This document shows positions 1 to 64,000 of a stretch of 64,000 bases of DNA, in pieces (positions within the stretch are counted from its first letter, which is position 1; every line of letters starts with the position of its first letter). This DNA is from a virus. The notes beneath the pieces were generated by a model that saw nothing but the letters and a program-made list of their open reading frames with translations, was not told where the DNA came from and ran no database searches. The position numbers and the translations under genes were made by a program. The DNA is taken from IMG/VR virus record IMGVR_UViG_3300012949_000670; one strand, 5' to 3'.

Positions 1-209
1 CCTTTCTGCATCATGATGTCCAGCAGCCACACTTTTGCAGAAAGGTTTTTTTCATTTACATCCCTGAGCGCCTCATCAGTGGAGTTGTAGGTCTTGATTT
101 TTAGCGATGTTCCAATTTCCTCGAAAATGAGTTCCATGACGTTGGTAAACATCGTCGTCATGAAGGTCTCATCATCGATGCAAATGATGTCGTATTGATA
201 TTCACTCAT
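1..209 (-). CDS. Response-regulator receiver (CheY-like) protein, truncated by the window edge
   Basis: Manual translation MSEYQYDIICIDDETFM...KVWLLDIMMQK has the acidic pocket (IDDE) and the phospho-acceptor strand (LLDIMM). RBS GAGGAG lies upstream. Absent from the ORF track because it is partial. Confidence 0.8.
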   Translation of the reverse strand, partial: MSEYQYDIICIDDETFMTTMFTNVMELIFEEIGTSLKIKTYNSTDEALRDVNEKNLSAKVWLLDIMMQK

Positions 210-276
210 ACGGAAAGCAACTCCTCGCATTGAGAATAAGGGTTCTTTATTAGGACGAATATCTTTCCGATTTGAC

Positions 277-313
277 AAAACAAAAGGGACGTTTCACGCA
301 TCCCTTTTGTTTT
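277..313. terminator. Intrinsic terminator downstream of the pilin gene
   Basis: AAAACAAAAGGGA / TCCCTTTTGTTTT, 13-bp inverted repeat. Confidence 0.7.
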
Positions 314-362
314 CATGAGAATATCAGATTATGTGTTAGGCATTTGAACCGATGCGCCACTG

Positions 363-755
363 CTATTCGCCAGTGCTACAACTCCAACCGATTGTGTGGG
401 AGAGTCCGAGAGCATCGAACACGGCTGAGACAATCGCCGCTGCCAGAGCGATAATTGCGATGCCTATCGCCAGCTTCTTCAGATATTCTCGCGTCTGGCC
501 GCCGGCCTGTGGGTTGAAGATTTCATAAATCTGGATAAGGCCATAGAAAAGCAGACCACCGATAGCACCGATGAAGGTGAGGTTGCCAACCAACTCCGAT
601 ACTTTGCAGAGGAACGTTTCGATGTCCGCTCCACCTGTACCGCCATTGCCGCCAGAGGCAAGCGCCATCATGGGCAAAACGAGCAGCCTGTGTGTCCACT
701 GGTTGTAGACAGCGGCGTCCATCATCCCTTTGACTTTTTTGACCACATTCACCAT
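363..755 (-). CDS. TrbC/VirB2-like conjugative pilin
   Basis: 130 aa with a leader, a Gly-rich linker and two hydrophobic helices separated by a short basic loop (REYLKK). Strong RBS AAGGAG. Confidence 0.6.
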   Translation of the reverse strand: MVNVVKKVKGMMDAAVYNQWTHRLLVLPMMALASGGNGGTGGADIETFLCKVSELVGNLTFIGAIGGLLFYGLIQIYEIFNPQAGGQTREYLKKLAIGIAIIALAAAIVSAVFDALGLSHTIGWSCSTGE

Positions 756-801
756 CTTAGTTTTCTCCTTGTTGAAGATAGAAAATAAAGCTAATCAAAA
801 G

Positions 802-821
802 ACGCAAAGCCATCATATTTG
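802..821 (-). promoter_or_regulatory. Shared 20-nt upstream motif, copy 1 (pilin)
   Basis: ACGCAAAGCCATCATATTTG is 19/20 identical to 51764-51783. On the minus strand it contains TATGAT. Confidence 0.55.
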
Positions 822-831
822 GCATTTTTCG

Positions 832-2442
832 CTACGGTGTAGCGGTTGGTGCAGGAGTTTCTGTCTCATTCTGCATTTCCAATGAGTAGTTGTTATTGCC
901 GATAACCATCTGAATGGCGTTCACGTTAGAAAGGTTGATGTTGACCGAGTAGCTAATATCAACCTGCGTCAAAGACGGTTGGAAGTAAACCGGGGCGGTC
1001 GGCAGAACTGCTTCGCCATTGACCAGCAGTTTGCAGTTTCCACACAGCTCGGGCTGTGCATCTGCCAGCATCTTATACGGAACGTGAACTACCATCAGCT
1101 TGTTCAATGGCTGGTATTCAGCGCTCATTTGAGCGGCGTCAATTGCAACGTACTCTAAAGGTTGGGGCGGGACAATCTGCCCGGATACAGCATATTCCAT
1201 TCCGTCTGCATTTACAGTGAAGGTGAAATCAATGGTGGAATTGGATTTCAATGTGTAGAACGTAACCTTCAGGTTCCCCGCCGCGTAATCCGGGATAACT
1301 TCATCCGGGGTGTAGGTCATGCCTGCTTCGAGTTCGTAAATGCGCAGGGTCAGAAGGTCAAGTTCTTCCGGGTTGATAGGCCGGATGTAGAAAACAACCT
1401 TCATGTAAGTGTCATCATTCGGAACGAGGAAGGCGCGTTCAGTAATGCTGGCTACCACATCACCAATTTGGAACGGGGTATTGTCGCCAATATAGCTGAC
1501 GGCGTTTGCGGTCTTATCGCCACTGACTTCCTTGATGTTGTTGACGTTTTCATCTTGGTCAGGAATTGCCACAATCATGCGCCGGGTCGGAACATTCAGC
1601 AGCTTGCCATCCTTGTCGCGCTGCCCGAAGAAAATTATCGTCAGCTTCGGCTCGTTCTGGCGAAAAATCGTGGTGTCCGTCATGTTGACTTCAGTGATGT
1701 TTTGGATGGTATAGGTGGCGCTGCGCTGCCCAAATTGGACAACCAGTTTATCGCCCGCAGCAGCTTGACTGAAGTAATTTTCAAAAGCCTCGTAGCGGAA
1801 ACCGATAATCGTATTGACCACGCTACCCTGCAACCAGCAGGCGGTATTCGGGGCGGCTTTTGAGAAGTCGCACCACATACTGCCCCGCTTGATGAGTTCA
1901 TCAACAGAATCATTTACAAAGACCTGTACATCTGCAACCCCGTTTTTGCCTTTAATGACAAGTGCCTCGGGGCGGGCATAGCTGCTGGTGAAGTTCTGCT
2001 TGGAGTTCTTGATGTCAATGGAGTAATCCACTGGTGCCTGAACGACCACGGTCGGCTCGGGGGTTGCCTTTTCTCCACCGCCAAACTTTAGCCCACCGCT
2101 TTTGGCAATCCACAGCACAATCAGAATGACAATGGCGATAGCAATCGGAGCAATACGCTTGATAAGGAGCTGATTGCGGTCGCTGACCTCGGCAATCTGC
2201 TGCGCTTCTCTGGGCGACCGGAAGTTAGTGGCGTTCCTTCCAGCGTTGTCGGAAAGAAATACTTTTTCACCCGTTGGGGTAATAGTCATACCATGCTCAA
2301 CTTCCGCCAGAATGCTTTTCAGCACAGCCACCTTTTCATCAGCCGGGGAGTCGGCAGTGATGCCAGCGTCCCGGTAATAATCCCCGATATACCTATCCCA
2401 TTGGGCTGTTAGTTCGTTATAAACAGTATCTTGAATGTTCAT
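832..2442 (-). CDS. Membrane-anchored protein with a degenerate sortase-like domain
   Basis: One TM helix at about aa 96-113. aa 156-294 follow sortase topology (NTIIGFR...GDKLVV...YTIQNITEV...KLTIIFF...RRMIVA). Confidence 0.5.
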   Translation of the reverse strand: MNIQDTVYNELTAQWDRYIGDYYRDAGITADSPADEKVAVLKSILAEVEHGMTITPTGEKVFLSDNAGRNATNFRSPREAQQIAEVSDRNQLLIKRIAPIAIAIVILIVLWIAKSGGLKFGGGEKATPEPTVVVQAPVDYSIDIKNSKQNFTSSYARPEALVIKGKNGVADVQVFVNDSVDELIKRGSMWCDFSKAAPNTACWLQGSVVNTIIGFRYEAFENYFSQAAAGDKLVVQFGQRSATYTIQNITEVNMTDTTIFRQNEPKLTIIFFGQRDKDGKLLNVPTRRMIVAIPDQDENVNNIKEVSGDKTANAVSYIGDNTPFQIGDVVASITERAFLVPNDDTYMKVVFYIRPINPEELDLLTLRIYELEAGMTYTPDEVIPDYAAGNLKVTFYTLKSNSTIDFTFTVNADGMEYAVSGQIVPPQPLEYVAIDAAQMSAEYQPLNKLMVVHVPYKMLADAQPELCGNCKLLVNGEAVLPTAPVYFQPSLTQVDISYSVNINLSNVNAIQMVIGNNNYSLEMQNETETPAPTATP

Positions 2443-2474
2443 AAAAGTTATCTCCTAGTCGGAAGGTGTTTCGC

Positions 2475-4550
2475 TTACGGAATGACAGAACTGTGCGAAA
2501 AATTCGGCACTTTGATTTCGAATTCCGGTGATGAATTCGCTGAGAACGCGGCGTTTATGTTGAGCAAAGGAATAATAAAGTGATACTGGCTGGGCGTATC
2601 TTTCAAGGTCATCGAGATTTGCCCCAGTTCGTTGGTCTCAATGACTTTGACGATTTTCTTCGTCTTCGTATCCTGAATGAAGATTTTGATGCCCGCAACG
2701 CCTTCGTCCAAGTCGATTTTGCCATTCCCATTGATGTCATTGAACACAGCGAAGCTGTACTGGTAAATCTTTGTGTTCGGAATAACCGGAGTCGGATTTT
2801 GAACACCAGTCAACTTGACCGCGAATGGAATGCTCTGCGGAAGCGGCGTGGGGGTCGGCTGAGGAGTAGCCGTAGGCGGGGTTACAACACCGCCCGAGGG
2901 CGGAGAAGGCGGAGTTGTTGGGGCAGCAGTCGGCTTGGGCGGGTAGCCTAGACCTGTTTTGCAGCGGAAGGTGTACTGGACTGCGCCAGCAGCAGGGTCG
3001 ACGACAGTTGGGTTTTCCAGAGCAACCTTGAAGAAAATCTGCGTATTCGCCGGAACGTTGTGCAGAACCACACGAGGGTTTACCCCTTCATAGTTCGTGA
3101 AAATGTCCGGGCGAATTTTGTCGCCGTAATCGCCGCGACCGGCAACATGGCCGTAAATCACCAGGTCTAAGTTAGAACTTGTGCTGACCGCTTCGCAGTG
3201 CATGTCCATGTCTTTCGGAGCAACAAACGTGAAGTAGTCCTCATCCGGGTTTTGCAGAGTGCTGAACATGGTTAGACCGGTGATTTCCTGGTCATAACCA
3301 ATCACCGTTGCTTTATCTTCCGAGTTGTTCGGTTCGAGACTATCTTCCGTACCCCGAATTTGCGGGACATAAGCAAAGTGGAACGAGTATGTTCCAAACT
3401 TGCTGTAATCGGCATTAGGCTGGTTGCCGTAGATGTCGAAGTACACTATGGCCGGGGCATCAACTGCGAACTGAATTTGCGGGTTCACCGGGCCGCCGTC
3501 ATTACCAACGACATAGGTTTCGGTGCGGCCGTCCTGATGGATAATTTTTACCTTCATGTCGGGGTCAATCAGGGTGTCATTTGATGAAGTAACAACCCCG
3601 GCGTATTTGCCTTTGTCAATATTGACCTTGAAAAAGTCGTGGTCGCCAGCCGTTAGGGTCAGATTTTCAATTTTCTGACCAGCGACGATGGCGGTCGCGG
3701 TTTCTTCCGTGTTATTGCTGTTGGGGAATACGTCATACATATCATTCCCGCCAGCGGTTGTATACATAACGCTGAGAGAATAAGAACCATAAGCCGTGTA
3801 ATCTACGTTCTTATCAGCGCCGGAAACGCAGACCTTTACTGGAAGGTTGTTGGTGATATTCGCTTGAACCAGCGGGAAGCTGCCATTTCCATCTGACCGC
3901 AAAACCTGACCAACGATTGAACCTTCGAGAGAAGTGCAGTCGTTGGCGCTTGTCCCCTGTCCCTGATAGATGCCGACATTCAACGCAATCGCCGGGTTGC
4001 TAGGTTTGACAGAGAATGTATAAAGCCCCTGCGACAGCGTAAAGGTGAACCAATCCACGTCGCTCTGACCGATGGTCAGACCGGCGTACTCATAGTTCGG
4101 AACCAGATAAGAAGCGGCTTCCCATGAGTTGTTCGGTTCGTAAACGTCTGCTGGCGGAGTGGTTGGGGTCGGAGAAACGACACTCTGAACAACGACCACA
4201 TCCGCTTCTGCAAAACCGCTGGTACCGCAGGCGTTTTCTGCCCGTACCCAAATGTGATAGCGGTGGTCGAGCGTGAAGCGGAACGGATAAGAAGTTGTAT
4301 TACCGATATTTTCAATTGGCGCTTCCACCGTGCTTCCCAAATCCTGCACCTTGATGGAATAAGACGTAGCGCCCGGAACGGGCTGCCAGCTAATCGTTGT
4401 GACGTTGGCTTGAATTTGTCCGTTGGGTGTTAGCCCTTGCGGGACATTCGGTGGTGCGGTGCAGGTTTGTGCCTGTGCGACAACAACCGGTGTGCCAAGC
4501 GCTCCTAAAGCGATAAAAAACGCAAGAAAAATACTGACCAATTGCTTCAT
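2475..4550 (-). CDS. Secreted multidomain surface protein (FN3-like, three PPC-like repeats, Pro/Thr linker, SdrD-B-like C-terminus)
   Basis: Signal peptide MKQLVSIFLAFF... with the start moved to the ATG at 4550. DVYEPNN/DSLEPNN repeats and FNDINGNGKIDLDEG. Confidence 0.7.
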   Translation of the reverse strand: MKQLVSIFLAFFIALGALGTPVVVAQAQTCTAPPNVPQGLTPNGQIQANVTTISWQPVPGATSYSIKVQDLGSTVEAPIENIGNTTSYPFRFTLDHRYHIWVRAENACGTSGFAEADVVVVQSVVSPTPTTPPADVYEPNNSWEAASYLVPNYEYAGLTIGQSDVDWFTFTLSQGLYTFSVKPSNPAIALNVGIYQGQGTSANDCTSLEGSIVGQVLRSDGNGSFPLVQANITNNLPVKVCVSGADKNVDYTAYGSYSLSVMYTTAGGNDMYDVFPNSNNTEETATAIVAGQKIENLTLTAGDHDFFKVNIDKGKYAGVVTSSNDTLIDPDMKVKIIHQDGRTETYVVGNDGGPVNPQIQFAVDAPAIVYFDIYGNQPNADYSKFGTYSFHFAYVPQIRGTEDSLEPNNSEDKATVIGYDQEITGLTMFSTLQNPDEDYFTFVAPKDMDMHCEAVSTSSNLDLVIYGHVAGRGDYGDKIRPDIFTNYEGVNPRVVLHNVPANTQIFFKVALENPTVVDPAAGAVQYTFRCKTGLGYPPKPTAAPTTPPSPPSGGVVTPPTATPQPTPTPLPQSIPFAVKLTGVQNPTPVIPNTKIYQYSFAVFNDINGNGKIDLDEGVAGIKIFIQDTKTKKIVKVIETNELGQISMTLKDTPSQYHFIIPLLNINAAFSANSSPEFEIKVPNFSHSSVIP

Positions 4551-4659
4551 ATAAAGTATTCCCTTTCCCAACAGCGAAATGGTTGTTGATAAATGATGAT
4601 TATTCGCTCCGATATGCAAAATCACCGATTTTCCCGTCCTCCAAATTGGAGAGACGTTT

Positions 4660-6000
4660 ATGGAAAATTTCATTGGGCATATCATCGGACTGGACTTAGT
4701 GTTTTCAGGATTGAGCGGTTTTTCTGTTTTCAAAAACAACAAACTTCTCGCATATGGATTGCTCAATAAAAAGACGCAATCGACAACAAATGCGCAGGAG
4801 AAAGTAAAGCATTCCCTGTATCTTGCCGACCGGCTGTACCAACTTTTTTCCAAAATCAATAACAACCAGACCGTTTGCGTGATTGAAAAATCAGACTGGC
4901 ATCAGAAAGGGGGAGAAAAGAAACGGGTTTACGTCAAAGGCAGATGGGTGACGAAGGTCGTCAACGCACAGTCAGCCGGGCGTGAACGCAATGCCCTGAA
5001 ATCGCTGGCATTGTCCCGTGGGGTGGTCGTGAGTCTCCTGCTGGCGATGGATGGGAAGATTACCCCCTATTACATGACAGTTGACGATGTGCGCGGGGCG
5101 CTGCTGACATCCAGCCGGGCGAAAGAAGCGATGTTCCAAAAAATCCGACAGCTTTATTTTCTGGATTTGGAAGAAACCACTGAAAACATGAACATCACGG
5201 ATGCGATTGCCCTGCCGACAGCATTTTTGAAAATTAGCCAGCTTCCTAACGGAAATGCACGAAAAGTCAAACAGGCGAAACAGCTCGCCCATTCTCGTGG
5301 AGCGATTGGGGCTTTCATGCACGCGATAAACGATATGGGATTCACCAATTATGGGGAGACCCGGACGCTGTACCAGCCGGAAAACGTTCAAAAACTGGCG
5401 CAAATCCGCAAGCCGCTGATGGAGTGCAATAAAAAGCACATCCTACGGCCGCAGGCCGCAGCGGAAGATTATTTTGTATCGGTCGATGTTTCTGCCCGGC
5501 ATCCGGGGGTTGTGGTCGGCAGTCCGGCCGAAAACGGCGCAATCAATCTGGCGTTCCATAAAACCTACGGACTGGAAAAGAAAATGCCGGACACAGCGGA
5601 TATTAGCTATGAACTGCTGGTCGCTGCCAACCTTTTGCTGTCTTTAGCATCTGTTTATGCACTGTATCCGCTGAAGGGAATTGTCTTTGAATATTCCGAC
5701 TGGCATCGAGCCGGGGCAGGGCTGGATTACCAGATTGACATCAAAGCGATTAACAGCCTGTTTTTCACCTACGGTGTCCTGATGGGGTTGGCTTATTTTT
5801 GGAATATCCCCCTGTATGCAGTCAATGCAACCGATGCCAAAAAACTGCTGTGCGGCAAAAGAAACGCCACTAAAGCAGATGTTAAAAATTATATAAATAA
5901 ACGCTATCCACAACTCAAAAATGAACATACCAGAGATGCGGCGCTCATATTGGAATATTTTTTAAAAAGCCAATCGCTATCATATAAAGGAGGTAATTAG
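4660..6000 (+). CDS. ruvC: Tandem double RuvC-like Holliday-junction resolvase
   Basis: Two RuvC-like units: IIGLD...IEKSDWH...RGVV...ITDAIA and VSVD...FEYSDWH...YGVL...KKLLCGKRNATKADVK...RDAA. Confidence 0.7.
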   Translation: MENFIGHIIGLDLVFSGLSGFSVFKNNKLLAYGLLNKKTQSTTNAQEKVKHSLYLADRLYQLFSKINNNQTVCVIEKSDWHQKGGEKKRVYVKGRWVTKVVNAQSAGRERNALKSLALSRGVVVSLLLAMDGKITPYYMTVDDVRGALLTSSRAKEAMFQKIRQLYFLDLEETTENMNITDAIALPTAFLKISQLPNGNARKVKQAKQLAHSRGAIGAFMHAINDMGFTNYGETRTLYQPENVQKLAQIRKPLMECNKKHILRPQAAAEDYFVSVDVSARHPGVVVGSPAENGAINLAFHKTYGLEKKMPDTADISYELLVAANLLLSLASVYALYPLKGIVFEYSDWHRAGAGLDYQIDIKAINSLFFTYGVLMGLAYFWNIPLYAVNATDAKKLLCGKRNATKADVKNYINKRYPQLKNEHTRDAALILEYFLKSQSLSYKGGN

Positions 6001-6027
6001 TTTTTTATAGCAGGAGCGATTGGTTCA

Positions 6028-6831
6028 ATGGATTATTACTGTGGATATTATCGGACGCCTACCAAGGTGCAGCCTGTTTCGATGTGGAAGCAGTTTAGCC
6101 ATATTTCCCGGTTCAAAAAATCGCATTCGCTGGCTGAATCTGATTTTGTATCTCCGTTTTTGTATTGCGATGCGGAAAAGGTTAACTACACCCGCATCGT
6201 TGCTCCGCTGGATAGGCATGAAAAAATTGCTCAAAGCAGGCGAGAGGTTGAACGGGTGAGCGAACTGGTAAAGGTGCAGACTTTCCGAGAGTGGGTGGAT
6301 AAAAATGCCCCGGAAAGCATAGACGAAAATGTTCATTTCCATATCGTCACGCCAGTCATCATCAAATTTATTGACATCAACGTTCACTTCAAAGACTGCC
6401 CTAGTTTCTATGACCTTTTGACTGCCGTACGCGACAGCAGCCGCCATATGATGCTGTATGACGGCTTCCCCGCTTCTTCCGTCTTCAGGAATAAATGCCT
6501 TTACCTAATGCAACACAAAACGAAAGGCGTTTATTCTTCAACCACAACCGTCCCTGGATATGCCCGTAATTCAAAAACAATCAATGCCGACATTGGCAAT
6601 TTGCATCTCAACTTATCTGACATCTACCGGGCAAATCCAGACAGTCGCCAGGTCATCGGCTATCTGATGTACCTGATGAATATGCTGGTTATTGGGGAAA
6701 TGGGTTTGGGAATGGTTTTCCCCTATCAGGCGGATATTGAACCCATTCCAGAACTACTGGACAGCTTGGGACGGATGTATGTCGGTCTCCAACTCAATGA
6801 TTATTACCCGATTATTTATCAGGTCAAATAA
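6028..6831 (+). CDS. Hypothetical protein
   Basis: 267-aa ORF co-oriented between the RuvC-like gene and recG, with RBS GGAG. No motif recognised. Confidence 0.6.
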   Translation: MDYYCGYYRTPTKVQPVSMWKQFSHISRFKKSHSLAESDFVSPFLYCDAEKVNYTRIVAPLDRHEKIAQSRREVERVSELVKVQTFREWVDKNAPESIDENVHFHIVTPVIIKFIDINVHFKDCPSFYDLLTAVRDSSRHMMLYDGFPASSVFRNKCLYLMQHKTKGVYSSTTTVPGYARNSKTINADIGNLHLNLSDIYRANPDSRQVIGYLMYLMNMLVIGEMGLGMVFPYQADIEPIPELLDSLGRMYVGLQLNDYYPIIYQVK

Positions 6832-6839
6832 AGGCACGT

Positions 6840-8822
6840 ATGGCGAAAACAAAAAAGTCGGAAACTATCCAACTCGTTTCGTTTGATACCCCTCTTGAAT
6901 CATACAAGTTCGGGAAACCGTATCTCGAATTGTTCAAGCGGAGGGGTTTTACGGCGGTTGGGCATTTTTTGTCTACGCCGCCGAAACAAATTCTGTTTTT
7001 TGAAAAGAACTTCAACCCAGAAGCGTATTTGTACACCTATGCGGCGCTGGTGCTGAAGGTGAACGAAGTTCATGCCCCGGAAAACAAAAATTTCCTGATT
7101 TTGAGCGGGAAAGATTATTCCGGGCATACGTACCGGGTGCTGACCTATCAAAAAACGAAGTGGAAGAATATTTTATGGTCGCTGCTGGCAAAGAAGTCAG
7201 AAGTTACCATGATTGTCTATGGGCTTCTTCGCAAGGATAACAGCTATTTCAAAAATAAGGCGGATTACTTCATCGAGGGACAGTATATTGACCTGTACTC
7301 GCAGAAACGAATTGCGACCCCGATGTATCTTTCCGACTTTTCGGATAATGAGAAGCTGACCAAAACCGCCGCAACACTGCTGGAAAAGGTCGCCTTCTCT
7401 GATTCGCTTCAGCCGTATCTCCCCGGCATTTACCCAGACATGGGAGCGATGCTGCGCCACCTGCACCAGCCGACTTCGCTGGACGAATGGTATCTTGCTG
7501 TGCAACGGTATCTCATTATGGCGCTGGTGTATTTTTATATGCGGCGCGACCAGTCGATACCTCTGCTGACTGAATACGAAACTCCGCCGCGCCCCATCCA
7601 TGCGCAGTTCGATGAGCAATCCGCCGCTGGACTGCCGTTCCAATTGTCCGAATCACAGAAAACGGCTGTAAAAAACGTGTTGGCTTCACTTGCGCAGGAA
7701 AAGTCAACTGTTCATTATGTGATGGGGGATGTGGCTTCCGGGAAAAGCGTGGTTGCTTACCAAAGCGCCAGTTCCATTGTACGCGCGTCTGTGGAAGGCA
7801 AACCCGCTCGGGTCGTACTTCTCGCCCCGACAATTATTCTCGCTACGCAGCACTACCGGGATTTCATCTCGTACTATCCTGATTTAAAGGAAAAGACCGT
7901 TCTTATCACAGGAAGAACGAAGGTCAAGGACGTTGACCAGTTCCAGGTCGTGATTGGTACGCACGCCCTGCTGACCCGCCCGGATATGGATGCCGACCTG
8001 CTGATTATTGACGAACCGCAAAAATTCGGCATTGGGCAGCAAAAGTGGAAAAAGCCGACCCATTATCTATTCCTAACCGCCACACCGCTTCCCCGCTGGA
8101 CGGCGCTCCTGCTGGCGAATGCCATTCCGTGCAGTGAGATTGAACCCCGCCCGCGCGATGTAACACTGGTGCCGCTGGCGATGAGTGAGGAAAAGCTGCG
8201 CCTTTTGCTATCTAAACTCCCGCCCGATAAACCGAAGATGATTGTCGTTCCTCGCATTTCTGCGGAAGGCGTCCACATGAACCTTGAAGAAGTCAAAGCG
8301 GTTCTTGATGATATGGGTATCGCCTATGCGACCGTGCATGGGAAAATGAAGGATGCCGAGATACTGGACGAGATGGAACGCTTCCGAAACAAGGAGGTAA
8401 GCACCCTTTTGGCGACGCAGATGGTGGAAACCGGGTTGAATATCCCGGAACTCAAGTACCTTGTTTTGATTGGTGCAGAATCCTATGGCAATCTTAACCT
8501 GTACCAGCTCACCGGACGGGTAGGGCGAAATGGCGAACAGTCGTTTGTATACCTGATGACCTATGCACTGGACAGGATGACCAATTTCGCCAAAACTGTG
8601 AAAACCGGATACGATGCGGCGAAGTTGGATTTGTTGCAGCGTGGGGCGGGGTGCATGGATGAAACCACACAGAGCGGGCCAATCAAAATCCCGTTGGCAG
8701 AACGCATGACTCAAGACACCATCGATGCTTCCATTCAGGTCTACAAAGAATTGCACAAAAATGCTGTAGACAAAGAAAAAGTATTTTCGGAGCTGTCACA
8801 GTTCTTCGATAAATATTTCTAA
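6840..8822 (+). CDS. recG: RecG-family SF2 DNA helicase (divergent)
   Basis: GDVASGKS, LLAPT, IGTHAL, IIDEPQKFG, TATPLPR, QLTGRVGR, DLLQRGAG. Confidence 0.85.
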   Translation: MAKTKKSETIQLVSFDTPLESYKFGKPYLELFKRRGFTAVGHFLSTPPKQILFFEKNFNPEAYLYTYAALVLKVNEVHAPENKNFLILSGKDYSGHTYRVLTYQKTKWKNILWSLLAKKSEVTMIVYGLLRKDNSYFKNKADYFIEGQYIDLYSQKRIATPMYLSDFSDNEKLTKTAATLLEKVAFSDSLQPYLPGIYPDMGAMLRHLHQPTSLDEWYLAVQRYLIMALVYFYMRRDQSIPLLTEYETPPRPIHAQFDEQSAAGLPFQLSESQKTAVKNVLASLAQEKSTVHYVMGDVASGKSVVAYQSASSIVRASVEGKPARVVLLAPTIILATQHYRDFISYYPDLKEKTVLITGRTKVKDVDQFQVVIGTHALLTRPDMDADLLIIDEPQKFGIGQQKWKKPTHYLFLTATPLPRWTALLLANAIPCSEIEPRPRDVTLVPLAMSEEKLRLLLSKLPPDKPKMIVVPRISAEGVHMNLEEVKAVLDDMGIAYATVHGKMKDAEILDEMERFRNKEVSTLLATQMVETGLNIPELKYLVLIGAESYGNLNLYQLTGRVGRNGEQSFVYLMTYALDRMTNFAKTVKTGYDAAKLDLLQRGAGCMDETTQSGPIKIPLAERMTQDTIDASIQVYKELHKNAVDKEKVFSELSQFFDKYF

Positions 8823-8970
8823 TTTTCCATCCAAATTGCGAAATCGGGTGATTGTCCGTCTTTTTTCTGATAGATAATCACCCGTTTTTTTATATACAAA
8901 AACGCGAAATGGAAATGGTTTCCGTCTTTGAAGTACGCAATTTTCATCAAAAAAATGGAGTGATAAGAAG

Positions 8971-10428
8971 ATGACCGAAAATAACAAAAGGGCTTCTATC
9001 AAAATCATCGAGGCCAAGAGGCCTAATAAGCCCCATATTATTAATCCGTTGGCCATGGGGGATGCAATGAAGAAAATGAATCTTTATTACGTCCCATCAC
9101 TGGTTGACCCTGACTTAACCCCAGAAGAAATGCTCCGCAAGCATCAGGAACGCCTGGAATATAACGGCTCTTTCCGTGACGGCTATATTTTCCGGCAGTT
9201 CGTTCTGGCGGCTGAGACTCTTGAACAGCAGGAACAGCTTTACATCGCCATCGATGACAAGGTGCCTTACGATGAAAAGCCGAAGGCTCTGCAAGAGATT
9301 TGGGACGAAATGCTGGTCAGGAAGCGCCCGACCTATATGTTCGCCACTGTGACACGGGCGGCTCGCATTGATACCTTTACCTTCCTTCCGGTTTGGCAGA
9401 TTCTCAAGCGCAATGATGAAACTGAAGACAATACGTTTGTCGTCCGGGTGGGCGTGCCTGCTGAGGAAGTCGGTATCGAGCATGAGCTGCCTTACGTGGT
9501 CTTTTCTGCGGCGCACATGCAGGAAGCCCGTGAGTTCGCCTACAAGCTGTTCTTGAAGATGCGCGAAACCGAAGAGGCCTTCCTGCGGGAGTTCTTGAAG
9601 GTGGGTACGAACCGGGTGCGGTTGGCTTCTCACCTGATTTATCTTTCTCGTGTCCTTCAATTCGGTGAAGAAGGCAGCGAAAACGATGATGCGAAGGTCA
9701 TTTATTACCTCGGGCAGGATGTCATCACGCTCCAGCGTGTTGACCCGCACAACGGTTATCTGCTGACTGTTCACAAGCGTGTCCCCAACCCGGATGGGAA
9801 CGGTTTCGCTCATCGGGAATATCAGTTTTTCTTCGAGATTGAACCGCCCATCAAGGCAGTGTTGGCGACCGAGTTCTACCGCCGCACGATGCGCCTTTCT
9901 TCGATTCCGTACTTCCCGTCTCGTGGGGTGGATGCGGTGATGCCGGCCATGTTGGGCTACTACCGCTTCAAGACGGCCAACCAATATTCTGCGACTAACG
10001 TCACGCTCGGCAAAAAGCTGGGCGCTCCGTCCGCGGAAATCTATGAGTTTTTGAGCGATAAGGGAACAGCGGTGACGGTGGTCGTTCCTCAGCGAGAAGA
10101 AAACGAACTGGTCGAAGGCGATACGCCGTTTGCTTATGTTTTCTCTGGCACAGCAAAGCGGCTGGCGGAAGCCCTCAAATGGAAAGATTTGAGGACTGAA
10201 AAGCAGTGGTTGAGTGACCATGCACCCCGCAATGTCAATCCTGACGACATCGAAAGCTCGATTGCGCCAATCGGTGAGATTTACGTCAAAGAAGATGATG
10301 GTCAGGTCGTTCGCATCAAGCGGGATAAGAATGGTAAGCGTACCCGTTCCGAAAAGCGGCGCTTCAGCGTGGACATCATTGATTCCAATGCCACCATCGC
10401 CGCTATGGGGATGGAACTGTCTGACTAA
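8971..10428 (+). CDS. Hypothetical protein, first gene of the Tad-like operon
   Basis: 485-aa ORF with coding-like codon use. No motif recognised. Confidence 0.65.
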   Translation: MTENNKRASIKIIEAKRPNKPHIINPLAMGDAMKKMNLYYVPSLVDPDLTPEEMLRKHQERLEYNGSFRDGYIFRQFVLAAETLEQQEQLYIAIDDKVPYDEKPKALQEIWDEMLVRKRPTYMFATVTRAARIDTFTFLPVWQILKRNDETEDNTFVVRVGVPAEEVGIEHELPYVVFSAAHMQEAREFAYKLFLKMRETEEAFLREFLKVGTNRVRLASHLIYLSRVLQFGEEGSENDDAKVIYYLGQDVITLQRVDPHNGYLLTVHKRVPNPDGNGFAHREYQFFFEIEPPIKAVLATEFYRRTMRLSSIPYFPSRGVDAVMPAMLGYYRFKTANQYSATNVTLGKKLGAPSAEIYEFLSDKGTAVTVVVPQREENELVEGDTPFAYVFSGTAKRLAEALKWKDLRTEKQWLSDHAPRNVNPDDIESSIAPIGEIYVKEDDGQVVRIKRDKNGKRTRSEKRRFSVDIIDSNATIAAMGMELSD

Positions 10429-10454
10429 TTCCATATTTTTCTAGCGAGGACTGT

Positions 10455-12158
10455 ATGACGGAAGAGCAAAAGTGTATCTTGTATGACTATGAAAACTCGA
10501 AGCTCGTCGAGCTGCGGCAGGAATATATCATCAACGACAAAGTTCCGCTTCCTCCGCCGCCGTATCAGGTTTATTTGTGCCGGTTGAGCGCCGATGGCAA
10601 TCTGGAAGTTTACCGAGTGTTAGGGAGAAAGTCCGGCAAGCCGGTCGTGACCAGCCGGTATACAGAGGCAGTGGATGATGCCTTTATCGAGAAACTCCAA
10701 CAGGATGCAAAGGGCACACCTTTTGGAGTTTACTTCGGCGTTGAAGAAGATGAACCTGCTGACGAAGCTGAGTCCAACGAGTTTGTTTTTGAAGTCGAAT
10801 CGCCTGTCGCTACGCCCGAACAGCCTCGCCCAACGGAAAATGAGTATTTCACGTTTGAACCCGCGACAGATGCCGCGCCAGTTGTGTCTTCTGCCGACAG
10901 CGCTCTGATTACCCAACCTGCTTTGGATAATGTTCCTGTGCAGACTGGATTCACCAGTTCGCAACTCAACGATTTGCCAGAAGTAAAGAAAAATATTTTC
11001 TCGAAAGTGTTTGGGCGCAAACATCTGGCGGGGAAGATTTTCTATATGGGCGATGCTAATTCGGTTGTGTTGGCACAAAATCGAATCCGCTCGATTCTTG
11101 ACCGGGCAAATATCAATGAACTGCCATTCGATGAAGTGATTACTCCCCGCCGATTGGTGACGCAAATCAACCAGCAGAAAAATGTGCTGGTGCTGGCAAA
11201 CGTGGCGGAGCTGCGGAGTACATCTGAAGGTCTGGACGCCTACCGCATTTTGACTTCTAACGGTGTGCAGGTCGTGGATATTCGTCATCTTTGCGGCGAG
11301 ATGCGAGACACCGAAATCCTTTCTCTCATTCAAAACATTCACACTGTCGATGTCAAAAGCGTCCTGTACACTGACCAGCGCGTATTCATGTTTGTCAGCA
11401 ACACCGGTGGTGTTGGTAAGACTACTTTGTCCTTCAACTTCTCCCACTGGTTAGCTACCAAAGGCGTGAACGTCATGTATATGGAGCTGTTGAGTGGTAA
11501 GGGTATCGACAAGGTGGTAGGGAAGGATACCGCGTCTCTGGAAAACATTTTCGATGGACGGGAAAAGCCCCGCGCTATCGAAGTCGATGCACAGAAGCAC
11601 ATGGTTTACTGTGTTTCGCTGGAAAGTGCCAATTCCGGTTCGGTGGATAACAAGAATAACTGGATTTGGTTCTTCAACAACTTTGTTTACAAAATTGATG
11701 AGACCGACCCAGAGAACAAGGAAATCGTCCGGCTGCGCAAGGATACCGCGCCCTTCTATCACGCGGTGGTCATCGATACGTACAGCGACAGTCATCCCAC
11801 CCGCGTTTTAATGCCACAGTTCGCAACGGATGTGGTGATGGTGATTGACATGCGCCCGACCACGACCGCAAGCCAGATTCTCGATACTATCATCGGATTA
11901 TCAATGAATACCGATGTCACGAAGAAAAACTTCTATCTGGCGTACAACCAATATCGTGACAACCCGGATGTTAAGCGTCATTATGAATATACCCGCGCTG
12001 AACTGGAATCGCTGGCGGAAGAACGGGGCATCAAACTGAATGCCATTCGCATTCCAAACAATCCAGATTGCATGGGGCAGATTCATATCAAGGACGATAA
12101 GCATCGCATGAAGGTCGTTGCACCGTTAGTAGAAGCATTCTACGGTATCAAAATCTAA
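10455..12158 (+). CDS. TadZ/CpaE-like ParA/MinD-family ATPase with an N-terminal extension
   Basis: Deviant Walker A SNTGGVGKTT, followed by VMYMEL and VVIDT. Lies directly upstream of the RcpC- and TadA-like genes. Confidence 0.7.
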   Translation: MTEEQKCILYDYENSKLVELRQEYIINDKVPLPPPPYQVYLCRLSADGNLEVYRVLGRKSGKPVVTSRYTEAVDDAFIEKLQQDAKGTPFGVYFGVEEDEPADEAESNEFVFEVESPVATPEQPRPTENEYFTFEPATDAAPVVSSADSALITQPALDNVPVQTGFTSSQLNDLPEVKKNIFSKVFGRKHLAGKIFYMGDANSVVLAQNRIRSILDRANINELPFDEVITPRRLVTQINQQKNVLVLANVAELRSTSEGLDAYRILTSNGVQVVDIRHLCGEMRDTEILSLIQNIHTVDVKSVLYTDQRVFMFVSNTGGVGKTTLSFNFSHWLATKGVNVMYMELLSGKGIDKVVGKDTASLENIFDGREKPRAIEVDAQKHMVYCVSLESANSGSVDNKNNWIWFFNNFVYKIDETDPENKEIVRLRKDTAPFYHAVVIDTYSDSHPTRVLMPQFATDVVMVIDMRPTTTASQILDTIIGLSMNTDVTKKNFYLAYNQYRDNPDVKRHYEYTRAELESLAEERGIKLNAIRIPNNPDCMGQIHIKDDKHRMKVVAPLVEAFYGIKI

Positions 12159-12171
12159 GGAGTATTGTTGA

Positions 12172-13137
12172 ATGAAAAGAAACTGGATTCCGCTGTTTAG
12201 TCTGTTAGTGGCAGGCGTGCTGGCTTTCTTCATGTGGCGGCAAACGCAGAGTACCATCAAGATGACAGACATCCTGGCATTTAATGCCAACATCGCACCG
12301 GGCACGATTATTACCCCGGAGCTGTTGGTCACAATCCAGATGGACGAAACCATCTTGAACAATGCGGTTCTCACCCCGCTGGTTAATCCGGCGGATGTAG
12401 TCGGAAAGGTCGCCCGTTATAACATCATGGCGGGTACACCAATTTACCGTGAACAGTTCGTAGAGAAGGGGCAATACAGTTTCCAGGAATCGGAAAACTC
12501 GTACTTCATTTCCTTCGGGCTGGACGAGTTGAACGTTACCCGGTTGCCGTACGGCTTTGTAAAGGGCAAAATCACCCTGTGCATGGTGGTGCAGAACCCG
12601 CAGATTATGGGACAGTTCCCCATCGGTTTGCCTCCGCAGGAAATTGAAACCCTGAGATTGCAGGACATTCGCTGCCCAGTCAGGAATATTCAGGCTGTTG
12701 CACTGACCGCCGACAATATGCTTCCGTGGACATATATGGTTTATGACCCTGAGGCGCAGAAGTATGTGGCGGGGCCAGAGCCGGCCAAGATTGGTTTCTG
12801 GATTAGCCAGTCCACCGACCCGCGCTACCCGATGTATGATGAAAACGGGAATGTGGTCACGGACGAGAACGGGAACATCGTTCCTGACCGGGAAGCCTAC
12901 CTGAAAATCCTGACCCGCATCCTCCTGCGCCCACAGGCAACCACAGCCGCCACGACCAAACTGTTCTTCATTCTCCCGCCGCAGGAATACAACAATACCG
13001 CCCCCGAATATATCGCGGCGCATCCTGAAGCTCAGACGGTCATCGAAGAAATTGATACCGTAAATCCGTATGAGGAATACGAACTGATTTATCGCCCGGA
13101 TGAAATCAAGGCGCAGGAAGAGCAGGGACTTCCGTAG
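12172..13137 (+). CDS. cpaB: CpaB/RcpC-like SAF-domain pilus assembly protein
   Basis: N-terminal TM helix, then a SAF pattern (NIAPGTIITPELL...DVVGKVARYNIMAGTPI). Confidence 0.75.
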   Translation: MKRNWIPLFSLLVAGVLAFFMWRQTQSTIKMTDILAFNANIAPGTIITPELLVTIQMDETILNNAVLTPLVNPADVVGKVARYNIMAGTPIYREQFVEKGQYSFQESENSYFISFGLDELNVTRLPYGFVKGKITLCMVVQNPQIMGQFPIGLPPQEIETLRLQDIRCPVRNIQAVALTADNMLPWTYMVYDPEAQKYVAGPEPAKIGFWISQSTDPRYPMYDENGNVVTDENGNIVPDREAYLKILTRILLRPQATTAATTKLFFILPPQEYNNTAPEYIAAHPEAQTVIEEIDTVNPYEEYELIYRPDEIKAQEEQGLP

Positions 13138-13154
13138 AAGAAGATAATATCAAC

Positions 13155-13198
13155 CAATCGAAAACTCCCCCAGTTTTATTTGGGGGAGTTTTCGATTG
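13155..13198. terminator. Perfect 18-bp hairpin between cpaB and the tadA-like gene
   Basis: CAATCGAAAACTCCCCCA / TGGGGGAGTTTTCGATTG. Confidence 0.7.
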
Positions 13199-13291
13199 TG
13201 GGAAATCGTAAAATCCGCTGGCAAATCGTCATACATATCAGCCCCGCTTTTTGGGCTAGTCTGATATGTATCAGTAAAACCAGGAGTATTT

Positions 13292-14830
13292 ATGGCATTG
13301 CTACCATCGGCTTCTAATTCAAATAACATAATCGACCCGTTGGAGTATCTGGATTCATCCCGGTATTCAGTCATCTATGACGAACTGAGAAATTATTTTC
13401 AGGAAAACAAGATTGAAGTCCCTCAAATGGGGGAAAAGAATGAAAAGCTCGTCGAACGCTTCCGGGATTCAATCAAGACCTACTTCCAAACAAAATTAAA
13501 TCTCAGTGCCACGAAGCACTATCCGCTTGAAGTCCAGGAACGTCTGGATACGGTCATCAGCGACATGTGCGATTTGATGCAGGGATTTGGCCCCCTTCAA
13601 AAGTTCCTGCGACTGGACACTATCGAGGAAATCATCGTCCGCAACGGCAGCATTTTGACAGAACAGAACGGGCGCATCCGGGTGGAGGAAGATAATTCCA
13701 ACGACCCTGACCGCCGCCGCATTCTGGACTCACAATTCACCATTCTAGCGAAGCGCATTGCCGACCTCGGCCGCAACACAATCTCGGAAACACAGCCTTT
13801 CGCTGTTACGGTTATCCCGGATACGCTTGACCGCTTCGCAGTAATTATCCCTCCGCTAGCACATGAATATGTGGCGATTAATATTCGTGTGTTCCCTAAG
13901 TCAAAGGCATACACCCTCAATGACCTGCAAAAAAGAGGCGCATTTGCGGATAAAAAGACTTTTGAAGGAAGTAAGGTCGGCCAACTCCAGAAAAAACGGG
14001 TGCAATACGATGCTTTTATTCAGGATTACATCGAGCTAAAACGTCGGGAAGTCAAAAAGAGAAGGGAGTCTGACCCGCCGACCGAACAGGAAATCATGTA
14101 CAACTTGGGACGAAAAACATCGTTTCGTAAGCTGATTGATTCCATCCCTGATGACAATGCGAAGAAAGATTTCGAGAAAATCTCAAAGGATATAGGTGCC
14201 AAAATTGCCATGTTTTTAGGCTATGTGGCGTACCTGAACCTTTCTACCGTGCTGATGGCAGGTGAGTTCTCGTCCGGTAAGACGACCATTTTGAACGCCA
14301 TGTCCTACTTCATTCGTGAAAATGTTTCACCCATCACGATTGAGGAATATTTGGAATTGAAAATCCAGCACAAGTACGGGCTGCGTCTGGTGACATACAA
14401 GAAGATTGACCAGGGCGTAGTCCTCAACCAGGTCATCACTCGTATGAGACCTGACCTCATTATCGTGGGCGAGCTGGTAGAGAAGGGACAGAGTTTTGAG
14501 TTCCTGAACGCCTCGAACTTCGGTAAGAAAGCATGGAGTACCATCCACTCGAACAACGCTTATGCGGCGCTCATCCGTCTGGAAAACCTTTCGACGATTG
14601 AAGGGTATACGCCGTTTGAAATTCGCCGCCGTATTGTCAACTCGGTGGATATGGTCGTTCACGTGGCGCAGGAATCTGGTCAGCGTTTCGTGAACGAAAT
14701 TGCGCTGGTACAGCCTAAATTGTCGGATAAAGGTGACTACATTTTGAAACCGCTGTATAAAAGCGGCCGGCGTGGTTCCCGTCTGGATATGTTGCAGGCG
14801 CTTTGGGCTGGTCTGTCTGAACAAGATTAA
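13292..14830 (+). CDS. cpaF: CpaF/TadA/VirB11-family secretion ATPase
   Basis: IEEIIV, RFAVIIPPL, Walker A GEFSSGKTT, Asp box ITIEEYLEL, RMRPDLIIVGE, His box STIHSN. Confidence 0.85.
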   Translation: MALLPSASNSNNIIDPLEYLDSSRYSVIYDELRNYFQENKIEVPQMGEKNEKLVERFRDSIKTYFQTKLNLSATKHYPLEVQERLDTVISDMCDLMQGFGPLQKFLRLDTIEEIIVRNGSILTEQNGRIRVEEDNSNDPDRRRILDSQFTILAKRIADLGRNTISETQPFAVTVIPDTLDRFAVIIPPLAHEYVAINIRVFPKSKAYTLNDLQKRGAFADKKTFEGSKVGQLQKKRVQYDAFIQDYIELKRREVKKRRESDPPTEQEIMYNLGRKTSFRKLIDSIPDDNAKKDFEKISKDIGAKIAMFLGYVAYLNLSTVLMAGEFSSGKTTILNAMSYFIRENVSPITIEEYLELKIQHKYGLRLVTYKKIDQGVVLNQVITRMRPDLIIVGELVEKGQSFEFLNASNFGKKAWSTIHSNNAYAALIRLENLSTIEGYTPFEIRRRIVNSVDMVVHVAQESGQRFVNEIALVQPKLSDKGDYILKPLYKSGRRGSRLDMLQALWAGLSEQD

Positions 14831-14851
14831 TTTTTGGGAAGGTGTCAACGT

Positions 14852-15832
14852 ATGGATGCTTTAAACGAATTCCTCGCCACTCTGGATATGATTGTAAAAG
14901 CCTACTACCCGGTTATTCAAATCGTGTTTGTCGGGCTGATTTTTGTGTTCGGCTTCACTTCTTGTGCCGCCATTCTTGACTTCTTCAGCATTGGAATTTA
15001 CAAACTTCAATTCCGCCTCACGAAAAAGCGGATAATGACTAAGAAGCAGGAGAGCGCTATCAAGGCCATTCCCCTTTTCCCGAAAAGTGGGAATGTCAAT
15101 ACTTCAACGATTTTCTTTATCCTGTGGACGGCTGCTGGCGTGGCAGGGGCGGTTATAGCTGCCGATTTATTAGTTTCCCCGGTTGTATTTATATCGCTGG
15201 CAGCGATTGGATTTGCTGGCTATCGCGGTAGTTCCAACAAGGAATATATCAAGCGGCGTGGTAACTTCACCGAAATCCTTCGTCTCTTTGCAGGCAACCT
15301 GGAAACCTATCAAAGCGTCCAACAGTCGCTCATCGAGCTGTATAACCAGTACAAAATGTTGGATGAGAAGATGATTGATGAACAGTTCGTGCAGAACCTT
15401 GCCCGTGCTAACGAACTCATCGCACAAGGCGAATTAATTGACCTCGTGGTTGACCGGGTGTTCGGTGGCGATAAGGTTTACCAGCAGCTTTCACACGCAG
15501 TCTATATCGCAACCCATTCCGGGCCGGGGACGGCAATTGAATACTGCAAAGAACGTATGGAAAAAAATGCCGAGTGGCGGAAGCTGATGATGCTGATTAA
15601 TACCGAAGTTGGTGGCGTGAAATTAACAGCAACCGTGCTTGAATTTTTGCTGGTCGGTGGTGTTTTCCTGACATTGCTGCCTTCATGGGGAGCGGATATG
15701 AATTCGCTGTTGCACGAATATTTCTTTGAAAACGCCGGACGCAAAATGGCGCTGGATGCTATCTTGATTGCCCATACCGTTGTTCAATTCTTGTTCAACG
15801 AATATCTTTCCTCGAAGTCGAATCAAATCTAA
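14852..15832 (+). CDS. TadB-like inner-membrane platform protein
   Basis: Multi-TM protein with a T2SSF-like soluble segment (SVQQSL), directly after the TadA-like ATPase. Confidence 0.55.
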   Translation: MDALNEFLATLDMIVKAYYPVIQIVFVGLIFVFGFTSCAAILDFFSIGIYKLQFRLTKKRIMTKKQESAIKAIPLFPKSGNVNTSTIFFILWTAAGVAGAVIAADLLVSPVVFISLAAIGFAGYRGSSNKEYIKRRGNFTEILRLFAGNLETYQSVQQSLIELYNQYKMLDEKMIDEQFVQNLARANELIAQGELIDLVVDRVFGGDKVYQQLSHAVYIATHSGPGTAIEYCKERMEKNAEWRKLMMLINTEVGGVKLTATVLEFLLVGGVFLTLLPSWGADMNSLLHEYFFENAGRKMALDAILIAHTVVQFLFNEYLSSKSNQI

Positions 15833-15849
15833 TCAGGAAGAGGACATAC

Positions 15850-16854
15850 ATGGACTGGTTAAACGGTATTCCCAATATCTTTTCTTTTATCCCGACCGAA
15901 ATCCTCAATTGGATGATTGTTCTGCTGGTTGCTTATGCCGGTGGAAACCTTGCGTGGATTGTAGCCAACATGCTGAATTATCAGGTCACAAAAATTGTCA
16001 TTGACCTGAACCGCAAAAACAGCAAGCGTAAAGGGCGAAAAAGTCAAAAGGAACGCTCACTGGTTACGCAGGGCGGGGCGATTTACCATCCGGCGGTGTT
16101 CGCCACGAGTGTAACGCCCAATGATATTTACGGCATGAGCCAGCATAACTGGGAATTGTACTTCGCTGCGGCGGGCGGTATCGGTGCGATTCTCGGTGTC
16201 GCCACCAGCCCCGATGATGCCTTCACCGGTTTGCTGTACGGTCTCATCATCGGCATTAGTGCCATGTACGGTCTTCAGAAGTTCTATCGCTACCTGCGTG
16301 TTTCTAAGACTCGCAAAGATGCGATGGACACGATGGATATGCTTCAGGAACAGCTTATCATTGAACGCAACTCCCTGAACAACGCCATGAATAAAATCAA
16401 AGACCGCTACATCCAGCACGTGCTTATCTTCGGCAAAGATTCATGGTATTACCAGAACTTCGTTTTAGGTCGCATGGTGTTCCTGATTTCTACCCAGCCC
16501 GGTTTCGTCCCACAAGAACTCCTGAAGCAGTTGGGGGATGAGTTAGGCGAGGTCGATTCTATTCGCAGGATTGTCAGCACCGCCCTCAGCCGTATGGGAC
16601 AGTCCGGTGATGCGGGTCTGGCGATTAAGGAGCAAATCACATCCTACTACGATGCTTATTATTCCGACCTGCACGAAAGCATCCCGCAGTTGAGCGATAA
16701 GCTGTTTGTGCCAATTATGGTGACGCATTTCATGCCTTTTTTAATTATCCTGCTCTGGCCTATTGTAGAAACGATTTACGCGATGATGGGTGCAGACGTG
16801 ATGAGCGGCGAAGGCATGGATAAAATGCCAAAGTTCTTTGGCGGTGGGAATTAA
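15850..16854 (+). CDS. TadC-like inner-membrane platform protein
   Basis: Same TM layout as the preceding gene, with a C-terminal TM (PIMVTHFMPFLIILLWP). Called mainly from synteny. Confidence 0.55.
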   Translation: MDWLNGIPNIFSFIPTEILNWMIVLLVAYAGGNLAWIVANMLNYQVTKIVIDLNRKNSKRKGRKSQKERSLVTQGGAIYHPAVFATSVTPNDIYGMSQHNWELYFAAAGGIGAILGVATSPDDAFTGLLYGLIIGISAMYGLQKFYRYLRVSKTRKDAMDTMDMLQEQLIIERNSLNNAMNKIKDRYIQHVLIFGKDSWYYQNFVLGRMVFLISTQPGFVPQELLKQLGDELGEVDSIRRIVSTALSRMGQSGDAGLAIKEQITSYYDAYYSDLHESIPQLSDKLFVPIMVTHFMPFLIILLWPIVETIYAMMGADVMSGEGMDKMPKFFGGGN

Positions 16855-16860
16855 GCAATC

Positions 16861-17541
16861 ATGTTCGACCTTGAAACCCAAAATCCTCCGCGTGATGCTT
16901 ATTTGAACCTATATCGCGGAATGCGAGGAACGGTTTCATTGATACCTGGGACAGACTATATCCTTCAGCATGTAATTGTTCCTTCTGCTGAAGGATATAG
17001 TTTTACCGGGGTACAAATGAACTATTCTTCGCTGTATGATGTGCTGACTGGTGAAACCCCAGTTCGATACCTGCGGCTTTGGGAAAAGAGCAAGAAATCA
17101 GCGCATACGCTGTTTTTTGATATAAAAAATATCAAGAAAATAGATGCTGTAAGCGAGTATAACCACGAAGTCTTCAAAGCGCAGATGCTTTTCAAATTTA
17201 TCCCAAACAAGCTGAAAAATATGGAACATCTGGCGTTCCGTGATTTTTATCATGGCTATTATTTCCCGGTAATAATTGACATTGATTATTACGCCCCGAT
17301 GAAGGTGCGGGTCGAAGGCATCATCGAACACGGAATTTGCTTGCAGTTTTTTGGGGCGGTTCTATGGTCATTTTACGGCCTGGTAGAACAGTTCAAAATC
17401 CTCAGTTCATTTGAGTCGTTAAATGATTATCGGAGACCTACCCAAATTCCTGCTCAGGTAACGCCTCCGATAATTAGTTCGAGAATCCCAATTTGTTTGG
17501 ATGGACTTTCACCTCTCCAGTTTATCGGGTTTTCGCCCTGA
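16861..17541 (+). CDS. Hypothetical protein
   Basis: 226-aa ORF 6 nt after the TadC-like gene. AT-rich. Confidence 0.5.
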   Translation: MFDLETQNPPRDAYLNLYRGMRGTVSLIPGTDYILQHVIVPSAEGYSFTGVQMNYSSLYDVLTGETPVRYLRLWEKSKKSAHTLFFDIKNIKKIDAVSEYNHEVFKAQMLFKFIPNKLKNMEHLAFRDFYHGYYFPVIIDIDYYAPMKVRVEGIIEHGICLQFFGAVLWSFYGLVEQFKILSSFESLNDYRRPTQIPAQVTPPIISSRIPICLDGLSPLQFIGFSP

Positions 17542-17544
17542 AAA

Positions 17545-17571
17545 CCACCCGCTTTAGCGGGTGGAGCTTCA
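17545..17571. repeat. Palindrome resembling an IS200/IS605 end
   Basis: CCACCCGCTTTAGCGGGTGG followed by AGCTTCA. 17/20 identical to 43479-43498. Confidence 0.4.
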
Positions 17572-17596
17572 GTTCCGGTATCGGCAGGATGCTTTT

Positions 17597-18601
17597 TTAG
17601 GCAATAAGTGCGTGATAGCTCTGCGCCTGCGTGAGATTGATAATAATCTCACGCAGTTTTGCTATCTGGTCAAGGGACAGCGGATTGTTGGCTTTGCCGC
17701 CGCTCTCAAGGCATTCGAGGGTTTCCGCCATCAGGTGTTCGTTGATGGTGCGGTTGGCGAACATGCCTTCTTCTTGCGCAATCTGGAACGCCTGGAACAA
17801 GATTTCGGATAGTTCAATCTTGCGTTCGGTGTCCTGATTGTATGACAAAGCAAGATTGAACTCCTCGCTGCTGCCTTCTTCAGCCTCATCATCACCAACG
17901 ACGGCCATTTCGGAGAAGTAGTTTTCTCTGGTCTCACGAGAATATTTTTTGCGGGTAAAGTCGGTCAGCGCGCCCCGGATTTCCCATGTCAGCCAATTAC
18001 TCTGGGCGTATTTGGGGTTATAGCTGCCTAGCCGGGTGAGGATGTAATCCACCGTGTGCTGGTAGGCGTCCTCTTTGTCCTCCATTGAAATTCGCCCAAC
18101 GTTAATCAGAGCTTGAATTTTCGAATAGATAAGATGGCTGTACTTATAGACGACAATTTTTGGAGTCAGGGGGAGGTAATTATCCAACCACTCGTCGTCT
18201 GTAAGCGGGCTATCCGGGTTGTAGAACGCCTTTTTCTTTAGCGCCTCCATCCGGGCAGACTTTGAGTTGGGGTCTTTAGGCAAGTAGCTTTTGAGAAGAT
18301 AATCTGCCACCGCGTCTTTGACCTGTTTCCTCAGCCAGCGGTTCATTTTGGAAGGTTGCATCTTGTCTGGGTTGACAGATGCAACGAACTGTATCGCATA
18401 TTCATAGAGAGTTTTCCGCTGACGAGGGGTGATTTTCCCCTTGATTTGTTCATCCACAAGGGAACGAATAGTGTCGGCATATGCGGCAACGACACTTTTA
18501 TTGGTAGTGTCCGGTTTGGTTTTTGATTTTTTGGCGATGCCCTTTTGGGGCATCTTTTTCGTTTGTTTACTGTAGAACGACTTAGTCAATACCGATTCCA
18601 T
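17597..18601 (-). CDS. Divergent sigma-70-family factor
   Basis: Region-2-like EDKEDAYQ...YNPKY...WLTWEIRGALTDFTR. Start moved to the ATG at 18601 (RBS AAAGGA). Region 4 is weak. Confidence 0.7.
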   Translation of the reverse strand: MESVLTKSFYSKQTKKMPQKGIAKKSKTKPDTTNKSVVAAYADTIRSLVDEQIKGKITPRQRKTLYEYAIQFVASVNPDKMQPSKMNRWLRKQVKDAVADYLLKSYLPKDPNSKSARMEALKKKAFYNPDSPLTDDEWLDNYLPLTPKIVVYKYSHLIYSKIQALINVGRISMEDKEDAYQHTVDYILTRLGSYNPKYAQSNWLTWEIRGALTDFTRKKYSRETRENYFSEMAVVGDDEAEEGSSEEFNLALSYNQDTERKIELSEILFQAFQIAQEEGMFANRTINEHLMAETLECLESGGKANNPLSLDQIAKLREIIINLTQAQSYHALIA

Positions 18602-19047
18602 TTGGCAATCCTTTCCGATACAGGCAGAATAAATGTCTGGATATATCAGATGCACAAATAGCCAAAAATGCAAAAAATTTGCGGCTTATAAAGTTCTGTA
18701 CTTGCGCGAAACAAAGGGGGGCAAAGGTGAGGGGAATTTTGCGGAGGTACTACTATTTATAGGTTTTTACAGTACCGACCAACTATACAACATTTATTTC
18801 ACAATTCACTTTTACCGCACAATTTGTTTCGGTTTCGCCAATATTGTAGAACTTTTTTAATTATTTGTCAACTGGTTAAATGCCGAAAAATGCCAAAAAA
18901 TGCGTTAAATTCTTGGGACTTAAGTCACATCTTATTTTGACAAATTATACTAATTAGAACTTGATAAAAAAATCTCCCCAATTTGAAAAACGCTTCTGAG
19001 TTTCGTCTTTTTTGTAAATATCGTGCAAAAGGAGACGGTTCTTGTAG

Positions 19048-19434
19048 ATGAAGACTCGCTTTTTTAAGGAATTTATGCGCTGTAATGCGGGTTTTTTATT
19101 CTTGACCAAATCGCAGACGTATATTGCGGTTGGAGCAACAGCGATTTATCTCGTTATTTTTTCCCTATTTATGGGGCTTATTCTGCGAGTAATTCTTGCT
19201 GTCGTTTTGGGAGCGTTGACCGGTTTCGCTATCGGACAAGAATACAAAGGAATTGAAGGGTATCAGTACGCCCTTGCGTTCTTGAAATTCCAGTTTGAAA
19301 AACTTACCAGCGGAAACCGGGGCGATTTAATGATGCCCGCATCGGCGTTCAATACGCAGTCATCGGTCGAATCTGAAGAAGACCCCTATACCCTGGTCGA
19401 AATTCAATCTCAACTTCCAACGAATCTCGAATAA
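19048..19434 (+). CDS. VirB3/PrgI-like small membrane protein
   Basis: Two TM helices, 128 aa, immediately upstream of virB4. Confidence 0.5.
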   Translation: MKTRFFKEFMRCNAGFLFLTKSQTYIAVGATAIYLVIFSLFMGLILRVILAVVLGALTGFAIGQEYKGIEGYQYALAFLKFQFEKLTSGNRGDLMMPASAFNTQSSVESEEDPYTLVEIQSQLPTNLE

Positions 19435-19443
19435 GAGGCATCA

Positions 19444-21561
19444 ATGGCTTATATTTATCGCTTTATCCCTAAGTCTTATTTCGGTCTATCACAAGAATCG
19501 ATTTTCAATATCGTCAGCCAAACACAGGCGATGTTTCGCAGCGTAGCGGATTCATCGAACCATTATTGCCGCATCGTCATCCATAACAGCCCTTATACGC
19601 TGGACAGCTATATCAAAGCTCTGACTATTCAGCGTGCCCGCTGCGGTGACAAGAAATGGATGACCGCCGGCCTGACATCCATGATTAACAGCCTTCGGTT
19701 TCAAGCCGACAAAAACCTGTTCCAGCCTTATGTTTATTTGGTGCTGTTCGACAAAAGGCTGGAAGATGCCAATGAATTTGCGACCCTGTTTGAAGCCCAA
19801 ACGGGTATGACGATGATTCAGACCCCGACCAGCGGGGCAGGGCTACCGCAAATTGTCGAAACGGTGGCACGGATTACCGACAAATACATCTTCACCCCGC
19901 CGAACCGCTACTGGAAAACCATTTATATTACCGGGTTCGAGGGCGAACATGATGTTTTCAAACCTGTGTTTGAACTGGTACGCCAGCCGTTTGAACTCAT
20001 GGTCTCCTTCGACATCATGTCGTATGCCAACGCCAATTTGGGGCAGAAGCTCGACATCACCATGAACCAGACCCTTGCAGAGTATTACCGCAATACGTAT
20101 CCAGCCAGCAGACAGGGGATTGAAGAACGTCTGGAAGCACTAAGACAGGTTCGGGAGCTGGTTGCGGCGAAACAGGAAAGCCTGCATGAGTTGACCGGGG
20201 CGATTGCTTTTTCCGCGCCGACTCTTGAGAAACTACAAGAACGGCAAGGAAGCATTAATGCGGCGACCACCGGTTTCTATAAACTCGCTATCCCGCGTGG
20301 GATGCAGGCTCAGGCGCTTCGCCGTTTTACGACCGACCATCCGACAACCTGCCCGCAGCCCGGAGAAATCAAAAAAACGGTTATTTCCAGCAATCTCGCT
20401 ATTGCCAACGTTGTTGGGAACGGTTTCCCGGAACCCGGTGGGAATGACGGCATCTGGTACGGTAATTCATATTTGAACGGGCACCCGATTTTGTACGATG
20501 GCTTTGGCCCCAACCGCAATGACGCGAACCACACCATCATCCTCGGCGCGACTGGTTCTGGTAAGACCGTAGCTTTGCAAACGTGGGCTTACCGCAGCCT
20601 GTTGGCGGGGATGCAGGTGATTGTGATGGAACCGCGCGGTCACTTCCGCCGACTGCACTCGTTGCTCCCCGATGAGAGTGCTTATAACGATATGGGGTTC
20701 GCTTCCAAATACAGTATCAATATTTTCGACCCCGTGTACCGTGACCTGAACGACCAGGTGGGTCACGTCATTACGGCGCTGTCTTTGCTGCTGAAGAAAG
20801 AATTTGACGAGACGGAGAACGCCGTTCTTCGCAACGAAATTACCTCGCTGTACCGGAACTACGACTCCATCATTCTGGAAAATCTCGTTTACGCGCTGCG
20901 GCAAGAAAAGTGGGCAAACCACCAGAATCCGCAGGTTCGTGAAGCTGCCGCGAATATCGCTGACCTGATTGACATTTCTATTATCAACACAGAAATGGAT
21001 AAGGTTTTCAATCGCAACACCAGCGGTATCGACCTGAATCTGGACACCGTAAGTCTGTCTATTTTTGATTTTGAAAAGGTATCTGCGGATTATCAAGGCT
21101 TGTTGTACTTCCTGATTTTGGCGAATATCCACTCTTATTTTGTCGGTAAGCGTCATCGCTCCCGCAACGCCATCATCATCGTGGACGAGTATTACCTGAT
21201 GAGCCAGATTCCGCAGTTGGCAGAAAGCCTTGCCCTGTTCTTCAAAACGTTCCGTACCTACGGCGTAGCGGTTTGGGTGGCAGAACAGGACTGGTACACG
21301 CTTACGGGCTTTGAAGGGCAGCGCAACAAGCACGGTGAATATTTGGTCAGCAACGCTGCCAATGTGGTCGCCCTGTATCACAACACGCTAAAAGATGCGC
21401 GGGCTTTGGCAAACATCATCCCGGAGCTGAATGAAGATTTGTTGAGTTACATCACCGGGACGAAGCGTGCCGGTACGGGTGTTTTGAAGCTCAAAGAAAA
21501 GATGATGCCATTCAGGTTGGAATTAACCGAACAGGAACGAAATCTGTTTATCGGTAGCTAG
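19444..21561 (+). CDS. virB4: VirB4/TraC-family T4SS ATPase
   Basis: HTIILGATGSGKT, VIVMEPRG, INIFDP, IIIVDE, FRTYGVAVWVAEQ. Confidence 0.85.
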   Translation: MAYIYRFIPKSYFGLSQESIFNIVSQTQAMFRSVADSSNHYCRIVIHNSPYTLDSYIKALTIQRARCGDKKWMTAGLTSMINSLRFQADKNLFQPYVYLVLFDKRLEDANEFATLFEAQTGMTMIQTPTSGAGLPQIVETVARITDKYIFTPPNRYWKTIYITGFEGEHDVFKPVFELVRQPFELMVSFDIMSYANANLGQKLDITMNQTLAEYYRNTYPASRQGIEERLEALRQVRELVAAKQESLHELTGAIAFSAPTLEKLQERQGSINAATTGFYKLAIPRGMQAQALRRFTTDHPTTCPQPGEIKKTVISSNLAIANVVGNGFPEPGGNDGIWYGNSYLNGHPILYDGFGPNRNDANHTIILGATGSGKTVALQTWAYRSLLAGMQVIVMEPRGHFRRLHSLLPDESAYNDMGFASKYSINIFDPVYRDLNDQVGHVITALSLLLKKEFDETENAVLRNEITSLYRNYDSIILENLVYALRQEKWANHQNPQVREAAANIADLIDISIINTEMDKVFNRNTSGIDLNLDTVSLSIFDFEKVSADYQGLLYFLILANIHSYFVGKRHRSRNAIIIVDEYYLMSQIPQLAESLALFFKTFRTYGVAVWVAEQDWYTLTGFEGQRNKHGEYLVSNAANVVALYHNTLKDARALANIIPELNEDLLSYITGTKRAGTGVLKLKEKMMPFRLELTEQERNLFIGS

Positions 21562-21608
21562 TTTCATCTTACTTAAAGCATTCCATTCATTTGATAGAAG
21601 AGGTCTTT

Positions 21609-23696
21609 ATGACAAAAAATAACCCGTCCAATTTAATCAAATACAACCAGCTCTTTGCCGATTATCTTCGGAAGAAAATCGAAGAATTAGAAGGCGACCG
21701 AAGTGGCATGGATTGGGGCACGCTCATTATCGGTGACGATATGGATGTCCCTGCACCGGTAGAGACTGGTTTTTCTGATACACAGCCTGTTTCCGCTGAA
21801 CCAGAAGAAGCCCTGAGCTGGAGCGAACTGCAACGACAAAAAATGCGGGAGCTTTACAGCGATGACACCGAGGATGCCAGCAACGGCACTGGATATGTGA
21901 CAGCTCCGGTGGAACAGGACAGCTCGGATGAGGACGAAATGGGCTTTGCTGAACTCAGCGACGATGATTTCTCGGCGGAAGTCGAGGACGAAGGTGATGA
22001 GTCCGCCGGTGATGAGTTCGATTTCGATGAATATGAGGACGATGATACGGTAGTCGAACCGGATGAAGCCGAAGATGACGGCGATGGTCTGGACTTATCC
22101 GAACTCGATTTCGAAGATGAAATGCCTGCTGCATTGGCAAGCAAGGAACTGGAAGATGACGACCTGTTCGGGTTCTCTGCTGGCGAAGAAGAAATCGAAA
22201 AACTTCCGGTTGAAGAATTCGTTGACGAAACCGAGATTGACGATGAGACCAGCGATGGTGATGAATCGGATGAAGGCGAAACTGATTGGTTAGCGGAAAC
22301 CGATGGTGCCGATGAATCATCAGACGCGTTGGCGGCGGGGGCGGTGGAAGCTGCCGATTTGGGCATGGACACAGATAACTTATTCGAAGATGACGGCGAG
22401 GACGAAACCCCCGAACTCGATGATGAAGCTCTGTTCGCTGAAGACGAGGTAGAAGAAGACGGCGACGGACTTCCGAGTGACGACTCTTTTGGCTTGGAAG
22501 ATGAAACCGACAGTGAATATGAGACCGATGAAACAGGCGAATCGGACGGCGAAGACGAAGAAGTTTGGCTGGATGATGAAAGCGCCGACGATTCTGGCGA
22601 AAAATCAGATGACGATTGGCTTTTTGCCGATGACGAAGGCGTAGATGAAGATGCAGAATTCGACATAGAAAGCGATGACAATTCGGATTTTTACGACATC
22701 GATGAAGCCGGGGAAGAAGCTTCATCCGAGGATGACGAATGGTCTTTGGATGAAGAAACCGATGGCGAAAGCGGCATCGGTTGGGATACTAATGATGACG
22801 CTGACGGTGATGCGGACTTAGATTGGGATACTGAGACCAGTGAAGAAACAGAAGATTCCGGTTGGGATGCTGAAGAAACCAGCGAAGAAGCTGAAGAATT
22901 CGAGGACGCCGATTGGGATACCGAAACAGAAGAAGAAACTGAGGATGCCGATTGGAATATTGATGCTGGCGAGGCATCCGAAGACGACGATTGGAATGTC
23001 GAAACTGGTGAAGAAACCGAGGACACTGATTGGGATACCGAGCTTGCCGAAGAAGATGAAACCGCCGACTGGAACGCCGAATCGGATGATGAATTAGAAG
23101 ATTGGGGAATTGAAACCGAGGATACTGGCGAAGATAGCGATTGGGGCAGTGAAGATTCTTCTTCTGACGACGAGCTGGAATGGGATGCCGATGAAGAATC
23201 CGAAGAACTTACAGACGACCTTGTTTTCGCTGAGGATGAAGTCGAAGAAGTGAACAGCCAGGACTTCGGTGAATTTGATTCTGAAGAAGACGAATTTGCC
23301 TTCGAGGATGAAGTAGACGGCGGTGGCGAAGAACTGGTGGAAGACGCTGCCGATGACGAAATCCTCGACCTGCTGGACGATGAAGAATTGCCTGATGACG
23401 AAGCCGAATACACGGAAGATGGTGGCTGGTCAACGGAAAAACTGGAATCGGACGATGAAATCAGCGAAGATGACGATGATTTTTCGGTATGGCTGGAAGA
23501 AGATAATGGTGGTGAAGCGGATGAGTATCCCGAGGATGAAAATGCGGACACCGATGGAGACGATAGCATCGAATGGCTTTCAGAGGATGATGAATTAATT
23601 ACCGAAGATGAACTGTTCTCTGCCGGTGAAAACGCCGCTAATGACGACGATGACGACCTGATTGATTTGGACGGTCTGGATGACTTATTCAAATAA
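21609..23696 (+). CDS. Ultra-acidic low-complexity protein
   Basis: About 695 aa dominated by Asp/Glu, with periodic Trp. ATG at 21609 follows GAGG. Confidence 0.8.
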   Translation: MTKNNPSNLIKYNQLFADYLRKKIEELEGDRSGMDWGTLIIGDDMDVPAPVETGFSDTQPVSAEPEEALSWSELQRQKMRELYSDDTEDASNGTGYVTAPVEQDSSDEDEMGFAELSDDDFSAEVEDEGDESAGDEFDFDEYEDDDTVVEPDEAEDDGDGLDLSELDFEDEMPAALASKELEDDDLFGFSAGEEEIEKLPVEEFVDETEIDDETSDGDESDEGETDWLAETDGADESSDALAAGAVEAADLGMDTDNLFEDDGEDETPELDDEALFAEDEVEEDGDGLPSDDSFGLEDETDSEYETDETGESDGEDEEVWLDDESADDSGEKSDDDWLFADDEGVDEDAEFDIESDDNSDFYDIDEAGEEASSEDDEWSLDEETDGESGIGWDTNDDADGDADLDWDTETSEETEDSGWDAEETSEEAEEFEDADWDTETEEETEDADWNIDAGEASEDDDWNVETGEETEDTDWDTELAEEDETADWNAESDDELEDWGIETEDTGEDSDWGSEDSSSDDELEWDADEESEELTDDLVFAEDEVEEVNSQDFGEFDSEEDEFAFEDEVDGGGEELVEDAADDEILDLLDDEELPDDEAEYTEDGGWSTEKLESDDEISEDDDDFSVWLEEDNGGEADEYPEDENADTDGDDSIEWLSEDDELITEDELFSAGENAANDDDDDLIDLDGLDDLFK
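22737..23186 (+). repeat. Coding imperfect tandem repeat of about 39 bp (W-D/N-x-E...E-D-x-D)
   Basis: 12 Trp residues, mostly 13 residues apart. Confidence 0.8.
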
Positions 23697-23892
23697 TCAG
23701 GACGATATAAGACCGCTCATGATGTGGAACGGTACTTGAAAATCATGGCTCTTTCCAAAATCTTCCACCACATCTGGTGGAAGATTTTGGATAAAGGAAA
23801 TAGAAGCGGGGTAGGGCATCCCCACTTTATGAATGAAACGGAAGATGAGTGTTTTCAAAAAAAGGTGATTGAAAGGTAGGAGTAGAGATTTT

Positions 23893-26067
23893 ATGCCAAA
23901 CAACAAATTCCATCAGGTTCGGTACTTTCTGTGGGGAGCGGGCGGCTTCCTACTTATTGTTTCACTGGCGCTAATGGCATCTGCGATTACCAACCATATC
24001 AATGCAGAAGAACCCATTGGCTCGGGCGATATTTTCATGGCATTCCTTCTTTTGCTCATCACGATTGTTTTTTGGGGCGTGTTCCTGTACTTCCGGCGCG
24101 ACATTTATAGTTCATTTTCCAGCGCCAAAGCCTATGAGGTTTCCTTTTCCAGCAAAGATGGGGCGGTAGGGGTTGATATGGTGCGAGCAAATTATCTCGC
24201 CAAAAACCTGATGTATATGATGGCGCTCCAAAACCCCGGACGGCGTTTCTCCATCATTATTACGGACAAAAACAACCAGAAGCCAATTTTTATTTCTGAC
24301 TTCTCCAAAGAACAGATTGTTGCTTTTGTCGGCGCTGGTAAGGACTTTGTGAATTTGAACATCCGCCTGAAAGAAATTGATGTCCGGCATTTGCTGGGGG
24401 CAGGGAAATACTATTACTGCCTGCTGAAGGATGATACCTTCAGCAAAGATACTCCCAACATCAATGTATCTGACCTTATCAAGGACAGCGATGGGGCGAT
24501 TGAAGCTGTTTATATCAATATGTGCTACAAGCAAAATAAAAACGCCCAACTGCCTACTGGGAATATCGTAGTCCGGGTAAAGGCAGACGCACAGCCAAAA
24601 GGCGAAGGTCAGGACGCAAGACAGGACATCGTGGCAATTCTCAACAATCATCTGCACCATATTTCCATCGTCATGGTGTTGGGCAATCATCCTTTTGTCA
24701 AGCTCTATGACGGTCTGTATAAATCGCTGGTGAAAATCATCCTGTCCGATACCATCATCGAAGCGGTGGCAATTACGAAATTCTCGGCAGTTCGGAATTT
24801 CAACGAAGAATATCTGTCCCAGAAGAAGTGGGTGGTCGCCACGTCTGGCGAGAATTACAAGTCCCCGGTGTATTTGCGTAAAAACACGCTGGTTTTGCAG
24901 GATTATCCCGGTTTGAGCAATCCGGCAAATATCTGGATGAACACGATGATACAGATGGACAACCTTTCGTCCTTCATCGCTATTGACCTGGATGGCTCAA
25001 TTACCGCTACGGCGAAATCCATGAACGCCGACCTGATTATGAACCGGGATATTGCTATTATCAAAACACCGACAGAAGCTCCAGAGTACATTATCAATTT
25101 GCTGTCGCTGTGGCCGGGGGTCTCGGAAGAATATTCGCCGGAAATGGTCGGGGCTTTGCTTGTGTACTGCGAAAAATTTATTCGCTACATTTTCCCGTAT
25201 GAAGCGAAAGTACGGCAAGACCAGATGGCGGTCATCCTGCAAGGGTCAATTCTCACCATTCTGGAAAGCGGTACAGACTTCGATTTAGCGAACTTTATTG
25301 TCGCCATGAAGGATGTTCCCGCCCCAATTCAGTTCCTTAAAAATATTCACAAAATGATGCACATGCTCGTTTATGAAAACGAGGATTATCCGATGCTTTC
25401 TCGCATTTGGATAACCATGAACGAGTTGGGGCACAGCATCAATTACAACGCTACGCTTGCCAACCAGGAGGCTACAGCGGCAAATATGGGCGACCTGAAC
25501 ACCCTGCACAAGCGTCTGTCTCCCTTCCTGAGCGAACCGGGCAACTTGCTGATTTGCAACAGTGAAAGTCGCTACAGCCCGGCTGAATATCGGAACATCA
25601 TTTTTGACCTGTCATCATGGGATGGGAACATGGAATCGCTGACGCTAGAATATTTATTAGCAGGTGTTTTTTATACCCAATTCATCCGGCAGAAGTTCGG
25701 ACTGCCTCCAACCAGTCTGATGATTAGCGGTATCAGCAGACTTGGTTCGGAAGGTCAGGCCGTGGCAGTGGATATTTTGGCGGATTACATTCGTAGCACA
25801 GAATATTCCGATTTTAGCTGCCTGGTCGCAGACCGCAAAGCCATTCACGGGTACGTGAAAATGTTCTCTGCCAAATTGTTCAACGATATGTTTGTATTCC
25901 GATTACAGGAAGCGGAAGAAGTTCGCGACCTGCTGGCAAAAACGAAAACACTCGAAAGCGTTTACACCCTGCCGAAGCAAACGGGTTATATCTTCCGGCT
26001 GTCCAGCGATAAATCCCGCTTAATTCCGGGAAACGTTTACACCGCCCGTCCCCAAATTGTCAACTAA
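23893..26067 (+). CDS. VirD4/TraD-like membrane protein lacking Walker motifs
   Basis: Two N-terminal TM helices. IAIDLDGS resembles the vIDPhGd strand of coupling proteins, and LHKRLSPFL and IIFDLS also fit. No GxxGxGK. Confidence 0.4.
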   Translation: MPNNKFHQVRYFLWGAGGFLLIVSLALMASAITNHINAEEPIGSGDIFMAFLLLLITIVFWGVFLYFRRDIYSSFSSAKAYEVSFSSKDGAVGVDMVRANYLAKNLMYMMALQNPGRRFSIIITDKNNQKPIFISDFSKEQIVAFVGAGKDFVNLNIRLKEIDVRHLLGAGKYYYCLLKDDTFSKDTPNINVSDLIKDSDGAIEAVYINMCYKQNKNAQLPTGNIVVRVKADAQPKGEGQDARQDIVAILNNHLHHISIVMVLGNHPFVKLYDGLYKSLVKIILSDTIIEAVAITKFSAVRNFNEEYLSQKKWVVATSGENYKSPVYLRKNTLVLQDYPGLSNPANIWMNTMIQMDNLSSFIAIDLDGSITATAKSMNADLIMNRDIAIIKTPTEAPEYIINLLSLWPGVSEEYSPEMVGALLVYCEKFIRYIFPYEAKVRQDQMAVILQGSILTILESGTDFDLANFIVAMKDVPAPIQFLKNIHKMMHMLVYENEDYPMLSRIWITMNELGHSINYNATLANQEATAANMGDLNTLHKRLSPFLSEPGNLLICNSESRYSPAEYRNIIFDLSSWDGNMESLTLEYLLAGVFYTQFIRQKFGLPPTSLMISGISRLGSEGQAVAVDILADYIRSTEYSDFSCLVADRKAIHGYVKMFSAKLFNDMFVFRLQEAEEVRDLLAKTKTLESVYTLPKQTGYIFRLSSDKSRLIPGNVYTARPQIVN

Positions 26068-26113
26068 TCGGACGGTAAAGATACACGATAACTTGTTGGT
26101 AAATGGAGTCGGT

Positions 26114-26674
26114 ATGTTAAAAGTGAATCATGCATTGGTGTCTTCTTCTGGCAGTCTGGCATTATTTGCCCTGACCAACCCAGGATTGATGGCAGCACCG
26201 GCTGAAAATGTAATCACATACGCTTTGGTTCTGGCAGGAGCGACTGTGGGGGCAGTCACTCCTGACATGGACATCGTAATCCCGTCCATCATTCCAGAAC
26301 TGATTTTCAACGTTCTGACTGCGCCTTTCCCAAAACTGCGCAAGAAAAAGATTGCTTTTGGACACCGTACTTACACCCATTCGCTCCTGGCTGTCGGCTT
26401 TTTTGCCCTGCTGACGACTTTGAGTTGGTTGATACCGGAAAAGTTTGTCTTTTATTTGCTATTAGGGCATCTGTTTGGCTATATCTTTCATTTGATAGCC
26501 GACATGATGACCGTTTCGGGTGTTCCCTTGCTCTGGTTTTTCAACAACAAAAAATTTCATGTTCTCCCCACCTTCCTTCGCATTGTCACTGGCAAATCTG
26601 CAATGGAACGGGTTTATGCCGTAATGATGTTTATGGCCGGTCTATACGTCTTCTATATACATCTCGGTTTATAG
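26114..26674 (+). CDS. YdjM/DUF457-like membrane metal-dependent hydrolase
   Basis: NHAL, GAVTPDMD, GHRTYTHSL, FHLIADMMTVSGVPLLW. Confidence 0.85.
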   Translation: MLKVNHALVSSSGSLALFALTNPGLMAAPAENVITYALVLAGATVGAVTPDMDIVIPSIIPELIFNVLTAPFPKLRKKKIAFGHRTYTHSLLAVGFFALLTTLSWLIPEKFVFYLLLGHLFGYIFHLIADMMTVSGVPLLWFFNNKKFHVLPTFLRIVTGKSAMERVYAVMMFMAGLYVFYIHLGL

Positions 26675-26691
26675 AACGGCGGTGAGAAAAT

Positions 26692-28473
26692 ATGAAGAAA
26701 AACTCCACCATCCTTATCCTTGCATTTTTCGCAGTCCTGTCACTAACCGCTTGCGTTGAAGAATATCGCGACGCAAGCGTGGTAAGTTTTCCTGCGGAAT
26801 ATGTGTACTGGATTGCAGCCACAGATACACCATATCCTACCGCAACTCCGATTGAACCCAATTATCCGAATTCGAGCCTCGTCTGCCAGGGTGTGCAGAT
26901 GCCAATTCGGGACATCTGCGAAAACAAATTGGGTTCGGCTTGTAATGTCGACTGCGGTATGTTTGTCCCCAACATTCCTACGGCTACTCCACAGCCCACG
27001 CCGACCCCTTATATCCGCAAACACACTTTTTACATGAACCAGCACGTTAACGTCAATGGCGTGGTGGTGACGCTGCTTCGTGTGGAGACCACAGAGTATG
27101 AAGGGCAGCATTATTACGTTCCTGTTTTTCAAGTTAACAACAACTGGGAACAAGATATTGTAGTTCCGCTCGTTATTAGCGGGCAGATTACCGAAGTCAA
27201 GACATCCAGTGGTGTTTTGGTTGGCAATTGGCGTTCAGATATGTCAATATCACCGAAGGTTGCTGAAAGTATGGGCTATCCGGGCGGAGATAGGATTGAC
27301 ACGACACTGAAAGCAAGGGAACAAAAAGAATATGCTATTCCAATTCCGGCTCCGGCCGGCCAAATCAATGCGTTCCAGATTAATACCGACCCGCTTTCAA
27401 CTGACCCGTCAGCTTTTTTGACGTGGGTAACACAGCCTGACCCGTTCCTTTGCCCCGATTCGCGTAAGACTTCCCCTAACGGGTGTCACTATCATGCAGA
27501 AAAGTCTATCAACGAATATGCCCCTCTGCACCCGGTGCCGCCTGACCCTGTAACCTATTATTTTGAAAACGAGGGTGGCGGTTCATCCGATGCATTTTAC
27601 AACCCAAACAACTTCGGAACGGGTTCGACCGCAAAAGGCGGTGATACTGGGGGCGCTGGTACGGGCAAGGGTTCCGCTGCAACTGCTTTCGACCCAAGTA
27701 CCTATGCTTACACGGGTGAAACATCCGGTATCATGCCGCTTGCCGGTGCAGGACGCATTAGCCAGTATTACGGCTGTTCTGGATACAAACTTAAATCTAC
27801 CGGGGTTTGCGTTTATCCGAAACGCGTCAGCCCGTGCGACCCGAGCGTACCGAAGTGCCGGAACGAAGAAGGTACTGATGATTGGACGTGGGGTTTTCAC
27901 ACCGGCATTGATTTCGGCGCATCAAAGGGAACGCCAATTTATTCGGTCTCTTATGGAAAAGTAATTCGAAAAACCTGCACCGAAGAAAATGGTGATTTGG
28001 GCACACAGGCTTGCGAGGAAGGCACTTACGGATATGGGCGACATCTCGTTATTGCTGATTATGACAATGGCTTGTGCTTCTACTATGCCCACATGAACAC
28101 TTATCCTTCTTATATTCCTCAGCATGAAGTACCAGAAGGATATGGAACGACCGTCGGGCATAACTATACCCACCGTGATGCGATGACTCCTACTCCTGAG
28201 ACCCTGGAGGGAACACCAACAGAAGAATCTCCATCCGAGGAAGCAACGCCCGCAGCCGTCCCAACGTATGACCCGAATTTACCAAAGGCTCAGCTTGTCG
28301 TTGGCTCGTATGTAGCCATTGGCGATGTGATTGGTCAGGTCGGCAATACAGGGAACTCGTCCGGGCCTCACCTGCACTTTGAAATCCGCCTGATGACCGA
28401 GGATGGAAGCTGCTCTAATACGACTATGTCGCCAGAAGGTTATCTGAACATCCCGCTGGGATTTAATAACTAA
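26692..28473 (+). CDS. Lipoprotein with a C-terminal M23 peptidase
   Basis: Lipobox LTAC. FHTGIDF, YAHM, GNTGNSSGPHLHFEIR. Confidence 0.85.
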   Translation: MKKNSTILILAFFAVLSLTACVEEYRDASVVSFPAEYVYWIAATDTPYPTATPIEPNYPNSSLVCQGVQMPIRDICENKLGSACNVDCGMFVPNIPTATPQPTPTPYIRKHTFYMNQHVNVNGVVVTLLRVETTEYEGQHYYVPVFQVNNNWEQDIVVPLVISGQITEVKTSSGVLVGNWRSDMSISPKVAESMGYPGGDRIDTTLKAREQKEYAIPIPAPAGQINAFQINTDPLSTDPSAFLTWVTQPDPFLCPDSRKTSPNGCHYHAEKSINEYAPLHPVPPDPVTYYFENEGGGSSDAFYNPNNFGTGSTAKGGDTGGAGTGKGSAATAFDPSTYAYTGETSGIMPLAGAGRISQYYGCSGYKLKSTGVCVYPKRVSPCDPSVPKCRNEEGTDDWTWGFHTGIDFGASKGTPIYSVSYGKVIRKTCTEENGDLGTQACEEGTYGYGRHLVIADYDNGLCFYYAHMNTYPSYIPQHEVPEGYGTTVGHNYTHRDAMTPTPETLEGTPTEESPSEEATPAAVPTYDPNLPKAQLVVGSYVAIGDVIGQVGNTGNSSGPHLHFEIRLMTEDGSCSNTTMSPEGYLNIPLGFNN

Positions 28474-28490
28474 TGAAGGAAAAGTCAGCT

Positions 28491-29516
28491 ATGAAAAAGA
28501 CAACGCTTTTTGGTTTGATGGTTTTGGTCTTGCTGTTATTTGCCGTACAAACGCCGGTGTCAGCCAGCACCAATCCCCCGTGGTGGCCGACACCCGAACC
28601 AGAAGATGACGGATTGGGCGGATATGTTGAACCGACCCAAACCATTGCCCCAGAGCCAATCCGGGACATGTATTGTGTGCGGGACGAAACCAATCCGGCT
28701 GACGAATACTGTTTTGACCGGAATAAGCACCTACCCATTACGGTCAAGGTTTTGATTTTCAACGCAGAAAAAAACATATTGGAACCGGCTGTCAGCGCCG
28801 GGGTTCAGTTCCGTTATCTGAGAGAACCGAGAGACCCGCGCACAAACAGTGGAACGATTTTAGATGCCTGCACGACCGGAATTGACGGGGCTTGCACAAT
28901 GAGTCTGCCTGTGACCACCGGGACTTTCCAGGTCTCCGGGGTAAGTTTCAATGGAATTGGCAACATTGATAAAACAGGTTTTGGCGAATTCTTAGATTAT
29001 GTGGCGCAAAAGCCCCAAATCGACTTTTTTGAATTTGATGATGAATACCCGTATGCCATAACCACATCAAAGGACAGGAATTACTACATCATTCTCTACC
29101 CAAACACCAACGGGCAGGAACTTAAATGGGCGCTTTACCAGCAGAATGCGGGTGAGGAAAACGCAATTGTCGGTCATATGAATACCGTCTACGGTCTTAC
29201 GCCGGAAAACCTCCCCCTTAGCCTTTCACCGGAGATGGTAAATAATCAAGCCCCGCTGGAATACTACTACCCGCCGAATGCAGACCGGGATTATATTCCC
29301 CCGGAAGATGATACCGAATCGTGGGCAAGATATACCGACAATTATGGCGAGTATGTGGATGATTATGCCCCCGGCAACACGCAAAGCGACAGCGCCCCGC
29401 AACAGACCGCACCGAGACAGAAGGTTTCGTTCATTGTGGTGTTCCTGGTTTTACTTCTGATTGTTGGTTTGATTATCGGGGGGTATCTGGTTTATTCGTT
29501 ACTGCGCAAGAAATAA
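28491..29516 (+). CDS. Secreted protein with a C-terminal membrane anchor
   Basis: Signal peptide MKKTTLFGLMV... and a C-terminal TM followed by RKK. Confidence 0.7.
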   Translation: MKKTTLFGLMVLVLLLFAVQTPVSASTNPPWWPTPEPEDDGLGGYVEPTQTIAPEPIRDMYCVRDETNPADEYCFDRNKHLPITVKVLIFNAEKNILEPAVSAGVQFRYLREPRDPRTNSGTILDACTTGIDGACTMSLPVTTGTFQVSGVSFNGIGNIDKTGFGEFLDYVAQKPQIDFFEFDDEYPYAITTSKDRNYYIILYPNTNGQELKWALYQQNAGEENAIVGHMNTVYGLTPENLPLSLSPEMVNNQAPLEYYYPPNADRDYIPPEDDTESWARYTDNYGEYVDDYAPGNTQSDSAPQQTAPRQKVSFIVVFLVLLLIVGLIIGGYLVYSLLRKK

Positions 29517-29535
29517 AAGGAGTGAGAGATAACCT

Positions 29536-30300
29536 ATGTGCCTAACTGTGTGTCGTGTGACCGAAACAGTTTATGATAACGACAGGACTCTCGTTTGCTC
29601 GACTTGTCCCTTTCGAGAACGAAGGGACAAGTCGCAGACTTGTTCGAACTGTAAAAACCTGCGGGTGGATGAAAATGGGCAAGAATATTGTCTTTTGACC
29701 AGCATGTCCCTGCCCAAAACCCGCTGGTGCTGTCATTGGAACGCCCCGGCGTCGCTTTCGTATTACCCTCATAACCTGAAACAGGTAGATGGAATTGTTT
29801 TGGTTGCGCTGGATGAAATTCAAGAAGCTATCCATGATTACCAACCTTGTTTGTCGCCGCAGGAAGATGAATTAAGCCTGGAAGAATTCTTTGACGAGGA
29901 CGATATTTTCTCCGCTTTTGATGCCGAAGAAGATGAAAACAACCCAATCGCTATAATAAATAATAACAATTTATCCGACCTCGAAGAAATCGCCCTGGAA
30001 GAATTGGCGAAAAAGGCAGATTATCGTCGGCTTACGCAAGAAGAAGCCCAAAACGGAGTTTATGTCCCAATTGCAGTGGGCGAACCGCTGGTGAAATATC
30101 ATCAGGGTGTTAAAGGCGTAATTCGGTGGTTTGAAGCCATTTTCGGTGGACGGGAAGATATTATGCTGGACTGGAAAGGGCGTTGGATTGTCAAGCCTCA
30201 CCGGTTCGCCGTTCCAGCAGTTTACGGGGTTGCATCCGAGAAATGGTCGGAACTGATTGAAGAAGATGTGACTGGTTTAATTCACGATTTGTTCAATTAG
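29536..30300 (+). CDS. Hypothetical protein with a Cys-rich (putative Zn-binding) N-terminus
   Basis: CSTC, CSNC, C...CCHW and an acidic middle. Confidence 0.6.
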   Translation: MCLTVCRVTETVYDNDRTLVCSTCPFRERRDKSQTCSNCKNLRVDENGQEYCLLTSMSLPKTRWCCHWNAPASLSYYPHNLKQVDGIVLVALDEIQEAIHDYQPCLSPQEDELSLEEFFDEDDIFSAFDAEEDENNPIAIINNNNLSDLEEIALEELAKKADYRRLTQEEAQNGVYVPIAVGEPLVKYHQGVKGVIRWFEAIFGGREDIMLDWKGRWIVKPHRFAVPAVYGVASEKWSELIEEDVTGLIHDLFN

Positions 30301-30343
30301 TATAAAAATTTTTGACTTTCATCGGCAAGGAGAAAACATCATC

Positions 30344-31027
30344 ATGTTACCCAGTTCAAAAAATGCGCGCCAGGTTGCTTTTTACCGGCTATTTATTGGC
30401 TGCAAAATTCAAGCAAACGCCCGTTTTTTTGATTACGCAACAAAGTTTTATTCAGACCTGAACACTGCCTTTTTTGAACAGGCACACCCGGATATTCACA
30501 TGGTGCGTTCGACACAGTGTTCGAAATGTCCTGCGAGTACGGGCTACAACGAGGGGTTAGGCATTGACTGCTGGTTCATGATGAACCTGCCTTTAGACGA
30601 AAAGTTCTACTACTTCGTCTATAACTCATTATATAAAAATATCCGCCTGAGGATGCGTGACCTGAGCATCAATATTGATTATGACGAAGCAATCGGTGAA
30701 ATTCTGCGCACAGAAAACGCTGTCATCGGCGGGCTGCATAATGGTTGGCTTGTTGACAGTGACATCTTGCGAAAGCGGATTGAACTAAATACTTCGCGCA
30801 ACACCTACAATGTATCCGTTGCTTCTGTACTCGGCTATATCCTGCGGGATGGCAGCACGATTACCCATATGGATTTTCTGGCGGAAGTCTTTAACCTCAA
30901 CTGGCTTGGAAAAGCGAAGGTTGACCCGGAATCTCCGGTGAACACCTATGCCATTATGTTTGATACTGCAAAACGCATAAAAACACCAATCAAATCAAAA
31001 GTGTATTCTGTGGAAAATGTAAACTAA
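30344..31027 (+). CDS. Hypothetical protein
   Basis: 227 aa, RBS AAGGAG, followed by a terminator. Confidence 0.6.
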   Translation: MLPSSKNARQVAFYRLFIGCKIQANARFFDYATKFYSDLNTAFFEQAHPDIHMVRSTQCSKCPASTGYNEGLGIDCWFMMNLPLDEKFYYFVYNSLYKNIRLRMRDLSINIDYDEAIGEILRTENAVIGGLHNGWLVDSDILRKRIELNTSRNTYNVSVASVLGYILRDGSTITHMDFLAEVFNLNWLGKAKVDPESPVNTYAIMFDTAKRIKTPIKSKVYSVENVN

Positions 31028-31033
31028 AAAAAG

Positions 31034-31063
31034 AAAAACGCCCCGGCAGGGGCGTTTTTGATT
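31034..31063. terminator. Intrinsic terminator
   Basis: AAAAACGCCCC-GGCA-GGGGCGTTTTT then GATT. Confidence 0.75.
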
Positions 31064-31067
31064 CTCA

Positions 31068-31077
31068 TTGCTATCAT
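31068..31077 (+). promoter_or_regulatory. TTGCTATCAT extended -10-like motif
   Basis: Exact copies at 31735, 34441 and 41648 (reverse strand), each 32-39 nt before a co-oriented start codon. Confidence 0.6.
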
Positions 31078-31112
31078 CTTTTTAGAAAACGATAAAAAAG
31101 GACGATAAGCAT

Positions 31113-31730
31113 ATGAAGAGTGGTGTAATTGCGGACGCCATCAAAATATTGACCGACCTCGGAATTACGAAGAAGAGAGCCATCTCCCTGGTTACGGCCA
31201 TGCTGGATGACCGGGTGGCATATCAGGATTTTATCAATGCCATGAACGTCGCGATGTCCAGCGGCTATTGTATGTGCGGCATGTTTTCGTTGGATGACAG
31301 AGAGAAGTACGGTGAGTATAACCTGTGCGAATACTGCCGGGAACCTAATCGGAGCGCTATTCTGCTAGTGCCTACGGTTCAGGTTATTACCGACAAGATA
31401 GAAATGATTCGCCCCGGCCAGTTTTGGTATCACGTTATCCCCCTGACAGATGCAGAAAGCACAAATGAAGCCATTCTGCGCTTGCTGACCAACATCGAAC
31501 ACAAGCTGGAACACGGCTTCCCTCCTATTCGTATTATCAACACAATGGGGAGTGATGCGCTGGCTCAGGCGGCTTTTCAAACGGCTGCCCAGTGGTTGAC
31601 CGAAGAAAAGGATTTGGTCAATCAGGGGTTGGTCAAGTTCTCTAATATGCGGGTTGGTATCCCTGCAAACACACCGATTGTCAAAGTCGGAGATGAAACA
31701 CTTAATCTCCTGCTCGGGCTGGACGATTAG
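31113..31730 (+). CDS. Hypothetical protein with a C4 Zn-finger-like motif
   Basis: CMCG...CEYC. Confidence 0.6.
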   Translation: MKSGVIADAIKILTDLGITKKRAISLVTAMLDDRVAYQDFINAMNVAMSSGYCMCGMFSLDDREKYGEYNLCEYCREPNRSAILLVPTVQVITDKIEMIRPGQFWYHVIPLTDAESTNEAILRLLTNIEHKLEHGFPPIRIINTMGSDALAQAAFQTAAQWLTEEKDLVNQGLVKFSNMRVGIPANTPIVKVGDETLNLLLGLDD

Positions 31731-31734
31731 GTCG

Positions 31735-31744
31735 TTGCTATCAT
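31735..31744 (+). promoter_or_regulatory. TTGCTATCAT motif upstream of ssb
   Basis: Exact copy 32 nt before the ATG at 31777. Confidence 0.6.
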
Positions 31745-31776
31745 ATTGATATACTCAATTAAGGAGACTTATTTTC

Positions 31777-32220
31777 ATGGCTATTACGATTGTTTCAGGT
31801 TTTGTTCACGAAATCCGGCAAGAAATGGACAGCAAGAATAATCCTCGCCTGTCTGTTTCAATGTATGAGAGAGTCAATGGCATCAACGGTGCAGGCACTT
31901 GCTGGTGGTATGTTCAGGTTTACGGCAACACAATGAAGGCGCTGCTCAGCCTGAAAGAGAAGATGGAAAAAGGACAAACGACCCGCAAGCCTCAGATTAT
32001 GGTGGTCGGTGATTTGCAGGTTAAGCCCATTCCTTCTCAGAACAACCAGTACAAGAACTACGCCCCGTATACTGCCAAGAATGGAGTGGGGGCGATTTCA
32101 GCATCGCGTGTTTCCATTCTAGATTGGGGCAGCGATTACAATGGCGGTCATGGCGGTGGCGGCAACCCAGGCGGTGATGCTGACTCGGTTGAACTCGGCG
32201 AAGACGACATCCCGTTCTAG
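31777..32220 (+). CDS. ssb: Single-stranded DNA-binding protein
   Basis: OB-fold pattern (WWYVQVYG...IMVVGDLQ), Gly-rich linker and C-terminal EDDIPF. Confidence 0.85.
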   Translation: MAITIVSGFVHEIRQEMDSKNNPRLSVSMYERVNGINGAGTCWWYVQVYGNTMKALLSLKEKMEKGQTTRKPQIMVVGDLQVKPIPSQNNQYKNYAPYTAKNGVGAISASRVSILDWGSDYNGGHGGGGNPGGDADSVELGEDDIPF

Positions 32221-32231
32221 TACGGGGAGGT

Positions 32232-32268
32232 AATGAAAAACAGCACTTTCATGGTGCTGTTTTTCATT
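32232..32268. terminator. Bidirectional-type terminator
   Basis: AATGAAAAACAGCAC / GTGCTGTTTTTCATT. Confidence 0.75.
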
Positions 32269-32379
32269 TAACCGACCAGCGGAGATAACCTTATAAAAAT
32301 TATACAAAGATTAGCAAATTGTTGATTGCTGGTTCTAAGCGTCTTATAAGCAGATTACTCATTTTTTGGAGGCGTTATT

Positions 32380-33201
32380 GTGAAACGAAATCCAGTACGG
32401 ATTATCAGCTCAGGAAAGGGTGGGGCTGGCAAAACCACGTTTGTAACCGCCCTGATGTGCGCTTTGCTGGAAAAGGGCAACCAACCAGATTCAAATGGCT
32501 ATAACTTTTTTGTTGTGGACGCTGACCCGGCAGAGACGCTGGCGAAGGCGCTCGGATGGGAAGATAAGGTTCCGGCGACCAGCATTGGGGAACTGAAAGA
32601 CAAACTCAGTGAAGCAGACATCCCCGAAAATGTGACCAAAACCAAATACGTATTGCAGAAGGTGATGTCCGATGCGGTCACAAAGGTTGAGGATGGCAAG
32701 AACAAAGTCCATTTCTCGGTTATGGGACATCACGAAGAAAATCACTGTCTGTGCGCCTTTAATACCGCCGTCAATGAAGTTCTGCTGGCACTTTACAACA
32801 GCGACGCCTTCGACTTCATTATCTCGGACAAGGAAGCCGGGATGGAACACATCAACCGGTCAGTGTATAGCGAGGACAAAGACATCCTGCTGGTGATGAC
32901 CTGGCCGCGCCCGGATTATCTGCGAGTTGCCAAAGAAATCCTGCATCTTGCAGACACGCTGGGTTCGACCAAAAACCGCATTATGGTGGTCAACAACGTT
33001 TTTGGCGCACCGCTGACTTACGAAAAGGTTGGCGAAATCCTGCGTTCTAACGACATCCCGGAAATTCCCTATTTTGTGTTCCCTTCGCTTGGAGATGTTT
33101 TTGAATGCCCGATTCGTGAAGCCATCCGTGAAAACGAAGACGCACAAAAAGTATTGGCAGAAGTCATTGACTACATCGAAGGTGTCCGGGCAAAGCAATA
33201 A
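32380..33201 (+). CDS. cooC: CooC/AcsF-like P-loop ATPase
   Basis: SGKGGAGKTT, VDADP...LAKALG, CxC (HCLC), DKEAGMEHINR. Confidence 0.75.
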   Translation: MKRNPVRIISSGKGGAGKTTFVTALMCALLEKGNQPDSNGYNFFVVDADPAETLAKALGWEDKVPATSIGELKDKLSEADIPENVTKTKYVLQKVMSDAVTKVEDGKNKVHFSVMGHHEENHCLCAFNTAVNEVLLALYNSDAFDFIISDKEAGMEHINRSVYSEDKDILLVMTWPRPDYLRVAKEILHLADTLGSTKNRIMVVNNVFGAPLTYEKVGEILRSNDIPEIPYFVFPSLGDVFECPIREAIRENEDAQKVLAEVIDYIEGVRAKQ

Positions 33202-33222
33202 ATATAATTAGTATAAAACGAT

Positions 33223-34410
33223 ATGAAAGCGGTTCTCGAATGGATGCGAAAGAATAAAAGGTATTTCGGGGCAAGCCTGTTGATAGGCTTGCCCTTATTC
33301 GCCGTTCTTACGTTTTTTGGGTTGGCGGTTTTTGATAAAGACAAACTCCCGCCCATTCAATTGCAGCTCCAGCTTCCAGAAATTCAACTTCCAAAAATTC
33401 AGCCGCAGCTTGTGCTGGCGTCTGGAACTGATGAACTGACATTTGAGACGCTAAGTGCAGCCACCAGTCTGGATGCTGCCGAAGCCGAAACTGTTCCGCC
33501 GACCGCCAATACCCTTTTTTCTCTTACAAGTGGTGAACCGTCAACGTCGCCGGGGGATTTCCTGTTGTTTTTCAATCCCCTGTTGGATTACTTGAAAAAA
33601 CAGGGGAATGTTCCTTACGAACTCTATATCGTACAACCGGGTGACACGCTGTATTCTATCGCCAGCCTGTATGGGTTGGACGTGAATACCCTGTATTGGA
33701 ATAATCCAGGGGTCAACGCAAAGCCAGAAGTCAATACGGCAATTCTGATTCCACCGGCAGACGGCTTTTACTATGTCGTTTCGCCGGGAGAAAAACTCGA
33801 TGCACTGGCGAAAAAATATGCGGTCAACAGCGGTACGCTGTTCAACTGGAACGGGTTTTTGACATCCAATACGGTGGCGGCCGAGACAATAGTTTTCCTT
33901 CCGGGGGCGAAACGGGTTGTCACCGAGATGGCATCCGAACAGCCAGAAGGATTCCAATCCTTCAAAAACGCTTACACCTGTCCAATCGGTCTGACCAATG
34001 TCGGTACAGGTACGTTCATGTGGCCGCTTGAAAATGTTTTTGAATCGGGATACCCGTATGACGAACAGCACAAGGGGCTGGACTTAGGGTTGTATACTGG
34101 GCAGCCTGTGTATGCTTCAGATAGGGGCGTGGTGGTTTTTGCTGGCGAAAGCAATGTCGGTTATGGCAACCTGGTCATTATTGACCACTACAATGGATAC
34201 CTGACTTACTACGCTCACCTGAGTGAGTTCAAAGTCACCTGTGGGCAGCCGGTGGCACAGGGAGACATTATCGGTTTGGGCGGTTCTACCGGAAACTCAT
34301 CCGGCCCTCACCTGCATTTTGAAATTCGCAAAGGACTGTATTCGTCCATCAACCCATACACACTTGTCAAATTCGGGCCAGAGGAGTTTTTCCTCTTGCC
34401 CCGCGAATAG
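33223..34410 (+). CDS. LysM-LysM-M23 peptidoglycan endopeptidase
   Basis: TM anchor. YIVQPGDTLYSIA and YVVSPGEKL LysM repeats. HKGLDL, YAHLS, GSTGNSSGPHLHFE. Confidence 0.9.
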   Translation: MKAVLEWMRKNKRYFGASLLIGLPLFAVLTFFGLAVFDKDKLPPIQLQLQLPEIQLPKIQPQLVLASGTDELTFETLSAATSLDAAEAETVPPTANTLFSLTSGEPSTSPGDFLLFFNPLLDYLKKQGNVPYELYIVQPGDTLYSIASLYGLDVNTLYWNNPGVNAKPEVNTAILIPPADGFYYVVSPGEKLDALAKKYAVNSGTLFNWNGFLTSNTVAAETIVFLPGAKRVVTEMASEQPEGFQSFKNAYTCPIGLTNVGTGTFMWPLENVFESGYPYDEQHKGLDLGLYTGQPVYASDRGVVVFAGESNVGYGNLVIIDHYNGYLTYYAHLSEFKVTCGQPVAQGDIIGLGGSTGNSSGPHLHFEIRKGLYSSINPYTLVKFGPEEFFLLPRE

Positions 34411-34440
34411 CCAAAAAATCAGACGTTCTAGTCATCCCAA

Positions 34441-34450
34441 TTGCTATCAT
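34441..34450 (+). promoter_or_regulatory. TTGCTATCAT motif inside a hairpin (34434-34468), upstream of the hypothetical gene and dnaE
   Basis: Exact copy 39 nt before the ATG at 34490. Confidence 0.55.
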
Positions 34451-34489
34451 AAATATAGCAGTTGGGATTATTTTTTAGAAAAGGGAATT

Positions 34490-34987
34490 ATGGTGAAAAA
34501 CAGAAAGAAAGATTGGGTACTGGCTTTACGTATACAGGAACAGAAAAAGGAAGTCGCACGAAAAACTGAAAATTTTTCGTGGTTCTTTTTATTGCATCCT
34601 GAAACCAACGGTGAAGCTAACCTGACGATTGCTCGCACTCGTATTGGTTTTAACGCCGACACGTTTCCCTATTACACGTGGCAAAAGTGCGAGTTCAAAT
34701 ACAACCCGCAGAGTTTCGAATATACCCTAACCAACGCGGGTGGGGTTCAATTTACAGAACTGGATAACGAAGCGGTTTTGGCTTTTTATGCGATGGACAT
34801 GCACATCGGCATGGATGTTTTGGGAAAAATCAAGTTCTACAATGATTTATTGAAAAATCTCCCCAAAAACGTATTCATCCCTGCCGCCCCATTTGTCGCG
34901 GTGGCGTATGGTTACTTGAAGGAACACAAAACCATCCCACAGTTTTCCGCTGACGAATGGAATGAAATTTTGCAGAATATCATTTAA
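34490..34987 (+). CDS. Hypothetical protein
   Basis: Start moved to MVKNRKK (RBS AAGGGA). Ends 12 nt before dnaE. Confidence 0.65.
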   Translation: MVKNRKKDWVLALRIQEQKKEVARKTENFSWFFLLHPETNGEANLTIARTRIGFNADTFPYYTWQKCEFKYNPQSFEYTLTNAGGVQFTELDNEAVLAFYAMDMHIGMDVLGKIKFYNDLLKNLPKNVFIPAAPFVAVAYGYLKEHKTIPQFSADEWNEILQNII

Positions 34988-34999
34988 ACGGAGCGGTGA

Positions 35000-37900
35000 A
35001 TGTGCGATATTTGCATTAAGGAGCATGTACAACTCCACAACCATACTGATAAATCAAATCTTGACGGTGTCCCTCCGGTAGAAAAGCTGGTCGAGTACGC
35101 TAAGGAAATGGGCGCAGTTGCCGTTGGCGTCACCGAACACGGCAATACCCTTTCCATGTATCCCTTCCTCGATGCCTGCAAACGGATTGGCGGTATCAAT
35201 CCGGTCATTGGCGTTGAGGCTTATATGATTTATGGCCCGTCCTATTTGAAAAAGTCTAAGTCTACCATTTTCACCCCAGACGAAATTGTGTCTGACCCGC
35301 TGTATGAAGAAATCTACGGGAAACTTCCACTGAACGGGATGAAGATGCACAATCACGTTCTCCTGCTGGCGCTGAACCAGAAAGGTGTGGAGAACATTAA
35401 CAAGATTGTGACGTTCTCGCACCGGCACTTTTATAGCAAACCGTCTCTGACTCACGCGTTTTTGCGCGACCACTCGGACGGCATTTTAGCAAGTTCTGGC
35501 TGTCTGGCAGCGGAAATCCCAACTCTGCTTAAGTTGGGCTATAAAGATGAAGCGGAACAGGTGTTGCAGTGGTATTTGAACATCTTCAAAGACCGATTCT
35601 TTATCGAGTTCCAGCGTCACGACATCCCGGAACTGGACGATACTGTCAACAATGGTCTTTTGGAGCTGGTCAAAAAGTATAAGGTGCCGGTAATCGCCAC
35701 AAACGATATTCACTATCTGCGCCCGGAAGATGAAGAAATCCAGCGCCTTCTGTTGAAAATTGCGACTGGCAACCGCAAGCAGAAGGAAAACGAGATTGAC
35801 GATTCTGGGGATGCAATGGTTTTCAACGGGAGTGGCTACCACTACGCCTCGCCAGACGAGATGTTCGAGAAGATGAGCGTTTATGGTGAGGATATTGCGA
35901 AGGACATGCTGAATAATACCGTTGCCATCGGCAAGGATGCAAAATATAACCCGATGGTCGGTGTTGGTTTCCACATGCCAAAGACGCACCCTGAATTGAC
36001 CGATGAACAGCTCAACGAAAAGTTCCGTGAACTGGTCTACAAGGGCGCAAAAGAACGCTACGGCGACCCGCTCCCGCAGGAAGTAATTGACCGCATTGAA
36101 TACGAGCTGGAAGTCATCATCGGCAAGAACCTGGTCGGTTACTTCATGATTCTGATTGACCTGATTGATTTCGCCAGAAAGAAGGGACGCATCTGGAATA
36201 TTCGTGGTAGCGGTGCGGGCTGCTGCTGTTTGTACTGTCTGCAAATCAGTCATACAGACCCCATCCGTCACAACCTGCTGTTCGAGCGTTTCCTGAACCC
36301 GGCGCGTGTCAATATGCCAGATGTCGATATTGACATCCCCGATACCTTCCGTGAACCGCTGGCGAAGTACCTGCAACAGCGTTACGGTGTGGATAAGGTC
36401 GCCCGGATTATGGCTTACGGCAAAATTAAGCTGAAGCTGGCTATCCAGGTCTCTGCCCGTATGTATGGTTTGAATCCGCAGGACGTGATTGCCCTGAGTA
36501 AGGCTGTCCCGAACCACTACAGCACAGTTGAAGAACTGGAAGAAGACCAGAACTTCATGCATCTGGCGATGCAGTTCAAGGACTATAAGGCTATTTTGGA
36601 TACTGCCCGCAAGGTCGTGAACCGGGAAAAAACACTTAGTATGCACCCGGCCGGCGTGCTGATTTTCGATAAGAGCCTGGACGAATACACCGGGCTGCAC
36701 CGCCTGACCAAAGTTGACAATTCAGAAGGCGATGACAGCGACAGCGATGATGCTGGCAGCTTTGCATCCCTGCTCCCGGCGCAGATGGATATGGGGGCGG
36801 CGGAAATGGGCGGCTTCGTGAAGTTCGACTTTTTGGGCGTCCGAAACCTTACCATCATCGAAGAAACGCTTCGCTATATCAAGCAGTTGACCGGGAAAGA
36901 AATCTCCTGGTACAGCATTCCAACCGAATATAGCGATGCCTACCAGGTCTATTGGAAGGGTGATAACATCGGCATTTTCCAGGTCAGTTCCGACCCGATG
37001 CGGGACGTGTTCAAACGGCTACAGCCGACCAACCTTGACCACATCACTGCTGTTATTTCGCTGTACCGCCCTGGCCCGATGCAGTACATCGATGACTATA
37101 TCGCCATGCACAAGGGCGAGGAAGAAGTCAACTACCCGTCAAAGGTTCTAGAGCCTATCCTGAAAGAGACTTACGGCATCATGGTCTATCAGGAACAGAT
37201 TATTCAGGTTCTCAAGCTGGCGGGTTTCTCCGGTGGTGACGCTGACCTTATCCGGCGCGCTATCTCGAAAAAAAAGCTGAAGGAAATCGTCAAGCACAAA
37301 GAAGAATTTATTCAGGGCATGATGCAGAAGTATCAGATGCCTGCTGCTGAGTGCGAACAGATTTGGGCAGACATCGAGAAGTTCGCCGGTTATGGTTTCA
37401 ACAAGTCTCATGCCAGCAGTTATGCCGAGGTTTCGACCCGCACAGCGTGGCTGAAAACTCATTACCGGCTTGCCTACCTTCTGGCGTCTCTGAACGTGGA
37501 AATTAAGCATAACGACAAGGTGCTGACTTATGTTGGGGATGCCCGCAAGTCTGGTATCAAAATCCTGCCCCCGGATGTGAATAAGAGTGAAGAACTGTTC
37601 ACGGTGGAAGGCAACAACATCCGTTACGGTCTTGCAGCCATCAAGCACGTGGCTACGGACAGTCTGGCGGCGCTGGTTGCCGAGCGCAAGGCAAACGGCA
37701 ACTTCAAGAGTATTGAAGATTTGCTGAACCGGGTGAACATTAATACTTCAACATTTGCGGCGCTTCTCCTGTCTGGGGCGCTTGACAGCATCATCCTTGC
37801 GGGCAAAGAAGGCGAAATCGTCAATCCTCGCTTGGATGGCTACAATCAGGTGCCAAAGAAGTTCCAGTGTTCTATCCGTAACCTTGCCGGGTTTGAAAAG

Positions 37901-38446
37901 AAAGGTCGAAAGAAAGAGAACGATGTAGAAGTTGTGACCGATGACCTGGCAATTGAAGGGATTGAGTCTGAAGAACCAGCGCCGAAAAAGAAGAAGGCAA
38001 AGAAGGAAGAAGAACCCATCCCTGTGCCGCAGAATTTTGCAGACTGGCTGAGGGGCGAGGCTAACGTCATCGGCGGCATTTTCGTCTCAACGCATCCGAT
38101 TCTGCTGTACCTGAAGGGGCGCAAACTTTCGCAGTGCTTCAACGTAGACAAGCCAGTTATCTTTGCGGATGCTCTGGAAAAAATGCCCGTGAATACAGAG
38201 TGCTACGTACTTGGTATTATTGAGGACATCTATCATAAGCTGGACAAAAACTGGCTATGGGTGTCGGTTATCGGTTTCAATAAACCATCCTACCGGCTGG
38301 CAGCTTTCCAGAACGTCAACAAACTGCTTCCACTCGCCAATGTGGACTACCTGTGTCTGTTCCGGGTGTCCCGGGGGAACAAGGGTTTCACGGTGAGCGA
38401 AATTCGCTCCATCGGAAACATTTATTCTTCGACCACCTACATCTAA
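35000..38446 (+). CDS. dnaE: DNA polymerase III alpha subunit
   Basis: PHP domain LHNHT...TEHG...GVEAY...NDIHY. RGSGAG, FERFLNP, PDVDID, SMHPAG, KFDFLG, YQEQI, YGFNKSH. Confidence 0.95.
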   Translation: MCDICIKEHVQLHNHTDKSNLDGVPPVEKLVEYAKEMGAVAVGVTEHGNTLSMYPFLDACKRIGGINPVIGVEAYMIYGPSYLKKSKSTIFTPDEIVSDPLYEEIYGKLPLNGMKMHNHVLLLALNQKGVENINKIVTFSHRHFYSKPSLTHAFLRDHSDGILASSGCLAAEIPTLLKLGYKDEAEQVLQWYLNIFKDRFFIEFQRHDIPELDDTVNNGLLELVKKYKVPVIATNDIHYLRPEDEEIQRLLLKIATGNRKQKENEIDDSGDAMVFNGSGYHYASPDEMFEKMSVYGEDIAKDMLNNTVAIGKDAKYNPMVGVGFHMPKTHPELTDEQLNEKFRELVYKGAKERYGDPLPQEVIDRIEYELEVIIGKNLVGYFMILIDLIDFARKKGRIWNIRGSGAGCCCLYCLQISHTDPIRHNLLFERFLNPARVNMPDVDIDIPDTFREPLAKYLQQRYGVDKVARIMAYGKIKLKLAIQVSARMYGLNPQDVIALSKAVPNHYSTVEELEEDQNFMHLAMQFKDYKAILDTARKVVNREKTLSMHPAGVLIFDKSLDEYTGLHRLTKVDNSEGDDSDSDDAGSFASLLPAQMDMGAAEMGGFVKFDFLGVRNLTIIEETLRYIKQLTGKEISWYSIPTEYSDAYQVYWKGDNIGIFQVSSDPMRDVFKRLQPTNLDHITAVISLYRPGPMQYIDDYIAMHKGEEEVNYPSKVLEPILKETYGIMVYQEQIIQVLKLAGFSGGDADLIRRAISKKKLKEIVKHKEEFIQGMMQKYQMPAAECEQIWADIEKFAGYGFNKSHASSYAEVSTRTAWLKTHYRLAYLLASLNVEIKHNDKVLTYVGDARKSGIKILPPDVNKSEELFTVEGNNIRYGLAAIKHVATDSLAALVAERKANGNFKSIEDLLNRVNINTSTFAALLLSGALDSIILAGKEGEIVNPRLDGYNQVPKKFQCSIRNLAGFEKKGRKKENDVEVVTDDLAIEGIESEEPAPKKKKAKKEEEPIPVPQNFADWLRGEANVIGGIFVSTHPILLYLKGRKLSQCFNVDKPVIFADALEKMPVNTECYVLGIIEDIYHKLDKNWLWVSVIGFNKPSYRLAAFQNVNKLLPLANVDYLCLFRVSRGNKGFTVSEIRSIGNIYSSTTYI

Positions 38447-38460
38447 AATGACGGTAGCAA

Positions 38461-38502
38461 AAATCAAAAACCGGGGCGACATCCACACCCGGTTTTTGAT
38501 TT
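38461..38502. terminator. Bidirectional terminator between dnaE and rpsU
   Basis: AAATCAAAAACCGGG / CCCGGTTTTTGATTT. Confidence 0.8.
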
Positions 38503-38558
38503 CGAAGTCTCGATGCAGGATTCAAAAAACGGCTGTGGGCAGCCATTTTTTTGAATGA

Positions 38559-38738
38559 TTATTTGCGAGCCTTTTTGCTTTTGCGCCGCTGAATTCTCAG
38601 CCGGCGTTGTTCACTTTCGGAAACGAACCACCGTTTTTTCTTGACTTCCTGAAGGATATTACTTTTTGCAACCTGCTTCTTGAACCGCTTGTACAGGGAC
38701 TCGAACCCCTCTCCGTTTTTCCGCACGACTTTTATCAT
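38559..38738 (-). CDS. rpsU: 30S ribosomal protein S21
   Basis: MIKVVRKNGEGFESLYKRFKKQVAKSNILQEVKKKRWFVSESEQRR. RBS AAGGAG before the ATG at 38738. Confidence 0.9.
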   Translation of the reverse strand: MIKVVRKNGEGFESLYKRFKKQVAKSNILQEVKKKRWFVSESEQRRLRIQRRKSKKARK

Positions 38739-38794
38739 CCAGTTTACTCCTTGAGAACAAAACAAAATTTCCCTCCTTTAAGATTAGATGCAAT

Positions 38795-40900
38795 CTAGCG
38801 GCAAATCACAATATCCTGAATTGACCTGCCTTTAATTTCCGAAACGCCGACTTCTTCAAAGGCTTTCAGAATCTTTTCTCGTTCCGATTTGCTTTCCGCT
38901 ACGATATACAGCGGGGGCAGCCCGTACAGGGAGATGAAATTCTTAATCATAATTTCGCCGTTGACGTAGCCCATCAGCTTGTTGAGGTCGGTGGTCAGGG
39001 CGTCTTTGTTGAAGCGCCGGTCATTCGGAGAAATTGCCCCGAAGTGGTCGCTGGGGTAGCCGTAGATGGCTGAGTTGGCGAAAAATGTTTCCGCCGACCA
39101 GATAACCCCCAGTTCGGTACATTCCTTCAGATTTTTCTTTACAAACCCGAACAGATAGCCAGCGCCTCCGGTACTCATATCCTCTTCGGGGGACAGCGTT
39201 TTGCCGATGTTGGTGATACCTAACAGATAGCGCCGGTAGCTGCACCAGAACATGCCGCCATTTTGGATGATTTTTATAATATTGTCCCGGCTGCCGGTAA
39301 TCTTGCTGTAAACATAGCAGGACTTGAATTTGTCCTTCTGCTCGGCAATTTCCGAATCAATGCGGTTCCATGCGATAGCGCCGCTGCGTGTCTGCTTGCC
39401 TTCTCCCATAACGACAATGCCATCCATAATGCGCATGTATGCCGGATGGCTAATCATCTCTTTTGCCGACATGCCAATATATTTGGCGATGAAGTTCTGT
39501 AAGGCAGTTCGTCGGCGCAGCTTCACAATTTGCTGGCTATCCAGCAAAACTGACTGCGCCAGAGCGTCCACGTCACCCTGATAATTAAGTTTCGCCAGCT
39601 CTTGCACGAATTTTTCAAGCAGGTGATTGAGGGCGATTTCTTCTTCTTCTTCATCCCACAGCATGATTTGCTTGAACTCGGACGTATCGGTAAGCCCCAA
39701 TGCCCATGCCTGTTTCGCCAGATACAGGTACTCCGCATCTTCCTGTGAAGCGAGGGTCGCCACCAGATTGAGCTGGCGCATCCTGAAAACACCTTCCGTG
39801 ACTAGCAGGGTGCTGACCTGTTCCACCGCTGGCGAAATCAGTTCCAGTGTCCCCTGAAGGCTGAAGGCGGTCTTGTCTCCGTAAGGATAATAAATCGCCG
39901 TCCAGCCCTGATAGTTGTTGTTGTCGAGGTCAATTAGAAGCCCTTCAGATTTGAAGTTGTACTGCGCAAATTTGGACAGGTTTAGCTTCCAGTCGCGCAG
40001 GTCAAGGATGCCGTTGATTTTTTTATACGGCAGCCCTTCACCTTCATCGGCTTCCACCTTGACCGTTTTTTTCACGACTACGGTCTGTTCTTGTTCAACT
40101 TCAAATGGGTCAATCCACTGCGTTTTCTTCCATTGTTCGGGGACATCCGTACCTGTACAGACGGCAATACAATCTTCCAGGTCAAGTAGCGATTTCCAGT
40201 AGTGTTTCGCCATCTCTGCCAGTTCACCCGAACCGTCCACCAGTGGGGCAAGGAGTTCTTTGCAGTAGGCTGTATTATTGACCACCTTGTCGGTCAAAAC
40301 TCCATCCCGCACGCCGTTTGGAGAGCCAAAGTGGTAATTAAGTGACTTAGCCGCCTCAGTCAGCTTTTCGTAAATTTTGTGCTGAATGTCGAAATCCAGC
40401 CGTGCTTTTACGAGCTGCTTTTCAGTGACATTGATGGTCTTTTCTTTGATGTCGCCGTGCTCGGCAAGGGCGCTGATAACCCGGCTTTCGGCTGATGAAA
40501 TCACGTTTTTTAAAAAAGGCAAATCGGCGCGCACCTTCAGAAGCATCACCAAATGTTCTTTGCCGTGATGTTCACCGGAGGGGACGATTAAAGTCTGGCA
40601 CAGCAGGTCTTCAATGTCGTCCCCACCCAGCAGGATGCATCCGCCGTTGCGCTGATTGTTACGGGTATTGGTAATCAAGGCGTCTGTAATCGGGGTAAGC
40701 ACCTGACCGGTAGGCGGCAGGACAGCGCCTCGCAGGTCATTAATGCGAAGATGCTGGTTAATAAGTGGATAGCTTTCGCCGTACTGATTCACCAGTGGTT
40801 CATAAGACTGCCACGTGCAGTGACATTGTTGGTTGGTGCAGGCCAATTCGGTATCCAGCGGAAACCCGCAGGTCAGACAGCGAATACCCGTGATACTCAT
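38795..40900 (-). CDS. Large protein with an N-terminal Cys cluster and a putative C-terminal ADP-ribosyltransferase-like domain
   Basis: CLTC/CTNQQC at the N-terminus. C-terminal YSKIT...NIIKIIQNGG...GYLF...SD...GEIMIK pattern recalls DarT-like ART folds. Confidence 0.4.
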   Translation of the reverse strand: MSITGIRCLTCGFPLDTELACTNQQCHCTWQSYEPLVNQYGESYPLINQHLRINDLRGAVLPPTGQVLTPITDALITNTRNNQRNGGCILLGGDDIEDLLCQTLIVPSGEHHGKEHLVMLLKVRADLPFLKNVISSAESRVISALAEHGDIKEKTINVTEKQLVKARLDFDIQHKIYEKLTEAAKSLNYHFGSPNGVRDGVLTDKVVNNTAYCKELLAPLVDGSGELAEMAKHYWKSLLDLEDCIAVCTGTDVPEQWKKTQWIDPFEVEQEQTVVVKKTVKVEADEGEGLPYKKINGILDLRDWKLNLSKFAQYNFKSEGLLIDLDNNNYQGWTAIYYPYGDKTAFSLQGTLELISPAVEQVSTLLVTEGVFRMRQLNLVATLASQEDAEYLYLAKQAWALGLTDTSEFKQIMLWDEEEEEIALNHLLEKFVQELAKLNYQGDVDALAQSVLLDSQQIVKLRRRTALQNFIAKYIGMSAKEMISHPAYMRIMDGIVVMGEGKQTRSGAIAWNRIDSEIAEQKDKFKSCYVYSKITGSRDNIIKIIQNGGMFWCSYRRYLLGITNIGKTLSPEEDMSTGGAGYLFGFVKKNLKECTELGVIWSAETFFANSAIYGYPSDHFGAISPNDRRFNKDALTTDLNKLMGYVNGEIMIKNFISLYGLPPLYIVAESKSEREKILKAFEEVGVSEIKGRSIQDIVICR

Positions 40901-40915
40901 ATCCCTTTTAATCCC

Positions 40916-41611
40916 CTAGTCGTCTAAAAGCTCGGATTCGTTGATTTTGGTCAGCGTGCCAAAAACAAAAACATATTCTCGCTTCATCGGAACAGCATTT
41001 ACCGCTAGCTTTTCATCAATCAACGAAGACAGGAAATTGACCTGGCTTTTGTTATAGGAAGCAATTTCCTCAGGGGCTTTTTCGTCAATTACCGGCAGCA
41101 TTTCTTTCAGCTCGGTCTGGATAAGGGTGAGATGGTCGTAATTCTGGCTTACGGTGATAGTGCCGCTCAGCCCACAATACGAAACCAGCCGTTCCAGAGC
41201 TTGATAAATATTGCCGTATTCAAAATTGTTATTGGCATGGTGTAGATAATAGGTGCCATCCTCGTTGTGATACAGGCTAATGTATTCCATCGGGGATGCT
41301 GGGACATAGATTTTGTCCACATCAATCCGGTAAACGAGCAAAGGAATTTCTGATGCCTGTGCGTAAGGCGCAAGTGACTGGATAACGAGCTGTGCCATCT
41401 GCCGGTCGAAGGCGACAAAAACGGCCATGCCGATTTCGTTCTTGTAGAACGGCGGGGTTTGATACAAGGTCGAAACCCGCTTACCCTGTTCTTCGGTCAT
41501 CAGGCTTCCCATCGAAATAAGTTCTTGAAATTCGGCGTATTCTGCCGCGCCAATTTTTTTATTGATTAGTGAAGCCGGAAAAAAACCATCAAACCTGATT
41601 TCGTAGGACAT
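40916..41611 (-). CDS. Hypothetical protein
   Basis: 231 aa, ending 15 nt before the ART-like gene. Preceded by TTGCTATCAT. Confidence 0.65.
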   Translation of the reverse strand: MSYEIRFDGFFPASLINKKIGAAEYAEFQELISMGSLMTEEQGKRVSTLYQTPPFYKNEIGMAVFVAFDRQMAQLVIQSLAPYAQASEIPLLVYRIDVDKIYVPASPMEYISLYHNEDGTYYLHHANNNFEYGNIYQALERLVSYCGLSGTITVSQNYDHLTLIQTELKEMLPVIDEKAPEEIASYNKSQVNFLSSLIDEKLAVNAVPMKREYVFVFGTLTKINESELLDD

Positions 41612-41647
41612 AAATATAAAACTCCTGATATGGGTGGTCTTATATTT

Positions 41648-41657
41648 ATGATAGCAA
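41648..41657 (-). promoter_or_regulatory. TTGCTATCAT motif (reverse strand)
   Basis: ATGATAGCAA, 36 nt before the minus-strand start at 41611. Confidence 0.6.
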
Positions 41658-41723
41658 TAGAGGAGAACGAAAATTATCCCGAAAAACCGTCTTGCTTAAA
41701 AGCCGTTTTTCCGGGAGATAAAA

Positions 41724-42617
41724 ATGATTGATTATTACGCATTATTGGATGTTTCACCTACAGCACCGCTGGAACTCATAAAAAGGGCATATACCATTAA
41801 AGCCATGCAATACCATCCTGACCGCAATCCTTCACCGGATGCCGAAGAAAAAATGAAGGAAATCAACGCGGCCTATGATGTCCTTTCTAATCCTCAAAAA
41901 AGGGAAGCGTATGACGCTGAACTGGCAGCTTATCGTGCGAAACAGGAAGAAGAACGAGAAAGAGAACGCTGGAAAAGTGCCGCCCAAACAAATACTGTTC
42001 CGAGCGAAAGCACCTTTATGGGAGTAGATGAAGCAGCGTATCTGGCTGAACTTTTGGCGAAAAAACAGCTTCAAGCGAAATCTATCCAAAAGGCAATCGA
42101 TGTCGCTGACATGGAGTATGAACTAACACTGAAAGGTTTGAAAAACGCATTGAAGGCCTGTCTTATCCGTCTGTGGAACATCATCGGCATTACAACCATT
42201 CCGGTGCTGTTGACAAAAGTGGCGGATTCAATCGGACAGGTAGACATTAATCAAATTACTATTTATCCATACAGCGTTTCACTGTTAGTGGTGATTGAAC
42301 TGGCGTTGCTCTTTGTGGCTTCAAAAAGTGAAACCTTCCAACTAAACCCATTTCGGCTAATCGGTTATTTGCTCCGAAAAGAGTTTGCGGTTTTGTTTGC
42401 GGTAGGTGCGGTATTGCTCATGTTAATGCCTGATGTCAAAATCTATTTGGGAGTTTCAGCGGTCATGCATGGTCTGGTCGGATTGGCACTTCAAGGAGTT
42501 TATAAGGAAGTTTTTCGAGGGTATGAAGAAGCGGAAAAAATTGCCTACCAGAACAAGCGGAGTGTTTTGCAGGCTCAATTGGAAGAAATTTTAATTTATT
42601 GCAGGTCGTTAACCTGA
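41724..42617 (+). CDS. J-domain (DnaJ-like) membrane co-chaperone
   Basis: DYYALL...YHPDRN...[12 protein letters not shown], then a coiled coil and about four TM helices. Confidence 0.85.
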
Positions 42618-42796
42618 CAATAAAGATTTTGTCGTTATTTGCAGGCACAAAAAACGAAAGCCAGGATAACTTTTCCGAATTTGTCGGGATAATGGTTCGC
42701 CAGCCATAACGTCCAATTTTGTTATGCAAAATAATTATTAAAGAGCGAGTAGCGAGCCAGTCAACTCGCTATTCGCTCTTGCTGAAAAAACCGCTG

Positions 42797-43080
42797 TCAG
42801 GCGGCATTTGCATTAAAATCAAAGGGAATAATCCAGTCCGGCTTGACAAATTTACCCGCTAACGCCGCTTCCAAACACTCCCGCAAGTGAGCAAGCTGTT
42901 TCCGGTGATGCTGAAAAAAAGCGTTCCGAGTGGCTTCGCTCGGAAACAGGTTGGGGGACTCTGCTTCGAGTTCGTTGAGGATAGCTTCGCACTCATCCAG
43001 ATGCCTGCATATACGTCCTTGAAAACGCCATCGCAGGTGTCCTTCTCCGGGTTGAAGTGCGTGTTGATGGTTTTCGCCAC
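42797..43080 (-). pseudogene. Probable frameshifted small gene
   Basis: The GTG frame is codon-natural to about 43005. The -1 frame HLDECEAILNELEAE...FNANAA* runs on to the TGA at 42797. Confidence 0.4.
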
Positions 43081-43083
43081 AGC

Positions 43084-43338
43084 CTACATCAGGCTGGTGA
43101 GGTGCTGGTTGGCGTGGTCGAGAACATCTTCCGGTAGCATCTCGTAGTTATCGTCAGCGTTCCCATCATAGTCTTCGTCATATTCGTCCTCGTCATCCCA
43201 ATCGCTGTCCTCACAACCGCAATGACCGCAGTTGCAGGCACCACATGATTGTGGGCTGCTGAGGTCGGCAAGTTGCTGCCGAATGTCATTCAACGTATCC
43301 AAAATTTTATTTATTAAAATCCGGGTTTCCTCGTCCAT
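43084..43338 (-). CDS. Small Cys/acidic protein
   Basis: 84 aa with CGACNCGHCGC and an acidic run. RBS AAGGAG. Confidence 0.7.
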   Translation of the reverse strand: MDEETRILINKILDTLNDIRQQLADLSSPQSCGACNCGHCGCEDSDWDDEDEYDEDYDGNADDNYEMLPEDVLDHANQHLTSLM

Positions 43339-43468
43339 GTTGGGTGTCTCCTTTGAAAAAAAAGAAATAGAATGTCTGTTAATATGATAGTGAACGATTC
43401 GTTCCTATCAGGATAGACGCAAAGAATGGCGTTTTTTCGTTTTTAGGAAAATCTGTTGAGGAGTGCAT

Positions 43469-43504
43469 ATGCCAATAGCCACCCGTTTTAGTAGGTGGCT
43501 ATAA
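43469..43504 (+). other. 11-codon uORF overlapping a palindrome, upstream of the methyltransferase
   Basis: GAGGAG-5 nt-ATG, encoding MPIATRFSRWL*. Contains ATAGCCACC/GGTGGCTAT. Confidence 0.35.
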
Positions 43505-43546
43505 ATTGCCGTTGCTACCATATCCATTAAGGAGTCGGTAGCAGGC

Positions 43547-44299
43547 ATGATTAATCAAATTATTCTAGGTGACTGCACAAAAATGCTGTTTGAAATGCCG
43601 GAAAATTTTGTGGATTTAGGCATTACCAGCCCGCCATTTAATGTCGGTGTTTCTTATAAATCCAGCAAAAATGACCTTGTTTCGGTGGACGAATATTGTG
43701 CTTTTGCAGCAGAGGTGATGACTGGAATGTTCCGCGTGCTGAAAGATGGCGGCAGGTTTTGTCTAGAAATCGGCGGCAGCGGGCGGGATTTGCCTTTGTC
43801 GTGGTTATGGCAAGATGCGGCTTATAAGGCTGGTTTCAAGCTGCATACAGAGATTGTCATTGACCACCGCGCCACAAATCCAACCGCATGGGGGAGTTGG
43901 TTGAAGTCGGATAACGTGCGAGTTATCCCGAATTTCCGCCACCTGTATGTTTTTTATAAAGGTACGTCCACAAAGCGCGGCGCTGTACCGTGCGACATCA
44001 GCCGGGATGAATTTGTCGAATGGACAAAGGGCAGGTGGCAGATTAACTGGTCGAAGGGCGCAAACAAAAAAGAGCATCCTGCAAAATTCCCGGAAGAACT
44101 GCCCACACGGTGCATGAAACTGTTTGGGCATCCCGGAGACCTTGTACTTGACCCGTTTATCGGTTCCGGCACCACAGCGGTAGTCGCCTGCAAATTAGGC
44201 AGAAACTATTTGGGGATTGAACTTTCGCCGGACTATTACGCAATTGCGGTTAACAAAGTAGAAAAAGTCAAACAAAAATTAGGACAAAGCAACAAGTAA
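43547..44299 (+). CDS. Orphan N4/N6 DNA methyltransferase (beta class)
   Basis: ITSPPFN precedes HPAKFP and LVLDPFIGSGTT. Confidence 0.9.
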   Translation: MINQIILGDCTKMLFEMPENFVDLGITSPPFNVGVSYKSSKNDLVSVDEYCAFAAEVMTGMFRVLKDGGRFCLEIGGSGRDLPLSWLWQDAAYKAGFKLHTEIVIDHRATNPTAWGSWLKSDNVRVIPNFRHLYVFYKGTSTKRGAVPCDISRDEFVEWTKGRWQINWSKGANKKEHPAKFPEELPTRCMKLFGHPGDLVLDPFIGSGTTAVVACKLGRNYLGIELSPDYYAIAVNKVEKVKQKLGQSNK

Positions 44300-44331
44300 T
44301 CAAAAAGCGCAGGCGACTGCGCTTTTTGATT
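44298..44331. terminator. Bidirectional terminator
   Basis: AATCAAAAAGCGCAG-GCGA-CTGCGCTTTTTGATT. Confidence 0.8.
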
Positions 44332-44335
44332 TGCA

Positions 44336-44664
44336 TTATTCTTCTTCAGTTTCTTCCACCATCTCGTATTTGTATCGCTGGATGACAGTTTGTTTGACGC
44401 CCTGGTCTTATGTTCTTTCACTGTCCCCGTCACGATATAGGATTGTCCGCATTCCAGTTCACCACGGCTAATCCAGACAAACACATTTCCTTCCTCATCT
44501 TCCAGCTCGTGCAAATAGCGTTCAATTGGATAAAGGAACTTATCGGCCTTCACCATTTCGGAATGTTCGATTGATATTTGTAAGACGCACAACATCAATA
44601 AAAATGATTTTTTGAAGCGGCTGGCAGGTACAGATATTGTTTTTTTGGGGTGTTTGACCGTCAT
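44336..44664 (-). pseudogene. Frameshifted phage-type OB-fold protein
   Basis: YLHELEDEEGNVFVWIS...VTGTVKEH continues in the -1 frame as DQGVKQTVIQR...EEE*, which stops right at the terminator. Confidence 0.6.
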
Positions 44665-44701
44665 TCTCCTATAAACATTTCAAATATGGGAGCTTGACAA
44701 G

Positions 44702-46303
44702 ATGAGTCCGAAGATTATTTTTGTTACCGGTGGTGTGGTGAGTTCGGTAGGGAAGGGGGTTGCAGCCTCGTCTATTGCGAAACTGCTTCGCCAGCGGGGA
44801 TATAAAGTGTGTCTCCAAAAACTTGACCCTTATCTTAATGTAGACCCCGGAACGATGAGTCCATATCAACACGGCGAAGTTTTTGTCCTTGATGACGGTG
44901 CAGAAACCGATTTGGATTTAGGGCATTACGAGCGCTTGGGCGGCATCAGTTTGAACCGTTATTCATCGGTGTCCACCGGGCAGATTTATGAAGAAGTGCT
45001 TTCCAAAGAACGGCGGGGGGATTTTTTAGGCCGTACCATTCAAATCATCCCTCATATTACGAATGAAATCAAACGCCGCATTCGCATGGCGATTGAAACA
45101 ACCGGCGCAGATATTGGCATTGTCGAAATCGGCGGCACGGTTGGAGATATTGAATCTGAACCGTATCTGGAAGCGATTCGCCAGTTGCGTTTTGAACTTG
45201 GGCAGGAAAATACTTTTTATTGTCATCTGACATGGCTTCCATTCATCGGTGCGACCAGAGAACTCAAAACAAAGCCGACGCAGCATTCCGTCAGGATGCT
45301 GCGTTCAGTCGGTATCAGCCCGGACGCGTTGATTGCCCGTGCAGATTATTCCATTTCCAAAGAACTGCTGGACAAAATCAGCCAGTTTTGTGACGTTGAA
45401 CGCCGGGCGGTAATCGGTCTGGAAACCACGCAGTATATTTACGAAGTCCCCTTGATTATTGAAAAATCTGGTCTTGCCGATTACATCGTAGAAAAAATGA
45501 AGCTCCCCGGTTTTATCAAGCCCGACCTGTCGAATTGGGAACGGCTGGTTTCCTTGCTGAAACAGGATAAACCCAAAGCCCCGGTCGCACTGGTAGGTAA
45601 ATACGTCGAATTGCACGACTCCTATATTAGCGTGGCTGAGGCGTTATGCCATGCGGGGCTGGCAAATGGTATCGAAGTGGATATTCACTGGATTAGCGCC
45701 GTAGATTTGGAAAATGGCAAGTGTTTAGATGAGTTAGAAGAATGCGCCGGAATTATTATTCCGGGCGGCTTCGGTAATCGCGGTGTGGACGGGAAAATGC
45801 TGGCAATTGAGTACGCCCGTGAAAATAAAGTCCCGCTTCTCGGACTATGCTTAGGGATGCAGTTAATTTGCGTAGAATATGCCCGCAACGTACTTGGTCT
45901 TACTGAAGCCAATTCGACAGAATTTAATCCCAATACACCGTACCCGGTTATTGACCTGATGGAAGAACAAAAGATGGTGATGAATCTCGGCGGAACGATG
46001 CGGCTGGGTAGTTTCGACTGTAAATTGGTTTCCGGTTCAAAAGCCTACTGCGCATATGGTCGGGAAATTGTCCGGGAACGTCATCGCCACCGGTTTGAAT
46101 TAAATAACGAATACCGCCCATTGCTGGAAGAAAATGGGCTAAAGGTAACAGGCGCAAGCCCAAATGGGGTGCTGGCAGAAATCGTCGAAGTGGAAAATCA
46201 TCCTTTTTTGGTTGGTACGCAGTTCCATCCCGAATTTAAATCAAAGCTAGACGAACCGCACCCAATTTTTGTGGCTTTCGTGAAAAGCGTCATCGGCGCA
46301 TAA
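44702..46303 (+). CDS. pyrG: CTP synthase
   Basis: FVTGGVVSSVGKG, KLDPYLNVDPGTMSPYQHGEVFV, GLCLGMQ, RERHRHR, QFHPEF. Confidence 0.97.
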   Translation: MSPKIIFVTGGVVSSVGKGVAASSIAKLLRQRGYKVCLQKLDPYLNVDPGTMSPYQHGEVFVLDDGAETDLDLGHYERLGGISLNRYSSVSTGQIYEEVLSKERRGDFLGRTIQIIPHITNEIKRRIRMAIETTGADIGIVEIGGTVGDIESEPYLEAIRQLRFELGQENTFYCHLTWLPFIGATRELKTKPTQHSVRMLRSVGISPDALIARADYSISKELLDKISQFCDVERRAVIGLETTQYIYEVPLIIEKSGLADYIVEKMKLPGFIKPDLSNWERLVSLLKQDKPKAPVALVGKYVELHDSYISVAEALCHAGLANGIEVDIHWISAVDLENGKCLDELEECAGIIIPGGFGNRGVDGKMLAIEYARENKVPLLGLCLGMQLICVEYARNVLGLTEANSTEFNPNTPYPVIDLMEEQKMVMNLGGTMRLGSFDCKLVSGSKAYCAYGREIVRERHRHRFELNNEYRPLLEENGLKVTGASPNGVLAEIVEVENHPFLVGTQFHPEFKSKLDEPHPIFVAFVKSVIGA

Positions 46304-46316
46304 CTGAATAATCACT

Positions 46317-46364
46317 GTTAAATCAATAAATCCCTGCATATTCGCAGGGATTTATTGATTTAAC
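46317..46364. terminator. 21-bp perfect hairpin after pyrG
   Basis: GTTAAATCAATAAATCCCTGC / GCAGGGATTTATTGATTTAAC. Confidence 0.8.
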
Positions 46365-46459
46365 TGCATTTTTTTGCCGTTGATAGAATTTTTATTCTAT
46401 AAAATAAAAAGTATTTTAATAAAGAATGATTAAATGTGATTTTTTACGTTCGGTCGCTA

Positions 46460-46526
46460 TTGACTTATTTAAATAAGCCTGTAAAATACGGAGACACTGA
46501 CGTTTATACTAATTTGTATAAACGTC
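46460..46526 (+). promoter_or_regulatory. Sigma-70-like promoter and downstream operator-like palindrome for the AT-hook gene
   Basis: TTGACT-16 nt-TAAAAT, then GACGTTTATAC-6 nt-GTATAAACGTC. Confidence 0.55.
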
Positions 46527-46603
46527 CTAGATTTTTCCATTATATGAGTTTTATCAGGCAATTATCAGGATAATAATCGGTCTTGTGAAGGAGGAAAAAG
46601 GCA

Positions 46604-48220
46604 ATGCCCCCTAGAAAGAAAAAGGCGGTGGTTTCCGCCGAATTAATTGAACAATTTGCGGATGAACTCGCTCAAATTGAACCTGATAACCTTGTGCGAG
46701 AAACGCCAGAAACGGTTGTTGGAAGCACAGAACCAGCCCCCAGACGAGGAAGAAAGCCAAAACAGATAAAAGTAGAAGCTGCGCCGGAACTTGAGGATGC
46801 AGCGCCTACGCCTGTTGTGACAACGGTCAACCGGGCGGATGATGTTGCGTTAGCTGTTCAACAAGCAATTTCCAGCGTCCTGCCGACTGCGCTGGAACCG
46901 CTTATGAAGCCGCCGAAAGGACGCGGCCGGCCACAAAAAATTGAGCCAGAACGGATGGTTGCCGCGGTATCCAATGCCGTGACGACCGCCGTGACGACCG
47001 CAGTCGCACAGGTAATTCGGGATGTTCGCCCAACTGGTTCAACCGATGAATATCCTGTGCTGGAACCGGTTTCGCTGGCACAATCTTTGGTTGACCCTGT
47101 GACGGAAGTTGTTTCTGAAACTGTTTCTGCACCGACAACAGTTAAGCGGGGGAGAGGCCGGCCAAAAAAGGGTGAATCTCCTGTTCAATCCCTGTTAGTT
47201 GAAGCCCCACCGATACCAACGACAAGAAACAAAAAGGCGGATATTCAGCCGGTTGTTGTCGCAATTGAACAGCCTGTAGCTGAACCAGCGAAGCCGCGTA
47301 GAAGCAAGGAACAAAGAAAGGCTGTTAGTGTTCCCGTTCAGGAAGAGGCCTCGCAGTCGGAAGTAGTCGTTGGCGAAGCTATCGCAGATGCTCCGTCTAT
47401 TGCCATCCCGGAAGCAGCCGAAGAAGCCGTCAAAGCTCCATCAAAGCGTGGACGGCGGAAAAAGACGGTCGAAGCTGCTGCGCCGGTCGAGGTTACAGCG
47501 GAAGCACCGGTCTCCGAAGCACCTGTTGTTGAAGATGTAGCGCCGGTGAAAGCGGAAGCACCCGTTGTGAAAGCCCCGGCGAAAAAGCGCGGCCGTCCAA
47601 AGAAGGCGGCTGCCGCTGAAGCTGCCGAGCCGCAAGCTGTCGTGGTCGAGGCAGAAGTCCCGGTCGCTGAAACTCCGGTCGAAGAACCTGCAAAGCCGAA
47701 ACGCGGCAGGAAACCCAAAGCAGAATCTAAGGCCGCCGCCGAAGCGAAACCGTCCAAACGGGGGCGGAAACCGAAAGCTGAAGTAGCAGCAGAACCGGCG
47801 ACAGCCGAGGTCGAACTAACTGTGGGCGCTGCCGAGCCAGTGGAAGATGCCGTCAAACAACCTGTAAAGCGCAAGCGTGGAAGACCCAAAAAGGTGGCGG
47901 CTGAACCTACTGCCGAAGTTGAACAGACACCGACCGCCGTAGTTGGAGAAGCGCTCGCAACACCTGAAGTTGAAGAACAACCGGCACCAGCTCGCAAGCG
48001 TGGCAGAAAAAAGGCTGCGCCCGCTGAAGAAACAGTGGCGGAAGCACCGGCTGCTGAAGTCGAAGCCGTTGCTCAGCCCGTTGTCGAACAACCTGCGCCG
48101 CGCAAACGTGGCCGACCAAAAAAGGTACAGGTCGAAGAAGCCGTAGCGGCGGTTGAAGAACAGCCCAGCGAAGAAGCTACTCCGAAGCGTAAGCGCGGTC
48201 GACCAAAGAAAAGCGAGTAG
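46604..48220 (+). CDS. Multi-AT-hook, HMGA-like disordered DNA-binding protein
   Basis: 11 RGR(P/K/R) motifs, 6 of them RGRP, in E/A/V/P-rich spacers. Confidence 0.75.
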   Translation: MPPRKKKAVVSAELIEQFADELAQIEPDNLVRETPETVVGSTEPAPRRGRKPKQIKVEAAPELEDAAPTPVVTTVNRADDVALAVQQAISSVLPTALEPLMKPPKGRGRPQKIEPERMVAAVSNAVTTAVTTAVAQVIRDVRPTGSTDEYPVLEPVSLAQSLVDPVTEVVSETVSAPTTVKRGRGRPKKGESPVQSLLVEAPPIPTTRNKKADIQPVVVAIEQPVAEPAKPRRSKEQRKAVSVPVQEEASQSEVVVGEAIADAPSIAIPEAAEEAVKAPSKRGRRKKTVEAAAPVEVTAEAPVSEAPVVEDVAPVKAEAPVVKAPAKKRGRPKKAAAAEAAEPQAVVVEAEVPVAETPVEEPAKPKRGRKPKAESKAAAEAKPSKRGRKPKAEVAAEPATAEVELTVGAAEPVEDAVKQPVKRKRGRPKKVAAEPTAEVEQTPTAVVGEALATPEVEEQPAPARKRGRKKAAPAEETVAEAPAAEVEAVAQPVVEQPAPRKRGRPKKVQVEEAVAAVEEQPSEEATPKRKRGRPKKSE

Positions 48221-48337
48221 TTCATTCCTTGATTGCACGAACCGGGGAACGACTTTGTTCCCCGGTTTTTGTGTTTAATTTCTTGCAATTCGTCATAAAA
48301 ATAGTGAATTTGTTCTATTTATATTGAGGGGGACTGG

Positions 48338-49540
48338 ATGAATTGTAGGTATTGTACTGAAAAAACGAATGACCAAACCCGGCAAGAAGGTGGTATTGAA
48401 GTCCAGCGGGGGACAGAGATTAACGTACTCAATTTGAAAAATCCAATTTTGGAACGCAATCATTTTCCAGATGAATGGAACAGGTATATTGATTGGTTGG
48501 ATGCAAACTCTGTTACTTATTCTGGAATGCACACCATCAAAGCTGTCATGATGAAACGCAAGGCGGCGCACCGGGATTATTCATCGGCGGATAGCTGGCT
48601 CAGTTTATTGCGGCAGTGGTCGGATAGATACGCCAAAGAAACTGGAAATCCAAAGCTGTCCTTTATGGAACTGGCGCAGCTAGCCATGTATTTTGAAAAG
48701 CGTATGCTTGATGAAATTGAAAAAGGGGACGAATCAGAGTTTTTCAAGCTCCAAAATCAATCTTCACCAGCACCGTCTCAGCTCGCTATGCAAAACGTCC
48801 AAACATCACAAATGGTAAGGAATGTCGTGTTATCAAAGCTAAAAGGACAGCTCAACGAAAAGCCTCGCATTTTAGAACCGACTGCTGGAGATAGCGCACT
48901 GGCAAAGTGGCTGGTTTCCGATTATCCAAAAGCGAAGCTGGATGCCATTGATGCCGATAAAAACCGACAAAATGAACTGCGTCAAATGGGATACAATCCG
49001 GCAGGGGAAGATTTTCTTTCTTTTATCCCGCACAAAGCCTACGATGCAGTCGTAATGAATACAGCCGGAAATCCGCAAACCTATGCAGCGCAGGTTGTCC
49101 ACGGATTTGACATTCTCGCTCCGTCCGGCACGCTGGTGGCGATTGTGCCTGAAAATATTCAAGACCTGACTAAAAGCATTTCGGCGGGGAAAATGAACGC
49201 CGGAGATACGGAACGGCTACGGAAGTTTATTTACCAGTACGGGAAATTAGAACGTCTGATAACCGGCGAAAACGAAAGTCATTACATTCTTGTATTGACC
49301 AAACCCAAATGTCATCGTGGGCGCAGAAAAAAAGGTGAGGTTCGGGAAATTACGCTGGTCGCAAAGGGAACAGGGAAACGAGGCCGGCCGCGTATTCGCC
49401 CACTCCCGGATGAAAATCAGCCCAAACGGAAACGAGGCCGCCCGCGCATCCATCCACTTCCAGATGAAAATCAACCGAAGCGCAAGCGGGGGCGACCACC
49501 GGGCAGCAAAAACAAAAAGGTCGCTGCATTTGAAGCCTGA
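48338..49540 (+). CDS. Degenerate class I methyltransferase-like protein with an AT-hook tail
   Basis: ILEPTAGDSALA, GEDFL, DAVVMNTAG (in place of NPPF), GTLVAIVP. Three C-terminal RGRP motifs. Confidence 0.65.
   Translation: MNCRYCTEKTNDQTRQEGGIEVQRGTEINVLNLKNPILERNHFPDEWNRYIDWLDANSVTYSGMHTIKAVMMKRKAAHRDYSSADSWLSLLRQWSDRYAKETGNPKLSFMELAQLAMYFEKRMLDEIEKGDESEFFKLQNQSSPAPSQLAMQNVQTSQMVRNVVLSKLKGQLNEKPRILEPTAGDSALAKWLVSDYPKAKLDAIDADKNRQNELRQMGYNPAGEDFLSFIPHKAYDAVVMNTAGNPQTYAAQVVHGFDILAPSGTLVAIVPENIQDLTKSISAGKMNAGDTERLRKFIYQYGKLERLITGENESHYILVLTKPKCHRGRRKKGEVREITLVAKGTGKRGRPRIRPLPDENQPKRKRGRPRIHPLPDENQPKRKRGRPPGSKNKKVAAFEA
49379..49486 (+). repeat. Two 54-bp coding repeats (RGRPRI[R/H]PLPDENQPKRK)
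   Basis: Identical peptide apart from R/H, with synonymous nucleotide divergence. Confidence 0.85.
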
Positions 49541-49579
49541 TATAACCAAAAAGCCAGTTGTCTGGCTTTTTGGTTATAT
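49540..49579. terminator. Bidirectional terminator
   Basis: TATAACCAAAAAGCCAG / CTGGCTTTTTGGTTATA. Confidence 0.8.
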
Positions 49580-49643
49580 TTTTGACTAATTCAATGGGTT
49601 TTCGTGGTTTATATCCGGCAAACCAGAAGAGCGATGTTGCTTT

Positions 49644-50276
49644 TTATTGGTGCTTTAGGACGTGGAATTCATTTAATGGATAGTAAACCAGCAGGCCTTT
49701 GCCAATAATCTTTTTGGCGGATACCGAACCAAACGAATGGGAATCGGCTGAAAAATTCCGATTATCCCCGAGGACGAAATAATACCCTTCAGGAACGAAC
49801 CATTCACCGGCATAGCTTATCTCTTCTGGAAGATAGGCTTCTGGATAAAGAACCCCGTTGATATATACTGCTCCATTTTCGATTTTGATATTCTCACCAG
49901 GAAGTCCAATAATCCGTTTGACCAGCGCCTTTTCGGAAGTTTGCGGGTGGTGCAGAACAACTATATCGCCACGTTCAAACCTTTTTTCTCGAAATGCCAT
50001 CTTGTCTACCAAAAGCAACTGCCCGTTTTTTAGGGTAGGGGACATACTTTCGCCGTAGACTTCCACTCGCACCGTAAATACATTGGCCGCGAGATAAAAC
50101 AAAACCAGAATCAAAATCGTCGGAAGCCATTCCTTTAAAAAATTTGCCAGACGTTTTTTGAAAGGGATTGGCTCTGGTTGAAGTTCCGACTCGTTTTTCA
50201 CAGTTGTTTCTATCATCTCGATTTTATCCTGCCTATCTATATCAAAATTTGTTTTTACCAATCGTTCTTTCGTCAT
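49644..50276 (-). CDS. lepB: Signal peptidase I (S26)
   Basis: GESMSPTL, GDIVV, LVKRIIGLPG, GDNRNFSADS. Confidence 0.93.
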   Translation of the reverse strand: MTKERLVKTNFDIDRQDKIEMIETTVKNESELQPEPIPFKKRLANFLKEWLPTILILVLFYLAANVFTVRVEVYGESMSPTLKNGQLLLVDKMAFREKRFERGDIVVLHHPQTSEKALVKRIIGLPGENIKIENGAVYINGVLYPEAYLPEEISYAGEWFVPEGYYFVLGDNRNFSADSHSFGSVSAKKIIGKGLLVYYPLNEFHVLKHQ

Positions 50277-50364
50277 TAATGACGCCTCGTTTTGTCCTTA
50301 AGCAAATCAAACAAAAAATCCCCTATTGCCGGGGATTTTTTGTTTGAGAAAGAAGATGGTTGTT

Positions 50365-50961
50365 TTATCCTTCCGGACCGTTCAACGTACCAGAATGGAT
50401 TGTGACGGTAAAAGTAGCTTGATAAGAGCCTCTATAAGTCTCTGCTGGAATATACAGGTCGAAAACCGGGGTTAGCTCCCAAGTTCCCATACCTTTTTCA
50501 GCTTCAGCAGCGACGAAGGCAATCGGTTCATTTCCGAATTTCGTATAGTCGGTGACGAGGCTGTACGGGGCGCGGTCTGGGTCGCCATGCGGCTCACCAT
50601 TTTCACTAACCGCTACATTGACGTTTTCGTTTCGTAGTTTGATGCGCAACCCCGTACCCTGATTCCAGTCAATTTGTTTACCTTCAAACCCTGGTGTGAT
50701 ATTGGTGAATGGGGTGCTGCTGATAGTGGCATACCATCCAGCCCACGTACCAGTTGGGTCAACAGCGACCCACGGTTCACTGGATTGACCATTTGTTGTT
50801 TGGTCGAGGCCATTAAGCGTTACAGTGTCAAAGATTACTGTTTTTGCAGTGATGGATGGGCTGTTCCCCTCGACCGTCACGATTGCATCCGCAAAGACCG
50901 GCAAAGCTGCCGTGCCAAACAAGATTACAAAAATTGAGAGTGTTAGGAGAACCTTTTTCAT
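50365..50961 (-). CDS. WxL-domain-like secreted protein
   Basis: Signal peptide. VDPTGTWAGWYATI...LYIPAETYRGSYQATFTVTI. Confidence 0.7.
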   Translation of the reverse strand: MKKVLLTLSIFVILFGTAALPVFADAIVTVEGNSPSITAKTVIFDTVTLNGLDQTTNGQSSEPWVAVDPTGTWAGWYATISSTPFTNITPGFEGKQIDWNQGTGLRIKLRNENVNVAVSENGEPHGDPDRAPYSLVTDYTKFGNEPIAFVAAEAEKGMGTWELTPVFDLYIPAETYRGSYQATFTVTIHSGTLNGPEG

Positions 50962-51026
50962 TTTGCCACCATCATAGAAGTTGAACGAATTTAGTCTGAA
51001 GCGTGATTACGGGTGTTTAAAGAATT

Positions 51027-51066
51027 TGTCTGACGGACGGTTACGGTTATTACCGCCCGTCAGACA
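51027..51066. terminator. Hairpin between the two WxL genes
   Basis: TGTCTGACGGACGGT / ACCGCCCGTCAGACA, one mismatch. Confidence 0.55.
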
Positions 51067-51085
51067 TTGACCAGTGATTATATAT

Positions 51086-51688
51086 TTACGGGTTATTACC
51101 AGCAACGATAGTGAGGGTCGTTTCGCTGACGTAAGTACCAGCCTTTGTGGTGGCGGGGACAGTCAGCTTGAAATCGGGCTGGAAGCCGTACTGACCCATA
51201 CCTTCAGCGTAGGGTTCTTCCAATTCTTCCGCCGAGCGAGCAACCAAAATGGTCTGGCTTGCACCCAGAGGGGCGAAGTCATCAGCCCAGGCCGCGCCAA
51301 CCTGCGGCAAAGCCGAGGAGGACTGGTCGTCTGTAATGTCAGCGACGGTATCCTGAGAAAGTTTCATTTTTAGCAGGTCTTTGCCTTCATAAACCAGCGG
51401 GATGGTAGCGCCAGATTCATCTTCGTTGACGAATTCGCCAACCTCCAGCGTCATGTACCAACCGGCGGCTAGACCCGTAGCGTCACGAACTTCCCAGCGC
51501 TCGTTGTCAATATCTTCGACTTCCAAGGTGGAGCCGGTCAGTTGAGCATCACCGAAGTGAATATCAGGCTCGTTCTGAATCATTGGAGAAGCCTCACCCA
51601 TGACCGTGACGGAAGCGTCAGCAAATGCCGGGATGACCGTTCCGACAACCAGCAGAGAAAGCGCGAGTAAACCAAGAACTTTCTTCAT
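51086..51688 (-). CDS. WxL-domain-like secreted protein
   Basis: Signal peptide. VRDATGLAAGWYMTL...LTVPATTKAGTYVSETTLTI. Confidence 0.75.
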   Translation of the reverse strand: MKKVLGLLALSLLVVGTVIPAFADASVTVMGEASPMIQNEPDIHFGDAQLTGSTLEVEDIDNERWEVRDATGLAAGWYMTLEVGEFVNEDESGATIPLVYEGKDLLKMKLSQDTVADITDDQSSSALPQVGAAWADDFAPLGASQTILVARSAEELEEPYAEGMGQYGFQPDFKLTVPATTKAGTYVSETTLTIVAGNNP

Positions 51689-51763
51689 TGTGAAAAAACC
51701 TCCGAAGTTTAATTATGAGCAGACCGTTGGTTTTTGCTATAGGCGACCCGCCCTCATAATCGC

Positions 51764-51783
51764 ACGCAAGGCCATCATATTTG
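51764..51783 (-). promoter_or_regulatory. Shared 20-nt upstream motif, copy 2 (WxL gene)
   Basis: ACGCAAGGCCATCATATTTG, 19/20 identical to 802-821. Confidence 0.55.
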
Positions 51784-51916
51784 AGTCGCCTTATCACCGA
51801 TACCTATTCATAGACGAATATCTTTGCAAAGTCCTGAATCTCGTCCAATTTTTCTGATTCGGAAAGATATTTATCATTTGGGTGGAGTTTTAGCAATTTA
51901 CAACAGGCATAGTTAA

Positions 51917-51957
51917 ATCAAAAAGCCGACTCCTATTTTGGGAGTCGGCTTTTTGAT
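51917..51957. terminator. Terminator after the DUF916-like gene
   Basis: ATCAAAAAGCCGACTCC / GGAGTCGGCTTTTTGAT. Confidence 0.8.
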
Positions 51958-51960
51958 AGT

Positions 51961-53139
51961 CTACTCGTCCAATCTGTCGTCTGAATCGCTCTTATTGATA
52001 CGAACTTCCTTTTCTTGTTGTCCTTCTTTTTTCTCTTTTTTGTTAGAGAGATAAACAATTACTGCCAGAATTGCGCCGAGGCTTATCAGGAAGGTGGACG
52101 AAAGGATAATAATATTCGGGGTAGTTAACAGGTGGGCAAACGGGTCAGACTGCTGAGGTTGGGCATATTCGCCACGACCGCGTGCCTCAGCTTCTTCCTG
52201 TTCGCGAACCTGCTGTTCGGAATCGGCTTTATCCTTATCGGTAATTTCAATATCTTCGCTGTATGTGGCCGAACAACCGGGGATGTCTTTGCTTTCCAGC
52301 GTAACATCCAGTTTATATTGTCCGGGTTCGGGCAGAGGGGAGATGATAAGCGGGTAATCCACCGTGTCACCCATCACCCAATATCCCATTTCAAACAGCT
52401 TTTCTATTACCTCACCGGTTGTTTTGTCCGTTAGTGTAAAGCGCCCGCTGCCCTTGAAATGGGTGTTTCCTACGTTGGTCATGTTCATTTTGATACTGTA
52501 GACATTCGCCTGAACATTTTTCGCAAGTGAATTGATATTGATGTGGCAATCTTTGGGTTCACCAACCGTCAGGTAAATAGGAAGTCCCATCTGCGGAACA
52601 ATTCTGACCCGGAAGCCGCTAGTATCGCCATCCTCTGTTTCGACATCGGTTTCCATAACTTCCTGCTGAGTGGCTAAAAAGCCGATTACATATTCTCCGG
52701 GCGGGGTATCGGCAGGAATTTTGATATTGAATGGAATCAGACGGATATTGCCCGGAAGCTGACCCTGTTCAACCTTTTGTTTATCATTTCTCGCTTCCAG
52801 AACCATAACATTATTATCTGCCAACAGCTTTTCGTCCATAATCGTAACCCAGCTTGCCGTCCCTTCGAGTGCATCGGTCGGGAAAGCTACGCCGCCTGTC
52901 ACGGCAGTATGACCAGTCACCTGGCGAACCAGCAGCGTAACCGGGGCGGGAGCGCTGTTAATGGCGTAAAAAGCATCTTCAATCACGTCCCCCGGTTGTG
53001 CCTGATAGACGAAATAGGCTTTCGACTGGTCTTGCGGACGAAGGCCAAACCCAATTTGTGCTTCGGCGGTCAGCGTATTTGCGCCCATCACCGAAACCAA
53101 AACTGCAAAAAAAACAAAAAACCTGATAGCTTTATGCAT
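51961..53139 (-). CDS. DUF916/DUF3324-like WxL-interacting membrane protein
   Basis: Signal peptide. YFVYQAQPGDVIEDAFYAIN, IPFNIKIPADTPPGEYVIG, NVGNTH and a C-terminal TM. Confidence 0.7.
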   Translation of the reverse strand: MHKAIRFFVFFAVLVSVMGANTLTAEAQIGFGLRPQDQSKAYFVYQAQPGDVIEDAFYAINSAPAPVTLLVRQVTGHTAVTGGVAFPTDALEGTASWVTIMDEKLLADNNVMVLEARNDKQKVEQGQLPGNIRLIPFNIKIPADTPPGEYVIGFLATQQEVMETDVETEDGDTSGFRVRIVPQMGLPIYLTVGEPKDCHININSLAKNVQANVYSIKMNMTNVGNTHFKGSGRFTLTDKTTGEVIEKLFEMGYWVMGDTVDYPLIISPLPEPGQYKLDVTLESKDIPGCSATYSEDIEITDKDKADSEQQVREQEEAEARGRGEYAQPQQSDPFAHLLTTPNIIILSSTFLISLGAILAVIVYLSNKKEKKEGQQEKEVRINKSDSDDRLDE

Positions 53140-53303
53140 ATACAGCTTTTCTCCTTACTAATCATAAAAGTATCAACTAGAAAGGGTAACAGCGACGAGA
53201 TTTAATTCCCCTTTCTATTCTATAGACGGCTTAGTTCAGATTTTGCAGAATGGAATAGTTTGTCGTCTTATACTTATCACGAGTAAAGACCGAGGATGAG
53301 ATT

Positions 53304-53564
53304 GTGCTTTCCGCGAGTGGACAGTTAACACAAGTAAATAATCCAAAAGAACTAGAATTGAAAATCAAGAAAATCGCTGCGAGACAGGGTGGAATAGGTG
53401 CCAACATCCTGCTTTTTTATCGCAACGCGGTTATTGACGCTATTGAATCGAATGGATTATGGGTGACGTTCCAAGATACGCAGGAAAGCGCCTTTGTCGA
53501 GTTCTATCTTGTGTCTACATCCGTAGGGAATGCATTGGTTCCGAAAAACATTGAAGAAAGTTAA
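53304..53564 (+). CDS. Small hypothetical protein
   Basis: 86 aa, GTG start after GAGGA, followed by a terminator. Confidence 0.5.
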   Translation: MLSASGQLTQVNNPKELELKIKKIAARQGGIGANILLFYRNAVIDAIESNGLWVTFQDTQESAFVEFYLVSTSVGNALVPKNIEES

Positions 53565-53584
53565 TTGTACGAAAGGCAAAAAAA

Positions 53585-53616
53585 TAAAAAAGACCGCCCG
53601 TGAGCGGTCTTTTTTA
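53585..53616. terminator. Bidirectional terminator
   Basis: TAAAAAAGACCGC / GCGGTCTTTTTTA. Confidence 0.75.
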
Positions 53617-53627
53617 TCAACTAATGG

Positions 53628-54203
53628 TTATTCAAAATCTTCTTCGTCGAAGCCCCAATCGTCTTCCCAGCTATTGTCTGGTTGCCCAGCACCGTTTTCG
53701 TCACCGTTCAGATTGTTCCAGCTTTCATCATAGTTGTATAAAATATCCTGCGCCGGGTCATCATTGAAATAGGCGTCAATATCGTCATCTGATGTAACTG
53801 CCGGGATATTCCAATTCTGCAACAGGTCTGTGCCCTGTATTCTCTCGTTGGATATAGGGGTTTCCAAAAAATCCGTCCGCTTTGCCTTTTTTTGGTTTGC
53901 GTACTTCAAATAACCTTTACTGACCCAAACCCCATACATATAAGGGTTGTCTGGGTTTTTACCGAAATAAAAACCAACGGGCAGTCTTTCGGTTAGTGCT
54001 TCGGAAATTTTGTCAACCAATCTTTCTGCATCCGGCTTCAGTGTTTCGCCGGTAATGCTAGAAAGCCGCTGTACCATCAATATTGCCTGTGCCGACAGGC
54101 TTGGAATATACGGGGCAGAAAATTCCGCAAGGGCATTCAGGACTTCGGAAATATTGTCACTGTCAATTACGCAAAAGCTGTTGTTTACTTTGATTTTTTT
54201 CAT
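53628..54203 (-). CDS. Hypothetical protein with an acidic tail
   Basis: Start moved to MKKIKVNN (AGGTG upstream). C-terminus DDWGFDEEDFE. Confidence 0.65.
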   Translation of the reverse strand: MKKIKVNNSFCVIDSDNISEVLNALAEFSAPYIPSLSAQAILMVQRLSSITGETLKPDAERLVDKISEALTERLPVGFYFGKNPDNPYMYGVWVSKGYLKYANQKKAKRTDFLETPISNERIQGTDLLQNWNIPAVTSDDDIDAYFNDDPAQDILYNYDESWNNLNGDENGAGQPDNSWEDDWGFDEEDFE

Positions 54204-54231
54204 CTTGCTAACACCTGCAAAAGGGGAGGGT

Positions 54232-54270
54232 AAAACCGGATGGGAGTCAACCCCCATCCGGTTTTTGATT
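54232..54270. terminator. Terminator after the topoisomerase A gene
   Basis: AAAACCGGATGGG / CCCATCCGGTTTT then TGATT. Confidence 0.75.
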
Positions 54271-54271
54271 G

Positions 54272-57088
54272 TTATTGGGCTTTTGCCTTGCGCCCACGCT
54301 TCGCCGGGGCTTCGGCTTTGCCTTTTTCGGGAGCGGTTTTGCGCTTCGGCTTTTCATCGGTTGCCGGGGCTTCCGCCTTTGCCTTGCGCCCACGCTTTGT
54401 GGGCTGTTCCGGCCGTGCTTCCGCAGCGGGCTTGCGCCCACGCTTAGTCGTCTTTTCTACTGGGGCTTCTGCCTTCTTTTTAGAAGTGGTGGGCGACTTG
54501 GAAGATGCTGCCTTTTTACCCTTTGTGGGTGCCGGTGTATCTTCCGCCTTCGCGGTTTTTCGCTTGGTGGCCGGCTTCGTCTCCTGAACAGGGGCATCAC
54601 CGGCAGGGACAACGGCGATAAAGGCGACCTTTTCACCGCCGAACAGCCCGTCAAATTTCGCGGAAATATTTTCGCCGTTCTTGGAGCGGGGCTGTTCGGG
54701 GATGTCTGTGACACGGATGCGAAGCCGCTTGCCTTTTTCTGAGACCAAATCCAGCATATCGCCTTCATTGGCAACGGCATAAGCAACCGGGAGACCGGAC
54801 TGTTTTGTCGGCTTCATGGTCATTACGCCCTGTCCAGCCCGCCCCTGCACCGGGAACTCATCCAGTTTGACAAGCTTTGCAAAGCCGTTCTCTGTCACGA
54901 CAACCAGGTAGCCGTTGGTGTACTGGTCGGGGTTGAAGCAAACGCCGCCCAAAACCGGGTCGCCGTCGCGCATCTTGATGCCCGTTACACCCTTTGCGCT
55001 GGCGCTGACCACCGGGTTTACCGTGTCTGTCTCAAAGCGCAGGGCGCGTGGGTCAGCCTTCTGCATATTGCCCTGCGTGAAAAACATCGTATGGGTCGGC
55101 TTATCCGCCAGTGTCGCGAAGATGACCTCATCTTTGTCATCCGCCAGACCGATGACCGCCCCCCACGAACCTTCACTGCGGGATGAAGTGGCATCTGCCA
55201 GCTTGATGCGCTTGACGTTCCCGTTGCGAGTGCCGATGGTCAGGTAAGCTTCCGGGTCTGCCTTCATACCAGCCAGCAGCGTTTCGCCCTTATCTAAGCC
55301 TAAATCAGCATGAGAGCTGGTGTTCGGCAGTCTGCCGACATTACCAAACCACAGGCGTCCACGATTGCTAATCAGCACCACATTATCAGTAGGTTCAACG
55401 ACAAAGCGGGAAGTCACAACCTCAACCGCTCGGGCGCTTACCTTGCCGGGCTGAACGGTATCTTTATAGGTATCCGCATCTGCCCGCTGAATACCGCTGG
55501 TAGTCAGAACAACCATCTGCGGCTTTTCAGGGACAAGCAAATCCGCGACCGTAACCGTCTCCTTATGTCCGTTCTCGTTCTCCACGATGATAGTTTTGCG
55601 GGGAGTCGGGTATTTTGCGTTGATTTCCTTCATGTCTTCGATGATGAGAGATAGACGCTTGGCTTCTGAGCCGATAATCTCGTTCAGTTCCTTGATTTTT
55701 GCCAGCAGTTCCTTCTTTTCTTCTTTCAGCTTGTTGACCTCAAGGCTGACGAGACGGCGGAGCTGCATGTCAAGGATTGCCTGTGCCTGGACATCATCCA
55801 GACCGAGCAGCTTTTTCAGTTTTGTTTTAGCGGTATCAGTATCCTTCGACCCGCGAATGATGGCGACCACTTCGTCGATTTTTGCCAGCGCCGCCAGCAG
55901 AGCTTCCACGATATGAAGCCGCTTTTCCGCCTTATCTTTGTCAAAGCGGGCGCGGCGGGTAATCACCACCAGACGGTGCTTGATGAAGGCAACCAGCAGT
56001 GCCTTGAGGGACATCACCTCGGGATACATATTGCCTTCATCGTCGATGTTCAACGCTAGATGGTTGACAGATAGTGTGGTGCGCAGGTTTGTGTTAGTGA
56101 ACAGGGCATTCAGGGCTTCCTGCGGGTCGCAGCCGCGCGCCACATCGAACACGATGCGCATACCTTCCTGGTCGGACTCATCGGAAACGTCCGTGATTTT
56201 GCCAGCCAGCTTGTCCTTGACCTTCGCCACGCGTTCCAAAATCGTACCTTTCGAGATGCCGTAGGGGATTTCGGTGATGACGATTTTGGTGCGCCCGTTT
56301 TTCTCAATGTCGGCCTTAGCCTGACAGACCAGCGGAGAATAACCGGTCTCGTAGGCTTCCCGAATCATGTCCATCGAAACACCGGTCTTCTCATCCTTGC
56401 GGTAGCGGTAAATCAGTCCGCCCGTAGGAAGGTCAGGGCCGGGGATGATTTTCATCAGGTCGTCCACTGTGATTTTGTCGAGGTTTTTCCAGTTGGACGC
56501 CAGATAGATGACCGCATCACAGACTTCGTTGAGATTGTGGGGCAGGATGTCGGTGGACATACCGACTGCAATACCAGTTGTGCCGTTTACCAGCAGGTTG
56601 GGGAAGCGGGCGGGCAGGACAACCGGTTCTTTCAGCGTCCCGTCAAAGTTTTCAATGAAGTCAACCGTATCGCGGTCAATTTCATTCAGCATCAGCGCAC
56701 CGAACTCGCTCAATTTTGCTTCGGTATAGCGCATAGCCGCCGCACCGTCACCATCGATAGAGCCGAAGTTTCCCTGTCCGATGACCAGCGGCACACCCAT
56801 CGCCCAATCCTGTGCCAAACGCACCAGCGCACCGTATACCGAGGAATCACCGTGCGGGTGGTATTTACCCAGCACTTCACCCACGATACGGGCGCATTTC
56901 AAGGTTTTGGCATTGGGCAGCAGGTTCAGCTCACCCATTGCATACAACACTCGGCGGTGAACGGGCTTCAAGCCGTCACGAGCGTCAGGAATTGCACGGT
57001 CAAGGATGGTCTTTTCCGCATAAGTGACCATCCATTTTTCAATTCTTTCACCAATATCCTGTTTTACAATCGTTCTTATGTCTGCCAT
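54272..57088 (-). CDS. gyrA: Type IIA topoisomerase subunit A (GyrA/ParC) with a basic KRGRK tail
   Basis: RAIPDARDGLKPVHRR, YHPHGDSSVY, AAAMRYTE, FPNLLVNG. No recognisable GyrA box. Confidence 0.9.
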   Translation of the reverse strand: MADIRTIVKQDIGERIEKWMVTYAEKTILDRAIPDARDGLKPVHRRVLYAMGELNLLPNAKTLKCARIVGEVLGKYHPHGDSSVYGALVRLAQDWAMGVPLVIGQGNFGSIDGDGAAAMRYTEAKLSEFGALMLNEIDRDTVDFIENFDGTLKEPVVLPARFPNLLVNGTTGIAVGMSTDILPHNLNEVCDAVIYLASNWKNLDKITVDDLMKIIPGPDLPTGGLIYRYRKDEKTGVSMDMIREAYETGYSPLVCQAKADIEKNGRTKIVITEIPYGISKGTILERVAKVKDKLAGKITDVSDESDQEGMRIVFDVARGCDPQEALNALFTNTNLRTTLSVNHLALNIDDEGNMYPEVMSLKALLVAFIKHRLVVITRRARFDKDKAEKRLHIVEALLAALAKIDEVVAIIRGSKDTDTAKTKLKKLLGLDDVQAQAILDMQLRRLVSLEVNKLKEEKKELLAKIKELNEIIGSEAKRLSLIIEDMKEINAKYPTPRKTIIVENENGHKETVTVADLLVPEKPQMVVLTTSGIQRADADTYKDTVQPGKVSARAVEVVTSRFVVEPTDNVVLISNRGRLWFGNVGRLPNTSSHADLGLDKGETLLAGMKADPEAYLTIGTRNGNVKRIKLADATSSRSEGSWGAVIGLADDKDEVIFATLADKPTHTMFFTQGNMQKADPRALRFETDTVNPVVSASAKGVTGIKMRDGDPVLGGVCFNPDQYTNGYLVVVTENGFAKLVKLDEFPVQGRAGQGVMTMKPTKQSGLPVAYAVANEGDMLDLVSEKGKRLRIRVTDIPEQPRSKNGENISAKFDGLFGGEKVAFIAVVPAGDAPVQETKPATKRKTAKAEDTPAPTKGKKAASSKSPTTSKKKAEAPVEKTTKRGRKPAAEARPEQPTKRGRKAKAEAPATDEKPKRKTAPEKGKAEAPAKRGRKAKAQ

Positions 57089-57114
57089 ATAGCTTTTCTC
57101 TCAGATTTTCTGTT

Positions 57115-59325
57115 TTAGTCCACAAAACCCGTCCACGGATGGTTCATCAGCCATTCGTTTCGGGCTTTGGAGTTGTCGCCGCCCATCCATAGGGCTATTT
57201 TGTCGTTTGCCGCTTTCGCGTCCTGAACGGTAAGCTGAACATCGCGGTAGGCGAAGTCTTCCAGCGAAACGTTTTTCGGTGTGTGTTCTTCCTTGTTGCC
57301 GTTTTTGCCGCGTTTCTTCGCATACCCCGGCGGAACGACCAGAACGGTTTCTGCTAACTGTTCGGCGTTCATTTCACCCAAACCCTTGTAGCGGGTGATT
57401 TCAACGTTCTGGAAACCACCAAACTTCTTTACAATTTCATCGCGTTCCGCTTCACTATAGGCGTATTCATACTCTTTGGTTTTCTTGTGCTGAACACGGA
57501 ACAGCGGCGGGCGGGCGGCATACAGCTTACCCGCCTCAATCAGCGGGCGCATGTAGCGCCAGAAGAACGTCACCAAAAGCGCCTGAATGTGCGCACCGTC
57601 AACGTCAGCATCCGACATCAGGACAACACGCCCATAGCGCATATCTTCCAGGTTGAAATCCGGGCCGATGCCAGCGCCAATCGCCGTCACCAGCGAGCGA
57701 ATTTCATCATTTTCGAGAATTTTGGAAAGCTGTGATTTCTTCGCTACGTTTTCCGGTTTACCACGAAGCGGCAGAATGGCATGGAAGCGGCGGTCGCGCC
57801 CCTGCTTCGCAGAACCACCGGCGCTGTCACCTTCCACAATATACAGGGCGGTGAATTCCTTCGGGACAACCGGTTCGCCGTTGACGCGGGAAATATCTGC
57901 TGTCTTACCGACAAAATTTACCCCGGCATCCAGACCAGACTTCTTAATCATGGTCGCCCGGACTTTGGTCGCCGCATCACGGGCTTCCTTCGCGGTCATT
58001 GCCTGTTTGACAATCAGCTTGCCAATCTCGGCATTTGCCGGTTTCGAGAAGAACTCGGTCATGTAATTGTAGGTAGCCGACATAACCGGGCCTTTGACCT
58101 CACCGGAGTTCAACGCCTCTTTGGTCTGCGAGAGGAACTGCGGGGTGTTGGTCATCGTCACACTGACGATAGCGGTCATACCGGCAAAAACATCTTCATT
58201 CTTGAAGTCATCTGCCGATTTGACCCACTTTTTTGCCACCGCAACCGTATTGATTGCCCGGCTGAACCCTGCCCGGAAAGCCGACACGTGAACACCACCG
58301 AGACTGGTGGGGATGGAGTTCACGAAAGAAACAATATTTGTTTCCCCGCTTTCGTTTGCTGTGTATTGGATGGCGATATTGGTTTTGATGGTGTGCTTGA
58401 CACCATTCAAATCTACCTGTTCTTCCGCCTGGAAAATAATGGGCTTGTGAAGAACAGCCTGCCCTTCGTTCAGGTAGGCGATGTAATCCTTCAAACCGTC
58501 CTTGCTGTAATAAACCTTTTTCTGTCTTTCCGCAGAAGGAACTCTCTTATCCAAAAATTCGATTTTTACGCCCGGATGCAGGAAAGCGATTTGGGCAAAG
58601 CGAGTTTCCAGACGATTGGTATTCCAGGGGACGTTCTTTTCTGGGTTTTCCCATTCCAGACTGGGGGAGAACCATGCCCGGTTCGGGCGAAAGCGAATCT
58701 CGGTGCCGGTGCCCTGATTTGGGTCGGGGTTCACGGTGACTTTTTTGCCGTCCACCGTCAGCGATTCGCAGATGCCATTTTTGTTTAAATTCAGTTTGGT
58801 ACTGGCGTTGATTTCGCCAACCTTTTGTTTGGTGGCATCGAAAATCTCAACCGGGGTCATCTTACTGCCGCCGTTCTCAAAGCGTTGGGTGAAAACCAAC
58901 CCGTGCCGTTTAACGGTCACGACAACGAAAGACGACATAGCATTCACGGTTTTCAGACCAATGCCGTGCAGACCCCCCGATGCAGAGTAAGCCGAATCAC
59001 CATTCGACTTTTTGAATTTACCGCCCGCATGGGGTTTGGTCAGAACAACGGTCATGGCGCTGCACTCGATGTCCGGCTTATATTCCACCGGGATGCCGCG
59101 CCCATCATCCGACACGCTGATGGTGCCATCCTTTTCGATGACGACGGTAATTTTGCTGGCAAATCCCGTCTGACATTCATCAATAGAGTTGTCAACAACT
59201 TCCAACAAGATGTGGTGGAGGCCGTGTTCCGCCGTATCCCCGATATACATACCAGGGAGTTTGCGGATGGCTTCCAGAAACTCCATTTGTGTGATGTCTG
59301 CCGAAGAATAATTTTGATTGGGCAT
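57115..59325 (-). CDS. gyrB: Type IIA topoisomerase subunit B (GyrB/ParE)
   Basis: EVVDNSIDE, DDGRGIP, SGGLHGIG, EGDSAGGS, PLRGK, DADVDGAHI, RYKGLGEM. Start moved to MPNQNY. Confidence 0.92.
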   Translation of the reverse strand: MPNQNYSSADITQMEFLEAIRKLPGMYIGDTAEHGLHHILLEVVDNSIDECQTGFASKITVVIEKDGTISVSDDGRGIPVEYKPDIECSAMTVVLTKPHAGGKFKKSNGDSAYSASGGLHGIGLKTVNAMSSFVVVTVKRHGLVFTQRFENGGSKMTPVEIFDATKQKVGEINASTKLNLNKNGICESLTVDGKKVTVNPDPNQGTGTEIRFRPNRAWFSPSLEWENPEKNVPWNTNRLETRFAQIAFLHPGVKIEFLDKRVPSAERQKKVYYSKDGLKDYIAYLNEGQAVLHKPIIFQAEEQVDLNGVKHTIKTNIAIQYTANESGETNIVSFVNSIPTSLGGVHVSAFRAGFSRAINTVAVAKKWVKSADDFKNEDVFAGMTAIVSVTMTNTPQFLSQTKEALNSGEVKGPVMSATYNYMTEFFSKPANAEIGKLIVKQAMTAKEARDAATKVRATMIKKSGLDAGVNFVGKTADISRVNGEPVVPKEFTALYIVEGDSAGGSAKQGRDRRFHAILPLRGKPENVAKKSQLSKILENDEIRSLVTAIGAGIGPDFNLEDMRYGRVVLMSDADVDGAHIQALLVTFFWRYMRPLIEAGKLYAARPPLFRVQHKKTKEYEYAYSEAERDEIVKKFGGFQNVEITRYKGLGEMNAEQLAETVLVVPPGYAKKRGKNGNKEEHTPKNVSLEDFAYRDVQLTVQDAKAANDKIALWMGGDNSKARNEWLMNHPWTGFVD

Positions 59326-59483
59326 AAACCTCTCCAATAAGTTTTACTGATTCTATGTTAGCAGTGAGAATTTCAAAAATGGCATCAGAGGTAAATTTAT
59401 ACTAATTATACAAAGCATAAATCACCCACGACACCAATTGGAAAAATCGCATAGAACCTTTGTTCTTATTATATCCCCAAAAT

Positions 59484-59524
59484 AAGCGGCGGTTATTCCC
59501 TTTGGTCGCAAATAACCGCCGCTT
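59484..59524. terminator. Hairpin after recJ
   Basis: AAGCGGCGGTTATT / AATAACCGCCGCTT. Confidence 0.65.
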
Positions 59525-59542
59525 CGTGAATTTTTTGGCGGT

Positions 59543-61216
59543 TTACTCCACTGCTTTGCGCATTTCGTACAGCATCAGAGTTTTCTTGCTGAGAACTTTT
59601 TCGCCCTGATGGAGTTCATTCATCGTCAGGGAAACCGGCCATTGGCTTGTCGGGTCGTATTTGGCATTAAAGTAAACTGTCACAGGTTCACTCATATTCC
59701 AATCCTCCAATATTTCTGTGACCGTAAAATAAGAGTTCCAGAAAGAAATACGGGCGAACCCTTCCTTACCGTGCGTTGGATTTTCCTTGAAAATGATAGT
59801 GGTATACTGCCCGTCTTTCAATGGAAGAATCCGGTCAATGTACACGTCTTTTGCCACATATTCGGGGGTTGGATTGCCCAAACCATGCGGCTCGGTCAGG
59901 TAGGTTGCCATTGCCGCGCCCCGGATGTCATCATTTTGCAGAGAAACTGGCAGAGCCTCCTTTTCTTTTGTTTCAGGATTCAGCTTCAATTTGCCGAACC
60001 CTTTTTTGATTTCCTCAAATTTATCCGGTTCATAGCTAAAGCCGGCCGCCATCTCGTGACCACCAAAACGCAGCAGGTGTTTTTTTGCTTTTTTCAAGAT
60101 GTCATCCACCAGATGAACACCTTTGACACTGCGTGCCGAACCGACCATTGTATCGCCAGCAGGACAGGCGACCAGGGCGGGCTTGTCGAACAGTTCCACC
60201 AGCTTGGAAGCAATCAGGCCAACGTACCCCGGCAGGGCATCTTCCACTTCGATGAAAATCACCGGTGAGTCGTCATCCAAAAGAGTCGGCATCACCCGGT
60301 CACAGATTGTTTTGACATCATCCTGACGCTGGTTGTTGGCCTGGTTCAGCAGATTGACCGCTTCGATGTCACCTTCGAGGGCTTTCAGGGCAATCATCGG
60401 GCTTTCCCCAATGCGGGAGATGGCGTTGATACGCGGCCCCATGATGAACCCGAAGGAATAGGCGTAGAATTTTTCGTTTCCGTTCAGGTTGTATGCCCAT
60501 GATGGTTGGCGTTTGTTCAAATAGCCCAAACCGAGTTTGGTAATGGCGAAATTCGCCGGGTTGTTGAGCGGTGTGAGGTCGGCAACCGTACCAAAGGCAC
60601 CTAACCCGACCAAATCACCATTTTCATAGATTTTAGAATCCAGCAGGGCGATTGCCATACAAAACGAAATGCCGGCCGAACACAGCTCGATGCCCCTGAA
60701 ATCATGTCCGTTGATAATGGTCATATTTTCCGGGGCGTTAGAAACAAGCTGCTTATCGATGATGTGGTGGTCAAAAACAAGATAACGGGTCTGCGGATTT
60801 TGGCGAGCATGTTCGTGCAGCAGAACGTCATTTGTCCCGCAGTCCACAGTAATCACCAGCTCCGGTTTGAGTTCATTTAGCTTGTCAATGCTGTCTGGGG
60901 TGATACCATACCCGCTTTCACGTTTGGGCAGGTAAATCTCAATTTGCGCATCTGGCAAAACCTGTCGCAGGGTCTTCAGCCAGATTTCGCCGGACGTGAT
61001 GCCGTCCACGTCATAATCGCCATGCACGAAAATGCTGGCGGGTGGATTAGGAGCGACCACTTCATTCCAGACCGTGCGGATGTGGTCTATTAGCTTTTTG
61101 GTATGCGCGGTAAACAACTCCATCGGCGGGGTCAGGAACCATTCTGGTTTCATTCCCGTCTGGGCAGCAATCTGGTCGACATACCCTTTCGTTTGCAGTG
61201 ACATGTTATTTTTCAT
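59543..61216 (-). CDS. recJ: RecJ ssDNA exonuclease (DHH family)
   Basis: HGDYDVDG, TVDCG, DHH, GTVADL, GPRINA, GSARS, FGGHEMAAG. Confidence 0.92.
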   Translation of the reverse strand: MKNNMSLQTKGYVDQIAAQTGMKPEWFLTPPMELFTAHTKKLIDHIRTVWNEVVAPNPPASIFVHGDYDVDGITSGEIWLKTLRQVLPDAQIEIYLPKRESGYGITPDSIDKLNELKPELVITVDCGTNDVLLHEHARQNPQTRYLVFDHHIIDKQLVSNAPENMTIINGHDFRGIELCSAGISFCMAIALLDSKIYENGDLVGLGAFGTVADLTPLNNPANFAITKLGLGYLNKRQPSWAYNLNGNEKFYAYSFGFIMGPRINAISRIGESPMIALKALEGDIEAVNLLNQANNQRQDDVKTICDRVMPTLLDDDSPVIFIEVEDALPGYVGLIASKLVELFDKPALVACPAGDTMVGSARSVKGVHLVDDILKKAKKHLLRFGGHEMAAGFSYEPDKFEEIKKGFGKLKLNPETKEKEALPVSLQNDDIRGAAMATYLTEPHGLGNPTPEYVAKDVYIDRILPLKDGQYTTIIFKENPTHGKEGFARISFWNSYFTVTEILEDWNMSEPVTVYFNAKYDPTSQWPVSLTMNELHQGEKVLSKKTLMLYEMRKAVE

Positions 61217-61219
61217 ATT

Positions 61220-63064
61220 TTATCCATCAATCTCTGTTTCAAATTGCATGTTTGCGACCAGCGTCCTCAAGGTTGCAAGGCGGTCTTTGATTTCTTGTTC
61301 CTTTTGCCCGTCATGCGAATCATTCATAAAATACTTCTTTGCCACCAGCGACCTGTACTGATTGAGAAAATCTATTCGATTTTGAAGTTTCGACCAAAAC
61401 TTTGCGGGATTGATTTTCGACTGTTCTTCAATGTTCGGAAAAGCTCGGGTATCCACGACGACTGGCGTCATAGGGTATAGCCCCGCCTGTTCGATGAGCG
61501 TGTTAATGACTGCCAGAATCTCTGGTGAGCGCTTGATGGCCAGCAATTTTGGGAAGTTAGCCCGATAGTAACGGATAACTTTTTCATCCGTATAAACGGG
61601 CTTTTCATCAGCGCCATTTTCCGCATTCACTTGAGCTGGATTATCGGACTGAGCATTTGCAGCCGTATTGCTCGCAGGGTTGTTATTTGTCGGTTTTTTT
61701 GTTCCGTTGCGCGCCGGAAACGAATGCTGGTGCTGATACTTCGGCTGGTCAGGCGTTTTTTGCGCGAGACTATTGAAATAATTCGTGATGTCTAGTTCCA
61801 ACTTTTCCGACATGCGCTTGAAATACGCCTGACGGGTTATCGCCGGGAAATTACGAATCGACTTTTCATGGTTCTCGAACAGCCACGCCCGCCTGTCGGC
61901 AAAGTCTTCAATTTGCGAACCTTCATAGATAATTTTGGTCGCAACATAGTTTTCCGGGGAAAGCGCCTTGTTCATCACTTCCAGAGCGGCTGCTGTCCCG
62001 TATTTCAGTACATATTCATCCGGGTCATACCCTTCGGGCAAGAAGGCAATCTTGAATTTGACTTTCGGATTGGCATCGATGAAAGGGAAAAGAGTATTGA
62101 CACACAGCTTGAACGCCCGTTTGTATCCAGCCTCGTCCCCATCGAAGCAGAAAATCAGTGTTTGGGAAAAACGCATAAGAGTCTGAAAAATCTCAGTATC
62201 ATTTGCACCCAAACCCAAAAGCGCCAGCATGGGGATGCCTTCCTGCTGCATCACCATCGCGTCAAACGCACCTTCGCCTAATGCAACAAATCCGTGCTTT
62301 TTGACCAGCTCCCGGAACTTGCTGCCGTAACCAAAAGCTGCCTTGCGCTTTTCAAAGATTTCTGTCGCCGGAGAGTTTTTGTACTTGGGGGCTTTTTCCT
62401 TCAGCTCGCCGGTAGCAAACGGGTCTAACCGTCCAGTAAAAGCGATGATGTTTTCAAATGGGTCATCATCTTCTGTACCGCCCCGGAAATCCTTCACCGG
62501 TGCGACAATGCGGCGGTTAAAAACCGGGACGTATTTCCCATCCAGCAGCGACATCACCCCCGCTTTTACGAATTCTTCGTACATCTCCGGCTGGTCGTTG
62601 AGGACGTGAGATTTCAGCGCCCAGCCCAGCCCGAAATATTCGATGCTTTCAGCCGTCAGCCCGCGCTGTTTTTTCAGGTAGTCCAAAATCACCGGCGTTT
62701 TAAGAAGCTCTTCATGGTAAATCCTCGCCATGTCACCGTTGATTTTGTACAGCGCCTTGCTCTTTTCTGAGGCGCTGTTATTCACCAATTTTACACCATA
62801 GATTTTTTCTGCAATATGCAGAGCCTGGAGAAAATCAACTTCTTCCAATCGCATGATGAGCTTTACGGCATTGCCGCTTTCATCGCACTTCCCAAAGCAC
62901 TTCCACAGCTTCTTTCCATCTGCCGTTTCAAACAGGGAAAATGACGCTCCATGTGTCTCATGATGTCCCGGCAGAGGGCAGGGGATATTGCTTCCCTCTT
63001 TGAAGGGAATATTGTAATAGGTCAGTACGGTGCGAGGGTCAAGCTCACTAATTTCTATCGACAT
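61220..63064 (-). CDS. dnaG: DNA primase
   Basis: CHC2 Zn finger, PKYKNSP, TOPRIM GEGAFD, FDGDEAG, YDPDE. Confidence 0.92.
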   Translation of the reverse strand: MSIEISELDPRTVLTYYNIPFKEGSNIPCPLPGHHETHGASFSLFETADGKKLWKCFGKCDESGNAVKLIMRLEEVDFLQALHIAEKIYGVKLVNNSASEKSKALYKINGDMARIYHEELLKTPVILDYLKKQRGLTAESIEYFGLGWALKSHVLNDQPEMYEEFVKAGVMSLLDGKYVPVFNRRIVAPVKDFRGGTEDDDPFENIIAFTGRLDPFATGELKEKAPKYKNSPATEIFEKRKAAFGYGSKFRELVKKHGFVALGEGAFDAMVMQQEGIPMLALLGLGANDTEIFQTLMRFSQTLIFCFDGDEAGYKRAFKLCVNTLFPFIDANPKVKFKIAFLPEGYDPDEYVLKYGTAAALEVMNKALSPENYVATKIIYEGSQIEDFADRRAWLFENHEKSIRNFPAITRQAYFKRMSEKLELDITNYFNSLAQKTPDQPKYQHQHSFPARNGTKKPTNNNPASNTAANAQSDNPAQVNAENGADEKPVYTDEKVIRYYRANFPKLLAIKRSPEILAVINTLIEQAGLYPMTPVVVDTRAFPNIEEQSKINPAKFWSKLQNRIDFLNQYRSLVAKKYFMNDSHDGQKEQEIKDRLATLRTLVANMQFETEIDG

Positions 63065-63404
63065 AAACTCAGCCTCTTTATCAACTCGTAATCAATTTTT
63101 ATTATAGGAACGAGAAGCCGGGGGGGATTTCAGGGCTTAATGGTAGACGCAATCACCGCCGATATGTGCATTTCCGCCACATACAGAAAAAAGGTCGTTT
63201 AAATGCCATTACCCGCCACATATGGGGAGTATCATGCAAAAGGTATCACATATGGGCAAATCAGTGGTAATCGAGCAATATTTTTAAAAATTCATTTCAA
63301 AAATAATAGGAAATTTCTCCGAAGAAGTTTGGACAATGATTCTATTTTGGAATTGTTGTGCGTCAATTTAATGGTGATATTGAATCAGAATGTGGAGAAA
63401 ATGG

Positions 63405-64000
63405 ATGATGCTAGATGAAATCAGGATAAAACAGGCAATAGAAAGCGGGCAAATACAGGGTTATTATGATTGGCAAGATGTGGGAGTCTTTGGCGTCCCT
63501 AGCTTCCAGGTCAAAACGGTCAGCAACGGGGTCAGCATTGAAACGATTGCTCCGTTCGTGATTGATTTAGGTGTCATTGATGCGAACACGCTGAAAAGGA
63601 TTGTCAACAACCACAATCGGGAAAATGGCTGTGTCATCTCCTTGAAAAGCTATTTCCTTGTAGATAAAAGCGACAATATCGCCTGGGTTATCCTCGATTA
63701 TCTGGTGCCCGCATTGGATAATGATTCAATATGGCTAAAAAAAATCGCTCATCCTATCCACTCACTTGCAAACCAAAACCTGTTGGATTATCTCAACAAA
63801 TTAGAACTGATAAACGCACTCAAACCGCTGGTGGAATGGCCGCAGGGATTTTCCAAGTTTGTCCTTGACAACCGACCGCGCTCTCGTGGAGTAGGGACAC
63901 AGCTGGTCGCAGATAGAAGCCTGCCTGTACTGATGGAAATGCTTTCAGCGGATTACGAAATATTGCCCGGTCAAACACAGCAAAATTATGCTCTGTTTTA
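63405..64000 (+). CDS. Hypothetical protein, truncated by the window edge
   Basis: Manual translation MMLDEIRIKQAIESGQIQGYY... is open to the end of the window. GGAG upstream. Confidence 0.6.
   Translation, partial: MMLDEIRIKQAIESGQIQGYYDWQDVGVFGVPSFQVKTVSNGVSIETIAPFVIDLGVIDANTLKRIVNNHNRENGCVISLKSYFLVDKSDNIAWVILDYLVPALDNDSIWLKKIAHPIHSLANQNLLDYLNKLELINALKPLVEWPQGFSKFVLDNRPRSRGVGTQLVADRSLPVLMEMLSADYEILPGQTQQNYALF

What the first reader, a model, noticed from the sequence alone, without database searches (positions are those of the whole stretch)
46604..48220. HMGA-like protein with 11 AT-hook-type motifs: candidate element-specific chromatin
Seen: a 538-aa protein with no evident globular domain, carrying 11 RGR motifs (6 RGRP) in acidic E/A/V/P spacers, and its own promoter and palindromic operator. 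Known: AT-hooks (RGRP) bind the AT-rich minor groove in eukaryotic HMGA and in a few bacterial proteins such as Myxococcus CarD. Inference: a nucleoid-organising or silencing protein for the element, forming a set with the hook-tailed pseudo-methyltransferase and topoisomerase.
Basis: partly seen in the sequence, partly recalled or inferred. Interest (0 to 1): 0.75.

Follow-up and report, generated by a model that had tools for sequence, protein, structure and literature searches.

The report
Eleven-AT-hook disordered protein, giant element
A giant extrachromosomal-type DNA element, probably living in an Anaerolineae (Chloroflexota) bacterium, encodes an orphan 538-residue floppy protein with eleven AT-hook-type DNA-gripping motifs separated by acidic spacers. 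It most likely binds and organises AT-rich DNA, but nothing about its function has been tested.

Summary
ORF 46604-48220(+) encodes 538 aa with 11 separate RGR motifs, 6 of them RGRP. Shuffles of the protein's own residues give a mean of 0.1 and a maximum of 3 in 20,000. Twelve of the 19 glycines sit inside RGR, and the hooks use varied synonymous codons. Three hooks pass Pfam's AT_hook cut-off when scanned alone.

About 80% of the chain is predicted disordered. Only residues 77-175 form helices, at moderate confidence. Each hook (+4 to +7) follows a spacer that is acidic (-4 to -7) in ten of eleven cases.

The gene has a promoter-like site, a perfect 11-bp-arm palindrome, a strong RBS and terminators on both sides. 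The 300 bp upstream are the most AT-rich stretch of the window (28% GC).

The protein is an orphan. An exhaustive HMMER search of 1.84 billion proteins returned five hits, all through the hooks alone. No match was found in phage or plasmid records or in the Anaerolineae genomes searched.

Best reading: a multivalent minor-groove binder acting as architectural or silencing protein of the element. It is HMGA-like in mechanism but not an HMGA, CarD, H-NS or Lsr2 family member. Hook tails on the neighbouring degenerate methyltransferase and on GyrA are confirmed.

This scan has noted AT-hooks in other prokaryotic proteins, which tempers the novelty.

The parts
46300..46599 (.). AT-rich upstream region (28% GC, 23 tracts of 5 or more A/T). 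It is the most AT-rich 300-bp stretch of the 64-kb window and a candidate binding or nucleation site for the protein's own hooks.
46317..46364 (+). Perfect 21-bp-arm hairpin followed by a T run. It is the terminator of the upstream pyrG gene and isolates the hook gene as its own transcription unit.
46460..46487 (+). Sigma-70-type promoter-like site, TTGACT-16 nt-TAAAAT (10 of 12 matches).
46499..46526 (+). Palindrome GACGTTTATAC-TAATTT-GTATAAACGTC with perfect 11-bp arms, starting 12 nt after the -10 hexamer and unique in the window. It is either an operator for a dimeric regulator or a 5'-leader hairpin.
46587..46594 (+). Shine-Dalgarno GAAGGAGG, 9 nt before the ATG.
46604..48220 (+). CDS of the 538-aa multi-AT-hook protein (P0001). 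RGR cores lie at residues 48, 107, 184 (in RGRGR), 282, 329, 367, 386, 425, 466, 502 and 531.
46832..47128 (+). Residues 77-175: three predicted helices (77-101, 115-141, 155-175; pLDDT 70-84). This is the only candidate structured or interaction region. Hook 107 sits in the loop between the first two helices.
47444..48211 (+). Residues 281-536: dense C-terminal array of eight hooks (4 KRGRPKK, 2 KRGRKPK, KRGRRKK, KRGRKK) separated by 12-39-residue A/V/E/P spacers, seven of them acidic. Predicted disordered.
48239..48268 (+). Intrinsic-terminator-like hairpin (13 pairs, 7 of them GC) followed by a T run. It ends the monocistronic unit.
49337..49537 (+). Hook tail (RGRRKK plus 3 RGRP) of the neighbouring 400-aa methyltransferase-like protein P0002 (CDS 48338-49540).
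54275..54631 (-). Basic K/A/P/E-rich C-terminal tail of the element's GyrA (CDS 54272-57088) with three KRGRK motifs.

Best explanation
P0001 is a real, separately transcribed gene of a giant (about 370-400 kb) extrachromosomal-type element.

**The protein.** It is an intrinsically disordered polyampholyte with eleven AT-hook-type peptides. Six are canonical RGRP hooks. Five are RGRK/RGRR variants; three of those (RGRKP) place the proline as in the H-NS (Q/R)GRTP motif.

[quoted passage not shown] Eleven weak sites on one flexible chain give high avidity for DNA where A/T tracts are clustered. In this element that means intergenic and promoter regions, and most of all the gene's own upstream region.

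The 12-91-residue linkers let neighbouring hooks reach tracts tens of base pairs apart, or on a second duplex. The protein would therefore coat, bend or bridge AT-rich DNA, acting as an architectural or silencing nucleoid-associated protein of the element and probably autoregulating.

The acidic spacers nearly neutralise the hooks (net charge +8 over 538 aa). Like the acidic region of HMGA and CarD, they would damp non-specific binding.

**What is shown and what is inferred.** Shown here: gene reality, motif identity and enrichment, predicted disorder, charge pattern, AT-tract distribution, and orphan status. Inferred: DNA binding, AT preference, bridging or silencing, and autoregulation.
For: **Motif statistics.** 12 overlapping RGR against a shuffle mean of 0.10 and maximum of 3 in 20,000. 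12 of 19 Gly lie in RGR. The DNA pattern for KRGRPK occurs 4 times in this gene against 0.01 expected in the window.

**Hooks kept at peptide level.** The Arg and Gly positions use six different Arg codons and all four Gly codons, and no tandem DNA repeat with a period above 12 bp is present. This points to maintenance of the peptide, not recent DNA duplication.

**Pfam AT_hook.** Three isolated hooks pass the cut-off and a fourth is within 0.1 bit.

**Mechanism from the literature.**
- The RGR core lies deep in the AT-rich minor groove, with a GRP core flanked by K/R (PMC11354804).
- H-NS and Lsr2 use Q/RGR, and the H-NS motif is TW(S/T)G(Q/R)GRTP (PMC4466236).
- Multiple hooks plus an acidic region is the HMGA/CarD hallmark (PMC2919716).

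**Structure and localisation.** Residues ~180-538 are predicted disordered. The best 19-residue hydropathy window is 1.35, so no transmembrane helix is evident.

**Target availability.** A/T tracts of 6 or more occur at 27 per kb in non-coding DNA against 9 per kb in coding DNA. Coding GC is 49% and non-coding 40%. The gene's own upstream 300 bp is the most AT-rich stretch of the window.

**Expression signals and frame.**

**Same motif on two other DNA-acting proteins within 10 kb.**

**Element context.** The element carries a divergent replisome (DnaE about 34% identical to its best phage and plasmid hits), T4SS-type ATPases, gyrase, DnaG and a RecJ-like gene, and S21.
Against: - No experiment exists, and no orthologue gives a conservation test. 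All four cluster members are at least 99% identical.
- The whole protein does not score against PF02178 even at E 10.
- Five of the eleven motifs lack the GRP core and do not match the model.
- The protein is nearly charge-neutral, unlike strongly basic histone-like proteins. The acidic spacers could weaken DNA binding.
- The element is only moderately AT-rich (about 48% GC).
- 'Element-specific' cannot be distinguished from action on host DNA.
Circularity and host are not demonstrated.
Confidence: 0.55

Rival explanations
1. Recruitment hub rather than general chromatin. The N-terminal helical region (residues 77-175) docks a specific partner, such as RNA polymerase or sigma, gyrase, or a partition or replication protein. 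The hooks tether that partner to AT-rich promoter or origin DNA, as CarD and HMGA do in nucleoprotein complexes.
For: This is the only part of the chain with predicted structure. CarD combines a protein-interaction domain with an HMGA-like hook region (PMC2919716). The hook tails on GyrA and on the methyltransferase-like protein show that this element uses hooks to tether enzymes.
Against: Eleven hooks spread over 490 residues are far more than a tether needs. No CarD_TRCF domain or other interaction domain was detected. The helices are of moderate confidence and have no homologues.
Confidence: 0.15
2. Host-directed factor. The protein binds AT-rich regions of the host chromosome, or competes with host nucleoid proteins or silencers, to protect or establish the element. 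It would be an anti-silencer or nucleoid-takeover protein, not packaging for the element itself.
For: Mobile elements commonly encode their own versions of AT-binding nucleoid proteins that modulate silencing (titles and abstracts of PMC7074111, PMC11796372 and PMC9023278). The same minor-groove chemistry would compete with any host AT-binder.
Against: The host and its nucleoid proteins are unknown. The strongest candidate target seen is on the element itself, in the gene's own upstream region. The sequence gives no way to separate self from host targets.
Confidence: 0.1
3. Transferred establishment protein. The protein travels with the DNA through the element's type IV secretion-like machine, using its positively charged C-terminus, and coats or protects the incoming DNA in the recipient.
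For: T4SS-type ATPases (VirB4/TraG-like, T2SSE/VirB11-like) lie in the same window. The chain ends in KRKRGRPKKSE. From general knowledge, several T4SS substrates carry Arg-rich C-terminal signals.
Against: AT-hooks bind double-stranded DNA in the minor groove, whereas conjugation transfers single-stranded DNA. The gene is 20 kb from the T4SS genes and has its own promoter. No relaxase link or known signal motif was tested.
Confidence: 0.07
4. RNA-binding or condensate scaffold. The RGR motifs within a blocky polyampholyte act like RG/RGG or extended AT-hooks on RNA, or drive phase separation without sequence-selective DNA binding.
For: Alternating +6/-6 charge blocks in a disordered chain. 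Extended AT-hooks have been described as a non-canonical variant (PMC11354804).
Against: Six motifs have the full canonical KRGRPKK form and three pass the DNA-type AT_hook model. There are no RGG repeats and no aromatic residues to act as stickers (1 F and 1 Y in 538 aa).
Confidence: 0.07
5. Not a functional gene: a chance low-complexity ORF or a decaying remnant.
For: No homologues. Low-complexity composition. A 219-aa shadow ORF lies on the opposite strand.
Against: Only the annotated frame has positive codon log-likelihood. The gene has a strong RBS, a promoter-like site and flanking terminators. The motif enrichment cannot come from composition alone. The 538-aa ORF is intact in all variants from several samples.
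Confidence: 0.03

Closest known systems
Eukaryotic HMGA1/HMGA2 (HMG-I/Y)
   Same: Intrinsically disordered. Multiple AT-hooks of the KRGRPKK / KRGRGRPKK type (hook 184 of P0001 nearly copies the RGRGRP form). Combined with acidic sequence. The predicted mechanism, minor-groove binding to A/T tracts, is the same (PMC11354804, PMC2919716).
   Different: HMGA proteins have 3 hooks (PMC11354804) and one flanking acidic region (PMC2919716), and are small (about 100 aa by general knowledge). P0001 has 538 aa, 11 hooks, and acidic spacers between nearly every pair of hooks. There is no homology beyond the motif. It is encoded by a bacterial mobile element.
Myxococcus xanthus CarD (HMGA-like C-terminal domain)
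   Same: A bacterial protein with four AT-hooks next to a highly acidic region, shown to behave like HMGA1a (PMC2919716).
   Different: CarD has an N-terminal CarD_TRCF (PF02559) domain that binds CarG. P0001 has no such domain, nearly three times as many hooks, and is not chromosomal.
Xenogeneic silencers H-NS and Lsr2, and their plasmid or phage-borne copies (Sfx, Sfh, phage Lsr2)
   Same: They recognise the AT-rich minor groove through a Q/RGR 'AT-hook-like' motif. The RGRKP variants in P0001 place Pro as in H-NS (Q/R)GRTP (PMC4466236). Mobile elements encode their own copies (PMC11796372, PMC7074111). The proposed role (coat, bridge or silence AT-rich DNA) is the same.
   Different: H-NS and Lsr2 have one motif inside a folded DNA-binding domain, plus a defined oligomerisation domain. 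Multivalency comes from oligomerisation. P0001 has no PF00816 or Lsr2 match and achieves multivalency within a single disordered chain.
Uncharacterised bacterial multi-hook tails found here: P0020 (TatB-like anchor + 6 hooks), the L002 ORF (Clostridia MAG, 840 aa, membrane anchor + coiled coil + about 13 hooks), P0022 (Bacteroidia, 10 x PAKRGRKPKA)
   Same: The same architecture of KRGRP(K/R)K or KRGRKPK hooks spaced by 10-45-residue A/E/V/P spacers. P0020 aligns at 39% identity over 252 residues, including the spacer pattern.
   Different: Two of the three (P0020 and the L002 ORF) sit among ordinary chromosomal genes, and all three are fused to an anchor or another terminal region. P0001 stands alone, has no membrane anchor, and lies on a giant element. 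The similarity may be convergent low-complexity similarity rather than descent.
Giant extrachromosomal elements such as Inocles (about 350 kb, oral Streptococcus)
   Same: The replicon class looks alike: contigs of hundreds of kb carrying DNA polymerase III alpha, gyrase, RecJ and stress or sigma-type genes (PMC12340149).
   Different: Inocles have 24-32% GC and Streptococcus hosts. This element has about 48% GC, and its pyrG is closest to Anaerolineae. My term search of that paper did not include AT-hooks, so I cannot say whether Inocles encode such a protein.

Membership tests
AT-hook motif (Pfam PF02178 / canonical GRP-core hook) | GRP core preceded by R and flanked by K/R residues. | tested here: met
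   Six RGRP sites at residues 107, 184, 329, 425, 502 and 531. The flanks are KRGRPKK in four of them.
AT-hook motif (Pfam PF02178 / canonical GRP-core hook) | Score at or above the curated Pfam cut-off (17.4 bits). | tested here: inconclusive
   The whole protein gives no hit even at E 10. Isolated 22-mers score 19.4, 19.8 and 20.2 (pass), 17.3 and 13.8 (fail). The five RGRK/RGRR sites and hook 107 give no hit. The C-terminal half scores 17.4.
AT-hook motif (Pfam PF02178 / canonical GRP-core hook) | [quoted passage not shown] | not testable with these tools
   Needs EMSA or footprinting.
HMGA family | Small protein (about 100 aa by general knowledge) with three hooks and one flanking acidic region; eukaryotic descent. 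| tested here: not met
   538 aa, 11 hooks, acidic spacers interleaved. HMMER matches to eukaryote-like proteins run only through the hook repeats.
CarD (HMGA-type bacterial regulator) | N-terminal CarD_TRCF domain (PF02559) joined to the hook region. | tested here: not met
   No Pfam family for P0001 or for residues 1-260.
H-NS / Lsr2 xenogeneic silencers | Folded C-terminal DNA-binding domain carrying a single Q/RGR motif (PF00816 or the Lsr2 fold). | tested here: not met
   No Pfam hit. The hook region is predicted disordered.
H-NS / Lsr2 xenogeneic silencers | N-terminal oligomerisation domain. | not testable with these tools
   Helices 77-175 are predicted at moderate confidence, but self-association cannot be established computationally for an orphan sequence.
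Histone H1-like / AlgP / Hc1-type lysine-rich bacterial proteins | Strongly basic K/A/P-rich repeats with a large net positive charge. | tested here: not met
   90 K+R against 82 D+E, net +8. E is 13% of residues.

The most novel reading that the evidence does not exclude
The three hook-bearing proteins form a private chromatin system of the giant element. They are the stand-alone 11-hook polyampholyte, the catalytically degenerate methyltransferase-like protein and the hook-tailed GyrA. The multivalent, charge-blocky protein would condense the element's AT-rich intergenic DNA into a distinct domain or condensate. That domain would concentrate the element's own topoisomerase and methyl-site reader and shield the element from host silencers or defence. 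This would be a bacterial, element-encoded analogue of HMGA-based chromatin hubs built entirely from a disordered chain.
Probability: 0.15. Interest if true: 0.8.

Novelty: new variant of a known kind. Interest (0 to 1): 0.5.

Why it matters
AT-hook and AT-hook-like motifs are a known way to read AT-rich DNA (HMGA, CarD, WhiB7, H-NS, Lsr2). Mobile elements are known to carry their own H-NS or Lsr2 copies.

What is new here is the solution. Known element-borne silencers are folded domains that oligomerise. This giant element carries a single orphan, almost fully disordered chain with eleven hooks and charge-matched acidic spacers, and it puts hook tails on its gyrase and on a degenerate methyltransferase.

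If DNA binding is confirmed, this would be a simple, portable model for how multivalency and charge patterning set DNA selectivity in a bacterial setting. It would also be a first handle on how giant extrachromosomal elements of uncultured Chloroflexota organise or silence several hundred kb of DNA.

The case is limited by the lack of any orthologue or experiment, and by the fact that hook-bearing prokaryotic proteins are turning out to be fairly common.

Tried and rejected
**Homologue searches**
- The word-indexed search of 5.8 billion proteins found only the protein's own cluster, 4 members at 99% identity or more.
- The exhaustive HMMER search of 1.84 billion representatives gave 5 other hits, all hook-only.
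- tblastn against phage and plasmid records gave no match, with the low-complexity filter on.
- Megablast of the neighbourhood against plasmids and phages gave no match.
- The ESM Atlas and PDB sequence searches gave nothing usable.

**Attempts to find diverged relatives of the element for a synteny test**
- P0002 against viral contigs: none.
- P0002 homologue search: hook-tail matches only.
- GyrA against metagenome contigs: none.
- pyrG homologues turned out to be Anaerolineae chromosomal genes, not element relatives.

**Genome searches**
- PF02178 as a genome-search family is useless. It missed even the positive-control genome.
- The protein query of residues 260-538 over 151 genomes of the class gave nothing, but had no positive control.

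**Self-association**
- A homodimer prediction for residues 70-180 returned 'no verdict'. It is not evidence either way.

**Taxon of P0020's genome**
- Not resolved. A P0020 scan found nothing. A neighbouring ABC permease gave mixed Bacillota and Actinomycetota hits.

**Other**
- No fold search was run on the N-terminal model, because pLDDT was too low for matches to mean anything.
- A membrane-anchor reading is rejected (hydropathy maximum 1.35).
- Recent tandem duplication as the origin of the hooks is rejected. No DNA repeat has a period above 12 bp, and the codons vary. Weak protein-level repeat similarity does remain.
- No whole genome is held for this window.
Full report
**1. What is there**

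The window holds an intact ORF at 46604-48220(+) of 538 codons. It has 11 separate RGR tripeptides. The count is 12 if the RGRGR at residue 182 is counted twice. Six are followed by Pro.

The composition is A 17%, V 14%, E 13%, P 12.5%, K 9.5% and R 7%. There is one Phe, one Tyr and no Trp, Cys or His.

Shuffling the protein's own residues 20,000 times gave a mean of 0.10 RGR and never more than 3. Twelve of its 19 glycines are inside RGR. The degenerate DNA pattern for K-R-G-R-P-K occurs four times in this gene and nowhere else in the 64 kb, against 0.01 expected.

The hooks are written with six different Arg codons and all four Gly codons. Tandem Repeats Finder sees only trivial repeats of 9-12 bp. 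The motif is therefore kept at the peptide level and is not a recent DNA duplication. Weak protein-level similarity between successive hook-plus-spacer modules remains.

Only the annotated frame has a positive codon log-likelihood against the window's identifiable genes (+0.25; the other five frames score -0.15 to -0.68). The 219-aa ORF on the opposite strand is therefore a compositional shadow.

**2. Anatomy of the protein**

No Pfam, NCBIfam, PHROG or PDB sequence match exists for the whole chain. AlphaFold2, run without an alignment because none can be made, gives mean pLDDT 46. Everything after about residue 180 is modelled as coil. Helices at 12-23, 77-101, 115-141 and 155-175 appear, the last three at pLDDT 70-84. 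Folding residues 1-200 alone gives the same picture. The most hydrophobic 19-residue window scores 1.35 on the Kyte-Doolittle scale, so there is no convincing membrane anchor.

The charge pattern is regular. Every hook segment carries +4 to +7, and ten of the eleven spacers carry -4 to -7. The whole chain is nearly neutral, with 90 K+R against 82 D+E. Spacers are 45-91 residues in the N-terminal half and 12-39 residues in the C-terminal array of eight hooks (residues 281-536).

**3. Are they AT-hooks?**

The literature defines the motif as a GRP core flanked by K/R, with consensus TPKRPRGRPKK. The RGR core lies deep in the AT-rich minor groove (PMC11354804).

- Four hooks here read KRGRPKK, one reads KRGRGRPKK and one reads KGRGRPQK.
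- The full protein does not score against PF02178, probably because of HMMER's composition filters.
- Scanned as isolated 22-mers, hooks 329, 425 and 502 score 19.4, 19.8 and 20.2 bits against a cut-off of 17.4. Hook 531 scores 17.3 and hook 184 scores 13.8.
- The C-terminal half as a whole scores exactly 17.4.
- The other five motifs (RGRKPK three times, RGRRKK, RGRKK) do not match the model.
- In the RGRKP variants, Pro sits where it does in the H-NS motif TW(S/T)G(Q/R)GRTP. H-NS and Lsr2 insert that Q/RGR 'AT-hook-like' element into the minor groove (PMC4466236).
- In a Bacteroidia protein with ten PAKRGRKPKA repeats (P0022), Pfam aligns that repeat to the H-NS C-terminal model.

So about half of the sites are canonical hooks and the rest are plausible prokaryote-style variants.

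**4. The gene as a unit**

- A perfect 21-bp-arm hairpin with a T run (46317-46364) ends the upstream pyrG gene.
- A promoter-like TTGACT-16-TAAAAT sits at 46460-46487.
- A palindrome with perfect 11-bp arms (46499-46526) starts 12 nt after the -10 hexamer and is unique in the window.
- GAAGGAGG lies 9 nt before the ATG.
- A GC-rich hairpin with a T run (48239-48268) follows the stop codon.

Folded as RNA, the leader forms the palindrome hairpin. In the minimum-energy structure it also pairs a U-rich tract with the GGAGG of the RBS (z = -2.4). The palindrome may therefore be a protein operator or a leader hairpin, and the sequence alone cannot decide.

The 300 bp upstream of the gene are the most AT-rich 300-bp stretch in the whole window. 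They have 28% GC and 23 tracts of five or more A/T. That makes them the best candidate target for the protein's own hooks and suggests autoregulation, which is inference.

**5. Context**

The window carries:
- a divergent DnaE, about 34% identical to the best phage or plasmid hits;
- GyrA, GyrB, DnaG and a RecJ-like DHH protein;
- a helicase, a ParA/TadZ-like ATPase, a T2SSE/VirB11-type ATPase, a VirB4/TraG-type ATPase and M23 peptidases;
- an N6/N4 DNA methylase, DnaJ, signal peptidase I and CTP synthase;
- ribosomal protein S21.

It has no tRNA and no Rfam match. Many ORFs have no family.

The protein is recorded on contigs of up to 367-400 kb from several sources. No whole genome is held for the window. 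The pyrG next door is 62-65% identical to CTP synthases of Leptolinea, Longilinea and Anaerolineales. The replisome genes are far from anything.

Together this fits a giant extrachromosomal-type element in an Anaerolineae host. In gene content it is comparable to the recently described Inocles, but it has 48% GC against their 24-32% (PMC12340149). Circularity and host are not shown. A very reduced cellular genome is not strictly excluded.

Two further DNA-acting proteins within 10 kb carry the same motif.
- The 400-aa P0002 has a methyltransferase-like core at residues about 144-278, where NTAG stands in place of the NPPY-type motif (read). Its tail carries RGRRKK plus three RGRP.
- GyrA ends in a roughly 115-residue K/A/P/E tail with three KRGRK.

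**6. Is it a routine host gene?**

The exhaustive HMMER search of 1.84 billion cluster representatives gave five hits at E < 0.001, all through the hook array. Three look eukaryotic. One (P0020) has a TatB-like anchor followed by six RRGRPRKT hooks and lies beside tatA among ordinary chromosomal genes. One is P0022.

A scan of species-representative genomes found one relative. It is an 840-aa membrane-anchored coiled-coil protein with about 13 hooks, in a rabbit-gut Clostridia MAG, beside alanine racemase and lipoteichoic-acid-synthase-like genes.

The KRGRPK DNA pattern was searched in 401 genomes of the class that contains a Leptolinea MAG.
- It occurred at the level of the reversed-pattern control, 0-4 per genome.
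- No two of the 150 listed matches lay near each other on one contig. A further 64 matches were not listed.
- The positive-control genome gave three hits in one gene.
- One of the 401 genomes (G350) is flagged unpublished. It showed one background match and the conclusion does not depend on it.

Multi-hook arrays with acidic A/E/V/P spacers are therefore a sporadic, recurrent bacterial architecture, usually as tails on anchored proteins. A stand-alone protein like P0001 was not found in the likely host class with these queries. The pattern is narrow: it misses RRGRPR-type hooks. This is 'not found in those searched', not 'absent'.

Notes from this scan list some 25 other AT-hook findings in prokaryotes, including RpoA tails in Patescibacteria, TadZ-like scaffolds in Clostridia and an archaeal multi-hook protein. 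That lowers the surprise of hooks as such.

**7. Mechanism proposed**

Established knowledge is that an RGR(P) core in a basic context binds the minor groove of 4-6 bp A/T tracts weakly, and that several hooks on one chain bind cooperatively to spaced tracts. Applied here, eleven hooks on a flexible chain should give strong avidity for DNA with clustered A/T tracts.

In this element such tracts are three times denser in non-coding than in coding DNA (27 against 9 per kb for tracts of 6 or more). A spacer of about 30 residues can span roughly 10-35 bp, or reach a second duplex, so coating, bending and bridging are all possible.

The acidic spacers would compete intramolecularly with DNA for the hooks. 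This sharpens selectivity, as proposed for the acidic regions of HMGA and CarD. They also give the blocky charge pattern typical of condensate-forming polyampholytes. The helical region 77-175 may mediate self-association or partner binding, but this could not be tested.

I rate DNA binding through the hooks at about 0.75, and the specific role as the element's architectural or silencing protein at about 0.45-0.55. The rival readings are a recruitment hub, a host-directed anti-silencer, a protein transferred through the T4SS, an RNA or condensate scaffold, and a non-gene. They are listed with their tests in the Rival explanations section.

**8. Comparison and novelty**

Functionally the protein is HMGA/CarD-like (hooks plus acidic sequence, disorder). 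In proposed role it resembles the H-NS and Lsr2 copies carried by plasmids and phages. It fails the membership tests for all of these families:
- no CarD_TRCF domain;
- no H-NS or Lsr2 fold;
- wrong size and layout for HMGA;
- not basic enough for H1/AlgP-type proteins.

It is best called a new variant of a known kind: an orphan, stand-alone, multivalent AT-hook protein of a giant element.

Interest is moderate. The anatomy is striking and directly testable in vitro. But the motif is known, hooks are proving common in prokaryotes, and there is neither an orthologue nor an experiment.

Noticed in passing
window 48338-49540 (+): P0002 is a 400-aa protein with a class-I methyltransferase-like core at residues about 144-278 (PHROG DNA-methyltransferase families; weak NCBIfam methyltransferase hit). 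It has a LEPTAGDS motif I, but NTAG stands where an NPPY-type catalytic motif would be. Its tail has two near-identical KRKRGRPRIHPLPDENQP units. The same 'KRKRGRPRIHPLP' hook unit is repeated up to about 10 times in an unrelated protein family (P0010, P0013, P0015), found on a 294-kb contig full of small unknown co-oriented genes.
   Followed up: partly
window 54275-54631 (-): The element's GyrA carries a basic K/A/P/E-rich C-terminal tail of about 115 residues with three KRGRK motifs. By general knowledge the E. coli GyrA tail is acidic. Whether the basic tail is typical of Anaerolineae GyrA was not checked.
   Followed up: no
window about 49540-49650: Gene orientation flips here: + strand genes run up to P0002 and - strand genes start from the signal peptidase. 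Cumulative GC skew peaks at about 50 kb. This could be a convergence or terminus-like point of the replicon, and the hook gene lies about 1.5 kb from it.
   Followed up: no
window 46494-46612 (+): In the predicted 5' leader, the tract after the palindrome hairpin pairs with the GGAGG of the RBS (MFE -27.8 kcal/mol, z = -2.4). This is possible translational control of the hook gene.
   Followed up: partly
L003:6001-7401 (+): P0020 has a TatA/TatB-like N-terminal membrane helix followed by an acidic region and six RRGRPRKT AT-hooks. It is encoded right after a tatA gene in a chromosomal context, so it may tether the membrane Tat component to DNA. The taxon of the assembly (GCA_037975375.1) was not resolved.
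   Followed up: partly
L002:4183-6705 (+): An 840-aa protein of an uncultured rabbit-gut Clostridia MAG has N-terminal membrane helices, a long coiled coil, a poly-acidic stretch and then about 13 KRGRPKK-type hooks. It is a candidate membrane-to-nucleoid tether.
   Followed up: no
proteins P0009, P0012, P0016, P0017: Several DDE transposases (PF01609) of about 570-620 aa matched the P0002 hook tail. Transposases with AT-hook extensions therefore seem to exist in metagenomes.
   Followed up: no
window 35000-38446 (+) and 44702-46303 (+): There is a strong contrast in divergence. The element's DnaE is only about 34% identical to its best phage and plasmid hits. The adjacent-region pyrG is 62-65% identical to Anaerolineae CTP synthases, consistent with a host-derived pyrG on an old, independent replicon.
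   Followed up: partly
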